A DNA stretch of 64,000 bases from an uncultured Candidatus Rokubacteria bacterium (GCA_963749975.1 CAVVOZ010000009.1:8923-72922), one strand, 5' to 3'. Shown: positions 1-64,000, counted from the first letter of the stretch. Notes: generated by a model not told the origin, from the letters alone. Program-made: numbers and translations.

Positions 1-1184
1 CACGGGGTCCGCTCGAGCCGGACGGGTGGCAGCTCCCGCACGCGTCCGGGAACCAGGCGGCCCACCGTGACGCGAGCCGGCGCGTAGCCGCGGGCGGTGA
101 CCTCCAGGTCGACGCCCTCGACGGGCAGGCCCTTGAACCCGAAGCCACCGCACCGGTTCGAGTCGACCTCGTGTCCGGCCGCCCGGAGGCGTGCCCCGGG
201 CACCGGGTTCCCGCTCGCATCGACCACCCGGCCCTCGACGAAGGCGACGAGGGGCGCGTCGTACACCTGGTCGTTGGCAAAGATCGCGACCCCGCGGAAC
301 CCGGCTCGCGCGCGGAGACCGGCGGCGACCTCGGCCATGGTGGCGCGGAGCGCGGCGACATCCTTCTGCTCGAACGTCGCCAGGCCGATGCGGAGCCCGC
401 GGCCCGGCGGCAGGTTGCGCCAGAGGCGCGCGTCGTCGATGCGGCGCAGGACCGAGGCCGCCGATTCGCCGACCAGCGGGCCGCCCGGATCGCCGTAGAC
501 CATGAGAACGACCTCGTCCAGCTCGACGAGGAACTCGGCCGGTGCGGCGCTCGGCACCTCGGCCGAGAGGTGTCCGAGCCACCACGGCAACGCCGCGCTC
601 AGAGTCAGCGGCGAGGCCGGGGATCCCGCTCGCGTGGCCACCCTTGCCTGGCGGAAGACCTCCTGGAGGCTCCGGGTCGTCGCGGTCCGCTCCTCGGCCG
701 AGGCGCACGGCCAGGCTTCCTCCGAATGGGGCTCGATGTCGAAGTGCAGGCCCGCGAACCCGGGCCGGCCGGCCGCCCGCCGGGCGGCGTGGAAGGCGAC
801 GACGCGCGTCACGCGCTCCACCGCTCCCGCGGGGTCGGCGATCCACGAGGGGTCCTGGAGCAGCATCGCCTCGACCGCGAGCCCGAAGCGCCCGACCGCG
901 CGATCGAGGAGATCGCCGAGGCGCCGGGCGCCGTCGGGGTCGTCGACGAGGAGGCGCGGCCCGTCCTCGACGCTCAGGTAGAGCCGCCCGGCAATCGCGG
1001 CGAAGCGCGCGAGCTGCGCCTCCTGCTCGTCGGGGGTCCAGCGGTTCGCGCCGTACACCCAGATCGCGGCATCCGGCGCCGTCGCCGGCGCGCGCCCGCC
1101 CGGGGCGGGGGCGAGGGGGGCGCAGGCGAGCCCGAGGCCGACGAGCATGAGCGACGCGCCAAGCGCGCCGGGGGTGAGCTGCAC
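1..1184 (-). CDS. secreted hypothetical protein, 3'-partial (runs off window start); C-terminal carboxypeptidase-regulatory-like beta-sandwich
   Basis: Reverse-strand reading from GTG at 1184 (GGAGGG 8 nt upstream; alternative ATG at 1148) gives MQLTPGALGASLMLVGLGLACAPLAPA (signal-like), then ...FHAARRAAGRPGFAGLHFDIEPH... and ...EGRVVDASGNPVPGARL...TARGYAPARVTVG. There is no stop before position 1. It is absent from the ORF track because it is incomplete. Confidence 0.5.
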   Translation of the reverse strand, partial: MQLTPGALGASLMLVGLGLACAPLAPAPGGRAPATAPDAAIWVYGANRWTPDEQEAQLARFAAIAGRLYLSVEDGPRLLVDDPDGARRLGDLLDRAVGRFGLAVEAMLLQDPSWIADPAGAVERVTRVVAFHAARRAAGRPGFAGLHFDIEPHSEEAWPCASAEERTATTRSLQEVFRQARVATRAGSPASPLTLSAALPWWLGHLSAEVPSAAPAEFLVELDEVVLMVYGDPGGPLVGESAASVLRRIDDARLWRNLPPGRGLRIGLATFEQKDVAALRATMAEVAAGLRARAGFRGVAIFANDQVYDAPLVAFVEGRVVDASGNPVPGARLRAAGHEVDSNRCGGFGFKGLPVEGVDLEVTARGYAPARVTVGRLVPGRVRELPPVRLERTP

Positions 1185-1400
1185 GACGGAATCCCTCCAG
1201 TTCCTGGAACTGCGAAGCGGGAACGGGCGTCCAAGACGGCCAAGGCGGCCAAAGCGACGACCAAGGCGAATTGTAGCAAAGGGGGTTCCCGAGACCGCGT
1301 TTTCGGACGGGCGCCCCCTGGGCGCGTCCAGGCCGGTCGAGTAAGATGGTGCCCGCGGCCGCGAGCCGCGTGTGGAACGCCGCGAAGGAGGCCAATCTCT

Positions 1401-3143
1401 GTGGGCGAGCGCGTCGATCCGATCACCGTCTCGGTCATCCAGCACCGGCTCGAGGCCATCGTCCAGGAGATGGGCGAGGCGATGCTCCGCACCTCGTACT
1501 CCCAGATCCTCAACTCGAGCCGGGATTTCTCCACGGCCCTCTGTGACGCCGAGGGCCGGCTCGTGGCCCAGGCCGAGCACGTGCCGATCCACGTCGGCGC
1601 GATTCCCTGGGCCGTCCGGTCCGTGCAGGAGTTTTTCGGAGACCGGGTCCGGCCCGGAGACGTCTATCTCCTGAACGACCCGTATCACGGCAACAACCAC
1701 CTGCCCGACCTCACCGCCTTCGTGCCCGTCTTCGCCCAGCAGCGGCTCGTCTTCTGGTCGATCAACCGCTCTCACCAGAGCGACATCGGCGGCGCGACCC
1801 ACGGCGCCTACAATCCCGGCGCGACCGAGATCTGGCAGGAGGGCCTCCGCATCACGCCGCTTCGCCTGTACGAGGCGGGGGTGGTGCGGGACGACGTGCT
1901 GAAGATGATCGCGACCAACGTCCGCCATCCGCGGGACTTCCAGGGGGACCTCGCCGCGATGATCGGGTCCGCCCGGGTGGGGGAGCGTCGGCTCCTCGCC
2001 CTGCTCGAGGAGTACGGCGCCCCGACCGTCGGGCCGGCGATCGACGCGATCCTCGACGGCGCCGAGCGCCAGGCGCGCGCCTGCATCGCGGCGTGGAAGG
2101 ACGGCGTGTACCGGGGCGAGGCGGTGCTCGACGACGACGGCCACGGGTTCCGGGACATCTACATCCGGGCGAAGGTGACCAAGCGCGGGAGCGACCTCAC
2201 GGTCGATCTCAGCGATTCCCATCGCCAGGTGATCGGCTTCGTGAACTCGTCCTACCCGAACATGCGGTCGGCCGTCGCCATGGCCCTCGCATACCTGATC
2301 GACCCCGAGACGCCGAAGAACGACGGGACGTTCCGCCCGCTCACGGTCATCGCCAAGGCCGGCACGGTCGTGTGGGCGAATCCCCCGGCGCCGCTGACCC
2401 TCTGCACGAACCATTGCGCGCAGGAGATCGCCGAGTCGGTGATCAAGGCCCTGGCGCCCGCCTGCCCGACGCGCGTCCTGGCGGGCTGGGGCCGGCGCTT
2501 CCGCATCGCGATCCAGGGCATGGACCCGCGGAGCGGGCGGCCGTTCATCTGGCACATGTTTCACGCGCGGCCGGGCGGCGGGGCGTCACCGGCGGGCGAC
2601 GGCTGGCCGACCGCAGGGGAGGGCCAGGCGGCCGGCGGCATCAAGTTCGGGAGCGTCGAGGTGACGGAGGTGCGTTTCCCTCTGTTCTTCGCACGACACG
2701 AGTTCCGGCCGGACTCGGGCGGGGACGGGCGGTACCGTGGCGGCCCCGGTTCGATCCTCGAGCTCCATGTGGAGATCGCGGAGCCCGCCCGCGCGAACAC
2801 CGCCGGCGACGGCACGCGCCACGCGCCGTACGGGATCCTCGGCGGGCGGGACGGCCTGCCGCATCGCTACCGGCTGCGCTCCCGCGGGCGCCGAGACCGG
2901 GTGCTCCGGACCAAGGAGGTCGGCGTCGTCGTCCGGCCGGGCGACGTCTTCCTCGTCGAGTCGGGTGGGGGCGGCGGCTACGGCGACCCGCGCCAGCGGG
3001 CGCCCGAGGCCCGCGCCTACGACCGAGAGAACGGCTTCGTCACGCGCCGATCGGCCGCGATCTCGAAGGCGTCCCGCAGGGCTGGGCCGGCGACGGGACC
3101 CGCGCGTCGCAGTCGACGAGTCGCCAAGCGGAAGGCGCGCTGA
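1401..3143 (+). CDS. hyuB: hydantoinase B/oxoprolinase family protein (HyuB-like)
   Basis: GTG at 1401 with AAGGAGG at 1385-1391. N-terminus VGERVDPITVSVIQHRLEAIVQEMGEAMLRTSYSQILNSSRDFSTALCDAEGRLVAQAEHVPIHVGA is typical of HyuB. The 990-aa ORF 171..3143 is an artefactual upstream extension. Confidence 0.85.
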   Translation: MGERVDPITVSVIQHRLEAIVQEMGEAMLRTSYSQILNSSRDFSTALCDAEGRLVAQAEHVPIHVGAIPWAVRSVQEFFGDRVRPGDVYLLNDPYHGNNHLPDLTAFVPVFAQQRLVFWSINRSHQSDIGGATHGAYNPGATEIWQEGLRITPLRLYEAGVVRDDVLKMIATNVRHPRDFQGDLAAMIGSARVGERRLLALLEEYGAPTVGPAIDAILDGAERQARACIAAWKDGVYRGEAVLDDDGHGFRDIYIRAKVTKRGSDLTVDLSDSHRQVIGFVNSSYPNMRSAVAMALAYLIDPETPKNDGTFRPLTVIAKAGTVVWANPPAPLTLCTNHCAQEIAESVIKALAPACPTRVLAGWGRRFRIAIQGMDPRSGRPFIWHMFHARPGGGASPAGDGWPTAGEGQAAGGIKFGSVEVTEVRFPLFFARHEFRPDSGGDGRYRGGPGSILELHVEIAEPARANTAGDGTRHAPYGILGGRDGLPHRYRLRSRGRRDRVLRTKEVGVVVRPGDVFLVESGGGGGYGDPRQRAPEARAYDRENGFVTRRSAAISKASRRAGPATGPARRSRRVAKRKAR

Positions 3144-3144
3144 C

Positions 3145-5188
3145 GTGTACCGGATCGGGATCGACGTCGGCGGTACCTTCACGGACCTGGTCGCCGTGGA
3201 CGAGCGCGGGCGCGTGACCCTCGCGAAGGCGGCCTCGACCCCGCAGGATCAGTCCCTCGGCGTCATGGAGGGGCTCGAGCCTCCTGGCCGCGGCGCTCGG
3301 CTGCGACCGGGCGGCCCTCCTCCGCGACACCGAGCGCATCGTCCACGGGACGACGGTCGCGACCAACGCCCTCCTCGAGCGCAAGGGGGCGCGGGTCGGG
3401 CTCCTCACGACCGCCGGCCACCGCGACGTGATCGAGATGCGGGAGGGGCTCAAGGACGACCGGTACAACCTCCGCATGGCGCCGCCGGAGCCGCTCGTGC
3501 CGCGCGCGCGGCGGCTCGGCATCCGCGAGCGCATGCGCGCCGACGGTCGAGTGGAGACGCCGCTCGATCCCCGCGCCCTCGACCGGGCCATCGCCGACCT
3601 CCGGCGCGCCGGCGTCGAGGCGGTGGCCGTCTGCTACCTGCACGCCTACCGGGACGCGCGGCACGAGCGGGCGACCGAGCGCGCCCTCCGCCGGGCGCTG
3701 CCGGGCGCCTACATCTCGCTCTCCTCGGAGGTCCTGCCCCAGATCAAGGAGTACGAGCGGGTCTGCACGACCGTCGTGAACGCCTACGTCGGACCCGCCC
3801 TCGCGCGCTACCTCTCGCGCCTGGCCGAGCGCCTCGTCCAGACCGGGTACGCGGGGCCCGTGCTCATCATCCAGTCCCACGGCGGCGTGGCCCCGGTTGC
3901 CGACGCCGTGCGCCTCGCCGCCGGGGCGGTCCTGTCCGGACCCGCGGGTGGCGTCGCGGGGAGCCGCTACTGCGCGCGCCTCCTCGGCGAGGGCAATCTG
4001 ATCCCCTTCGACATGGGCGGGACGAGCACCGACATCTCGCTCGTCGAGCACGGCGAGGCGCACCTCTCGCCGGACCGGGCGGTCGCGGGCCAGAAGGTGG
4101 CGCTCCCCAGCCTCGACATCGTGTCGATCGGCGCGGGCGGCGGGTCGATCGCCCGCGTGGACGCCGGCGGCACGCTCCGGGTCGGGCCGGAGAGCGCGGG
4201 CGCCGAGCCGGGCCCAGCGTGCTACGGCAAGGGCGGCACGGCCGCCACCGTGACGGACGCGAACCTGGTCCTGGGCTATCTCGATCCCGGGAACTTCCTG
4301 GGCGGCCGGACACAGCTCGACCTCGGTGCCGCGCAGCGGGCCGTGGACGCGATCGCGGAGCGGCTCGGCACCGAGCGGATGGTCGCGGCCGAGGGCATCC
4401 ACCGGGTCATCAACACGGTGATGGCCGAGGGCATCCGTGTCGTGTCGGTGCGGCGGGGCGTCGATCCCCGGCGGTTCGCGCTGCTCGCCTTCGGCGGGGC
4501 CGCCGCCCTCCACGTGACCGACGTGGCCCGGCGTCTCGAGATCGGGCGCGTCGTCGTGCCGCGGGTCGCGGCCGTGCTCTCGGCCTGGGGGATGCTGGCC
4601 ACCGATCTCCGGTACGAGGCGGTGCGGACCCACATCGGGGACGCGCGACGGGTCGGCGCGGCGCAGCTCCGCCAGGTGTTCGCCGCGATGGAGACCGAGG
4701 GGCGGCGGCGCCTGGCCGAGGCCTTCTCGGGGCCGGTGCGCATCCAGCGCGCCGTGGACATGCGCTACGGCGAGCAGATCTTCGAGGTCAACGTCTCGCT
4801 GGGGGACGTCGACCTCGAGGCGCCCGACGCGATGGCGGAGATCGTCGCGCGCTTCCACAAGCGCCACGAGGAGCTGTACACCTACGCGGCGCCGGACCAG
4901 GAAGTCGTCCTCGTCAACGCGCGCCTGGCGGTGGTGGGAGAGCTGCCGGCGTTGCCCGAGGAGCCCGCGCTTCCCGCGCGGCCGCCCGCGGCGCCCCGCA
5001 GCCGGCGGCGCGTCTACCTCGATGAGTGGCGCGAGGTGCCGGTCTACGATCTCGACGCGGTGGCTCCGGGGCAGGTGATCGCGGGGCCCGCGATCGTCGA
5101 GGCGGCGACGACGACGGCGCTCCTGCGCGCGGGCGAGCGAGCGACCGTGACGCCCCTCGGCTGGCTCGACATCCGCGTCGCGTCGTGA
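3145..5188 (+). CDS. hyuA: hydantoinase A/oxoprolinase family protein (HyuA-like); +1/-2 frameshift near 3278-3285
   Basis: GTG at 3145 gives VYRIGIDVGGTFTDLVAVDERGRV (the HyuA N-terminal motif) in frame 1. The rest (…LAAALGCDRAALLRDTERIVHGTTVATNALLERKG…MGGTSTDISLV…) is in frame 2, ORF 3428..5188. The frames meet at gggctcgagcctcctggcc. Confidence 0.75.
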
Positions 5189-5254
5189 CTCCACCGCGGG
5201 TCCTGTCGCCCGGCCCAGCTCCATGCGGTGGGCGCCCGATGAACGGAGGCTAGG

Positions 5255-6574
5255 ATGGGCACGAAGTTCGACGATCCCGGGTCCCAGTCCCGCGCCTTGT
5301 TCGAGCGGGCGCGGCAGGTCATCCCGGGCGGGACCTCCAAGGCGAACTTCCACGTCCACCCGCACCCGTTCTACCTCGCCGAGGGGCGCGGCTGCCGCGC
5401 GACCGACGTCGACGGGGTCGAGCGGATCGACGCGATCAACAACTTCACGGCGCTGATCCACGGTCACGCCTTCCCCCCGCTCGTCGACGCGGTCAGCCGA
5501 CAGCTCTCGCGCGGCACGGCCTTCGCTGCGTCCACGCCCGAGGAGGTCGCCCTCGCCGAGCTCCTCGTCGAGCGGGTGGCGGGTCTCGAGCGGGTCCGCT
5601 TCGGCAACTCCGGCACCGAGGCGGTGATGATGGCCATCAAGGCGGCGCGGGCCTACACGGGCCGCGACCGCATCGCCAAGTTCGAGGGGGCGTATCACGG
5701 CTACTACGACGACGTCCAGGTGAGCTACAGCTCGCGGCCCGACGACTGGGGGCCGGACGACGCGCCGGCGAGCGTGCCCTCCTCGGGCGGCGTGCCCAAG
5801 CACCGCGTGCTCGAGACGCTGGTCCTGCCCTGGAACGACCCCGACGCCTGCGAGCGGCTCGTGACGCGCCACGCTTCCGAGCTGGCGGCGGTGCTCGTGG
5901 ATCCCCTGGCGAACCGCATGGGGTTCATCCCGCCCGCGGACGGGTTCCTCGCGTTCCTCCGGCAGCTCACCCGGCAGCACGGGGTCCTCCTGGTCTTCGA
6001 CGAGATCATCTCGTTCCGCGTCGGCTACCATGGCGCCCAGGGCCGCTACGGCGGGGATCCGGATCTGACCGCCTTCGGCAAGATCATCGGGGGCGGGTTC
6101 CCCGTCGGCGCCACCGGCGGCCGCGCCGAGGTGATGGAGGTGTTCGACCCCGGAACGCGGGGACCGCGAATCGCCTCCGGAGGGACGTTCAGCGCCAACC
6201 CGGTCAGCATGACGGGCGGGCTCGCGACGATGCGCGCGATGACGCCGGCGGCGTTCGATCGCCTGGAGGCGCTCGGGGCCCGGCTGCGCGCGCGTCTCGG
6301 TGAGGTCTTCCGGGACGCCGGCGTGCCCGGCCAGGTGACCGGCGAGGGCTCTCTCTTCCGGCTCCTCTTCACCGACCGGCCGCTCCGCAGCTACCGCGAC
6401 CTCGACCAGGCGGCCGAGGCGCGCATGGAGCGGCTCTTCCTCGCGCTCCTCGATGCGGGCGTGCTGATCCACACGACGGGGCTCGGCTGCCTCTCGACCC
6501 CGATGGGCGACCGCGAGATCGAGGAGATCGCGGTCGCCGCCGAGCGGGCGCTCGGGGTCGTCGGCCGCGGCTGA
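5255..6574 (+). CDS. class III aminotransferase, glutamate-1-semialdehyde 2,1-aminomutase-like
   Basis: 439 aa: VIPGGTSKANF…GNSGTEAVMMAIKAARAYTGRDRIAKFEGAYHGY…DEIISFRVGYHGAQ…GKIIGGGFPVGATGGRAEVM…GGTFSANPVSMTGGLATM. HemL/AT-III family hallmarks including the PLP-Lys region. Confidence 0.85.
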   Translation: MGTKFDDPGSQSRALFERARQVIPGGTSKANFHVHPHPFYLAEGRGCRATDVDGVERIDAINNFTALIHGHAFPPLVDAVSRQLSRGTAFAASTPEEVALAELLVERVAGLERVRFGNSGTEAVMMAIKAARAYTGRDRIAKFEGAYHGYYDDVQVSYSSRPDDWGPDDAPASVPSSGGVPKHRVLETLVLPWNDPDACERLVTRHASELAAVLVDPLANRMGFIPPADGFLAFLRQLTRQHGVLLVFDEIISFRVGYHGAQGRYGGDPDLTAFGKIIGGGFPVGATGGRAEVMEVFDPGTRGPRIASGGTFSANPVSMTGGLATMRAMTPAAFDRLEALGARLRARLGEVFRDAGVPGQVTGEGSLFRLLFTDRPLRSYRDLDQAAEARMERLFLALLDAGVLIHTTGLGCLSTPMGDREIEEIAVAAERALGVVGRG

Positions 6575-9220
6575 CCGCGGGTCGCCGGACCACTCCAGCG
6601 GGCGCTCGATGCTGCGGTCCGACGCGACCGTGGGCCGCCTGGTGCGATCCCGCCCCGTTCACCTCGCGCTGATCGTCCTCGTGGGGGCGGTGCTCCGCCT
6701 TTGGGGCATCCTCCACGGCCTGGCCGACGGCCTCATCTATCACGCCGACGCCCACCTCGCGGTCTGGAGCGCCTGGCACCTCCACCTCGGGGGGCCGCTC
6801 CGGGCCGCCCGGTTCGGCGGGGCGCACGGGGCCCTCAGCTGGCTCGCGCTGGAAGCGACCGACCTCGTGGGGCGGGGAGTGGGCTACCCGCCGCAGTGGA
6901 GCTTCGCGCTGATCGGGAGCGTGCTCGCGCTTCTCACCGCCGTGATGGGCACGCTGACCATCCCGGCCGTGTACGTCCTGGGCGCGCGCGCCTTCGGCCC
7001 GCGGGTCGGGCTCCTGGCGGCGGCGTTCCTGGCGGTCTCGCCGCTTCACAGCTTTCACTCCCACTACCCGTACCGCGACGTCCCCATGGTGCTGGCGCTC
7101 ACGCTCACCCTGGCGGCGTGCGTGAGCCTGGCCGCGCGTCCCGGCGCCGTCGCCTACATCGGCGCCGCCGTCGGCGCGGGCCTCACGGTCGCGCTCAAGC
7201 CGGCTGGTATGGTCGTCGCGGCGCCGCTGGCCACGGCGCTCGCTCTGGCCTGGCGCCGTCGGCGGGCGCCGTGGGTGCTGATCGCGACGCTCGCCCTCCT
7301 GCTCGTGGTCCTGGTGGGAATGAGCGTGTTCCTGACGGGTCACTCGTTCTCGCCGCTCGTGGGAGTGCGCGACAGGTGGCACTTCGCCCGGAACTTCATC
7401 ACGCGACACGGACCGACAGTCACCCACGGCACGGTGCGCGCCCTCGTGCTTCTCGGGGACTGGCTGGGGTGGCCCGCGTTCCTTGCCTTTGGTGTCGGGC
7501 TCGGTGTGGCGGTCTGGCGGCGGCAGCCCGCGGACCTCGTGCTGGCGGCATTCCTCGTGCCGGCCTTCTTTGCGGCCGCCGCCATTCCGTGGATGGACGA
7601 GCGGTTCTTCGTCTACCTGGTTCCACCGGCTGCGGTCCTGCTCGCGCGCGCCCTCCTCGGCGCGGCGGAGCGCGCCAGGAGCCGGCCGCTCGCGCGGGTC
7701 GCCGTCCTCGCGGTGACGCTGGCGCTCCTGGCCGGGGACCTCGGGCGCTCGGCCTGGCAAGGCGTTCTCCTCAGCCTTCCCGACACGCGGGCTCTGGCCG
7801 GCCGCTGGTTCGAGGCCCACGTTCCACGATCGACGCGGGTGGCGATGGAGGGGTACTTTCCGCTCGGGGTCAACGAATGGCCCCAGGCACGCTTCTTCGA
7901 GCCGCGGCGTCCGCTGCCGGAGGCGCTGGCGGCCGCGGACGTCCTCGTCACGAGCTCCCTCGAGCACGATCGGTACCTCGACCCCCGGACGAGGTCCGGC
8001 CCGGCCCTCGGGGCCTTCTTTCGAGCCCTGCCGCAGGAGGCCTCGCTCATGCGGACGCTCGCCCTCGCGCCGCTCGGCTTCGCTCATCCGAGCATCGCTG
8101 TCTACGCCACGCGTCCGCCGCGCGTGGCGGGGGCCCCGGCTCTGTTCCTGCCCCGGCCCTACGACCACACCTGGAACGGCGGCGTGGCGTTTCTCGACCC
8201 CGGCCCCTACGACCGGGATGACCGCACGCTCTTCCTCGGTGGCGCGCAGGTCCACGATGTGATCCTCGCGGGGCCGGCGGCCGTCGACGAGATCGCCGTG
8301 TTCGTCGCCAACGGGCCCGAGCCGAGCCAGGTCCGCATCGAGGTGGGATGGGCGAGCCGGCGGCGTCCGCTCGAGCCGGGGGAGTGGCGCGCCGTCCACT
8401 TCCGGCCGCGCTGGTGGTGGCCGGCCCGCCCCGTCCTCTACCGGGTGACGGTGGCGCTCCTGCCCGAGGGGCGGAGCGCGCTGGTCCAGATCCGGGCCGG
8501 GGCCCGGGAGATCGGCGAGGCGTATGCGGCGTGGAGACGCTGGGACGCTGCCGTTCCCTACCTCGAGCGAACCCTGGCGGCGCGCCCCGGCGACGGCGAG
8601 CTCCTGCTCCTGCTCGGCACGGCGTACCGTCAGCTCGGCCGGGCGGAGGACGCGCGGCGCGTCGGGGCGCGGCTCGAGGCGGAGGCGCCCGGCTACACCG
8701 CCGCCGTCCGCCAGCTGGGGCAGGGCGCGGCGCGTCCCGAGACCTGGACCCCGGCGTTCGAGCGCGCGACGGGACTCGACGCCGCGCTGCTCACGCCGGC
8801 GCTCACCCGGGAGGTGCGCGTCGACGCGATCCTCGCGCAGGGCCGGCTGGGCGGCGACCCGATGACGCCCGGCGGGGTTGCCGCGGTGTTCGAGCGCGGG
8901 ATCGACCGTCCGGGCGTGGTCCTCAACGGACCACGGGGGCCCCGGCCTCTCGTGTACCTCGCCCCGGGCGCGTACCGGGCGCGGTTCACGCTTCGCGGCG
9001 GGGCGGGCAGCGCGGGCCAGGAGAGCGCGGTGCTTCGCGTCTTCGCCGAGCGCCGGCTGTTGGTGACGCGGCCGGTCACGGCGGAGGAGCTCGGCGACGG
9101 CCGGCGCGTCGTGGAGATCCCGGTGCCCTTCGTCCACGATGGACCGCCGACGCCGATGGCCGTCCAGGTCGAGGCGACGGGGCGCGGGAGCTTCGCGGTC
9201 GACCGCGTGCAGATCGAGCC
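5452..9220 (+). repeat. tandem duplication unit, copy 1 (~3.77 kb)
   Basis: Positions 5452-9220 realign with 9248-13017 at an offset of 3796-3797. Over most of the length the copies are ~99.5% identical, differing by scattered substitutions (QWSF/QWTF, YIGAA/YIDAA, HFARNF/HFAWNF, LDAG/LEAG). Confidence 0.85.
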
Positions 9221-9227
9221 TATATAA
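6609..9227 (+). CDS. GT39/ArnT-PMT-like membrane glycosyltransferase with C-terminal TPR region (copy 1; C-terminus cut by duplication junction)
   Basis: Polytopic N-terminal half (many TM helices, [11 protein letters not shown] loop motif) and a soluble C-terminal half with TPR-like [45 protein letters not shown]. It ends IEPI* directly at the AT-rich filler. Copy 2 continues [21 protein letters not shown]. Confidence 0.6.
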   Translation: MLRSDATVGRLVRSRPVHLALIVLVGAVLRLWGILHGLADGLIYHADAHLAVWSAWHLHLGGPLRAARFGGAHGALSWLALEATDLVGRGVGYPPQWSFALIGSVLALLTAVMGTLTIPAVYVLGARAFGPRVGLLAAAFLAVSPLHSFHSHYPYRDVPMVLALTLTLAACVSLAARPGAVAYIGAAVGAGLTVALKPAGMVVAAPLATALALAWRRRRAPWVLIATLALLLVVLVGMSVFLTGHSFSPLVGVRDRWHFARNFITRHGPTVTHGTVRALVLLGDWLGWPAFLAFGVGLGVAVWRRQPADLVLAAFLVPAFFAAAAIPWMDERFFVYLVPPAAVLLARALLGAAERARSRPLARVAVLAVTLALLAGDLGRSAWQGVLLSLPDTRALAGRWFEAHVPRSTRVAMEGYFPLGVNEWPQARFFEPRRPLPEALAAADVLVTSSLEHDRYLDPRTRSGPALGAFFRALPQEASLMRTLALAPLGFAHPSIAVYATRPPRVAGAPALFLPRPYDHTWNGGVAFLDPGPYDRDDRTLFLGGAQVHDVILAGPAAVDEIAVFVANGPEPSQVRIEVGWASRRRPLEPGEWRAVHFRPRWWWPARPVLYRVTVALLPEGRSALVQIRAGAREIGEAYAAWRRWDAAVPYLERTLAARPGDGELLLLLGTAYRQLGRAEDARRVGARLEAEAPGYTAAVRQLGQGAARPETWTPAFERATGLDAALLTPALTREVRVDAILAQGRLGGDPMTPGGVAAVFERGIDRPGVVLNGPRGPRPLVYLAPGAYRARFTLRGGAGSAGQESAVLRVFAERRLLVTRPVTAEELGDGRRVVEIPVPFVHDGPPTPMAVQVEATGRGSFAVDRVQIEPI

Positions 9228-9247
9228 TATAATAATAAAACTTACGG
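9221..9247. other. 27-bp AT-rich junction filler tatataatataataataaaacttacgg between the two duplication copies
   Basis: ~10% GC in a ~70% GC context. It sits exactly between the end of copy 1 (…gatcgagcc) and the start of copy 2 (gctgatcacggtcacgcc…). Confidence 0.8.
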
Positions 9248-14061
<4,814 letters not shown>

Positions 14062-14089
14062 CGGGCGCCGTCCGCCGGAGGAGCCGGGC

Positions 14090-16030
14090 GTGTGCGGGAT
14101 CGCGGGCCGCCTGAACTTCCGCACCGGGGCGCCGGTGGACCCCGGCATCCTGCACGGCATGGGCGACCTCCTCGCCCACCGGGGCCCCGACGGCGAGGGG
14201 TTCTGGCACCAGGAGGCCGTCGGCCTCGCCCACCGCCGGCTGGCCATCGTCGATCTCAGCGACGCCGCGCGCCAGCCGATGACGGCCGAGGATCCGCGCG
14301 TCAGGGTCGTCTGCAACGGGGAGATCTACAACTTCCGGGAGCTGCGGATCGAGCTGGAATCGCGCGGACACCGGTTCCGCACGCGGTCCGACACCGAGGT
14401 GCTGCTCGCGGCCTACGCCGCCTACGGCATCGACTGCCTGTCGCGTCTCCGCGGCATGTTCGCGTTCGCGCTCTGGGACGGCGGCCGGCGCCGTCTCCTG
14501 CTCGCGCGGGACCGAGCGGGCAAGAAGCCGCTCTACTACCGGCTCGACGGCGACGGGATCGCCTTCGCCTCCGAGCCCAAGGCCTTCCTGGCGGACCCCT
14601 CCTTCGAGGTACGGCCGGACGTGGCGGCGCTGTCCGACTACCTCACGTGCCACTACGTACCGGCTCCCGGGTCGGCGTTCGCCGGCGTCCGGCGGGTCCC
14701 GCCGGCCCACTACCTGGTGGTGGAGGACGGCCAAGTGCGTCTCGAGCGTTACTGGCGCCTCCACTACCAGCCGAAGCGCCAGCTGTCGGAGACGGACGCG
14801 GTGGCGGAGCTCCTGGCGCGCCTCCGGGACGCCGTGCGCTGCCGGCTCGTCGCCGACGTCCCGCTCGGGGCGTTCCTGAGCGGAGGGATCGACTCGAGCA
14901 CCGTCGTGGCGCTCATGGCCGAGGCCGGCGCGGCCCCGGTCCGGACCTTCTCGATCGGCTTCGAGGAGCGGGAGTACGACGAGCTGCCGTACGCGCGGCT
15001 GGTGGCGCGCCGATACGGCACGGACCACCACGAGTTCGTCGTCCGGCCGGAGGCGGTCGACGTCCTTCCCCGGCTGGTCTGGCACTACAACGAGCCCTAT
15101 GCCGACTCGTCGGCGATCCCGACCTTCTACCTGGCCGAGCTCACCCGGCGTCACGTGACCGTCGCGCTGAACGGCGACGGCGGAGACGAGAACCTCGCCG
15201 GGTACCGGCGCCACCTGGCGGGCCGGCTCGCCGAGCGCTACGCGGGCCTCGCCCGCCCCCTCCAGCGGTCGCTCGCGGCGCTGCTCGCGGCCATTCCCGC
15301 GCCGGGACGCGGGATGACCTACGCGCGCCGGTTCCTCGCAGGGCTCGGCGAGCCGCCCGCCCGTCGCTACGCGCGCTGGGCGAGCCACCTCGATCCGGCA
15401 TTGAAGCGGGAGCTCACGACCGAGGACTTCCGCCGGGCGGCGGGTGACCGCGACTCCCTCGAGCATCTGACGGAGGCGTTCCGCCAGGCCGAGGGCGCCG
15501 ACCTGCTCGATGCCACGCTCGCGGGCGACGTCGAGACCTATCTGCCCGACGACCTGCTCGTCAAGGTCGACATCGCGACCATGGCGCACGGGCTCGAGGG
15601 GCGCTCGCCCTTTCTCGACCACGACGTCATGGAGTTCTGCGCCAGCCTGCCGTCCGATCTGAAGCTCCGGGGGCACACGACGAAGTACCTCTTGAAGCGA
15701 GCGGTGCGCGAGCTCCTGCCGGCCCCGGTGGTCGACCGGCCCAAGCAGGGCTTCGGCGTGCCGATCGATCGCTGGTTCCGCGGGGAGCTCCGCACCATGA
15801 TCCACGACGTGTTGCTGGACGCCCGGACGCTCCGGCGCGGCTACTTTCGCGAGCCCGTCGTGCGCCGCCTCCTCGACGAGCACGGGCGCGGCGTGCGGGG
15901 ATGGCACTCCCAGCTGTGGAGCCTCCTCGTGCTGGAGCTCTGGCACCGGATGTTCGTGGACCGGCGCCCCGCGGCGGGCCCCCCTCACGCCTCGGCCGTC
16001 GTCCGCGGGGCCGCGACCGCGGTGCCCTGA
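14090..16030 (+). CDS. asnB: asparagine synthase (glutamine-hydrolysing), AsnB/WbpS-like amidotransferase
   Basis: GTG 14090 followed by Cys2 (MCGIAG Ntn-GATase start), GGAGGAG RBS upstream. …LAHRRLAIVDLS…VCNGEIYNFRELR…SGGIDSSTVVALMAE… is the PP-loop synthetase domain. Confidence 0.85.
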   Translation: MCGIAGRLNFRTGAPVDPGILHGMGDLLAHRGPDGEGFWHQEAVGLAHRRLAIVDLSDAARQPMTAEDPRVRVVCNGEIYNFRELRIELESRGHRFRTRSDTEVLLAAYAAYGIDCLSRLRGMFAFALWDGGRRRLLLARDRAGKKPLYYRLDGDGIAFASEPKAFLADPSFEVRPDVAALSDYLTCHYVPAPGSAFAGVRRVPPAHYLVVEDGQVRLERYWRLHYQPKRQLSETDAVAELLARLRDAVRCRLVADVPLGAFLSGGIDSSTVVALMAEAGAAPVRTFSIGFEEREYDELPYARLVARRYGTDHHEFVVRPEAVDVLPRLVWHYNEPYADSSAIPTFYLAELTRRHVTVALNGDGGDENLAGYRRHLAGRLAERYAGLARPLQRSLAALLAAIPAPGRGMTYARRFLAGLGEPPARRYARWASHLDPALKRELTTEDFRRAAGDRDSLEHLTEAFRQAEGADLLDATLAGDVETYLPDDLLVKVDIATMAHGLEGRSPFLDHDVMEFCASLPSDLKLRGHTTKYLLKRAVRELLPAPVVDRPKQGFGVPIDRWFRGELRTMIHDVLLDARTLRRGYFREPVVRRLLDEHGRGVRGWHSQLWSLLVLELWHRMFVDRRPAAGPPHASAVVRGAATAVP

Positions 16031-16036
16031 CGCCCG

Positions 16037-17075
16037 GTGGGTCCCGTCGGCGTCGCGTTCGTCGTCTCGCTGGCTGTCGCGCTCGTCGCCACGCTCGCCT
16101 GCGAGCGAGTTGCCCCCCGGCTCGGGCTCGTCGTCGCGCCCCGGGCGGACCGCTGGCACCGCCGGCCCGTGGCGCTCCTCGGCGGCGTGGCGATCATGCT
16201 CGGGGTCCTGCCGGCGCTGGTCTGGGCCGGCGGCGGTCTCCGGGGTCGCCTCGCCGAGCTGACGCTCGTCGCCCTCGCGATGGGGACGGTGGGCCTCGTG
16301 GACGACGTCCGGCCGCTGCGTCCGCCGGTCAAGCTGGTGGCCCAGATCGTCCTCGCGGGCCTCCTGGTGGAGCGCGACTTCGTGCTGCGGCTCACCGGGG
16401 TGGCCGTCCTCGACGTGGTGCTGACCCTGATCTGGGTGGTCGGCATCACGAACGCGTTCAACCTGCTCGACAACATGGACGGCCTGGCTGCCGGCATGGC
16501 GGTCATCGCGGGAGGATTCCGGCTGGCCCTCTTCCTCTTCGACGGGGACCTGGCCGCGGCGACGATGACCGCAGGGTTCGTCGGGGCGGTGGTGGGCTTC
16601 CTCGTGCGGAACGCCCCGCCGGCCCGGATCTTCATGGGCGACGCGGGGAGCCTCTTCCTCGGCTTCTTCCTGAGCGGTCTCTGCCTCGTCGTCGACGCCG
16701 CGTACTACTCACGCGGGATCACCGCGGTGCTGGCGGTGCCGGTGCTGCTGGTGCTGATCCCCATCTTCGACACCACCTTCGTGACGGTCACGCGGCTCCT
16801 CCGCGGGCAGCCGGTCTCGCAGGGCGGGCGCGACCACACCTCGCACCGGCTGGTGGCGCTCGGGGGCAGCGAGGGGCGGGCCCTGGCCGTGCTCTACGGG
16901 CTGTCGATCATCGGGGGGGGCGTCGCGCTCCTCACGTACCGGGCCGATCTCGGGACGGCCGTGGTCCTCCTCCCGCTGCTCCTGGTGGGGCTGACGCTCC
17001 TCGGGATCCACCTGAGCCAGGTCGAGGTCGTGCGCGCGGGACCGGCGGCCCCCGGGCCGGGCGGCCGTCCGGCTC
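16037..17075 (+). CDS. glycosyltransferase family 4 polyprenyl-phosphate N-acetylhexosamine-1-phosphate transferase (WecA/WbpL-like); 3' end uncertain
   Basis: VGITNAFNLLDNMDGLAAG…IFMGDAGSLFLGF is the MraY/WecA family motif. There is no in-frame stop before the next gene; frame 2 stays open to 17959. The true C-terminus is near the last TM helix, so a terminal frameshift is possible. Confidence 0.7.
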
Positions 17076-17804
17076 GTGCAGGACTTCCCGTACAAGCGCG
17101 AGGTGGGATCGGTGGCCCTCGATTCGGTCCTCATCGTGGTCGCCTACTACGCGGCGTACCTCCTGCGCTTCGAGGACACATTCGCGGCCAACAAGCCCAT
17201 GCTGATCCGCACGCTGGCGCCGGTCCTCGTGTGCCAGCTCTCCGGGCTGGCCCTCTCGGGGGCGTACCGGGGGATGTGGCGATACACGGGCCTGGGGGAC
17301 GTCCTGCGGCTCGGGCGGGGGATCACGCTGGGCACCGTGGCGAGCGTCCTCTACCTCCTGTTCACGACGCGGTTCGCCGGCCTGTCGCGCGCCGTGTTCG
17401 TGCTCGACTGGGTGTTCCTCGCGATGCTGGTCGGCGCGAGCCGGGTGTCGTTCCGGCTGCTCGGCGAGGCGCTCCGGGCGCCCCGCGCGCGGCCCGGCCG
17501 GTGCTCGTCTACGGTGCGGGCGACGGCGGGGAGCTGGCGCTCCGGGAGCTCCGCAACAACGCCGCGCTCGCTCGGGACGGCGTGGGGTTCATCGACGACG
17601 ACCGGGCGAAGGCGGGCACGCGCATCCACGGGGTGCCCGTGCTGGGCCCGCTCGACGAGCTCGAGGCGCTGCTGCGGGCGCACCCGGTCGAGGAGGTCGT
17701 CGTCGCCTCGCGCAAGATCCCGACCGAGCGGCTCCGTCGCCTGGAGGCGAGCCTGCGCCGCGCACGGGGTGGTGGTGCGGCGCGCATCGATCGAACTCGA
17801 GTGA
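17076..17804 (+). CDS. membrane protein with CoA-binding Rossmann-like domain, homologous to the N-terminal module of PglF/WbpM/CapD or WbaP but lacking any catalytic domain; two frameshifts (~17485, ~17757)
   Basis: GTG 17076. VQDFPYKREVGSVALDSVLIVVAYYAAYLLRFED plus 4 TM helices are in frame 3. VLVYGAGDGGELALRELRNNAALARDGVGFIDDDRAKAGTRIHGVPVLGPLDELEALLRAHPVEEVVVASRKIPTERLRRLEA is in frame 2. The tail ACAAHGVVVRRASIELE* is back in frame 3. Confidence 0.5.
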   Translation: MQDFPYKREVGSVALDSVLIVVAYYAAYLLRFEDTFAANKPMLIRTLAPVLVCQLSGLALSGAYRGMWRYTGLGDVLRLGRGITLGTVASVLYLLFTTRFAGLSRAVFVLDWVFLAMLVGASRVSFRLLGEALRAPRARPGRCSSTVRATAGSWRSGSSATTPRSLGTAWGSSTTTGRRRARASTGCPCWARSTSSRRCCGRTRSRRSSSPRARSRPSGSVAWRRACAAHGVVVRRASIELE

Positions 17805-17876
17805 GCGTGGAGCCGCCGCCCACGCGGCGGGCGCGCGTCCGGGTCACGGGGATCGCCCCGGACACGGAGCGCGTCC
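17574..17876 (+). repeat. diverged direct repeat A (3' end of the CoA-binding-module gene plus a 35-bp segment of a UDP-sugar dehydrogenase N-terminus)
   Basis: 17574-17804 is ~85-90% identical to 20112-20342. 17842-17876 (ggtcacggggatcgccccggacacggagcgcgtcc) matches 20543-20577 with 3 mismatches. Confidence 0.7.
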
Positions 17877-17922
17877 AGGTCCTCCTCCATGACCGGCTGC
17901 GCGCTCAAGGACCGGCCCGGCG

Positions 17923-19689
17923 TCACTCGGCGGCCCGAAACAGCTCCTCGCCGCGCTGAAGACGCAGCGCAATCTGGTACGTCTGACGCAGCGCCCGCGG
18001 GGTCGGGCTGTGCGCCGCCTGGAAGCGCGCCAGGGCGACCAACGCGCGGCGAGCGGACGCCGGACGTGCGGCCTTGAGAGCCCCATACTGGCGCAGCGCG
18101 CCCTCCAGCTCCTGGTAGTCGTGGAACCCCGCGTCCTCCCGCAGGACGGCACGGCCGAGGCTCTCGATCATCGGCCGATCGTCGCGGCCGGGCCGGAGGT
18201 AGGCGTCCACGAGGCGGCCAGCGGAGGTCACCTGCTGCTCTCGATCGAGGAGCTCCAGCAGAGCCGCCGGCGCGTCGGCCGCCCCCGGCGGGACGGCGTC
18301 GACGGGCTCCTCGTCGGGGAGGCGGGTCGGCGGCACGTTCAGGAACCGATCCAGGTAGATCCTCATCGCGGCGTGGAACAGCCCGCGCGCCAGCTCGCGC
18401 GAGGGCGCTCGGAGCAGCGCCTGGTGGAGGGCGTTGCACGAGCTGAACGTGTTGTGGACGGTGTCCCAGTCGCCGAACTCGTTGCTGGTGGGGAACCGGG
18501 CGATCCGGAGGCTGCTGGCATGCGCCACGGCCTGGCCGAGCTCCGCGAGGGCGGCTCCCCGGCGCACGGCCATGAGGAGCCCGTCGACGATGGACTGGGG
18601 CTCGTCTCCCAGCAGAACCGCCACGAGTTCGTCGAATTCACCGGCGCGCAGCGGTGCTCCGCGGCTCGCCTCGTCCTCGGCGAGCGCCCCGAGCGTCTCG
18701 AAGGCGGGCTCCAGGAGGGCGGTCAAGTCGATCGGCCGCCGCCACGCGCTCCGTTCTTCGCTTCGCTCAGCGCGACACAGGCCGCTCACGACGCTCGGCA
18801 AGATCGCCGGCGCCTCGGTCCAGTCGAGATGATCCAGGAGCTCGAAGGCCTTGACGATGAAGTCCAGCGTGTGGCCGGCCTCGACGAAGTAGTGGTCGGT
18901 GACGGCCGCGAACAGAAGATCGGCCACGGCGGCCGGCGACGCCGTCTCGATGGCCGTGCGGAGCGCCCGCTCGGCGCCGTCCGCATCGCGTACCTCCACC
19001 GCGTCCCGGAACCAGGCTTTCAGCCGGGCCGGCGGTAGGCGGGTTGTGGGCAGGGGGTCGACACCGAAGCGCGGCGGCCGTCCGGCGCAGTCCTCGGCCA
19101 CTCGCACGAGCCCGTGGAAGAGCGCGAGCGGCCGCTCGTCCGCGCCCAGCATTGGCAGGACATTCGCCATCGCGGTCAGGATGCTGAGGCCGGGGCCCCA
19201 GCCGGCGGCGCGGTAGCGGGCACCGAAGCGGGCCCCCGCGCGCACGATCTCCCGGAGATCGGCGCCTCCGGCAACGAGGGCGAGGGCGGCCTTGGCCAGC
19301 CCGAGGGCGAGCTGGTCCTCCAGCCCCTGCTCGAGCCGGCGCCGCCACTGCGCTGCCAGATTACCGTCCGGGCTCACCTCGACGAACACGTCGCCGCCTT
19401 CGATGACCGTCGGATAGGGCCGCACGTCCCCCGCGAAGGGATCCAGGGTCCCGCCCGAAGCCAGGTCGAATCGGGCGTGATGCCAGTGGCAGGTCAACAA
19501 CCCGTCACGCACCGTTCCCCGGCTGAGCGGAAAGCCCATGTGCGGGCAACGGTTGTCCACCCCCCACGCTTGGCCCTCGTGCCAGAATACAGCCACGCCG
19601 TGACCGCCGGTGCTGACGATCAAGCACCCCTTCGCCTTCAGTTCGTCGACGGAGCCCGCGCGGACCAGGCGGGACTTGGCCTCACTCAT
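17923..19689 (-). CDS. Rieske [2Fe-2S] domain protein with ~470-aa C-terminal domain of unknown function
   Basis: ATG at 19689 with a GAAGGGGGG purine tract upstream. MSEAKSRLVRAGSVDELKAKGCLIVSTGGHGVAVFWHEGQAWGVDNRCPHMGFPLSRGTVRDGLLTCHWHHARFDLASGG carries the CxH…CxxH Rieske ligands. The remainder is helical with no recognised family. The track ORF 17923..20178 over-extends the N-terminus. Confidence 0.7.
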   Translation of the reverse strand: MSEAKSRLVRAGSVDELKAKGCLIVSTGGHGVAVFWHEGQAWGVDNRCPHMGFPLSRGTVRDGLLTCHWHHARFDLASGGTLDPFAGDVRPYPTVIEGGDVFVEVSPDGNLAAQWRRRLEQGLEDQLALGLAKAALALVAGGADLREIVRAGARFGARYRAAGWGPGLSILTAMANVLPMLGADERPLALFHGLVRVAEDCAGRPPRFGVDPLPTTRLPPARLKAWFRDAVEVRDADGAERALRTAIETASPAAVADLLFAAVTDHYFVEAGHTLDFIVKAFELLDHLDWTEAPAILPSVVSGLCRAERSEERSAWRRPIDLTALLEPAFETLGALAEDEASRGAPLRAGEFDELVAVLLGDEPQSIVDGLLMAVRRGAALAELGQAVAHASSLRIARFPTSNEFGDWDTVHNTFSSCNALHQALLRAPSRELARGLFHAAMRIYLDRFLNVPPTRLPDEEPVDAVPPGAADAPAALLELLDREQQVTSAGRLVDAYLRPGRDDRPMIESLGRAVLREDAGFHDYQELEGALRQYGALKAARPASARRALVALARFQAAHSPTPRALRQTYQIALRLQRGEELFRAAE

Positions 19690-19877
19690 CCGGTCGCCCC
19701 CCTTCAGGGAATGGTACCCCGACAGGACCTCACTCGGTTCCGCCCGCCCCGCGCGGCGGGGCGTCGCTTCGCGCCGGCCTCCACCCAGCCCCGGCGCGAG
19801 CCGCTGCCCGAACTCGCCACCGAGCGGTCCATCGTCCGGTGTCGGACGGACCCGGAGATCCGTTGCCCGCCACGCCG

Positions 19878-20090
19878 TTACGGACGGTCGATGGTGAGAT
19901 CCCGCCGGGCCGGGCCGATCGTCACGGTGAATCCGGCGATCAGGTCGAGGAAACTCGTGACGGTGAGCACCAGGAAGACCCCGGCCCCGGCCGCGTTGAC
20001 CAGCAGAAATTCGGTGAGGTAGGCGGCGAAGACGCCATCGTGGATTTTCCTCCACGCGGCGCTCCCGAACGGCGGCGCAGAGGCTCGCAC
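19878..20090 (-). CDS. small hydrophobic ORF (70 aa), possible membrane peptide or gene remnant
   Basis: MRASAPPFGSAAWRKIHDGVFAAYLTEFLLVNAAGAGVFLVLTVTSFLDLIAGFTVTIGPARRDLTIDRP with a TAA stop. It lies 190 bp upstream of the Rieske gene on the same strand. No family recognised. Confidence 0.25.
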   Translation of the reverse strand: MRASAPPFGSAAWRKIHDGVFAAYLTEFLLVNAAGAGVFLVLTVTSFLDLIAGFTVTIGPARRDLTIDRP

Positions 20091-20111
20091 CGCACCGTCC
20101 CTGGGCGACCC

Positions 20112-20342
20112 GGGACGTGCGGGGGTTCATCGACGACGACCGCACGAAGGCGGGCACGCGCATCCACGGGGTGCCCATGCTGGGCCCGCTCGACGAACTG
20201 GAGGCGCTGCTGGGGGCGCACCCCGGTCGAGGAGGTCGTCGTCGCCTCGCGCAAGATCCCGACCGAGCGGCTGCGCCGTCTCGAGGCGACCTGCCACGCG
20301 GAGGGGGTGTTGATGGTGCGCGCCTCCGTGCGCCTCGAGTGA
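20112..20342 (+). pseudogene. diverged second copy of the 3' end of the CoA-binding-module gene (direct repeat B, part 1)
   Basis: …GFIDDDRTKAGTRIHGVPMLGPLDELEALLGAHP / VEEVVVASRKIPTERLRRLEATCHAEGVLMVRASVRLE* is split over two frames. It has no N-terminal membrane domain. Confidence 0.5.
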
Positions 20343-20414
20343 GGAGCCGGCCGCTAACGGCGAGGCCGGCGCTTCCTTGACACCCCGCAAGGGGCCGTCA
20401 ATAATGACGCGGCG

Positions 20415-20699
20415 ATGACGAACACGGCGCCCCTGGGGGCGTTGGGAGCGCGCTTAACCGACGGACGTGCGGCGATCGGTGTGGCCGGGCACGGCTACGT
20501 GGGGCTGCCCTTGGCCGTGGAGCTTGCGCGCGCAGGATTCTCGGTCACGGACATCGCTCCGGACACGGAGCGCGTCCGGAGCGCCGGCCGGGATGAGAAC
20601 CACGTCGAGTGGCTCGTGACGCACGCCCGGCTCGTGTTCGACACGCCGAACGCCACGCGCGACGTCAGAGTGGCTCGGACCAGGGTCGTCCGGCTCTGA
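20415..20699 (+). pseudogene. N-terminal remnant of a UDP-sugar 6-dehydrogenase (TviB/WbpO/Ugd family)
   Basis: IGVAGHGYVGLPLAVELARAGFSVTDIAPDTERVRSAG matches the NAD-binding N-terminus (GxGYVGL…) of UDP-sugar dehydrogenases. It degenerates after ~60 codons and contains repeat B part 2 (20543-20577). Confidence 0.45.
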
Positions 20700-20716
20700 C
20701 CGGCGCGAGGGCGCGT

Positions 20717-21689
20717 GTGCGAGCGCTGGTGACGGGCGGGGCCGGGTTCATCGGGTCGCACCTCACGGAGGCGCTGCTCGCGGCCGGCCGCGAGGTGGTC
20801 GTCCTGGATGACCTCTCGACGGGGCAACTCGGGAACCTAGCGGGCGTGGCGGGTCACCCCCGTCTCGAGGTGGTCGCGGGGTCGGTCACCGACGAGACCC
20901 TCGTGCGGAAACTCGTGACCGGAGCCGACCTGGTCTACCACCTGGCGGCCGCGGTCGGCGTGCGGCTGATCCTCGATCGGCCGGTGGCGACGATCGAGAC
21001 CAACATCATGGGGACCGAGACCATCCTCCGGGCGGCGCTCGAGGGGCGGCCGCGCGTGGTCCTGGCTTCCACGTCCGAGGTCTATGGCAAGAACGACCGC
21101 GTGCCCCTCTCCGAGGACGACGACCGGCTTCTCGGGCCCACGACGAAGAGCCGCTGGAGCTACGCGTGCTCGAAGGCGATCGATGAGTTCCTAGGGCTGG
21201 CGTACCACCGCGAGCACGGGCTGCCCGTCACCATCGTCCGCTTCTTCAACACGATCGGACCCCGCCAGACGGGCCGGTACGGCATGGTGGTCCCGCGCTT
21301 CGTGCGCCAGGCGCTCGACGGAGGTCCGATCACGGTCTACGGCGACGGCTGCCAGTCCCGGTGCTTCACGGACGTGGAGGACACCGTGCGCGCGACGATC
21401 GCGCTCTCGCTGGCCCCCGCGGCGGTCGGCGAGGTGTTCAACGTGGGGACCACGCACGAGCTGACGATCCGGACGCTCGCCGAGCGCGTGCGCGCGCTGG
21501 CAGGCAGTGACTCACCGATCGTGCTCGTGCCGTACGACGAGGCTTACCAGCCGGGGTTCGAGGACCTGCACCGGCGCGTGCCGGACATCCGGAAGGCGGA
21601 GCGCGTGGTCGGCTACCGGCCCCGCGTGCCGCTCGACGAGACCCTCCAGCGTGTGATCGGCCATCTCCGCGAGCACCGGCCGCAGCTAG
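20717..21689 (+). CDS. NAD-dependent epimerase/dehydratase (TviC/WbpP/UXS-like extended SDR); 3' end uncertain
   Basis: GTG 20717. [36 protein letters not shown]…ASTSEVYG…YACSK…FFNTIGPRQ…GDGCQSRCFTDVED. Homology ends near …LQRVIGHLREHRPQ, but the frame has no stop until 21991. TAG at 21687-21689 is in the adjacent frame, suggesting a terminal indel. Confidence 0.7.
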
Positions 21690-21707
21690 GGAGGAGAGCG
21701 CCGCCGC

Positions 21708-22584
21708 GTGTTCGGTGCCTTGGTCGCCTCGCTCAGGCCGCGCCAGTGGACCAAGAACCTCTTGGTCTTCGCGGGCCTGATCTTCTCGCGGGGCCTCCAC
21801 GAGCCGGCGCTGGTGGCCCGCTCGGGGCTGGCATTCGCCCTCTTCTGCCTCCTCTCGGGGGGCGTGTACCTGATCAACGACGTGGTGGACGCCGAGCGCG
21901 ACCGGGCGCACCCGCAGAAGCGGCACCGCCCCGTCGCCTCGGGCCGCCTGCCCGTGGGGATCGCGCTGGTGGCGTGGGGTCGGCGTCCTGATCGGGACCG
22001 CGGCGGCCGCCTTCTTCCTGTCGGTCTCCTTCGGGATGGTGGCCGTCGCGTACGCGGTCCTGCTCACCGCGTACTCGGCAGGGCTCAAGCACGTGGTCAT
22101 CGTGGACACCCTGATCATCGCGGGCGGGTTCGTGCTGCGCGCCCTGGCCGGGGTGGTCGTGCTCGGGATCGAGCCCTCCTACTGGCTCCTCCTGTGCACG
22201 ATCCTGCTCGCCTTGTTCCTGACCTTCGGCAAGCGGCGCCACGAGCTCCTCGCGCTGGAGGCCGGCGCGACCGACCACCGCCCGATCCTGTCGGAGTACA
22301 CGCCGCAGCTCCTGGACCAGATGATCGCGGTGGTGACCGCGTCGACCTTGATGGCCTACGCGCTCTACACCATGGCGCCGGAGACGCACGTGCGGCTGGG
22401 GACGACGCGCCTGCCGCTCACGATCCCGTTCGTCCTCTACGGGATCTTCCGCTACCTCTATGTCCTCTACCGCCACGACCTGGGGGGCAACCCGTCCGAG
22501 CACTTCCTGACGGACCGGGCGCTCTTGGTCGACGTCGCCCTCTGGGGCGCGACGGTCATCGTCGTCCTCTACGTGGCGCCGTAG
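21708..22584 (+). CDS. UbiA-family prenyltransferase, decaprenyl-phosphate phosphoribosyltransferase-like; 1-bp frameshift ~21965
   Basis: GTG 21708. MFGALVASLRPRQWTKNLLVFAGLIFS…YLINDVVDAERDRAHPQKRHRPVASGRL is in frame 3. It continues …VGVLIGTAAAAFFLSVSFGMVAVAYAVLLTAYSAGLKHVVIVDTL…YVAP* in the ORF 22036..22584 frame. Confidence 0.7.
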
Positions 22585-22594
22585 CGCCCGGCGT

Positions 22595-23224
22595 CTAAGG
22601 CACGGCGACGCCGAACGCCCGCTCGAAGAGCGACCCCACGAGCCACCCGACCAGGGCGGAGCCCAGCGCGACGGAGGCGAACTCGAGGCCGGACCGCAGG
22701 AGGGGGCGGCCGGTGAGGATCCCCTTCAAAATACCCACGCCCAGGAGCACCGCGACCGAGAGCGCCCAGGAGAGGGGCAGGGCGAGCCAGCCCCCCAGCA
22801 GCACGAGGGGGGCGAGGGGAATGGCGGCACCGATGACGAAGGAGAGAAACATCACGACGCCAGCCTTCACCGGCTGGGAGATGTTGGCCGATCCGAGTCC
22901 GAGCACCTTCTCCTGGACCGTGCGGACCAGGAGCTCCCGGTGCCGGGAGAAGATCTGGACGACGCGATACGCCGAGGGGCGGTCGAGCCCTTCCCCGACG
23001 AGTGACTCGAGAAGAGCCTCCTGCGCCAGATACGGCTGGGCTGCCGCCAGCCGTTCCTGGTCGAGCAGCTCCTTCTCGAAGATCTCCTTCTCGGTCCGTG
23101 CCCCGAGGTACGAGCCCGTCGCCATGGAGACGCCGCCCGTGATGGCCGCGGCGATGCCCGTCAGGAGCACGATCGTCCGGTTCTGGGTCGCGGCCGATAC
23201 GCCGCTCAGGAGCCCGACCGTGCT
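22595..23224 (-). CDS. VIT1/CCC1 (vacuolar iron transporter) family membrane protein, N-terminally truncated/possibly pseudogene
   Basis: …[50 protein letters not shown]…GILKGILTGRPLLRSGLEFASVALGSALVGW matches VIT TM1-TM5. The region that should encode the N-terminal cytoplasmic segment overlaps the intact 3' end of the ABC ATPase gene and does not match. The nearest internal start is GTG 23170. Confidence 0.4.
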   Translation of the reverse strand, partial: STVGLLSGVSAATQNRTIVLLTGIAAAITGGVSMATGSYLGARTEKEIFEKELLDQERLAAAQPYLAQEALLESLVGEGLDRPSAYRVVQIFSRHRELLVRTVQEKVLGLGSANISQPVKAGVVMFLSFVIGAAIPLAPLVLLGGWLALPLSWALSVAVLLGVGILKGILTGRPLLRSGLEFASVALGSALVGWLVGSLFERAFGVAVP

Positions 23225-23946
23225 CAGAGGATCTTGCTCAGGAAGGCCTGCGTCCGCGGGTTCTGGGGCCGGTCGAAGATCTCCCCAGGCGAGCCCGCCT
23301 CGACGACCCGGCCCTCGTCCATGAAGACGACGCGGTGGGCGACCTCGCGCGCGAAGCCCATCTCGTGGGTCACGACGAGCATCGTCATTCCCTCGCGCAC
23401 GAGCTGCTTCATGGCGTCCAGGACCTCCCGGACGAGCTCGGGGTCCAGCGCCGACGTGACCTCGTCGAACAGCATGAGCTTCGGCTGCATGGCGAGCGCC
23501 CGCGCGATGGCCACGCGCTGCTGCTGGCCGCCGGACAGCTGCCCCGGGTAGGCGTCCACCTTCTCGGTGAGGCCCACCTTGTCGAGCAGCCGGAGCGCCT
23601 CCTGGCGCACCTCGGCCTCGGGCCGCTTGCGGACGACGATCGGCGCCAGCATCACGTTGCGGAGCGCGGTGAGGTGAGGGAACAGGTTGTAGGACTGGAA
23701 GACGATCCCGACCTCCGCGCGGACCTGGCGGATGTTGGTCCGGTGATGGTCGAGCCGCACGCCGTCGATCCAGATCTCGCCCGACTGCACGGGCTCGAGA
23801 TAGTTGAGGCACCGGAGCAGCGTGCTCTTGCCGGAGCCGCTCGGCCCGATGACCACCACCACCTCGCCGCGCGCGACCTCGAGGGTCACGTCGTCGAGGA
23901 CGTGGAGACGACCGAAGTACTTGTGGACGTGGCTGATCTTAACCAC
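23224..23946 (-). CDS. polar amino acid ABC transporter ATP-binding protein (GlnQ/HisP-like)
   Basis: Walker [10 protein letters not shown], signature [15 protein letters not shown], Walker [14 protein letters not shown]-terminal …[10 protein letters not shown]. Confidence 0.9.
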
Positions 23947-24613
23947 CGAGCTTGAGCCTCCGCTCCGAATAGAGCGCCAGACGCGACAGGGGGTAGCAGA
24001 TGGCGAAGTAGAGCACCGCCACGATTCCGAACACCTGGAAGGACAGGAACGTCTTCTCCATGAGGATCTGGCCCGCGCGGGTGAGCTCGATGTAGCTCAG
24101 CACCGAGACGACGGACGAGTCCTTGACGAGCCCGATGAAGAGCCCCACACCGGGCGGGATCATCACCCGCAGGGCCTGCGGGAGGACGATCCACCGCATG
24201 ATCTGGACGTACCCCATCCCGAGGCTCCGCGCCGCCTCCCACTGGTCCCGTCCCACCGACTGGATCCCCGCCCGGACGATCTCCGCCATGAAGGCGCTGC
24301 CGTTGATGACCAGCGCGGCGACCCCCGCCCAGAATATCGGCACCTCCACCTTCAGGAGAATCGGGAGCGCGAAGAAGATGACGTAGAGCTGCATGAGGAT
24401 CGGCGAGTCGCGGATCACCTCGATGTACGCCGCCGCGGGCACCCAGAGCCAGGGCCGCTTCGACCCGCGGGCGAGCCCGACGGCGAAGGCGATGACGGAT
24501 CCGATCACGAGCCCGAGCGCGCAGAGCCGCAGCGTGTTCCAGAGCCCCTGGGCCAGGAGCAGGGCGTCCCAGAGGTTCAGCTGATCCTGGACGAAGTTCG
24601 GGACGTTGCCCAT
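23939..24613 (-). CDS. amino acid ABC transporter permease (HisM/GlnP family)
   Basis: 224 aa, 5 TM helices, EAA-like loop …[27 protein letters not shown]…. Confidence 0.85.
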
Positions 24614-24614
24614 C

Positions 24615-25283
24615 TCAGGCGGCCTGCCGGAACATGCGCCGACCCAGGAGCTTGAGCGCGGTGGAGATCGTGAGCGTCATCACGACGTACATCGCGGTCA
24701 CCACGATGTAGGTCTCGAACGACCGGAAGTTGCGGGAGATGATCATCTTCCCGCGGAGCGCGAGGTCCTCCACCGCGATCACCGACACCAGGGAGGAGAA
24801 GAGGACGATGCCGACGAACTGGTTGCCGAGGGGCGGATAGATCACGCGGAACGCCTGCGGGAAGATCACGTGGCGCATGCGCTGCGGGTAGCTCATCCCG
24901 AGCGACACGCTCGCGTCGTGCTGACTCTTGGGGATGGCCTCGATTCCCGCCCGCACGATCTCGGTCAGGTAGGCGCCGTTGTTCAGCACGAGGCCGATGA
25001 GGGCGGCCAGGTAGTTGGGGACGTCGATGCTGAGCTGGCCGAGGCCGAAGTAGATGAAGAAGAGCTGGACGAGGAGGGGGGTGTTGCGGACCGCCTCCAC
25101 GTACCAGGTGGCCGGGCGCCGGAGCCACGCGATCCGCGACAGCCGGCACATGGCGCCGAGCGTGCCGATGACGAGGCTCAGGACGAGCGTGAAGAGCGAC
25201 AGGTGGAGCGTCGTGAACGCCCCCTCGAGGAGCGAGGGAAACTCCTGGAACACGAGCCGGAACTGGAAGACGTAGCCGGGCAC
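24615..25283 (-). CDS. amino acid ABC transporter permease (HisQ family)
   Basis: 222 aa. …SVSLGMSYPQRMRHVIFPQAFRVIYPPLGNQFV… is the EAA motif region. Confidence 0.85.
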   Translation of the reverse strand: MPGYVFQFRLVFQEFPSLLEGAFTTLHLSLFTLVLSLVIGTLGAMCRLSRIAWLRRPATWYVEAVRNTPLLVQLFFIYFGLGQLSIDVPNYLAALIGLVLNNGAYLTEIVRAGIEAIPKSQHDASVSLGMSYPQRMRHVIFPQAFRVIYPPLGNQFVGIVLFSSLVSVIAVEDLALRGKMIISRNFRSFETYIVVTAMYVVMTLTISTALKLLGRRMFRQAA

Positions 25284-25367
25284 GGGACGTCAGGGTATCG
25301 GGCGGGACCGCCGGGGCGGTGCCGTCCGGAGCGGGATCCCGCTCCGGACGGCGGGCCCGGGGACCGA

Positions 25368-26192
25368 CTACCAGCTAGGGGAGACCCTGGCCGGCTCGGC
25401 GTTGAACCACTTCTTGTAGAGCTCCTTCATCTTGCCGCTCTGGTGGAGCTTGTAGATGTAGAAGTTCAGGAAGTTGAGCCACTCCTGGTCGCCCTTGCGC
25501 ACCCCGAAGGAGTACGGGTTCAGATCGAACGGCTTCTCGATGAACCCGAGGCTCTTCTTGGGTCGCGGCCCGCGTGGTAGACGGTGTAGGTGTAGTCCTC
25601 GATCTGCGCGTCCGCCTTGCCCTGCTGGACGGCGAGGAGGGCCGCCGAGGCCTGGTCGAACCGAAGGATCTGTGGCCTTCGGCGCCTTCTGCGTCAGGAG
25701 GATCTCGCCGGTGGAGCCGGTCGTGACCGCGACCTTCTTGCCGTTCAGGTCTCGCCAGTCCTTGATCTTCGACGCCTTGTTGTAGATGACGCCGAAGCCG
25801 TCGATCACGTAGGGCTCGGTGAACGTGATGGTCTTCGAGCGCTCGACCGTCGCCGTGAAGTTCGAGATGGCGACGTCGATCTTGCCGGCGACCAGGAAGT
25901 TGATCCGGTCCGGGGCGGTCGGCACCGCCACCAGGGTGAGCTTCACCTTCATCTGCTCGGCGAGATCCTTCGCGATGTCGACGTCCATCCCGACGATGTT
26001 GTTCTGAGCATCGCGGAAGCCCCAGGGAGGAAAGAAGTCGAACGTCCCGACGATCAGCTCGCCCCGCTTGATCACCGACTGCAGCGTGTCCTGCGCCGCT
26101 GGCGCCTGCGCGCTTCCGGTGCTCGGCCAGAGGGCGAGCGCCAGAAGTCCGATCACCGCCAGAGCCCCGATCCGTTTCCTACTCCAGGTCAT
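25368..26192 (-). CDS. periplasmic polar amino acid-binding protein (SBP_bac_3); two compensating frameshifts at ~25570 and ~25676
   Basis: Signal peptide MTWSRKRIGALAVIGLLALALWPSTGSA, then …GELIVGTFDFFPPWGF…VGMDVDIAKDLAEQ…. Between the two indels the alternative frame reads QILRFDQASAALLAVQQGKADAQIEDYTYTVYHAGRDP, which is authentic SBP sequence. Confidence 0.75.
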   Translation of the reverse strand: MTWSRKRIGALAVIGLLALALWPSTGSAQAPAAQDTLQSVIKRGELIVGTFDFFPPWGFRDAQNNIVGMDVDIAKDLAEQMKVKLTLVAVPTAPDRINFLVAGKIDVAISNFTATVERSKTITFTEPYVIDGFGVIYNKASKIKDWRDLNGKKVAVTTGSTGEILLTQKAPKATDPSVRPGLGGPPRRPAGQGGRADRGLHLHRLPRGPRPKKSLGFIEKPFDLNPYSFGVRKGDQEWLNFLNFYIYKLHQSGKMKELYKKWFNAEPARVSPSW

Positions 26193-26411
26193 CTAGGTCC
26201 TCCTGGGTCGACATGCGGCCCATCCCGAGAATGAGTGCGGGCCGCGCGCGCCGCAGTGGCGAACGAGGTCCAACAGTGATCGGACCACACGGGGTATTCG
26301 CTGTCAACGGGATCGCGCGCGGTCCGGCCGCCGATTCTCGCGCCCGTGATGCCGGCGGCGGGCTCCGGCACTCCGGCCCGGCGCCGGGGCGGGCGGTGGT
26401 AGACTTCGTTC

Positions 26412-27485
26412 ATGCCCGCCCGGGTCGCGGTCCTGCGTACCAGTCCCGACACCGTCGTCGGCGACTACGGGCGTCTCATGCGGCTCGCCGGGTACCAGGC
26501 GGTCCTGCCGCGGGACGGAGAGCTCCTCCTCAAGCTCAACCTCTCGTGGACCAAGTACTTTCCCGCGTGCTCGACGCAGCCGTGGCAGCTCGACGGCGTG
26601 GTCCGGACGCTGCTCGAGGACGGGTACCGGCCGGAGCGGATCCATCCGGTCGAGAACAAGACCGTGGTCACCAACCCGCGCAAGGGGGTCGTCGCCAACA
26701 AGTGGGGGCCGATCCTGGACCGTCACGGCCTGCCCTTCATCCCGCTGCCCGAGGTGGAGTGGATCGTCTACCCCTTCAAGAGTCCGCTCCTGAAGCTGAA
26801 CCGCATCTTTCCGGAGGGGATCGAGATTCCCAAGATGTACGTCGGCGCGAGCGTGCTTCACATGCCGACGGTGAAGACGCACGGGCACTCCACGACGACC
26901 GGCGCGGTCAAGAACGCGTTCGGCGGGCTCCTGAAGGAGGTCCGCCACTACGCGCACGAGTTCATCCACGAGGTCCTGGTCGATCTGCTCTACATGCAGC
27001 GGGAGCTCCACCCGGGCGTGTTCGCCGTCATGGACGGCACCGTGGTGGGGGACGGGGCGGGTCCGCGCACCATGCTCCCGCGCGAGGGGAACCTCATCCT
27101 CGCCTCGGCCGACTCCGTGGCGATCGACGCGATCGCGGCGCGCCTCATGGGCTACGACCCGCTCGCCATCCCGTACCTCCGCATGGCCCACGAGCGGGGA
27201 CTCGGGGTGGCCGATCCGCGGGAGATCGAGCTGGTCGGCGACGACGTGGCCGACGTGAACTTCCGATGCCAGACGTCCCGGAGCCTGGTGATCTGGGGAG
27301 ACCAGCTGATCCGGAAGGGCCCGCTCCGACCGCTCAAGCACCTCCTGCTCCACTCGCCCCTGGTGGTCTGGGCGCCGTTCGCCTCGAACGTCTACCACGA
27401 CCTCCTGTGGTACCCGACCGTGGGCCAGAGGCGCATCCGGGCCTTCGCGAACACCGGCTGGGGACGGCTCTTCGCGCGGTACTGA
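26412..27485 (+). CDS. DUF362 domain-containing protein
   Basis: 357 aa. …MYVGASVLHMPTVKTHGHSTTTGAVKNAFGGLL…VMDGTVVGDGAGP… is the DUF362 core. Confidence 0.7.
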   Translation: MPARVAVLRTSPDTVVGDYGRLMRLAGYQAVLPRDGELLLKLNLSWTKYFPACSTQPWQLDGVVRTLLEDGYRPERIHPVENKTVVTNPRKGVVANKWGPILDRHGLPFIPLPEVEWIVYPFKSPLLKLNRIFPEGIEIPKMYVGASVLHMPTVKTHGHSTTTGAVKNAFGGLLKEVRHYAHEFIHEVLVDLLYMQRELHPGVFAVMDGTVVGDGAGPRTMLPREGNLILASADSVAIDAIAARLMGYDPLAIPYLRMAHERGLGVADPREIELVGDDVADVNFRCQTSRSLVIWGDQLIRKGPLRPLKHLLLHSPLVVWAPFASNVYHDLLWYPTVGQRRIRAFANTGWGRLFARY

Positions 27486-27583
27486 CGCGCCGGCCGGGCG
27501 GGCGGGTCCGGGCGGCCTCGGTCGCCCGCCGGCGGGTCCAGGTTCCGCTTTCTTGAGACCAGGGGCCGACTTCCTCTAAAATC

Positions 27584-29043
27584 GTGTCCTCCATGGCAGA
27601 ATCCGTTCGCGTCCGCTTCGCGCCGAGCCCGACCGGGCACCTTCACGTCGGAGGGGCGCGGACGGCGCTCTTCAACTGGCTGTTCGCCCGCCATCACGGC
27701 GGGGTCTTCCTCCTCCGGATCGAGGACACCGACCGCGACCGGTCGACCGACGAGGCGATCCAGCAGATCCTCGGCGCGATGACCTGGCTCGGGCTCGACT
27801 GGGACCCGGAGGGCCCGGAGGACGACGGCGCGTACCGCGGGTACTTCCGGCAGACCAGCCGGTTCGAGATCTACCGGGCCCACGCCGAGCGTCTCCTCGC
27901 CGAGGGCCGGGCCTACCGCTGCTACTGCACGCCGGAGGAGCTTGACGCGCGGCGGGAGGCGGCCCAGGCGCGCGGGGAGACCTTCCGCTACGACGGCCGC
28001 TGCCGCGACCTCCCGCCTCGTCCCGGCGTGCCCGCGGCGCTCCGGCTCCGGATCCCGGACGCGGGCACGACGGTCGTGCCCGATCTGATCCACGGGGACG
28101 TGACGTTCGACCGCGCCACCCTCGACGACTGGATCCTCGTCCGGTCGGACGGGACGCCGACCTACAACTTCTGCGTGGTTGTCGACGACGTCACCACGAA
28201 GATCACCCACGTGATCCGGGGCAACGACCACCTCTCGAACACGCCGAAGCAGATCCTCTGCTACGAGGCGCTCGGGTACGCGCAGCCGGTGTTCGCCCAC
28301 ATCCCGATGATCCTCGGCCCGGACCGGAAGCGCCTGTCCAAGCGCCACGGGGCGACGTCCGTCCTCGCGTTCCGGGACGAGGGGTTCCTGCCCGAGGCGA
28401 TGGTGAACTACTTCGCCCGGCTCGGGTGGGCCCACGGGGACCAGGAGGTCTTCACCCGGGACGAGCTGATCCGCCTCTTCGACCTCCGGCAGGTCGGCGC
28501 CACGCCGGCGATCTTCGACCGGACGAAGCTCGAGTGGCTCAATCAGGTGTGGATGAAGCGGCTCGTCGAGGATCTGTCCGGTCGCAAGCGCCTGGCCGAG
28601 AACTTCTTCATACATCTGCAGGGGGCCGAGATTGAGAATCCGCCAATGCGCTTGGTCGAGAGCGCAGTCGTCAATCTGACGACGCGGGCGACGACGCTCG
28701 CCGCCATGGTCCCGAAGGCGCGGTTCTACTTCGAGGACCCGACGGACTACGACCCGACCGCGTTCGGGAAGCTGGTGACGCCGACGCTCGGGCCGCGCCT
28801 GGACCGGCTCCTCGCTCGCCTGACGAGCCTCGAGCCCTGGGACGGAGACCGAGCTCGAGGGCGCGTGCCGGCAGCTCGTCGGTGAGCTCGGTGTGAAGCT
28901 GGTCGATCTCGCGCAACCGATCCGCCTCGCGCTGACGGGCGAGACCGCGAGCCCCCCCATCTTCGGGATCATGGCCGACCTGGGATCGGGAGACGGCGCT
29001 GCGCCGCCTCCGGGCGTTCCGGGCTCGCGTGCCGCGGGCGTAG
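27584..29043 (+). CDS. gltX: glutamate--tRNA ligase; two frameshifts near 3' end (~28850, ~28988)
   Basis: HIGH motif PSPTGHLHVGGARTALFNW and KMSKS motif KLSKRHG. The C-terminus continues in frame 3 (TELEGACRQLVGELGVKLVDLAQPIRLALTGETASPPIFGIMADLG), then frame 1 (RETALRRLRAFRARVPRA*), with TAG at 29041-29043. Confidence 0.85.
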
Positions 29044-29051
29044 GCGCCACG

Positions 29052-29675
29052 ATGGAGCTCTGGCTGGTGCGGCACGGCGAGTCCACCTGGAACTCGGTCG
29101 GGCGCTTTCAGGGCGGGCTCGACGCCCCGCTGTCGCCCCGCGGCCACGCGCAGGCCGCGGCCCTCGCCGCCGGACTCACCCAGACCCGGTTCGACGCGCT
29201 CTACACGAGCCCGCTCCGCCGCGCGCGCGACACGGCCGGGGCGTGCCGGCCCGCGCTCGGCCTCGAGCCGGTCGCGATGGATGACTTGCGGGAGGTCGGG
29301 CTGGGCGCCTGGGAGGGCCTCACGCTCGAGACGGTGCTGGCGCAGGACGGGGAGCGCTACCGGCGCTGGCTCGAGGCGCCCGTCGACCACCCGCCCCCCG
29401 GCGGTGAGCCCATGGCGGGTCTCGCGACGCGGGTGCGGACCGCGCTCGACGGGCTCTGCCGTCGGCACCCCGAGGGGCGCGTGCTCGTGGTCTCGCATGG
29501 AGGCGCGATCTCGAGCGCCCTCTGCGGGTGGCTCGGCCGGCCGCTCAACGCGATCTGGTCGCTCAGGCTCGACAACGCATCCATCACCCGTGTCGTGCTG
29601 CCGGCGGGCCAGCTGCTCGCGCTGAACGAGACCGGTCACCTGGCCGACGTCGCCAGGGAGACGGTCGCCCCGTGA
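29052..29675 (+). CDS. histidine phosphatase family protein (phosphoglycerate mutase/alpha-ribazole phosphatase-like)
   Basis: MELWLVRHGESTWNSVGRFQGGLDAPLSPRGHAQA…VVSHGGAI carries the RHG catalytic motif. Confidence 0.75.
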   Translation: MELWLVRHGESTWNSVGRFQGGLDAPLSPRGHAQAAALAAGLTQTRFDALYTSPLRRARDTAGACRPALGLEPVAMDDLREVGLGAWEGLTLETVLAQDGERYRRWLEAPVDHPPPGGEPMAGLATRVRTALDGLCRRHPEGRVLVVSHGGAISSALCGWLGRPLNAIWSLRLDNASITRVVLPAGQLLALNETGHLADVARETVAP

Positions 29676-31278
29676 CCTCGCGGCTCCTGATCGTCCTCCT
29701 CGGCGGGATGGCGCTGCTCCTCTACGGGATGCAGCACACCGGGGACGGGCTCCAGCGGCTCGCGGGCGCCCGCCTCCGCCAGGTGCTGACCCATCTGACC
29801 GCGAACCGGTTCGTGGCCCTCCTGACCGGCGCCGCGGCGACCGCCCTGATCCAGTCGTCGACCGCGACCACGATCATGGTGATCGGGTTCGTCCAGGCGG
29901 GGCTTCTCACCCTCTACCAGGCGATGGGCATCATCCTGGGGGCGGACATCGGGACGACGTTCACCGTCCAGCTGCTGGCGTTCCACATCTACGACTACGC
30001 GCTCCTCTTCGTCGGGATCGGGTTCGCGATGACCTTCCTCGGCAAGCGGCGGCTCCTCAAGGATCTCGGGCACGCCGTCCTCGGGTTCGGGCTGATCTTC
30101 CTCGGGTTGAAGCTGATGATCGAGGGGATGGCGCCGCTCAAGGACAACGCCATCCTCGCCCAGGCGCTGCTCGCCTTCGCCGAGACGCCGATCCTCGGCG
30201 TCGCCGCCTCCGCGGCGTTCGCGGCCCTGGTCGCGTCCTCGGCGGCCACGATCGGGCTCGTGATCGCGCTGGCCTCGCACGGGCTCCTCACCCTGCCCGG
30301 CGCGCTCCCGCTCGTCCTGGGCGCCAACATCGGCACCTGCGTGACGGCGCTCACCGCGTCGCTCGGCTCCTCGACGGAGGCGCGGCGGGTCGCCGCGGCC
30401 CACGTGGGCTTCAAGCTCCTCGGGGTGGCGATCGTGCTCCCGTTCCTCGATCCGTTCGTCGGGCTCGTGGCCGCCAGCGCGGCGGATCCCGCGCGCCAGA
30501 TCGCCAACGCCCACACCTTCTTCAACGTGGCGATCTCGCTCCTGTTCCTTCCCTTCCAGCCGCTGGCCGCCCGGGCGATCATCGCGGCCGTGCCGGACCG
30601 GCCGGAAGCGGAGCAGCGCTTCGGCACGCGCTACCTGGACGCGCGGTTCATGGAGCAGCCGAGCCTCGCGATCGGCCAGGCCTCCCGCGAGGCGTCGCGG
30701 ATGGCGGACATCGTCCAGGGGATGCTCCGAGACGCCGCCGGCGTCTTCCGCACCGGAAGCCAGGAGCTCCTCGAGGAAGTGGTGCGGCGCGACGACCAGG
30801 TGGACTACCTCGAGCGGGAGGTCAAGCTGTACCTCACGCGGCTGGACCGCCAGATCATGACCGAGGATCTCGCGCGCCGGGAGATCGCGCTCCTCGGGTT
30901 CATCGGCAACCTCGAGAACATCGGCGACATCATCGACAAGAACCTCATGGAGCTTGCCCGGAAGAAGCTCTACCAGGGCCGCCGCTTCTCGGAGCCCGGC
31001 GAGGCGGAGCTCATGGAGTTCCACGCGCTCGTCTCGAAGAACTTCGAGCGCGCGGTCGTGGCGTTCACGGCCAGCGACCGCACGCTGGCCCACGAGGTCC
31101 TCGACCAGCGGCCCGTGGTCCGCCAGCGGGAGCGGGAGCTCCGGCAGTCCCACATCGACCGTCTCCGGGCCGGGCTGGCCGAGTCCGTCGAGACCTCGGA
31201 GATCCACCTGGACGTCCTCACGAACCTCAAGCGCATCAGCTCCCACGTGACGGCGCTGGTGTATCCGATCGTCGAGCA

Positions 31279-31282
<4 letters not shown>
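29672..31282 (+). CDS. Na/Pi cotransporter family protein with C-terminal PhoU-like domains
   Basis: GTG 29672, overlapping the previous stop as GTGA. Two NptA-type repeats (…QSSTATTIMVIGFV… / …SSAATIGLVIAL…) and PhoU-like helices (…DDQVDYLEREVKLYL…). Confidence 0.85.
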
Positions 31283-33149
<1,867 letters not shown>

Positions 33150-33242
33150 CCCGCCCCTCGCCCCCGGCGTCACGCGCTGGGTGGAGGCGACGGCCGCGCG
33201 GCTCCGGCCTCCCGGCGGGGCCCGCGCGCACGGGGGGGCGAT

Positions 33243-36200
33243 GTGCTGACGGAACACCCGGCCCGCGCGGGGCTCCCGCCGGCCGCCGACTTTCTCGATC
33301 CGGCGGTGCCGCCGCCGGCCTGCCTCGCGGCACTCGGGCATCTGGGCTTCGTCGACCCCGCCGGCGCGCTCGCGAACCTCCGCCGGCTCGCCGAGACGCC
33401 CGACCTGCGCGACCAGGTGGCGGCACTCCTGCCGCGGCTCCTCCACCACCTGGGCGCCTCGGCCGATCCCGACATGGCGCTCAACAACCTCGAGCGCCTC
33501 GCCGCGGCCGCGCTCGACCGGCGCGGCTTCTATGCCCTGCTCGCCGCCCACCCGGAGGCCATCCCGATCCTGACGACGCTCGTCGCGACGAGCCAGTTCC
33601 TGGCCGACGCGCTGATCCGCTCCCCGCAGACGGTTCCCTGGCTCCTCGATCCTGGCGTGATGCGGACGCGCTCTCGCGAGGCGATGCACGCGGAGGTGGC
33701 CGGCGCCTGCCGTCCGTTCCGGACCGACGAGGCACGGCTCAACGCGCTCCGGCGGGTGAAGCGCCGCGAGCTGTGCCGGATCGGCCTCCGGGACCTGCTC
33801 GGGGACGCGGATCTCGTGACGACCACCCAGGAGCTGTCGGAGCTGGCCGACGCGTGTCTGGCGCAGGCCCGGGCGATGGTGGAGCCGGCTCTCCACGCGC
33901 GCTACGGGCGGCCGGCGCACGTCGCCCCGGACGGCCAGCGGATGCCCACCGGGTTCGCGGTGATCGCGCTCGGCAAGCACGGGGGCGCCGAGCTCAACTA
34001 CTCGTCCGACATCGACCTCTGCTTCGTCTACGAGGACGAGGGCGAGACGGACGGGCCGGAGGTCGTGTCGAGCCGGGCGTACTTCGCGCGCCTGGCCGAG
34101 CATCTGGTGGGGGCGCTGACCGCGATGACGGAGGAGGGCACGGTCTACCGGGTCGACCTCCGGCTCCGGCCCGAGGGGACCGGCGGCCCGCTGGCGCTCC
34201 CGCTCGCCGCCTACCGCGCCTACCATGCGACGCGCGGGGCCCTCTGGGAGCGCCAGGCGCTGATCAAGGCACGGATGGCCACCGGGGACGAGCGGGTGGG
34301 GCAGGCGTTTCTCGATCTGGCGCGCGAGATCGTCTACCGACCCGGGCTCGAGCGCGAGGCGCTCGGAGAGATCCGGGCGATGAAGAACCGGATCGACCGG
34401 CGTCTGCGCGCGCGGGGACAGCAGGAGCGCCACGTCAAGCTCGGCGTGGGCGGGATCCGCGACATCGAGTTCCACATCCAGGCCCTCCAGCTCCTCTACG
34501 GCGGGCAGGATCCCTGGCTCCGCGAGCGGAACAGCTTGCGGGCCCTCCACCGGCTCGCCGAGCGCGGCTACCTGTCCTGGGAGGAGTCGGGGCGGCTCGC
34601 GCACGGCTACGTCTTCCTGCGGACGATCGAGCACCGCCTCCAGATCCTCCACGCGCTCCAGACACACACGCTGCCTGCCGATCCGAACGAGCTCGCGAAG
34701 CTGGCGCGGCGCCTCGGCTACACGGGGGACCGGGAGGCCGTCGCGCGCACGTTCCTCCTCGACTACGACCGGACGCGCCGGACGGTCCGCACCGCGTTCG
34801 AGGGGTTCTTCGACGCTCCTGGGCGGGAGGTGCCGGAGGCGCCGCCGTGGGACGCGGCGGCCGTCGCCGCGGTCGGCTTCGCCGATCCCGAGCGCGCGCG
34901 TCAGAACCTCCGGCTCCTCTGGGAAGGTCCGGCGCTGGTGGCGGTCCCTGCGGCTGTCCGGACCGCGCTCCGCACGCTGCTCCCCGCCACGCTCGCCGCG
35001 CTCGGGACGGTGCCGGATCCGGACGCGGCCCTCGATGCGCTCGAGCGCTTCGTCGCCACCGCGGGGCCGCGGACGGCCTACCTCGCCCGGCTGGCCTCGA
35101 CCCCGGCGCTGCTCGGCGGGATGCTCACGTTCTTCACGCGGTCGGAGCGGCTCGCGCAGACGCTGATCTCGCGGCCGGAGCTGCTCGACGCGCTGGGCCC
35201 GGCGGCCGGGACCCGGCCCCGGTCCGCGCGCCTTCTCCGGGCGGCGTTCCGCGAGTTCGCCGCCCCGGGGGCGGACGCCGCCGACCGGCTCCGGCTCTTC
35301 AAGCAGCGGGAGGAGCTCGAGATCGCCTGGCGCGACCTCGTCCTCGGCGAGCGGCCGACCCGGGTCGCGTGGGCGCTCGGCGAGCTGGCCGAGGCGAGCG
35401 TCGGCATCGCCTGGGAGCTTGCCGTCGCCGAGGCTCGAGCCGCCCGGGGCGAGCCCCTGGTCGACGGGCGACCCGTGCCGGCGCTGGTCGTCGGCATGGG
35501 CAAGCTCGGGGGCCGTGAGCTCGACTACGGGTCCGACCTCGACCTGGTCGTCCTCTACGACGGGCCGCGTGAGACCGACCCGGAGGCGCACGTCTACTTC
35601 GACCGGGTGGTCGACCGCCTCTACACCATCCTGACCGCGATCACGCGGACGGGCCAGGTGTTCCGCGTGGACCTCCGCCTCCGCCAGGGCGGCAAGGCCA
35701 CGGCGCTCGCTCACTCCCTGGAGACGCTCGACCGCTACCTCCGGGAGGAGGCGGCCCTCTGGGAGCGCCAGGCGCTCGTGCGCGCCCGGCCGATCCTCGG
35801 CGACCCGACGCTCGCCCGGCGCTTCATGGCGCTCCGCCGCACGCGGGTCTTCGGCCCCGGGCTCTCGGAGGACGAGCGCGCGGAGATCCACCACGTCCGG
35901 ATGCGCATGGAGCGGGAGCTCGGGCGGGAGGGGCCCGGGCGCATCCACCTCAAGTTCGGCGCCGGCGGGCTCGTGGACGTCGAGTTCCTGGTCCAGGTCC
36001 TCCAGCTGACCCACGGCGCGCGCCACGGGACGCTCCGGACGCCGTCGACGCGCCTCGCCCTCGCGCGTCTCGGCGCGCTCGGACTCCTGCCGGATGCCAC
36101 CGCCCGCGGGCTCCTGGAAGCCTACGAGTTCCTTCGCCGGCTCCTCCGGTCGCTGCGCCTCGGCCAGGCGCGGCCGGCCGACTGTCTCCCGACGACGGGC

Positions 36201-36326
36201 CACGTGCTCGCGCGGCTCGCGCGGGAGGCCGGCCTCGATGGCGGCCGGGCGCTCCTCGCGCGCCACCGCGAGGTGGCGGAGTTCGTACGGGCGGAGTATT
36301 TTCGGGTCGTGGGAGGGGACGCGTGA
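33243..36326 (+). CDS. glnE: bifunctional glutamine synthetase adenylyltransferase/adenylyl-removing enzyme
   Basis: 1027 aa. Two GlnE nucleotidyltransferase repeats (…ALGKHGGAELNYSSDIDLCFVYED… / …MGKLGGRELDYGSDLDLVVLYDG…) each followed by a GlnD_UR_UTase-like helical domain. Immediately downstream of glnB. Confidence 0.85.
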   Translation: MLTEHPARAGLPPAADFLDPAVPPPACLAALGHLGFVDPAGALANLRRLAETPDLRDQVAALLPRLLHHLGASADPDMALNNLERLAAAALDRRGFYALLAAHPEAIPILTTLVATSQFLADALIRSPQTVPWLLDPGVMRTRSREAMHAEVAGACRPFRTDEARLNALRRVKRRELCRIGLRDLLGDADLVTTTQELSELADACLAQARAMVEPALHARYGRPAHVAPDGQRMPTGFAVIALGKHGGAELNYSSDIDLCFVYEDEGETDGPEVVSSRAYFARLAEHLVGALTAMTEEGTVYRVDLRLRPEGTGGPLALPLAAYRAYHATRGALWERQALIKARMATGDERVGQAFLDLAREIVYRPGLEREALGEIRAMKNRIDRRLRARGQQERHVKLGVGGIRDIEFHIQALQLLYGGQDPWLRERNSLRALHRLAERGYLSWEESGRLAHGYVFLRTIEHRLQILHALQTHTLPADPNELAKLARRLGYTGDREAVARTFLLDYDRTRRTVRTAFEGFFDAPGREVPEAPPWDAAAVAAVGFADPERARQNLRLLWEGPALVAVPAAVRTALRTLLPATLAALGTVPDPDAALDALERFVATAGPRTAYLARLASTPALLGGMLTFFTRSERLAQTLISRPELLDALGPAAGTRPRSARLLRAAFREFAAPGADAADRLRLFKQREELEIAWRDLVLGERPTRVAWALGELAEASVGIAWELAVAEARAARGEPLVDGRPVPALVVGMGKLGGRELDYGSDLDLVVLYDGPRETDPEAHVYFDRVVDRLYTILTAITRTGQVFRVDLRLRQGGKATALAHSLETLDRYLREEAALWERQALVRARPILGDPTLARRFMALRRTRVFGPGLSEDERAEIHHVRMRMERELGREGPGRIHLKFGAGGLVDVEFLVQVLQLTHGARHGTLRTPSTRLALARLGALGLLPDATARGLLEAYEFLRRLLRSLRLGQARPADCLPTTGHVLARLAREAGLDGGRALLARHREVAEFVRAEYFRVVGGDA

Positions 36327-36369
36327 GCCCGCAGGCCGAAGGCCGTCCGCAAGCGAAGGCTCGAGCCCA

Positions 36370-38979
36370 GTGAGCGAGTCGGGGCCGGAGCGCTTCTATC
36401 TCGTGGACGGCCCGTCGTACCTCTATCGCGCCTACCACGCCATCGGCCATCTCTCGACGTCGCGCGGCCTGCCGACCAACGCGACGCTCGGGATGACCAT
36501 GATGCTCTGGAAGCTTCTCCGCGAGGACCGGCCGACCTACATGGGGATCGCCTGGGACGCGCCGGGCCCCACCTTCCGGCACCAGCAGTTCGAGGCCTAC
36601 AAGCTCCAGCGCCCCGGGATGCCGAAGGACCTGGTCGAGCAGATCCCGTGGGTCCGCCGGTCGCTGGAGGCGATGGGTCTCCCGCTGCTCGAGGTGCCGG
36701 GGTACGAGGCGGACGACATCCTGGCGACCGCCGCCCGCCGTCTCCGCGACACGGCGATCGACCTGGTGCTGGTCACGGCCGACAAGGACGCCCTTCAGCT
36801 CGTCGACCCGCGCGTCACGGTGCTCTCGGTCCTCGGCCGCACCGGGGAGCGCGTCCTCTACGACGCCGCGAAGGTCGAGGAGCGCTGGGGCGTCCCGCCG
36901 GCGCGCATCCCCGACATCCTCGCGCTGATGGGCGACTCGATCGACAACATCCCGGGGGTGCCCGGGGTGGGGGAGGTGACGGCGCAGAAGCTCCTGCGGG
37001 AGTTCGGGAGCCTCGAGGCGCTCTACGCGAACCTCGCGGTCGTCACCGGACCGAAGCTCCGCGAGGCGCTGGCGCGTCACCGCGACCAGGCCTTCCTCTC
37101 GCGCCAGCTGGCGGTCCTGGAGGGTGCGCTCCCCATCGAGCTCGACCTGGAGAGCTTCCGGGTCCGGGAGCCCGAGTGGGAGCGTCTGCGCGCGCTCTGG
37201 ACCGAGCTCGAGTTCTCCGCGCTTCTCCGTCAGATCCCGGCGCGTGCCGTGGCCCTGCCCGCCGAGACCGTGCCGGTGGTCGACGGGGCGGGGTGGCGCG
37301 ACTTCCTCGCCCGCGCCGGCGGGCGCCTGGCCGTCGAGCCCGTCCTCGGGGGGAGCGCGCCCGAGTTCACCCTCCACGGGGTGGCGGCGTACGCGCCGGC
37401 GGCCGGCGCGTGCTACCACGTGGGCTGGCCGGAGATCCCCGCCGAGGTGAAGCTGGTGGGGCACGACACCAAGGCCCTCGTCGGCTGGGCGCGGGGCGCG
37501 GAGGTCGCCCTGGGCGCGGGGGGTGTCGACGACACGGCCGTGGCAGCGTATCTCCTCAACTCCGGCCGGAGCGGGTACCCGCTCGACCAGCTGGCGGCCG
37601 AGGCGGGGGGACCCGCCGTGCCCGGCGCGCTCGAGACGCTCCTCGCCGGCGCGCCGGTGAGCGACGCGGATCCGGCGCGGCTCGCCGCGTGGACCGGCGC
37701 CCGGGCGGAGGGCGTGTGGCGGCTCGCCGAGTCCCAGGCGCCGTTGCTCCGCGAGCACGGGCTCAGGCACCTCTACGAGACGCTCGAGGTGCCGCTCGTC
37801 CCCATCCTCGCCGACATGGAGCGGCTCGGGATCCGGGCCGATCCCGAGCGCCTGGGTCAGCTGGCGAAGGAGCTCGACACGCAGCTCGACGCGCTCCTGC
37901 GGGAGATCCATCAGCTCGCCGGCGAGGCGGTCAACCCGAACTCGCCGAAGCAGCTGGCGGTCGTGCTCTTCGAGAAGCTGAAGCTGCCGCCGCTCAAGCG
38001 CACGAAGACCGGCTACTCCACCGACGTGGACGTGCTGGAGGAGCTGGCGCTCGGGCACGCGCTCCCGGGGAAGGTCCTGGAGTACCGCCAGCTCGCCAAG
38101 CTCAAGGGCACGTACGCGGACGCGCTCCCGGCGCTCATCCATCCGCGGACGGGGCGCATCCACACCTCGTTCAACCAGCTGGTCGCCGCGACGGGGCGGC
38201 TGTCGTCGTCGAACCCGAATCTCCAGAACATCCCGATCCGCACCGAGCTCGGCCGGCGCATCCGCCAGGCGTTCGTCCCGGAGGACGGGTGGCGCTTCGT
38301 GGCCGCCGACTACTCGCAGATCGAGCTGCGGATCCTCGCGCACTTCTCGGAGGAGCCGGCCCTGGTCGAGGCGTTCCAGCGGGGAGAGGACATCCACACG
38401 CGCACCGCCGCGCAGATCATGGGCGCGGCGCCCGAGGCGGTCACGTCGGAGATGCGGCGCCTGGCCAAGGTGGTCAACTTCGGCATCCTCTACGGTCTCT
38501 CCGGATTCGGGCTCTCCCAGGCCGTGTCGATCGGCCGGGCCGAGGCCCAGCGCTTCATCGACGACTACTTCGCGACTCACCCGCGCGTGCGGGCCTACAT
38601 CGACCGCGTGGTGGCCGAGGGCCGGGTGCAGGGGTACGTCACGACCCTTCTCGGGCGGCGCCGCTACCTGCCGGAGCTGGGCGCGCGGAATCCGGTGGCC
38701 CGGAACGCCGCCGAGCGGATGGCCGCCAACGCGCCGATCCAGGGCACCGCGTCCGACATCATCAAGCTCGCGATGGTGCGCCTCGCGGCGGCGCTCGCCG
38801 CGCGGGGGCTCCGCAGCCGGATGCTGCTCCAGGTCCACGACGAGCTCCTCCTCGAGGTGCCGGACGCCGAGACGGCGGCCGTGCGGGAGCTCCTGCCCGA
38901 GATCATGGAGGCCGTCGTGGCGCTGACCGTGCCCCTGCGGGTCGACGTCAAGGAGGGCCGCGACTGGGCCGAGGTCTAG
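36370..38979 (+). CDS. polA: DNA polymerase I
   Basis: GTG 36370. 5'-3' exonuclease N-terminus (…FYLVDGPSYLYRAYHA…EADDILAT…), motifs A (…ADYSQIELRILAH…) and B (…RRLAKVVNFGILYG…) and …LLQVHDELLLE…. 870 aa. Confidence 0.9.
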   Translation: MSESGPERFYLVDGPSYLYRAYHAIGHLSTSRGLPTNATLGMTMMLWKLLREDRPTYMGIAWDAPGPTFRHQQFEAYKLQRPGMPKDLVEQIPWVRRSLEAMGLPLLEVPGYEADDILATAARRLRDTAIDLVLVTADKDALQLVDPRVTVLSVLGRTGERVLYDAAKVEERWGVPPARIPDILALMGDSIDNIPGVPGVGEVTAQKLLREFGSLEALYANLAVVTGPKLREALARHRDQAFLSRQLAVLEGALPIELDLESFRVREPEWERLRALWTELEFSALLRQIPARAVALPAETVPVVDGAGWRDFLARAGGRLAVEPVLGGSAPEFTLHGVAAYAPAAGACYHVGWPEIPAEVKLVGHDTKALVGWARGAEVALGAGGVDDTAVAAYLLNSGRSGYPLDQLAAEAGGPAVPGALETLLAGAPVSDADPARLAAWTGARAEGVWRLAESQAPLLREHGLRHLYETLEVPLVPILADMERLGIRADPERLGQLAKELDTQLDALLREIHQLAGEAVNPNSPKQLAVVLFEKLKLPPLKRTKTGYSTDVDVLEELALGHALPGKVLEYRQLAKLKGTYADALPALIHPRTGRIHTSFNQLVAATGRLSSSNPNLQNIPIRTELGRRIRQAFVPEDGWRFVAADYSQIELRILAHFSEEPALVEAFQRGEDIHTRTAAQIMGAAPEAVTSEMRRLAKVVNFGILYGLSGFGLSQAVSIGRAEAQRFIDDYFATHPRVRAYIDRVVAEGRVQGYVTTLLGRRRYLPELGARNPVARNAAERMAANAPIQGTASDIIKLAMVRLAAALAARGLRSRMLLQVHDELLLEVPDAETAAVRELLPEIMEAVVALTVPLRVDVKEGRDWAEV

Positions 38980-39149
38980 GGCGCGGCCGATGACCGGCGC
39001 AGCCCGGCGTCCTCGGCCCGCGCCCATCCTCGACGTACAGGAGTACGTCTCCGGTGCGCGCGGGCCTGCGTCCTTGGGCTGCTTGGTCCTCGGCCACGCC
39101 CAAGGTGACGGGTCGATTTGGCGGGTCGAGGGTTCTTGGGGGGAATGGG

Positions 39150-40001
39150 ATGCCTGAGTTCCGCTACGTGATCTGCGACGTCTTCACGGATCGCCCGCTC
39201 GAGGGGAACCCGCTCGCCGTCTTCACGGACGCGCGCGCGATCCCGGACGCGCTCCTCCAGCCCCTCGCCCGCGAGATGCACCTGTCGGAAACGGTCTTCT
39301 GCTATCCGGCGCGTGCGGGCGGCCACGTGCGCATCCGGATCTTCACTCCTGGGCACGAGCTGCCGTTCGCAGGGCATCCGGTCCTGGGGGCCGCCTTCGT
39401 CCTGGCGGCGCCGCTCCAGCTCCCGGAGATCGTCCTCGAGACGGGCGTCGGGCCCGTGCCCGTCCGGATCGAGCGGGACGGCCCGCGGATCGTCTTCGGC
39501 CGGATGGTGCAGCCCGTGCCGCGAGTCGAGGCGGTCGCGGACCCGGCCGCCCTCCTCCGCGCGCTCGGGGTCGCGCGGGCCGCGCTTCCCGTGGAGCTCT
39601 ACGACAACGGCCCGCGCCACGTCTTCGTGGCCCTCGACAGCGAGGCTCAGGTGGCCGCGCTCCAGCCGGATTTCCAGGCGCTCGCGCGTCTGCTCCCGCG
39701 CGGGACGACGAACTGCTTCGCGGGGGAGGGGCGTCGCTGGAAGACGCGCGCCTTCGCCCCCGGCGCCGGCGTGCTGGAGGACCCGGCCACCGGCTCCGCC
39801 GCCGGGCCGCTCGCCTGCCACCTGGCGCGCCACGGCCGCATCCCCTTCGGCGAGGAGATCGAGATTCGCCAGGGCGCCGAGATCCACCGCCCGAGCGTCC
39901 TCTTCGCGCGCGCCGACGGCACCGCCGCCGCAATCGAGCGCGTGGAGGTGGGCGGCTCCGCCGTGACCGTCGCCCGCGGCGAGTTCCGGCTTCCCGGCTG
40001 A
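39150..40001 (+). CDS. PhzF family phenazine biosynthesis-like isomerase
   Basis: ATG 39150. [25 protein letters not shown]…HLSETVFCY…[10 protein letters not shown]…. Confidence 0.8.
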
Positions 40002-40003
40002 GG

Positions 40004-40690
40004 GTGGTCGTCAGCCATGCGGTGGAGATGACCGGCCCCCCGTCGACGCGCCCCTTCCTTCTCGTGGGGCTCACCGGCGGGATCGCGTCGGGGAAGTCCA
40101 CCGTGGGCCGGCAGCTGGTGGAGCTGGGCTGTCGCCTGGTCGACGCCGACGTGCTGGCCCGCGAGGTCGTCGCGCCGGGTGAGCCGGCCTGGCGGGCCAT
40201 CGTCGAGACATTTGGCTCTGACGTCACGATGCCCGACGGCCAGCTCGACCGAAAGCGTCTCGGGGCTCTCGTCTTCGCCGATCCCGCGCGCCGGAAGGTC
40301 CTCGAGGCGATCACCCATCCCGCGATCATGGCCCGGCGGCAGGCGATCCTCGACGCCTGGGCGGCCGAGGGCTTCAACGGGATCGTCGTGCTCGACATCC
40401 CGCTCCTCATCGAGATCGGCGCCGCGGCGCACGTGGACCGCGTGGTCCTGGTCTACGCCGAGCGCGACGTCCAGCTGGAACGGCTCATGGCGCGGGACGG
40501 CTTCGACCGCGCCGAGGCCGAGCGGCGCGTCGCGAGCCAGATGCCGCTCGCCGAGAAGGTGCGACACGCTCACTACGTGATCGACAGCTCCGGCATGCGG
40601 GAGGAAACGGCCGCCCAGGTGCGAGCGGTGCACGCCGCCCTTCTCGCGGAGCATCGCGCCCGGCGGACCGCGGGCGGCCCGGCCTCGTGA
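40004..40690 (+). CDS. coaE: dephospho-CoA kinase
   Basis: …LVGLTGGIASGKSTVGRQLVELGCRLVDADVLAREVV…ITHPAI…. The start is either GTG 40004 or ATG 40028. Confidence 0.8.
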   Translation: MVVSHAVEMTGPPSTRPFLLVGLTGGIASGKSTVGRQLVELGCRLVDADVLAREVVAPGEPAWRAIVETFGSDVTMPDGQLDRKRLGALVFADPARRKVLEAITHPAIMARRQAILDAWAAEGFNGIVVLDIPLLIEIGAAAHVDRVVLVYAERDVQLERLMARDGFDRAEAERRVASQMPLAEKVRHAHYVIDSSGMREETAAQVRAVHAALLAEHRARRTAGGPAS

Positions 40691-41560
40691 CCGGCGGCCC
40701 GGGCGGCCCGCGCGGGCGCGTGCCCCGGATCACGGGCCACCGGCGGCGGGCGCTCGGCCAGCACTTCCTGGTCGATCCGGGCGTCGCGGCGCGGATCGTG
40801 GACGCCGTCGGTGCGACCCGCGCCGACGTCGTCTGCGAGATCGGCGCCGGCCCGGGCACCTTGACGTGGGCCCTCGCGGCGCGGGTCGGACGTCTGGTCG
40901 CGCTCGAGATCGATCCGGCGCTCCAGGCCCGGCTGTCCGAGGCCGCGCGGACCTGGCCGGATGCCGCGCGCGTCGAGATCCTGCTGGCCGATGCGCGCGC
41001 GTTCGCCTACGAGGAGCTCGGCGCGCTCCGCCCCGCCCCGGCCGGCCGGGTGCTCGTCGTCGGCAACCTCCCGTACAGCGTGTCCAAGCCCATCCTGGGA
41101 CGCCTCCTCGACGCTCGCGCGACGCTCGACGCCGCGGTCCTCATGCTCCAGCGCGAGGTGGCGGAGCGGATCACCGCGTCCCCGGGAGGGCGCGACTACG
41201 GGGCGCTCTCGATCTTCTGGCAGCGCTGGGCCGACGTGACCCAGCTCGAGGTCGTCCCCCCCGTCGCCTTCCGGCCGCCGCCGGCCGTCGAGTCCGCCGT
41301 GATCCGGGTCGGGTTCCGGTCCACGCCGCGGGTCGAGGTCCGGCGACGAGGCCTCGTTCACGCGCGTGGTCCGGGCCGCCTTCGGCCAGCGCCGGAAGAC
41401 CCTGGGGAACGCCCTTCGCGGGGGGGGCCTCGGAGGCCCCGAGCGTGTCACGGCCGCCCTGGCCGAGGCGGCGATCGACGGCGGGCGCCGCGCCGAGACC
41501 CTCTCGCTCGAGGAGTTCGCCCGGCTGGCCGACGCGCTCGGCCGCGCCCCGGCTGGCTGA
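40687..41560 (+). CDS. rsmA: 16S rRNA (adenine1518/1519-N6)-dimethyltransferase; frameshift ~41340
   Basis: …[19 protein letters not shown]…[12 protein letters not shown]…[14 protein letters not shown]… in frame 3. The C-terminus ([24 protein letters not shown]…) is in the ORF 41366..41560 frame. Confidence 0.8.
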
Positions 41561-41639
41561 CGTCGCCCGCTCCGGTCGTTTTCCGCCGTGGCCCGGTTTT
41601 TAGGGGCCTCCGGGGCCGCGTGATACGCTACGCCCAAGT

Positions 41640-43356
41640 ATGACCGACCGCGTCATCCCGGCCAGCGCTCCGGCCGGGGCTCCGGGCGACCCTGCGATCG
41701 AGCCCAGCGTTCGCATCCTCCCGCTCGGCGGCCTCGGGGAGATCGGTCTCAACATGATGCTGCTCGAGTCGGGCGAGGATCTCCTGGCCGTCGACTGCGG
41801 GCTCATGTTCCCGGACGACGAGATGCCCGGGGTGGACTACGTCATCCCGGACTTCTCGTACCTCCTGGCGAGGCGCGAGCAGGTGCGCGGGGTCATCCTC
41901 ACCCACGCCCACGAGGACCACATCGGGGCGCTCCCGTACCTCCTGCGCGAGCTCGACGTCCCGGTGTACGGGCCCCGGATGGCGCTCGCCCTGGCCGGCG
42001 AGCGCCTGCGCGAGCACGGCCTCCTGGACCGCGCCCGGCTCGTTCCGGTCGAGCCCCGGCGCGCGTTCGACGTCGGCGGCTTCCGGGTGGAGCCGATCCG
42101 GGTGACCCACTCGGTCGTCGACGGCCTCGGCTACGGCATCGAGACGCCGGTCGGCACCCTCGTCCACACGGGAGACTTCAAGTTCGATTCGAACCCGATC
42201 GACGGCGAGCGCTCGGACTATCATCGCCTCGCCGAGCTCGGCGAGCGCGGCGTCCTCTGCCTGATGGCCGACTCCACGAACGTCGACCGGCCGGGCACCA
42301 CGCCGTCCGAGCACGAGGTCGGGCGCGCGCTGGGCGACCGGTTTCGCCGCGCCCCCGGGCGCGTCATCGTCGCGACCTTCGCCTCGCACGTCCACCGCAT
42401 CCAGCAGGTCCTCGACCTCGCCGCCACCTTCGGGCGCAAGGTCGCGCTCCTCGGGCGGAGCATGGAGACCAACGTGCGCCTGGCCGCGGAGCTGGGCTAC
42501 CTCCGCGTGCCCGACGGGACGCTCCTGTCCCTCGAGGACCTGTCGGCGCTGCCGCCCTACCGACAGGTGATCATCTCCACGGGGAGCCAGGGCGAGCCGA
42601 ACTCGGCCTTGGCCCTCATGGCGGCCGCGGAGCACAAGTACCTGCGCGTGGGCGAGGGTGACCTCGTGATCCTCTCCGCCCGCGTCATTCCGGGCCACGA
42701 GCGCACGGTCACGCGCGTGGTCAACCAGCTCCTCCGCCAGGGCGCCGAGGTCCTGTGGGAGGAGGTGGCGTTCGTCCACGTCTCGGGCCACGCGTCGCAG
42801 GACGAGCTCCGGCTCATGCTGAGCCTCGTCCGGCCGCAGTTCTTCATCCCGGTCCACGGCGAGTACCGGCACCTCCTGGCCCACGGCCGCCTGGCGCAGG
42901 AGGTGGGGCTCCCGGCCGAGCACGTCTTCGTCGTCGAGGACGGGCAGGGGCTCGAGCTCACCAAGACCGGCGCGCGCGCGCTCGAGCGCGTTCCCCTCGC
43001 CCGCGTGCTGGTCGACGGGAAAGGGGTCGGCGACGTGGGGCCGGTGGTGCTCCGTGACCGCCAGCTCCTCGCCGAGGACGGGATGGTCGTCGTCGCCGTG
43101 ACCGTGGATCGCGCGCACCGGCGCGCTCGTCGCGGGGCCGGAGATCGTCTCGCGGGGCTGGGTCTACGAGCGCGAGGCCGAGGCCGTGCTGGAGGAGGCG
43201 AAGACGGCGGTCCGGGAGGCCCTCGCCGCGGAGCGGAGCGAGTCGCCGCTCGGGCGCGAGGCCCTGGTCGCTCTCCTCCGCGGCACGCTCCGCCGCTTCA
43301 TCACCCAGCGGTACGACCGGAAGCCGATCGTGCTGCCGGTGGTCCTGGACGCCTGA
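41640..43356 (+). CDS. rnj: ribonuclease J; 1-bp insertion frameshift ~43110
   Basis: …VRILPLGGLGEIGLNMMLLE…ILTHAHEDHIGALPYL… (MBL fold), …VHVSGHASQDEL… (RMMBL). The C-terminus resumes in another frame (…TGALVAGPEIVSRGWVYEREAEAVLEEAK…VVLDA*) and ends at TGA 43354-43356. Confidence 0.85.
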
Positions 43357-45618
43357 TGGCGAAGGCCCGGCCCCCCAAGCCCAAGATCGCCGCGCGGTGG
43401 CTCCGCGAGGCCCAGGGCGTCGTCGCCCTCGGGCTCGCCGCGTACCTGGGCGTCGCGCTCCTGTCCTACGACCCGGCGCTCCGCTGGGTGGACCAGGAGG
43501 CCCGCGTCGGTGTCGTGGGGCTCTGGGTGGGATGGGCGCTCTTCACGACCGTCGGCTACGCCGCCTACCTCGTTCCGGTGATGCTGATGGTGTGGGCGTT
43601 CGCGGCGTTCACGCGGCCGCTCGCCGTGGGGACGCTCTCGATCTCGCGTCGGGGCCGCGCTCGGGCTCCTGGCCGTCACGGGACTCCTGGCCCAGCTCTC
43701 GGGGCCGGTGCGCGGCGTCTGGCTCCACCGGGGCGGGTGGCTCGGCTGGGCCGTGGCGGGGACGCTCCGCCGCACCCTGGGTGACGTGGGCGCGCTGGTG
43801 TTGCTCCTCACGCTCATGGCGGTCGCGGGCCTGTGCATCACCCAGGCATCCTACGCGGGCCTCTCGCGGGCATTGATCACCCGCCTGTCCGGGCTCGCGC
43901 GTCTCGGCCGGGGGCGCCGGCCGGCGGCTCGCGCCGCGGCCCCCGCCGCGCCGGCCCCGGTCGTCGTCGAGCCGCGTCCGGCGCCGCCGCCGCCCGCCAT
44001 CGCGCTGCCCCCCGAGCTGCCGCCGCCGGTGGCCGCGGAGCGCCTGCCGGACCGCGCGCGCGCCCGGAGCGAGGAGCGGCCGCGGCCATCGGCGGACCGG
44101 GCGGCGGCGGGCGAGGAGCGGCCCCGCTCGGCGGAGGCCCGCCGCGCGAAGCAGGAGATCTTCGGGTTCGCCCGCCCCGGCGCCACGTTCCAGCTGCCGC
44201 CCGTGTCGCTCCTCAAGGCGCCGGTGGCAGGAGAGCGTCGGCGCACCGAGAGCGAGGAGGAGCTCCGCCAGAACGCCGAGCACCTCCGGAAGCGGCTCGA
44301 GGACTTCGGGGTCAAGGGGCACATCGCGCGGATCAACCCGGGGCCGGTCATCACGGGGTACGAGTTCGAGCCGGGGCCCGGGATCAAGGTGAACCAGGTG
44401 GTGAACCTGGCGGACGACCTCGCGCTCGCGATGAAGGCCGGCGCGGTCCGCGTCTTCGGGCCGGTGCCCGGGCGGGGGAGCGTCGCCATCGAGGTGCCGA
44501 ATGCCGAGCCCTCCACCGTGTCCCTCCGCGAGATCCTCCTCTCGAAGGAGTTCAAGGAGTCGAAGGCCCCGCTGGCCCTCGCGCTCGGGCGCGACGCGAT
44601 CGGCCAGCCGGCCGTCGCGGACCTCGCGTCGATGCCGCACCTCCTCGTCGCCGGGGCGACGGGGGCGGGCAAGTCGGCCGGGCTCAACGCGATGATCTGC
44701 TCGATCCTCTTCCGCCGCACCCCCGCCGAGGCGCGCCTCCTCATGATCGATCCGAAGCGCCTGGAGCTCGGGATGTACGAGGGGATCCCGCACCTCCTGG
44801 CGCCGGTCGTGACCGATGCCAAGGAAGCCGCCTCCCGCCTCCGGTGGATCGTCGGCCGGATGGACGATCGCTACAAGCTCCTCGCGGAGAAGTCGGTCCG
44901 GAACATCGAAGGCTACAACCAGGCGGTCGAGCCGGCCGAGCGCCTGCCCTACTGGATCATCATCGTGGACGAGCTGGCCGACCTGATGATGGTCTCGGCC
45001 GGGGAGGTGGAGACCTCGCTCGCGCGGCTGGCACAGATCGCCCGCGCGGTGGGGATCCACCTGATCATCGCGACGCAGCGCCCCTCGGTCGACGTGATCA
45101 CGGGTCTCATCAAGGCGAACTTCCCGGCGCGGATCGCCTTCCAGGCGGCGTCGAAGGTGGACTCGCGCACGATCCTCGACCAGAACGGCGCCGAGCAGCT
45201 CATCGGCCGCGGCGACATGCTCTTCGTGCCGCCGGCCACCTCCCGCCCGGTCCGGATCCACGGGGCGTGGGTCTCGGAGCCGGAGGTCCGCGAGGTGGTC
45301 CGCTTCCTCAAGGAGCAGGGCCAGGCGGTCTTCGAGGAGGGCCTGGTCAAGCCCATCCGCGACGAGCGGGGCGGCAACGGGGGCGGCGGCGAGGACGACC
45401 GCGACGACACCTACTGGCGCGCGGTCGAGCTGATCGTGAGCCAGAAGCAGGCGTCGATCAGCTTCATCCAGCGCCGCATGGGGCTCGGCTACCCGAAGGC
45501 GGCGCGCTTCATCGACCTCATGGAGCAGGATCGCATCATCGGTCCCGGCGACGGCGCCAAGCCGCGCCAGATCCTCGTCGGTCCCGAGTACCTGCTGCGC
45601 CGCTCCGGCTCCCACTGA
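43356..45618 (+). CDS. ftsK: DNA translocase FtsK; 1-bp deletion frameshift ~43648
   Basis: ATG 43356, overlapping the rnj stop as TGATG. N-terminal TM region, Pro/Ala-rich linker, then …LVAGATGAGKSAGLNAMI… (Walker A) …IIVDELADLMMV… (Walker B) and the C-terminal gamma domain …YWRAVELIVSQKQASISFIQRRMGLGYPKAARFID…. Confidence 0.85.
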
Positions 45619-45765
45619 CCCGCGCCCGCGGACCCACGCGACAGGGGCCCTCCTTCCGCAGAGCCACGACGGGTGGTGTAGCCGGACGAATGCCAGAGTG
45701 ACACGCCCAGTTCTTCCTCAAGTGGTTGACAGTGCCCGGGCCGCTCGGGCATCGTATGGAACGCG

Positions 45766-46098
45766 ATGAAGCTCAGCGAGTTTCTGCGACAGAGCACGCG
45801 CCCGCAGGCGTTCGGCACGTTGACGGACGGTGATCGCGCGTGCGCCGTCGCCCAGATGTTCGAGGAGGCCTTCGGCGTGCCGACCCAGCGCGTGGGGGTC
45901 CGCCGGGAGAGCCAGCTCCTGCGGTGGGTGATCCAGACCTATCGCATCGAGATCCCGACCCGTCAGGAGTGGTGCCGGAAGTGCGAGATCCCCTTCCAGC
46001 TCCCCGACGGGCTGTCCGGCTACCTCATCCACCTGAACGATGTCCACCTCGCGTCGAAGGGCGTCATCGTGGAGGCCCTCGAGGAGCTCGGACTCTAG
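45766..46098 (+). CDS. hypothetical protein (110 aa)
   Basis: Clean ORF with genome-typical GC3 between ftsK and lolA. MKLSEFLRQSTRPQAFGTLTDGDRACAVAQMFEE…WCRKCEIPFQLPDGLSGYLIHLNDVHL…. No family recognised. Confidence 0.4.
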   Translation: MKLSEFLRQSTRPQAFGTLTDGDRACAVAQMFEEAFGVPTQRVGVRRESQLLRWVIQTYRIEIPTRQEWCRKCEIPFQLPDGLSGYLIHLNDVHLASKGVIVEALEELGL

Positions 46099-46138
46099 GC
46101 CGGACGCCGGCCCCGGCCGGCGTCGCCCCGCTGCTGCG

Positions 46139-46807
46139 ATGCGTACGCGACCTTCTGCGCTCTGCCTGATCCTGGTCCTCGCCGGCGTCCTGGCGCTCGC
46201 CGCGGGCGCGACCGCCGCGCCGACGCTCGACGAGGCCGTGAGCGCCCTCGAGCAGGCCCAGCGGCGGGTGACCGACCTCAAGGCGCCGTTCCGGCAGGCG
46301 GCGCACAACAAGGCGCTCAACCAGACCATCGACGCCCGCGGCACGCTCTATCTGAAGAAGCCCGGGCGCCTGCGCTGGGAATACCAGACCCCGACGCCCC
46401 AGGAGATCGTCTCCGACGGCACGCGGCTCTGGATCTACACGCCCGAGCTCAAGCAGGTGAACGTGAGCGCCGCCCCGGCGGCCCTCGCCGGGCCCGCCGG
46501 GAGCTTCCTCCAGGGGCTCGGGCAGGTGCGGGAGCACTTCGACGCGCGCTTCCTCAACCCCGCCCAGCCGACCGACGCCGACGGGCTCGTCGTCCTCGAC
46601 CTCGCGCCGAAGCGCCCCCAGCCGCTCCTGGCGCGCCTGATCGTCTCGGTCGACCCCCGGAGCTGGCTCGTGCGGCAGGCGATCGTCCACGACGAGCTCG
46701 GGAACACCGTGACCGTGCGCTTCGGGGACACGGCGGTGAACTCGGGGCTCTCCGACGCGCTGTTCGTCTTCGTGCCCCCGCCGGGCGTCGCGGTCGTCCA
46801 GCACTGA
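46139..46807 (+). CDS. lolA: outer-membrane lipoprotein carrier protein LolA
   Basis: ATG 46139. Signal peptide MRTRPSALCLILVLAGVLALAAGATAA, then …LKAPFRQ…GTLYLKKPGRLRWEYQTP…RLWIYTPELKQV…. Confidence 0.75.
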   Translation: MRTRPSALCLILVLAGVLALAAGATAAPTLDEAVSALEQAQRRVTDLKAPFRQAAHNKALNQTIDARGTLYLKKPGRLRWEYQTPTPQEIVSDGTRLWIYTPELKQVNVSAAPAALAGPAGSFLQGLGQVREHFDARFLNPAQPTDADGLVVLDLAPKRPQPLLARLIVSVDPRSWLVRQAIVHDELGNTVTVRFGDTAVNSGLSDALFVFVPPPGVAVVQH

Positions 46808-46819
46808 CGCCGGGAGAGG

Positions 46820-47323
46820 ATGATGGCCAAGGCTGAGAACTCCTTCGACGTCGCGTGCAAGGTCGACCCGCAGGCAGTCACCGACGCGGTCCACCAGGCG
46901 ACCCGCGAGATCCAGACGCGCTACGACCTCAAGCAGACCAAGACCGAGCTCGGGCTGGAGAAGGACGCGATCACCGTCCACACGGACAACGACTACGTCC
47001 TGAAGCAGGTCCTCGACGTGCTCCAGTCGAAGCTCCACCGCCGGGGCGTGCCGCTGAAGGCGCTCACCTACGGGAAGGTCGAGCCCGCCGCGAGCGGCAC
47101 CGTGCGCCAGCGGATCGACGTCCAGCAGGGCATCCCGATGGAGAAGGCGAAGGAGATCGTCCGCCTGATCAAGGACACGAAGCTCAAGGTGCAGGCCCAG
47201 ATCCAGGAGGACCAGGTCCGGGTGTTCGGCAAGAACCGGGACGACCTCCAGGCGGTGATCAAGCTGCTCCGGGAGCAGGATCTGGGCATCGAGATGCAGT
47301 TCACGAACTACCGCTCGGAGTAG
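46820..47323 (+). CDS. yajQ: YajQ family cyclic-di-GMP-binding protein (UPF0234)
   Basis: [38 protein letters not shown]…[28 protein letters not shown]…. Confidence 0.8.
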
Positions 47324-47412
47324 CCGCCCGCGACGCCCTCCCGGCCGTGTGGTCGCTCCGCAGGCGACTCCGCTCGGCCGGGCTCGGCGGATCGACCGGC
47401 TATAATGCCGTC

Positions 47413-47745
47413 GTGGCAGAGCGAGCCGTCGCGCCCGCGGTGGACCCCGAGGTGCTGGCGATCGCCCGACAGGTCGCCGGGATCGTGCGACGAGTGCTGG
47501 GCGACCCCGCGTACCGCGTGTACCTCTTCGGCTCCTGGGTGGCGGGAGGAGCCGCTCCCCGCTCTGACATCGACATCGGCATCGAGGGCCCTGCGCCCGT
47601 ACCGCCGGCGGCGATGGTGACCATCCGCGACGCCTGTGAGGCCTTGCCCACGCTGCGCACCGTGGATCTGGTCGATCTCGCTCGGGTCGCTGCGGACTTC
47701 CGGGGGGGCCTTGTCGCGCGGTTGGTGGAGTCCGAGCCGTCGTGA
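47413..47745 (+). CDS. minimal nucleotidyltransferase (MNT) of an NTase/HEPN pair
   Basis: GTG 47413, immediately downstream of a perfect TATAAT at 47401-47406 (possibly leaderless). …RVYLFGSWVAGGAAPRSDIDIGIEG… is the GS…D.D NTase motif. Confidence 0.65.
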   Translation: MAERAVAPAVDPEVLAIARQVAGIVRRVLGDPAYRVYLFGSWVAGGAAPRSDIDIGIEGPAPVPPAAMVTIRDACEALPTLRTVDLVDLARVAADFRGGLVARLVESEPS

Positions 47746-48135
47746 CCGAGGGGAGCACCGCGCGTCGAATCGCCATCTTCTCCCAGGCCCTGGCTCGGTT
47801 GGAGCAGGCCTTGAGCATCCCCGAGGATCGCCATCGTCCGGGACGCCTGCATTCAGCGCTTCGAGTTCACGTTCGAGATGGCCTGGAAGGCCATCCAGGC
47901 GCACGCTCGGGTCCAGGGTATTCCGTGCGTGTCCCCTCGGGATTGCCTTCGCACGGCCTTTCGGCTCGGCCTCGTGGAGGACGACCCCGCGTGGATGGCG
48001 ATGGTGGAGGATCGAAATCGCACCACGCACACCTACGATGAGGCCAGCGCGCGTGCGATCTACGTCGCCCTGCCGGGCCACGCCCGGTTGCTGGCGACCC
48101 TCCTCGGCCGCTTGCGCGAACCGTCGGGGTCCTGA
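47742..48135 (+). CDS. HEPN / nucleotidyltransferase substrate-binding (HI0074-like) partner protein; frameshift ~47832
   Basis: GTG 47742 overlaps the MNT stop as GTGA. MTEGSTARRIAIFSQALARLEQALSIPEDR is in one frame. Then IVRDACIQRFEFTFEMAWKAIQAHARVQGI…WMAMVEDRNRTTHTYDEASARAIY (the R…H HEPN-like motif) is in the ORF 47878..48135 frame. Confidence 0.6.
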
Positions 48136-48483
48136 GCCCGGCTGGCCGAGACCTCGCCAGGACGCCGTGGAGGTGACAGCCGTGGGACGGCGCGTGCCCG
48201 GGCGAGAGACCACGGCTCCGAGTGCGATTAGGATCAGAAGGCGGTCTTTCTTTTCGCGGAGGTCGCGGTCGGTCGCCCCGCGGGCCACGCCGCGGAACGC
48301 CCGCATCGGCCGGTCGGGAACGAGGAAGATGACCCTCTCTTTGGCGAGCACGATGAGCTTCATCCCGGGCTGGAGCCGGAGTTGTTCGCGGACGGCTTCG
48401 TGGCAGCACGAGCCGGTACTTCCTGGACAGGGTCACCGTCTCCATCGTCTTACGAGGAGCGTAGTTCAAGCACGTTCCACCGC

Positions 48484-49110
48484 CTACTCGAGCCAGCGGG
48501 GGTCGCGGCCCGGGACCGCGCCGCCCGCGGTGGCGGCCGTCGGCCCGAGCCGGGCGAGGAAGTTCCCGAGGAGCGCCTTCCCCGACACGGTCAGGATCGA
48601 CTCCGGATGAAACTGGACGCCCTCGACCGGGAGCGTGCGGTGGCGAAGCCCCATGACCAGCCCGTCCTCGCTCTCCGCCGACACCTCGAGGCAGGCGGGC
48701 AGTCCCGCCCGACGCACCACGAGCGAGTGGTAGCGCGTCGCCTCGAAGGGGCTCGGCAGCCCCGCGAAGACCCCGCGTCCGTCGTGGTGGATCCAGGCCG
48801 TCTTGCCGTGGACGGGCACCGGCCCGCGCTCGACGATGCCGCCGAAGACCTCGCCGATGGCCTGATGCCCGAGACAGACGCCGAGGATCGGGACGCGCGC
48901 CGCGCACCGGCGGATGACCTCGACCGACACGCCCGCGTCGCGCGGGGCGCCCGGCCCCGGCGACACGACGATGCCCGCCGGCGCGAGCCGCTCGACCTCG
49001 TCCACCGTGATCGCGTCGTTCCGGTAGACCTCGAGCTCGGCGCCCAGCTCGCCGAGGTACTGGACGAGGTTGTAGGTGAAGGAGTCGTAGTTGTCGATCA
49101 TGAGCAGCAT
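48484..49110 (-). CDS. trpG: anthranilate synthase component II (glutamine amidotransferase)
   Basis: [23 protein letters not shown]…PGPGAP…[17 protein letters not shown]…GVQFHPESI carries the Cys-His-Glu GATase triad. Confidence 0.85.
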
Positions 49111-50612
49111 CACGGCCTCCCGCCGGTCCGGCCGGCCCGCTCGATCGCCGCCATGAGGGCCCGCGCCTTGGCGACGCATTCCTCCTGCTCCCGCTCCGGC
49201 ACCGAGTCGTAGACGACGCCGGCGCCGGCCTGGACGTAGGCGGTGCCCCGCCGCACGAGCACGGTACGGATCGTGATCGCCGTGTTGAGCGACCCGTCGA
49301 AGCCGAAGTAGCCGACGCACCCGGCGTAGGGCCCCCGGGCCACGGGCTCCAGGGCGTCGATGATCTCCATCGCCCGCACCTTCGGCGCCCCGCTCACGGT
49401 GCCGTGCGGGAACACCGCCTGGAGCACCTCCCACGGTGACCGGCCCGGGGCGAGGGTGCCCTCGACGTGGGAGACCAGGTGCATCACGTGGGAGTAGCGC
49501 TCGATCGACAGGAGCTCGCTCACCCGGACCGAGCCGTACCGCGCGACGCGGCCCACGTCGTTCCGGGTGAGGTCGACGAGCATCACGTGCTCGGCGCGCT
49601 CCTTCGGGTCGGCGAGGAGCGCGCGGGCGTGCGCCTCGTCCTCCTCGCGGTCGCGGCCGCGCGGGCGCGTGCCCGCGAGCGGCCGCATCTCGATCCGGCC
49701 GTCCTCGAGCCGGACGAGGCGCTCGGGGGACGAGCCCACGAGCGTCGCCCCGTCCCCGGCGTCGAGGAGGAACATGTAGGGCGAGGGATTCACCACGCGG
49801 AGGGCGCGGTAGATGGCGAGGGGATCGAGCCCGGGGACCGGCGTCGCGAAGCGCTGCGAGAGGATCACCTGGTAGATGTCGCCGGCGCGGATGTGCTCCT
49901 GGGCGCGCTCCACGGCCGCGCAGTAGGCGTCGGGGGCCCAGTTCGACCGGGGCGCCAGTGTCGTCGCCACCGCCGCCGGCTCGGGCGGCCGGGGACTCCG
50001 GAGCCGATCGAGGACCTGCTCGATCCGCTCGCGCGCTCGCGCCTCGGCCGCCTCGGCGCCCCCGTCCTCGTCGAGGAAGGCGTTCGCGACGATGCGCATC
50101 GTGTGGCGCCGGTGGTCGAACGCCACGATGGTGTCCATGAGCGCCAGGCGGAAGACCGGAAGGCCGAGGTCGTCGGGCGGCCGGCCGGGCAGTCGCTCCC
50201 ACAGGCGCACCGCGTCGTACGCGAGGTAGCCGAGGAAGCCGCCGGTGAAGGGCGGGAGCTCCGGATCCCGCGCCGCGCGGTAGCGCCCGAGATACCGCTC
50301 GAGCGTCTCGAGGGGGCGCCCCCGCTCGAGCAGGGTGCCGTCGGGCCGGAGGACCCGCACCTCCGCGCCGTCACACTCCAGCACGAGGCGGGGATCCCCG
50401 CCGAGGACCGAGAAGCGCGCGACCTGCTCTGGCCCTTCCACGCTCTCGAGGAGGAAGCTCGAGGGGAGGTCGCGGAGGCGCAGGTAGGCGGAGATGGGGG
50501 TCTCCAGGTCGGCGAGCAGCTCGCGCGAGACGGGCACCACGTTGGGAGCGCCCGCCCCCACGGCGCGCGCGCCCGGGGCGGAGGCCGACGGCAGCTCGGC
50601 ACGGGTCGACAT
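49110..50612 (-). CDS. trpE: anthranilate synthase component I
   Basis: ATG 50612 with AAGGAG 6 nt upstream. …LLESVEGP… (Trp-feedback LLES motif) …PYMFLLD…GTRPRG…[13 protein letters not shown]…GAPKVRAME…. The stop overlaps the trpG start (ATGA). Confidence 0.9.
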
Positions 50613-50640
50613 CGAGAGCTCCTTTCGCGTCACAGAAACC

Positions 50641-50682
50641 AAAAAAGCCGGGGCTCGCGGGGACCGTCCCGCTCACCTCGGC
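50641..50682 (-). terminator. putative trp attenuator terminator (GC-rich stem-loops followed by U6)
   Basis: Reverse-strand RNA …GCCGAGGUGAGCGGGACGGUCCCCGCGAGCCCCGGCUUUUUUGG. The outer stem GCCGAGG/CCCCGGC (one mismatch) encloses the hairpin GCGGG-ACGGUC-CCCGC. U6 lies 29 nt upstream of the trpE start codon. Confidence 0.45.
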
Positions 50683-50717
50683 TCTGACTGTCCTGCTCTC
50701 GCTACGTTCGGTGATTG

Positions 50718-50807
50718 CTACGCGGGTCCGGGTCCCTCCTGGGCGTACGGACGCCACCAGCGCCAAACCCACCAGTGCTGACCGGTGGCTCGAGGGGATC
50801 CCCGCAT
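50718..50807 (-). CDS. trpL: trp operon leader peptide (29 aa, 5 Trp codons in 7)
   Basis: Reverse strand: ATG CGG GGA TCC CCT CGA GCC ACC GGT CAG CAC TGG TGG GTT TGG CGC TGG TGG CGT CCG TAC GCC CAG GAG GGA CCC GGA CCC GCG TAG = MRGSPRATGQHWWVWRWWRPYAQEGPGPA*. GAGG lies before the ATG, and an in-frame ATG 12 nt upstream (50819) would give MLRGM…. Confidence 0.6.
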   Translation of the reverse strand: MRGSPRATGQHWWVWRWWRPYAQEGPGPA

Positions 50808-50829
50808 GCCTCGTAGCATCGTGCCGGCC

Positions 50830-50858
50830 ACGATAGTGGGCACGGCGCACCGTGTCAA
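50830..50858 (-). promoter_or_regulatory. sigma70-like promoter of the trpL-trpE-trpG operon
   Basis: Reverse strand TTGACA (50858-50853), 17-nt spacer, TATCGT (50835-50830). Predicted TSS ~50823, just upstream of the leader peptide. Confidence 0.4.
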
Positions 50859-50884
50859 GGGCGCCGTTCCAAGGCGGCGACGCC

Positions 50885-51337
50885 TCACCCCTGCTCCTCC
50901 TCCAACCGCTCCAAGTCCGCCAGGTCCCGGAGTCGCCCGGTCGCGCGCTTGTTCCGGATGAGTGTCTCGCGATCGAGGAAGGGGATATCGAGTGACCCGA
51001 CCCGATGCAGTACACGCGCGCCCCAGGCGCTCTCAAAGTCGACCCCGGTCAACCCCGTGAGGATGTCGATGCGACGGGGAGGCAGCCCGATCTGCAGGAC
51101 GATGCCGGGCCGGGTCAGATCGCCGGGCACCGCGCCGAGCGTCTCCATCGGGGCACCGAAGCGTCGCAGCGCCTCCCAGATCCGCTCGGCGTTGACCGCA
51201 TCCGCGAGGACCCAAATGTCGAGATCCCCCGTGGCGCGGACCACCCCGTGGACCGCCAGGGCGTGGGCGCCGACGACCAGGAAGCGCGCGCCGCTCGCCA
51301 GGAGGGCCGCGAGCATGTCCTGGAAGTCTTGGTTCAC
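50885..51337 (-). CDS. hypothetical protein (~150 aa), possible nucleotidyltransferase-like fold
   Basis: GTG 51337 with GGAGG 14 nt upstream. MNQDFQDMLAALLASGARFLVVGAHALAVHGVVRATGDLDIWV…DILTGLTGVDFESAWGAR…. The long upstream extension in ORF 50885..51541 is Arg/Pro-rich junk. Confidence 0.4.
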   Translation of the reverse strand: MNQDFQDMLAALLASGARFLVVGAHALAVHGVVRATGDLDIWVLADAVNAERIWEALRRFGAPMETLGAVPGDLTRPGIVLQIGLPPRRIDILTGLTGVDFESAWGARVLHRVGSLDIPFLDRETLIRNKRATGRLRDLADLERLEEEQG

Positions 51338-51772
51338 GCGGGGCTCGCGGGCCTCCGACGATCGAGCCGGCAGAGCCGGAGGGGAGTCGCGGTCCGCGGG
51401 TAATTGGGCATCGGCCGACCGCTCAGCGCCCAGGCCTCCACCGTGAGGGACCAGACCATCGCCAGGCGCTCTTCGGGCGTGGCCAATCGGTCGACGTGAT
51501 CCTGGGGCTCGGCCCCGAGGGCGACGAGCCGCACAGGCCACGTGCGGCGGGACGCCGCCCTGGACACCGTCCCCGCAGCCTCGCCTTCCGGCATGCCGGG
51601 ATTATAGTCCAGGGGACTCCTGAGAGCACCGATTCCGCGGTTTGCCCCGGCGCTATAATGGCGCCGCCTTCAGACCCGTCCGAGACTGCGGCGGACCAGG
51701 CGCGCCGAGCGAGGGCCCGCCGGAACGAGCGAGCGCAGCGGATCGGCGCGACGACGGGTCGCAGTCGGTCCG

Positions 51773-54571
<2,799 letters not shown>

Positions 54572-54616
54572 TCGAGGGAGCCGCGCGGAGCCACCGCGCG
54601 CGGCGAGGAGCGGAGC

Positions 54617-54982
54617 GTGGCCAAGCGCATCCTGGTCGTCGAGGATCACGAGGAGAATCGCCAGATCATGCGCGATCTCCTGACGCACGCGGGCTACGAG
54701 ATGGTCGAGGCCCACACCGGGGAGGACGGCGTGATCGCCGCCGGCCGCGAGCGCCCGGATCTCATCCTCATGGACATCCAGCTGCCGGGAATCGACGGCT
54801 ACGAGACGACCCGGCGAATCAAGGCGGACCCAGCGCTCCGCGCGATCCCGATCATCGCCGTCACGTCCTACGCGCTCTCCGGCGACGACCAGAAAGCCCT
54901 CGCCGCCGGCTGCGACGCGTACGTGACGAAGCCCTTCAGCCCGCGTGCCCTGCTGGGAAAGATCCGCGGGTACCTCGGATGA
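54617..54982 (+). CDS. response regulator, single receiver domain (CheY-like)
   Basis: GTG 54617 with AGGAG upstream. ILVVEDHEENRQIMRDLL…DLILMDIQLPGIDGYETTRRIK…IPIIAVTSYALSGD…AAGCDAYVTKP. Confidence 0.85.
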   Translation: MAKRILVVEDHEENRQIMRDLLTHAGYEMVEAHTGEDGVIAAGRERPDLILMDIQLPGIDGYETTRRIKADPALRAIPIIAVTSYALSGDDQKALAAGCDAYVTKPFSPRALLGKIRGYLG

Positions 54983-54986
54983 CGCG

Positions 54987-56101
54987 GTGAGGACGCCGCC
55001 GCGCCTCCTGATCGCGGACGACAACCCGCTCAACGTCGACATCCTCCGGACCCGACTCGCCACCCAGGGCTACGAGGTGCTCACGGCGAGCGATGGCGAA
55101 GCGGCGCTGGCACTCGCGCGCGCGCAGCAGCCCGATCTCCTCCTCCTCGACATCATGATGCCGGGGCTCGATGGGCTCGAGGTGTGCCGCCGCCTGAAGG
55201 GCGACCCCACGCTCCCGTTCATGCCGGTCATTCTCGTCACCGCCAAGGCCGACTCGCGGGACGTCGTGGCCGGCCTCGACGCGGGCGCGGACGAGTACCT
55301 GACGAAGCCGGTGGACCAGGCGGCGCTGGTCTCGCGGGTGAAGTCCATGCTCCGGATCAAGGCGCTCCACGACACGGTCGAGGAGCAGGCGTCGGCCCTC
55401 GGCGAGTGGAACCGCACCCTCGAGAGCCGCGTGCGCCAGCAGGTCGAGGAGCTCGAGCGGCTGGGGCGGCTGAAGCGCTTCTTCTCGCCGCAGCTCGCCG
55501 ACGCGATCGTCCAGGGCGGCGCCGAGGATCCTCTCCGGTCGCACCGGCGCGAGGTGACGGTGGTCTTCGCCGACTTGCGGGGGTTCACGGCCTTCGCCGA
55601 GGCGGCCGAGCCCGAGGAGGTCATGGCGGTCCTCCGCGAGTACCACGGCGAGATGGGCCGGCTCATCCTGGCTCACGAGGGCACGCTCGAGCGGTTCACG
55701 GGCGACGGGCTCATGGTGTTCTTCAACGATCCGATTCCCGTGCCCGACGCCCCGGAGCGCGCGGTGCGCATGGCGGTCGCCATGCGGGATCGCGTCGCCG
55801 AGCTCGCCGCGAAGTGGCGCCGCGAGGGGTACGAGCTCGACCTCGGCCTCGGCATCGCCCGGGGCTACGCGACGCTCGGCGCGATCGGCTTCGAGGGACG
55901 CTGGGACTACGCGGCGCTCGGGACGGTGACCAACCTGGCGGCGCGGCTCTGCGGCGAGGCCCGACCGGGCCAGATCCTCGTCGCCCACCGTGTCCTGGCG
56001 GCGCTGGACGAGCTGGTGGACGTGGAGCCGCTGGGGGAGGTCGCCCTCAAGGGCTTCCTCCGCCCGTCCCCGTCTTCAGCGTGCTGCGACTGCGGTCGTA
56101 G
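54987..56101 (+). CDS. response-regulator receiver / class III adenylate-guanylate cyclase fusion; 1-bp deletion frameshift ~56063
   Basis: GTG 54987. Receiver (LLIADDNPLNVDILRTRL…LLLLDIMMPGLDG…ILVTAKAD…DEYLTKP), coiled-coil linker, then cyclase homology domain (REVTVVFADLRGFT…FTGDGLMVFFN…GIARGYATLGAIGFEGRWDYAALGTVTNLAARL). The true C-terminus …GFLRPVPVFSVLRLRS* is in the ORF 55184..56101 frame. Confidence 0.8.
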
Positions 56102-56552
56102 GGTCTTCCGGATCGTGGGACCGGCCCGGTGCCCTTGGCGTGCGAGCGCCCGTCCGGAGCGCTCGCGCCACGGCGAGCTTCTGGGGGGGCCGTGGTCCGC
56201 GAGGTCGAGCTCGCCTCGTAGAACGTGCCGAGATGCCGGGAGTCAACCATCAGGACGCAGTGCGAGCCCTGGAGACGGCAGGCTAACGAATCGTCCGGCA
56301 GGGGAAGCACATCGTGAGAGCGACGGGGTCCGGATCGTGACCATTCCAAGGACAGGTCGATTCTTCACCTGCTGACGAGGTTACCCCGGACCGGTCGGAC
56401 AGTGCGACGCCCACGGGCGCTCGACGGCCCAGCCCACGCAGCTCTTCGCGGGACGCCTGTCCGGTCCGCCGGCCACGGGGGGTGGAGACTTCGGGTCCCC
56501 AACCCTGGCCTCTTAGGCGACGCTAACGGGGGCTCGCGGGCTTTCCCCGACT

Positions 56553-57357
56553 GTGGCATGGTATGGCGTCATGCAGCCGCCCGCGGAGGCCCCGCCGTCC
56601 TTCTGGGATGATGTCGGGGCGAACTTCCCGTCGCTCAAGGGGGCGGTGTCCACCGCCTACTACTTCGACTGCGAGCGCTGGCTCTTCGAGACGTACCTCC
56701 CCAAGCTTCGAGACCTCGTCGTCTTCAAGACCGACCTCTGGGACGAGGCGAAGAACACCGAGATCCTGCGCTGGGCGGCCGATCGCGGCGCCCGTCCGAT
56801 GGGTGTCGACGTGTCGATCGACGTCGTGCGGGAAGCGGGCAAGGTGCTCGACGCCCATCGCCCGGGCTTCGTGGTCGGCGACGTGCGGGCGATCCCGTTC
56901 CGGGACGGCGCGGTTGACGCGGTCTACTCGATGGGAACGATCGAGCACTTCGAGGAATACGCCCAGGCGGTCCGGGAGATCTTCCGGATCCTCAAGCCCG
57001 GCGGCACGGCGATCGTCGGCGTGCCCAACAAGCTCGACCCGTTCCTCAGGCCGCTCATGGTCCACGTGCTGAACGCCGACGGGTCTGTACGGCTACGGGA
57101 TGGAGAAGTCGTTCACGCCCGGCGCCCTCCAGCGCCTGCTGGAGTCGGCCGGCTTCCGGGTCACCGCGCGGACGGGCATCCTCTTCATCCCCGGCTGGCT
57201 CCGGATGCTGGAGCTGTGGCTCTACACGCGGCGCGTCCCGGCTCACCGGCGTCATCACCTCCGGCCCGTCCGCCTGTTCGCCTGGCTGTACCGGCGGTTC
57301 CCCGCCGTCCGGCGCCACGGGTACCTGACCGTCTGCGTGGCGGAGCGCCCGGACTGA
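56553..57357 (+). CDS. class I SAM-dependent methyltransferase; 1-bp insertion frameshift ~57082
   Basis: GTG 56553. …VVGDVRAIPFRDGAVDAVYSMGTIEHFEEY…ILKPGGTAIVGVPNKLDPFLRP… The C-terminus (…GYGMEKSFTPGALQRLLESAGFRVTARTGILFIPGW…TVCVAERPD*) is in the ORF 57100..57357 frame. Confidence 0.7.
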
Positions 57358-57450
57358 CGCACCTCGGGACCCGGCGGCGCGCTCGCGCGGCGTGATCGCG
57401 GGCCCGCGCGGCCGGCCGCGCGGGGCCCGATGCTATACTCGATTCCTGCC

Positions 57451-58782
57451 ATGAACGTCCACCTCGTGAGCCTCGGCTGCCCCAAGAACCAGGTCGACGG
57501 CGAGCTGATGCTCGGGCTGCTCGCCAGGGACGGGGTGGCCCCGGTGGCCGAGGCCGAGGCCGCCGACTGCGTCGTCGTGAACACCTGTGCGTTCATCGAC
57601 CGGGCCAAGCAGGAGTCGATCGAGACGATCCTCGAGCTGGCGGCGTGGAAGGCCCGGGTCCCGGGCCGGCGCCTGGTCGTCACCGGCTGCCTGCCCCAGC
57701 GTTACGGCGCCGAGCTCCTGTCCGAGATGCCGGAGATCGACGCGCTCGTCGGGACCGGGGAGCTGCCGCGCATCGTGGACGTGGTCCGCCGGCTGGACAC
57801 GCGCGACGCCTGGGTCGCGGGAGCCCCGCCGGGATACGTGTACCGCGCCGACGCCCCGCGGGTGCGTCTCGGTCAGGTGCCGTACGCCTACGTGAAGATC
57901 GCCGAGGGCTGCAACATGGGCTGCACCTTCTGCGCGATCCCCCTCATGCGCGGCCGTCACCGGAGCCGTCCGCTCGCCGACGTCGTGGCCGAGGTGGAGG
58001 CGCTCGCGCGGGACGGCGTCCAGGAGGTGGTGCTGGTCTCCCAGGACACCCTCGCGTGGGGGAAGGACCTGCCCGGCGGGCCGGGGCGATCGGACTTCGG
58101 CGACCTGCTCCTCGCGCTCTCCGAGACGGCGGTCCCGTGGCTCCGCTATCTCTATCTCCACCCGGCGCACGTGACGGACGGGCTCGTCCGGAAGCTCGGC
58201 CGGGCCCGGGCGCTCCCGTACGTGGACATGCCGATCCAGCACGCCGACGACGGCGTGCTCCGCGCCATGCGGCGCGGGGTGACGCAGCGGCGCATGGCGG
58301 AGATCGTCGCGACGCTCCGGGACGCCATCCCGGACGCGACGCTCCGGACGACCGTCCTCGTCGGCTTCCCCGGCGAGACCGAGGCGGCCTTCGAGACGCT
58401 CCTCGCGTTCCTGGACGACACGCGCTTCGATCGCGTCGGGAGCTTCGTCTATTCCGCCGAGGAGGGCACGCCGGCGGCCGCGCTGCCGGCTCCGGTGCCG
58501 GTGGAGGTTGCCGAGGAGCGGGCGCGGCTGGTCCAGGAGACCCAGGACCGCCTGGCCTGGGAGCGCCAGGCCGCGCTGCTGGGCTCGGTCCACGAGGTGC
58601 TGATCGACGGCCCGAGCGAGGATCCGGCCTTTGCGTGGGAGGGCCGGACGGCCGCGCAGGCGCCGGAGATCGACGGGGTCGTGTATCTCCGGGATCGGGA
58701 CCTCGCCCCCGGCCGTCGCGTCCCCGTGGAGATCGTCGAGGTCGACGGCTACGATCTTGTCGGGACCCTCGCCCGCCGCTGA
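57451..58782 (+). CDS. rimO: ribosomal protein S12 methylthiotransferase
   Basis: MNVHLVSLGCPKNQVDGE… (MTTase N domain), radical-SAM CNMGCTFC, C-terminal TRAM domain. Confidence 0.9.
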   Translation: MNVHLVSLGCPKNQVDGELMLGLLARDGVAPVAEAEAADCVVVNTCAFIDRAKQESIETILELAAWKARVPGRRLVVTGCLPQRYGAELLSEMPEIDALVGTGELPRIVDVVRRLDTRDAWVAGAPPGYVYRADAPRVRLGQVPYAYVKIAEGCNMGCTFCAIPLMRGRHRSRPLADVVAEVEALARDGVQEVVLVSQDTLAWGKDLPGGPGRSDFGDLLLALSETAVPWLRYLYLHPAHVTDGLVRKLGRARALPYVDMPIQHADDGVLRAMRRGVTQRRMAEIVATLRDAIPDATLRTTVLVGFPGETEAAFETLLAFLDDTRFDRVGSFVYSAEEGTPAAALPAPVPVEVAEERARLVQETQDRLAWERQAALLGSVHEVLIDGPSEDPAFAWEGRTAAQAPEIDGVVYLRDRDLAPGRRVPVEIVEVDGYDLVGTLARR

Positions 58783-59245
58783 GAAGCCCGCGCCGGCGGG
58801 CCTCGGTTCGCAGCTGGCCCGCTGGATCGCGACCGTCGGAGGGCTCGGTTACGCGCCCTTCGCTCCCGGCACCGTCACCAGCCTTCCCGTCGCCCTCGCT
58901 GTCTGGTGGTTCCGGCCCGGCGATGTGGCCCTGCTCGGGGCGACGGCGGTGGTGTCGGCGATCGGGATCTGGGCGGCCGGCCGGGAGGAGGCACGCGTCG
59001 GGTCGAAGGATCCGCGGGCCATCGTCATCGACGAGGTCGCCGGGATGCTGATCGCCTGCTACGGGCACCCGCGCACCCTGCCCTGGGTCCTCGGGCTGTT
59101 TCTGGCCTTCCGGGTGTTCGACGTCGTGAAGCCGCTCGGCATCGCCAAGCTGCAGGATCTGCCCGGTGGGCTCGGCGTGGTGGCGGACGATCTGCTCGCC
59201 GGCATCTATGTGAGCCTCCTCGGTCAGCTGCGCCATCTCGTCTGA
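58757..59245 (+). CDS. pgpA: phosphatidylglycerophosphatase A
   Basis: …IATVGGLGYAPFAPGTVTSLPVALAVWW…DPRAIVIDEVAGMLIA…FRVFDVVKPLGIAKLQDLPGGLGVVADDLLAGIY…. No ATG/GTG is suitably placed. TTG 58757, overlapping the rimO 3' end, is the best candidate start, so the start is uncertain. Confidence 0.65.
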   Translation: MSGPSPAAEKPAPAGLGSQLARWIATVGGLGYAPFAPGTVTSLPVALAVWWFRPGDVALLGATAVVSAIGIWAAGREEARVGSKDPRAIVIDEVAGMLIACYGHPRTLPWVLGLFLAFRVFDVVKPLGIAKLQDLPGGLGVVADDLLAGIYVSLLGQLRHLV

Positions 59246-59248
59246 CCC

Positions 59249-60481
59249 GTGCTGACCGCCGAGCTGGTGACCGTGTCCGCCGATCCCGCGGGGACGGGCG
59301 CTGACGCGGCGCAGGCGGTGGGCCGCGTCCTCGAGCGCGCGGGGTGCCCGGTCCGTGCCCGCCGCGCCGTGCCTGCCGAGGAAGAGGCGGTCGAGCGCGC
59401 GCTCCGCCAGGCCGTGGCCGAGGGCGGTCTCGTCGTGGCGGTGGGCGAGGGCGACGGCGCCGGGACACTCCGGCAGGCCCTCGCGCGGTGCCTCGGGAGC
59501 CGCCTCGTCCTGAGCGGCCGCGCCCTCGAGGCCCTCACGAGCGCCTACGCGGCGCGCGGGCAGGCCGTGCCCGGGCGGGCGGAGCAGCTGGCGCTCGTGC
59601 CTCAGGGGGCGACGGTCGTTGTCCCGGCTGAGGCCGGTGAGCCCGGGCTCCTCGCGGAGATGGGGAGCACGGTGATTCTCGTGCTACCCGCCGCCCCGGC
59701 GGCCGCGGTGGCGCTGGCACGGACGCACCTCCTCCCGCGACTCACGCAGGCGGGCGCGGGGCCGGTCGTTCAGGTCCGCACGCTCCGGCTCGTCGGGCTC
59801 GACGTGGGCACTGCGGAGGCCCAGCTCCAGGCGGCGCTTCGCGGGACGGAGGGCGTGAGCGGCCACGTGGTCGACACCGGGGAGGAGTGCTGGGCGCGCG
59901 TCAGGCTTCGCGCGGACTCGCCGGTCCGGGCCGATGCGGCGTTCGGCGCGCTCGAGCCTGCCCTCCGCGGGGCCTTCGGCGCTGCCTGGTACGGTGTCGA
60001 CGACGAGGCGCTCGAGGTCGTGGTCGGCCGCCTCCTCCGCGCGCGGGGCTTGACCGTCGCTCTCGCCGAGTCCTGTACCGGCGGCCTCGTGGGCCACCGG
60101 CTGACCCAGGTTGCCGGCAGCTCGGCCTACTTCGAGCGGGGGTTCGTCGTCTACTCGAACGAGGCGAAGCAGGCGCTCCTGGGCGTGCCGGCGGCCGTGC
60201 TGCGGGAGCACGGTGCGGTCTCGGCGGCCTGTGCCGAGGCGATGGCGCGTGGCGCGCGCGAGCGCGCGGGCACCGACATCGGGGTTTCCGTCACCGGCAT
60301 CGCCGGCCCCGACGGCGGCACGCCGACGAAGCCGGTCGGCACCGTGTTCGTCGGCCTCGCGGACCGGCAGGGCGCCGTCGTCGAGCGCCACCGCTTCGAC
60401 CGGGACCGGGAAGGCAACAAGGCGCTCTCCGCGGTGCGGGCCCTGGATCTCCTCCGTCGCCGCTGTCTCGAGGCGACCTGA
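59249..60481 (+). CDS. cinA: competence/damage-inducible protein CinA (MoCF-binding domain + NMN amidohydrolase PncC domain)
   Basis: GTG 59249. C-terminal …TVALAESCTGGLVGHRLTQVAGSSAYFERGFVVYSNEAKQALLGVP…GVSVTGIAGPDGGTPTKPVGTVFVGLAD…. Confidence 0.85.
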   Translation: MLTAELVTVSADPAGTGADAAQAVGRVLERAGCPVRARRAVPAEEEAVERALRQAVAEGGLVVAVGEGDGAGTLRQALARCLGSRLVLSGRALEALTSAYAARGQAVPGRAEQLALVPQGATVVVPAEAGEPGLLAEMGSTVILVLPAAPAAAVALARTHLLPRLTQAGAGPVVQVRTLRLVGLDVGTAEAQLQAALRGTEGVSGHVVDTGEECWARVRLRADSPVRADAAFGALEPALRGAFGAAWYGVDDEALEVVVGRLLRARGLTVALAESCTGGLVGHRLTQVAGSSAYFERGFVVYSNEAKQALLGVPAAVLREHGAVSAACAEAMARGARERAGTDIGVSVTGIAGPDGGTPTKPVGTVFVGLADRQGAVVERHRFDRDREGNKALSAVRALDLLRRRCLEAT

Positions 60482-60703
60482 GCTGATCGCGCCTAGGCCT
60501 GCCGTCCGGCGTGTCTCTCTCCGGGGTCATCCCGTATGCGCGCGGTGCCGGCTCGGGGTGCCGTGTCGCTGTCGTGGCCGCCTGAACGTGCCGGCACACC
60601 GCGTCTCCGTGGCTCACAGGGCGATCCGCGACAGGTGGCACCACGGTTGCTCCGATCCTGAGGCGAATGGGAGCCAGCGAGCGCGCGAACTGGGGATGCC
60701 TCG

Positions 60704-61309
60704 ATGAGCGAGGGGGCGGTCCGAAGTTTCGTCGCGGTGCTGCTGCCGGATCGCGTGCGAGCTGGTCTGGCTGCGGTGAGTGCGGAGCTTCGCGGACAGG
60801 CGCGGGGGCTTGCGTGGGTGCGGGCGGACAATCTCCATCTCACGCTCCGGTTCCTGGGCGAGATCGAGCCGACGATGCTCGAGCCGGTCCGGGAAGCGGT
60901 GGCGGCCGCCGCGGCGGCCATCCCGCCGTTCACGGTCAGTCTCGGGGGGCTCGGAGGCTTTCCGTCGGGGCGCGCGCCGCGGGTGCTGTGGGCCAGCGTC
61001 GCTGCCGGGGGCAAGGAGCTCGAGATGCTCTACGCCGCGCTCGAGGCGGCGCTGGTTGCGCGGGGCATGCCGGGGGAGAGCCGGCCTTTCCATCCCCACG
61101 TCACGCTCGCCCGGGCCCGGGATCCACGCGGGGCTGGCGACCTGGCGAACGTGCTGGGAGCGGGGCCCGCATTCGGCGAGGTCCGGGTCGGGGCGCTCCA
61201 CCTGATGCGGTCGGACCTCGGGCCGGGCGGGTCGCGATACAGCGTCCTGGCCGAGGCCCCCCTTGGGCGATCCATCGGGGGTCAACTGACCGATGACCGC
61301 AACCGGTAG
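60704..61309 (+). CDS. thpR: RNA 2',3'-cyclic phosphodiesterase (2H phosphoesterase, ThpR/LigT)
   Basis: Two H-x-T-L motifs: [10 protein letters not shown] and HPHVTLARA. Confidence 0.8.
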
Positions 61310-61419
61310 CGTACTCATCTTCTGTTGACATGTCGAGCACGCCCCCTCTAGAATGGCGCCGACATGGAGCGAAACCCGCGGCGACCCGGAAGTCGCGCGG
61401 AGACGAACGGAGGGACGTG

Positions 61420-62481
61420 ATGGCAGAGTCCAAGGCTGAATCCAGGGCGGAGTCGAAGTCCGAATCGAAGGCCGACAAGGACCGGCGGCAAGCGCTCGAG
61501 CTGGCGCTCTCCCAGATCGAGCGCCAGTTCGGCAAGGGCGCCGTGATGAAGCTCGGCGCGTCGGGCGCGCTCGAGGAGACGGCCGTCATCCCGACCGGCG
61601 CGCTCACCATCGACGTGGCGCTCGGCATCGGCGGGATCCCCCGCGGGCGGGTGACGGAGATCTACGGGCCGGAGTCCTCCGGGAAGACCACGCTCGCCCT
61701 CCACGTGATCGCGGAGGCCCAGCGCTCGGGCGGCTACGCGGCGTTCGTCGACGCCGAGCACGCCCTCGACGCGGCCTACGCCAAGCGGCTCGGCGTGAAC
61801 ATCGACGAGCTCCTGATCTCGCAGCCCGACACGGGCGAGCAGGCGCTCGAGATCACCGAGCACCTGGTCCGCTCGGGCGCGATCGACGTCATCGTGATCG
61901 ACTCCGTCGCGGCGCTCGTGCCGAAGGCCGAGCTCGAGGGCGAGATGGGCGAGTCGCTGCCGGGGCTCCAGGCGCGGCTCATGTCGCAGGCCCTCCGGAA
62001 GCTCACCGCCGCGATCGCGCGCTCCGGCACCGCCGTGATCTTCATCAATCAGATCCGCGAGAAGATCGGCGTCATGTTCGGCAGCCCCGAGACGACGTCG
62101 GGGGGCCGCGCGCTGAAGTTCTACGCCTCGATTCGCCTGGACATCCGGCGGATGGACGCCCTCAAGCAGGGGACGGAATCGGTCGGCGTCCACACGAAGG
62201 TCAAGGTGGTGAAGAACAAGCTCGCGTCGCCGTTCCGGGAGGCCGAGTTCGACGTGATGTACGGCGAGGGCATCTCCCGCGAAGCCAACGTGCTCGACCT
62301 CGCGGTGGTGCAGGGGATCGTCGAGAAGAGCGGCACGTGGTTCTCGTACCGCGACCAGCGGATCGGCCAGGGCCGGGACAACGCCCGGAAGTTCCTCAAG
62401 GAGAACCCGAAGATGCTGGCCGAGATGGAGACGGCGGTCCGCCACGCCGTCGGTCTCAAGCCCGTCGCGAGCGAGGCCTGA
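61420..62481 (+). CDS. recA: recombinase RecA
   Basis: ATG 61420 with GGAGGG 7 nt upstream. …[39 protein letters not shown]…[10 protein letters not shown]…[20 protein letters not shown]…. Confidence 0.95.
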
Positions 62482-62516
62482 CGGTCGGCGCGGAGTTACC
62501 GCTCGGGATCACTCCG

Positions 62517-63050
62517 GTGACCGCGTTCCGGCGAGCTTCGCCGGCGGGGGCCCGGCCCGCGCTCGACGCGCGTCGCGCGCGGACCGTGGCCCTCGATCTG
62601 CTCGCCCGGAAGCCCTGGACGCGGCAGGAGCTCACGGGCCGTCTCCGCCGCCGCGGCGCGCCCGCGGACGTGGCCGAGGTCGTGGTGGCCGAGCTCGAGG
62701 CGCGCGGCTACGTGGACGATCGCGCCTTCGCCGCCGCCTGGGCCGAGTCCCGGGCGCGGGGCCGATCGCTCGGGCGCCAGCGCCTGCGCGAGGAGCTTCG
62801 GGCGCGCGGCGTGGCGCGCCCCCTCGTGGAGGCCGCGATCGACCGCGCGTTCGAGGACACGAGTGAGCTGGCCCGGGCGCAGGTCGCCGCGGTGCGGCGC
62901 CTGGCGATCCTCCGGCGCCAGGCTCCCGACCAGGTCGCGCGCCGGCTCCATGACTATCTCCGGCGCCGAGGGTATCCTGGGGACGTCGTGCGGCAGGTGC
63001 TCCGGGCGCTCTGTCGCGACACCGTCCCGGAGGCGGCCGTCGAGGCGTAG
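62517..63050 (+). CDS. recX: recombination regulator RecX
   Basis: Immediately downstream of recA. …ARTVALDLLARKPWTRQELTGRLRRRGAPADVAEVVVAELEARGYVDDRAFAAAWAESR… The start is uncertain (GTG 62517). Confidence 0.75.
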   Translation: MTAFRRASPAGARPALDARRARTVALDLLARKPWTRQELTGRLRRRGAPADVAEVVVAELEARGYVDDRAFAAAWAESRARGRSLGRQRLREELRARGVARPLVEAAIDRAFEDTSELARAQVAAVRRLAILRRQAPDQVARRLHDYLRRRGYPGDVVRQVLRALCRDTVPEAAVEA

Positions 63051-63158
63051 CGAGGGAGGGACAGGGCTGGATCCTCGATCTGGCGCGCCTGCGTGACGGC
63101 GCCACCCGGGCGCGAGACGACCGGGACGCGCGCATCCCCACCCACTCAGGAGGCGCTC

Positions 63159-63644
63159 ATGACCCCCGCGGAACGGCAGAGCCTGATCGCGACGTACAAG
63201 GCGGGCTACGACGAGGTGGTGCGCGCGCTGGCGGGGATCGCCCCCGACGAGCGGGACTGGCGCCCCGCGCCGGGCGAGTGGAGCGCGCGCGAGGTCGTGC
63301 ATCACCTCGCGGACAGCGAGACGATCTCCGGCATCCGGCTCCGGCGGCTCCTGATCGAGGACAACCCGGTCATCCAGGGCTACGACGAGGCCGACTACGC
63401 GCGCCGCTTCCGTTACCAGGAGCGCCCGTGGGAGCCCGCCCTCCGCGCGTTCGAGGCCGCCCGGGCGACGACGGCGCAGCTCCTCGAGTCCATGACGGAC
63501 GCGGACTGGCGCCGCGCGGGGACGCACTCGGAGAGCGGTGCGTACTCCACCGAGAAGTGGCTCCGCATCTACGCCGACCACGGCAACGTCCACGCCGACC
63601 AGATCCGGAAGAACCGGGCGGGCTGGGCGGCTCGGCCGCGCTGA
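63159..63644 (+). CDS. DinB/YfiT-like (DinB_2 superfamily) putative metal-dependent hydrolase
   Basis: ATG 63159 with CAGGAGG upstream. …DWRPAPGEWSAREVVHHLADSE…RLRRLL…. Confidence 0.65.
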   Translation: MTPAERQSLIATYKAGYDEVVRALAGIAPDERDWRPAPGEWSAREVVHHLADSETISGIRLRRLLIEDNPVIQGYDEADYARRFRYQERPWEPALRAFEAARATTAQLLESMTDADWRRAGTHSESGAYSTEKWLRIYADHGNVHADQIRKNRAGWAARPR

Positions 63645-63646
63645 CC

Positions 63647-64000
63647 GTGTCGCGGGCGGACGCCGTGTCGGACGGTGGGCGGACCGAGCTGGTGGCGCGG
63701 TACCGGGCGGGCTACGGGGTGCTTCTCGCGGCGCTGGACGGGCTCACGCCCGACGAGCTCGACTGGCGGCCGAGCCCGGAGGCGTGGAGCGTGCGAGACG
63801 TGGTCCACCACCTGGAGGACGCGGAGCTGACGGGGGCGGTCCGGCTGCGGCGCCTTCTCACGGAGGACGCGCCCTTCCTTCCGGCCTTCGACGAGGAGGT
63901 CTACCGCCAGCGTCTCGCGTACGCGGCGCGGCCCATCGAGCCTGCCCTCGACGCCATCCGCGCGGCCCACGGGACGACGGCCGAGCTGCTCGACCGGCTC
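63647..64000 (+). CDS. second DinB_2-family paralog, 3'-partial (runs off window end)
   Basis: GTG 63647. …LDWRPSPEAWSVRDVVHHLEDAELTGAVRLRRLLTED… is the same architecture as the preceding gene. Confidence 0.55.
   Translation, partial: MSRADAVSDGGRTELVARYRAGYGVLLAALDGLTPDELDWRPSPEAWSVRDVVHHLEDAELTGAVRLRRLLTEDAPFLPAFDEEVYRQRLAYAARPIEPALDAIRAAHGTTAELLDRL

Follow-up and report, generated by a model that had tools for sequence, protein, structure and literature searches.

Genes and features of the trpE-trpG locus

The trpE and trpG genes of an uncultured Candidatus Rokubacteria bacterium lie next to each other on the minus strand of the window, a term used here for the whole stretch of DNA that was analyzed (64 kb, with a G+C content of 72.5%). 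They encode the two components of anthranilate synthase, and the start codon of trpG overlaps the stop codon of trpE (TGATG). Downstream of trpG are the remnants of a toxin-antitoxin pair, which are followed by convergent yajQ and lolA genes. Upstream of trpE, a sigma-70-like promoter precedes a small ORF rich in Trp codons, an intrinsic terminator and the trpE ribosome binding site. The coordinates of these features are collected in Table 1.

Table 1. Features of the trpE-trpG locus and its leader, numbered from the first nucleotide of the window and listed in the direction of transcription
Feature	Sequence or product	Position	Strand	Basis or remark
-35 hexamer	TTGACA	50858-50853	-	TTGAC(A) in 20/20 homologous leaders
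-10 hexamer	TATCGT	50835-50830	-	17-nt spacer to -35; family consensus TAnnnT
Inferred transcription start	Conserved A	50822	-	Promoter geometry; gives a 3-nt 5' UTR
Leader ORF (trpL-like)	MLRGMRGSPRATGQHWWVWRWWRPYAQEGPGPA, 33 codons, then TAG	50718-50819	-	Frame, Trp cluster and stop position kept in 20 loci
Trp-codon cluster (sensing site)	TGG TGG GTT TGG CGC TGG TGG, codons 16-22	50774-50754	-	Unique in window; 0/200 shuffles
Segment 1	CGUCCGUACGCC	50742-50753	-	Directly 3' of last Trp codon; can pair with segment 2
Segment 2 (predicted antiterminator 5' half)	GGGACCCGGACCCGC	50722-50736	-	Last codons of leader ORF
Segment 3 (predicted to pair with segment 2)	GCGGGACGGUCCC	50660-50672	-	Terminator upper 5' arm, loop and first 3'-arm bases
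Intrinsic terminator hairpin	AGCCGAGGUGAGCGGG-ACGGUC-CCCGCGAGCCCCGGCU, -25.0 kcal/mol	50683-50646	-	RNA folding, hairpin alone
T6 tract	T6, then GGTTTC	50646-50641	-	Sequence
trpE Shine-Dalgarno	AAAGGAG, 6 nt ahead of ATG	50625-50619	-	Sequence
trpE	Anthranilate synthase component I, 500 aa	49110-50612	-	Pfam PF00425 3.6e-95, PF04715 1.9e-38
trpG	Glutamine amidotransferase component II	48484-49110	-	Pfam PF00117 9.2e-59

The trpD, trpC and trpB genes were not found in the 64-kb window, either by tblastn, for which the queries were the TrpD and TrpC proteins from loci L104 and L106 and the TrpS-like gene of L082, or by motif scans for TrpB, TrpC and TrpD. A preliminary description of this DNA had proposed that only trpE and trpG are linked, which is borne out at this scale. 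Within the window it is reasonable to infer a split trp regulon in which the anthranilate synthase step alone is attenuated.

Promoter and leader ORF

The promoter had been described as TTGACA and TATCGT separated by 17 nt on the minus strand. It is present, and a promoter scan of 2.5 kb returned it as the only sigma-70-like match (0.0 in shuffled sequences). The same 2.5-kb scan found no second promoter before trpE, and there is no room for one. Among the 20 leaders that were compared (see the next section), the spacer between the two hexamers is always 17-18 nt long. The conserved A is located 7-8 nt past the -10 hexamer, and the ATG follows that hexamer by 9-11 nt in all 20 loci (10 nt in the window). 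These two distances imply that the 5' UTR is hardly longer than 3-4 nt.

The leader ORF was originally given as 29 codons beginning with the ATG at 50807. The ORF itself stands, but the start codon that is kept across relatives is the ATG at 50819, which is in frame with the former and extends the ORF to 33 codons, ending with the TAG at 50720-50718. In 12 of the 20 leaders, the 5'-proximal ATG is the sole in-frame start ahead of the Trp codons. The ATG at 50819 has no Shine-Dalgarno sequence, nor do the 20 leaders contain any alternative start with a correctly spaced one. Because the 5' UTR would be at most 4 nt long and the Shine-Dalgarno sequence is missing, the leader ORF is best read as being translated from an effectively leaderless mRNA, a reading that follows from the geometry of the promoter.

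The five Trp codons previously noticed within this ORF were confirmed at their positions. Across all six frames of the window, a run of five TGG codons per seven codons occurs just once, and no such run arises in 200 dinucleotide shuffles.

Distribution and conservation of the leader

A further 19 distinct loci from metagenomes contain the same module, and their TrpE proteins are approximately 72-93% identical. The TrpE clusters at 84% and 78% have named members, and these are labeled 'Methylomirabilota bacterium', which makes this phylum the most likely source of the window. The 20 leaders, which include that of the window, come from two sources. Exact-protein look-ups gave usable upstream DNA in seven cases, and an eighth look-up (P0009) provided gene context only. 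The other source is a scan of metagenome sequences with a pattern that extends from the last Trp codons to the terminator 5' arm (14 loci). One match from the pattern scan (L094) was removed as a chance match, and L096 was removed as a duplicate of L091.

In all 20 loci, the promoter, ATG, in-frame Trp cluster and terminator are followed by trpE and then trpG. Conservation among the loci starts at the -35 hexamer, and the DNA upstream of it is unrelated from locus to locus. The upstream genes vary as well, and include those for an aldehyde dehydrogenase, a GAF sensor, a methyltransferase, a short-chain dehydrogenase and a DAO oxidase.

The homologous ORFs comprise 24-38 codons, of which 3-6 encode Trp, and share the core WxWRWW. 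Codons ahead of the Trp cluster vary in both sequence and number (7-18), and the frame is open every time. Conservation of the Trp-rich ORF in orthologous leaders had been put forward as a test of the attenuator, and the ORF is in frame in 20 of 20 leaders despite the divergence of its N-terminal codons. In 17 of the 20 leaders, the stop codon follows the last Trp codon at a distance of exactly 33 nt. The C-terminus of the leader peptide, EG..(P/S/T)(A/V), is fairly conserved, like the WxWRWW core.

This pattern bears directly on the possibility that the ORF arose by chance in GC-rich DNA, in which long spurious ORFs are plentiful, and that the hairpin merely ends an upstream transcript. A chance ORF would be hard to reconcile with a Trp run that recurs neither elsewhere in the window nor in the shuffles, with a frame, Trp cluster and stop codon that persist in 20 loci with unrelated upstream genes, or with the conserved promoter located between the upstream gene and the ORF. 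The comparison effectively refutes this explanation, to which we assign next to no probability.

More distant TrpE relatives, of approximately 60% identity (Armatimonadota and others), are encoded within an aroF-tyrA-trpEGDC-trpS operon, and no intergenic leader was found at the trpE genes of those examined. The element therefore seems confined to the clade with at least 72% TrpE identity, in which trpEG stands alone. A TrpE scan of genome contigs was swamped by conserved motifs, and so returned only TrpE proteins of 45-55% identity from many phyla, which are unsuited to close comparison. These distant loci were reused to survey Trp-rich upstream ORFs.

In that survey, a Trp-rich upstream ORF with a terminator was also seen in Smithella and other Syntrophales (NNWWWWNL, NGWWWWAL, SWWWQN). 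The same combination was observed in a 'delta proteobacterium' MAG (L037) and in Binataceae (L039, L049), with cores such as GWWRWH and WATWRWN.

The terminator

The preliminary description placed a hairpin and a U6 tract ahead of trpE, and both are there. However, the interval of 29 nt that it gave between the tract and the trpE Shine-Dalgarno sequence does not hold, because the end of the T tract is 15 nt from the Shine-Dalgarno sequence and 28 nt from the trpE ATG (50612).

Every one of the 20 leaders has a hairpin, with a predicted stability between -21 and -31 kcal/mol, and a T-rich tail, although the tail in L085 is weak and interrupted. RNAalifold recovers the terminator as the consensus structure. 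At its 14 pairs, 95.2% of alignment cells hold standard pairs, whereas sliding the 3' partners lowers this share to 34-50%. The terminator alignment shows no double-sided changes. A simple terminator scanner did not detect the hairpin, because the stem includes internal mismatches. A 35-nt spacer separates the stop codon of the leader ORF from the hairpin, and this spacer is the least conserved part of the leader.

Terminators in trp leaders are also known to be controlled by T-boxes that respond to uncharged tRNA-Trp, by TRAP-like proteins or by riboswitches, and such an element could govern trpE-trpG without a translating ribosome. The site where it would be expected, between the stop codon and the terminator, is however the very stretch that is least conserved. 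A cmscan search of positions 49500-52000 against Rfam, with E <= 10, gave three chance matches only, and no leader, T-box or Trp_leader family among them. In TRAP-regulated leaders of the Bacillus type, 9-11 (G/U)AG triplets occur with a spacing of 2-3 nt, whereas at most 3 consecutive repeats are present in positions 50600-50830. TRAP and T-box control were rejected on these grounds, namely the missing (G/U)AG array and the missing Rfam match, and we regard control by any such factor in place of the ribosome as exceedingly unlikely.

Alternative RNA structures

If the terminator is instead controlled by a translating ribosome, part of it is expected to have another pairing partner. Partial transcripts were folded so as to mimic ribosome stalling at the last Trp codon; the folded span started 10 nt past this codon and ended with the first three bases of the terminator 3' arm. 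In 18 of 20 such folds, the minimum-free-energy structure pairs segment 2 with segment 3, whereas L085 and L102 fold into a different alternative structure. In the predicted fold, GGGACC (50736-50731) pairs with GGUCCC (50665-50660), and CCCGC (50726-50722) pairs with GCGGG (50672-50668). The stability of this antiterminator in the window is -27.6 kcal/mol versus -25.0 for the terminator. Because the coordinates of segment 3 overlap those of the terminator, the two structures are mutually exclusive. The alternative pairing that had been sought is therefore predicted in 18 of the 20 leaders, at the same place each time and with the end of the ORF as one of its strands.

The duplex of segments 2 and 3 was compared with a background of natural 30-nt windows taken from the trpE gene of the same locus. 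It ranks in the top 1.1% of these windows for the leader studied here, and within the top 5% for 14 of 19 loci. In the alignment, 91.9% of cells in the antiterminator pair, compared with 33-55% when the strands are slid. Mononucleotide shuffles of segment 2 did not give a significant result in this DNA of 72.5% GC (z = -0.3 to -2.3).

A single compensatory change, from A-U to G-C, is seen in the antiterminator of L086 and L095. With 24 of 500 shuffles reaching it, the covariation score is not decisive. Covariation is too sparse to prove the antiterminator, partly because 13 leaders were collected with a pattern that fixes part of segment 3. MAFFT aligns the second clade with a shift of one column in segment 2. 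Realignment by a covariance model was considered and dropped, because such a model would be built on the very structure being tested.

The GGGACC motif in segment 2 is kept even though its codon register differs, occurring as GAG GGA CCC in some leaders and as GAG GGG ACC or GGG GCC in others, so that the peptide has P, T or A. This points to the RNA, and not the peptide, as what is under selection, and the conservation of the peptide C-terminus is on this evidence mostly at the RNA level.

Alternately, the ORF and its terminator might form an independent gene for a small protein. In that case trpE-trpG would be transcribed by constitutive leak-through or driven in some other way, and what matters would be the peptide instead of a stalled ribosome. 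A protein function could explain why the WxWRWW core and the C-terminal EG..(P/S/T)(A/V) are fairly conserved, and the peptide peTrpL of Sinorhizobium meliloti does act in trans (PMC7298713). On the other hand, N-terminal residues are unconserved, and C-terminal codons vary while the RNA motif stays. The ORF is always directly upstream of trpE, with just 28 nt between the T tract and the trpE ATG and no second promoter, and its enrichment in Trp fits the pathway that would be regulated. An independent small-protein gene is accordingly a very improbable account of the locus.

Most sequences are also predicted to form a hairpin between segments 1 and 2, whose stability does not exceed that of the background windows. 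In full-length equilibrium folds to which a stalled-ribosome mask is applied, the terminator still wins in most sequences. The attenuation choice must consequently be kinetic and made during transcription, as in classical attenuators.

Proposed mechanism

The module very probably controls trpE-trpG by ribosome-mediated transcription attenuation of the trpL type. Architecture of this kind had been suggested at the outset, and it is supported by the conserved ORF, the conserved terminator and the predicted alternative pairing. Transcription would begin approximately 3 nt ahead of the ATG at 50819, and the leader ORF would be read from a leaderless mRNA.

When tryptophan is plentiful and charged tRNA-Trp is abundant, the ribosome would clear the five Trp codons and arrive at the TAG. 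Because the stop codon directly abuts segment 2, a ribosome at this position would cover that segment, and after its release segment 2 could re-pair with segment 1. The terminator hairpin and T6 tract would then form, and transcription would stop before trpE.

When tryptophan is scarce, the ribosome would stall in the WWxWxWW cluster. With 17 nt between the last Trp codon and segment 2, a ribosome stalled at least that far upstream would mask segment 1 and leave segment 2 free. Once segment 3 has been made, its GCGGG..GGUCCC would pair with the GGGACC..CCCGC of segment 2. This pairing would remove the upper stem of the terminator, and RNA polymerase would read into trpE-trpG.

The module may do more than attenuate in cis, by acting in trans or by stalling ribosomes at the stop codon, although we consider such an additional role unlikely. 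By analogy with rnTrpL and peTrpL of S. meliloti, the terminated leader RNA of approximately 180 nt, the Trp-rich peptide, or both could have a putative trans role in coordinating unlinked trp genes. Likewise, a putative TnaC-like stall of the nascent peptide at the stop codon could sense free tryptophan and reinforce termination. The idea of a stall at the stop codon draws on the strict 11-codon spacing between the last Trp codon and the stop codon, and on the Gly/Pro-rich C-terminus of the peptide.

Comparison with known tryptophan leaders

The closest likeness in layout is to S. meliloti, which has split trp genes, a leaderless trpL and attenuation at trpE(G) only (PMC6614838, PMC7298713). 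As with trpL/rnTrpL of that organism, only the anthranilate synthase unit carries a Trp leader-peptide attenuator (here, within the 64-kb window). Also in both, a hairpin and T run precede trpE, and the leader ORF starts right at the transcript 5' end or adjoins it, a position that promoter geometry suggests for the present leader. The two leaders have no sequence homology, and their peptides differ, with 33 amino acids and five Trp residues (WWxWRWW) here and 14 amino acids with WWW in S. meliloti. The S. meliloti enzyme is encoded by a fusion, whereas trpE and trpG are separate, overlapping genes in the window, and the organisms belong to different phyla (Methylomirabilota here, compared with Alphaproteobacteria). 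Trans-acting roles of the leader RNA and peptide have been demonstrated in S. meliloti, whereas they are putative here.

The resemblance to E. coli trpL (Rfam RF00513) is one of mechanism, in that the Yanofsky model also involves Trp codons, competing terminator and antiterminator structures, and a choice that is decided by the position of the ribosome. However, the leader in the window has no match to Trp_leader RF00513, the E. coli trpL family. In E. coli trpL, a Shine-Dalgarno sequence precedes an ORF with two Trp codons, and the 1:2 pause hairpin is well defined, whereas the present leader is probably leaderless, has five Trp codons and has a weakly supported 1:2 hairpin. E. coli trpL, together with TrpR, controls the whole of trpEDCBA, and the leader described here precedes trpEG only.

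The leader peptide upstream of trpEGD in Deinococcus deserti is encoded by a leaderless transcript whose mapped start is at -1 (PMC4007540). In both cases a leader peptide is located upstream of trpE, and the 5' end of the transcript is within a few nucleotides of the start codon. The position in the window, deduced from the promoter, is approximately -3 rather than -1, and the genes downstream are trpEG rather than trpEGD. In Corynebacterium glutamicum, the 5' region of trpE encodes a Trp leader peptide that is thought to act by attenuation (PMC3890552). This trpL and other actinobacterial leader peptides share with the present one a high GC content and a small Trp leader peptide at trpE. The full trp operon is controlled in C. 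glutamicum, however, and the sequences are unrelated.

As read from the sequence, both the mechanism and the layout, namely attenuation of trpE(G) only, a split regulon and a leaderless leader ORF, are already documented, given the precedents in S. meliloti and D. deserti and the Trp-rich ORFs in the survey of distant trpE loci. What is new is the phylum, a sequence family outside Rfam, and a leader peptide that is unusually dense in Trp and longer. A literature search combining Rokubacteria or Methylomirabilota with tryptophan attenuators found nothing relevant, and neither the searchable literature nor Rfam yielded an account of this kind of regulatory element in Methylomirabilota.

Conclusions

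These results leave the understanding of attenuation itself unchanged, and instead extend its known distribution. They add a well-supported Trp leader-peptide attenuator to the Methylomirabilota, here represented by Rokubacteria-like, uncultured soil bacteria. They also provide a conserved example of a leader ORF that is probably leaderless, beyond those in Proteobacteria, Actinobacteria and Deinococcus. The module could help to annotate a small ORF that is missed by gene callers and could seed an RNA family. In metatranscriptomes, the element could serve as a built-in reporter of tryptophan limitation in Methylomirabilota.

Variation of the trp leader among relatives

The attenuator upstream of trpE-trpG, a Trp-codon leader ORF followed by a terminator hairpin and a T6 tract, varies among metagenomic relatives that carry the same module. 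In three of these loci, an extra GC-rich insert follows the T-tract of the terminator and precedes the Shine-Dalgarno sequence of trpE; it measures about 169 nt in L090 and about 80 nt in L081 and L091. The window has no such insert. The insert contains internal repeat units (for example, GGCCGTAGGCCCGAGGCGCGCCG, present twice in L090) and resembles small repetitive extragenic elements. At another relative, L100, a 1-nt deletion directly behind the Trp cluster shifts the frame of the leader ORF, which thereby extends past the usual stop to 38 codons. Either the assembly is wrong here or the variant is natural, in which case ribosome positioning would change.

A long TrpE-related protein, P0122 (684 aa, encoded on a 286-kb contig), falls into the same protein cluster as P0058, and this cluster holds the closest partial TrpE (94% identical). 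P0122 represents either a fusion of TrpE with TrpG or a gene call extending upstream through the leader.

The second-densest TGG run of the window was rejected as a leader, as it lies off-frame in a CTG-rich stretch of a response-regulator/adenylate-cyclase-like ORF and is a by-product of codon usage.

Genes adjoining trpEG

At locus L082, whose TrpE is 81% identical to that of the window, trpG is followed by a tRNA synthetase gene whose predicted product has an N-terminus (SGIQPSGDVHLGNYLGA) that looks like tryptophanyl-tRNA synthetase. This gene overlaps trpG, so the Trp attenuator may govern its transcription together with that of trpEG. With 236 aa, the called gene is short, and it may contain a frameshift.

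In the window, the antitoxin-like frame downstream of trpG (METVTLSRKYRLVLP...) goes on in a different frame (...EAVREQLRLQPGMKLIVLAKERVIFLVPDRPMRAFRGVARGATDRDLREKKDRL), and is therefore frameshifted. It is followed by what looks like a broken toxin-like sequence, and the long ORFs listed in this region on the same strand have no Pfam match. PIN and MazE genes occupy the corresponding place in one close relative. Adjoining the toxin-antitoxin remnants of the window is a nucleotidyltransferase-like ORF, which may be a further toxin-antitoxin-type (MNT-like) component; its listed extent is probably too long.

Coordinates of features near trpEG and elsewhere (window positions unless a locus is named)
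Feature	Position	Strand	Remarks
ORF with nucleotidyltransferase match	46855-47745	+	C-terminal part; Polbeta / NTP_transf_2, E about 1e-5 (Pfam)
AbrB/VapB-like antitoxin reading frame and broken toxin-like sequence	47300-48480	-	3' of trpG
TGG run WTSWWTWSRW	56005-56034	+	off-frame in ORF 54945-56375
Class-I tRNA synthetase gene	L082 5132-5842		directly 3' of trpG, overlapping it

Trp-rich ORFs upstream of trpE in other lineages

Trp-rich ORFs also occur upstream of trpE at distant loci: L004, L027 and L028 (Smithella and other Syntrophales), L037 (labeled 'delta proteobacterium'), and the pair L039 and L049 (both Binataceae). These ORFs are unrelated (for example, MIKTLNLNNWWWWNLTGRLIRR and ...GWWRWH...), and one or two clean terminators lie behind them. 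Judging from these sequences, Trp leader-peptide attenuation of trpE appears to be widespread among uncultured lineages.
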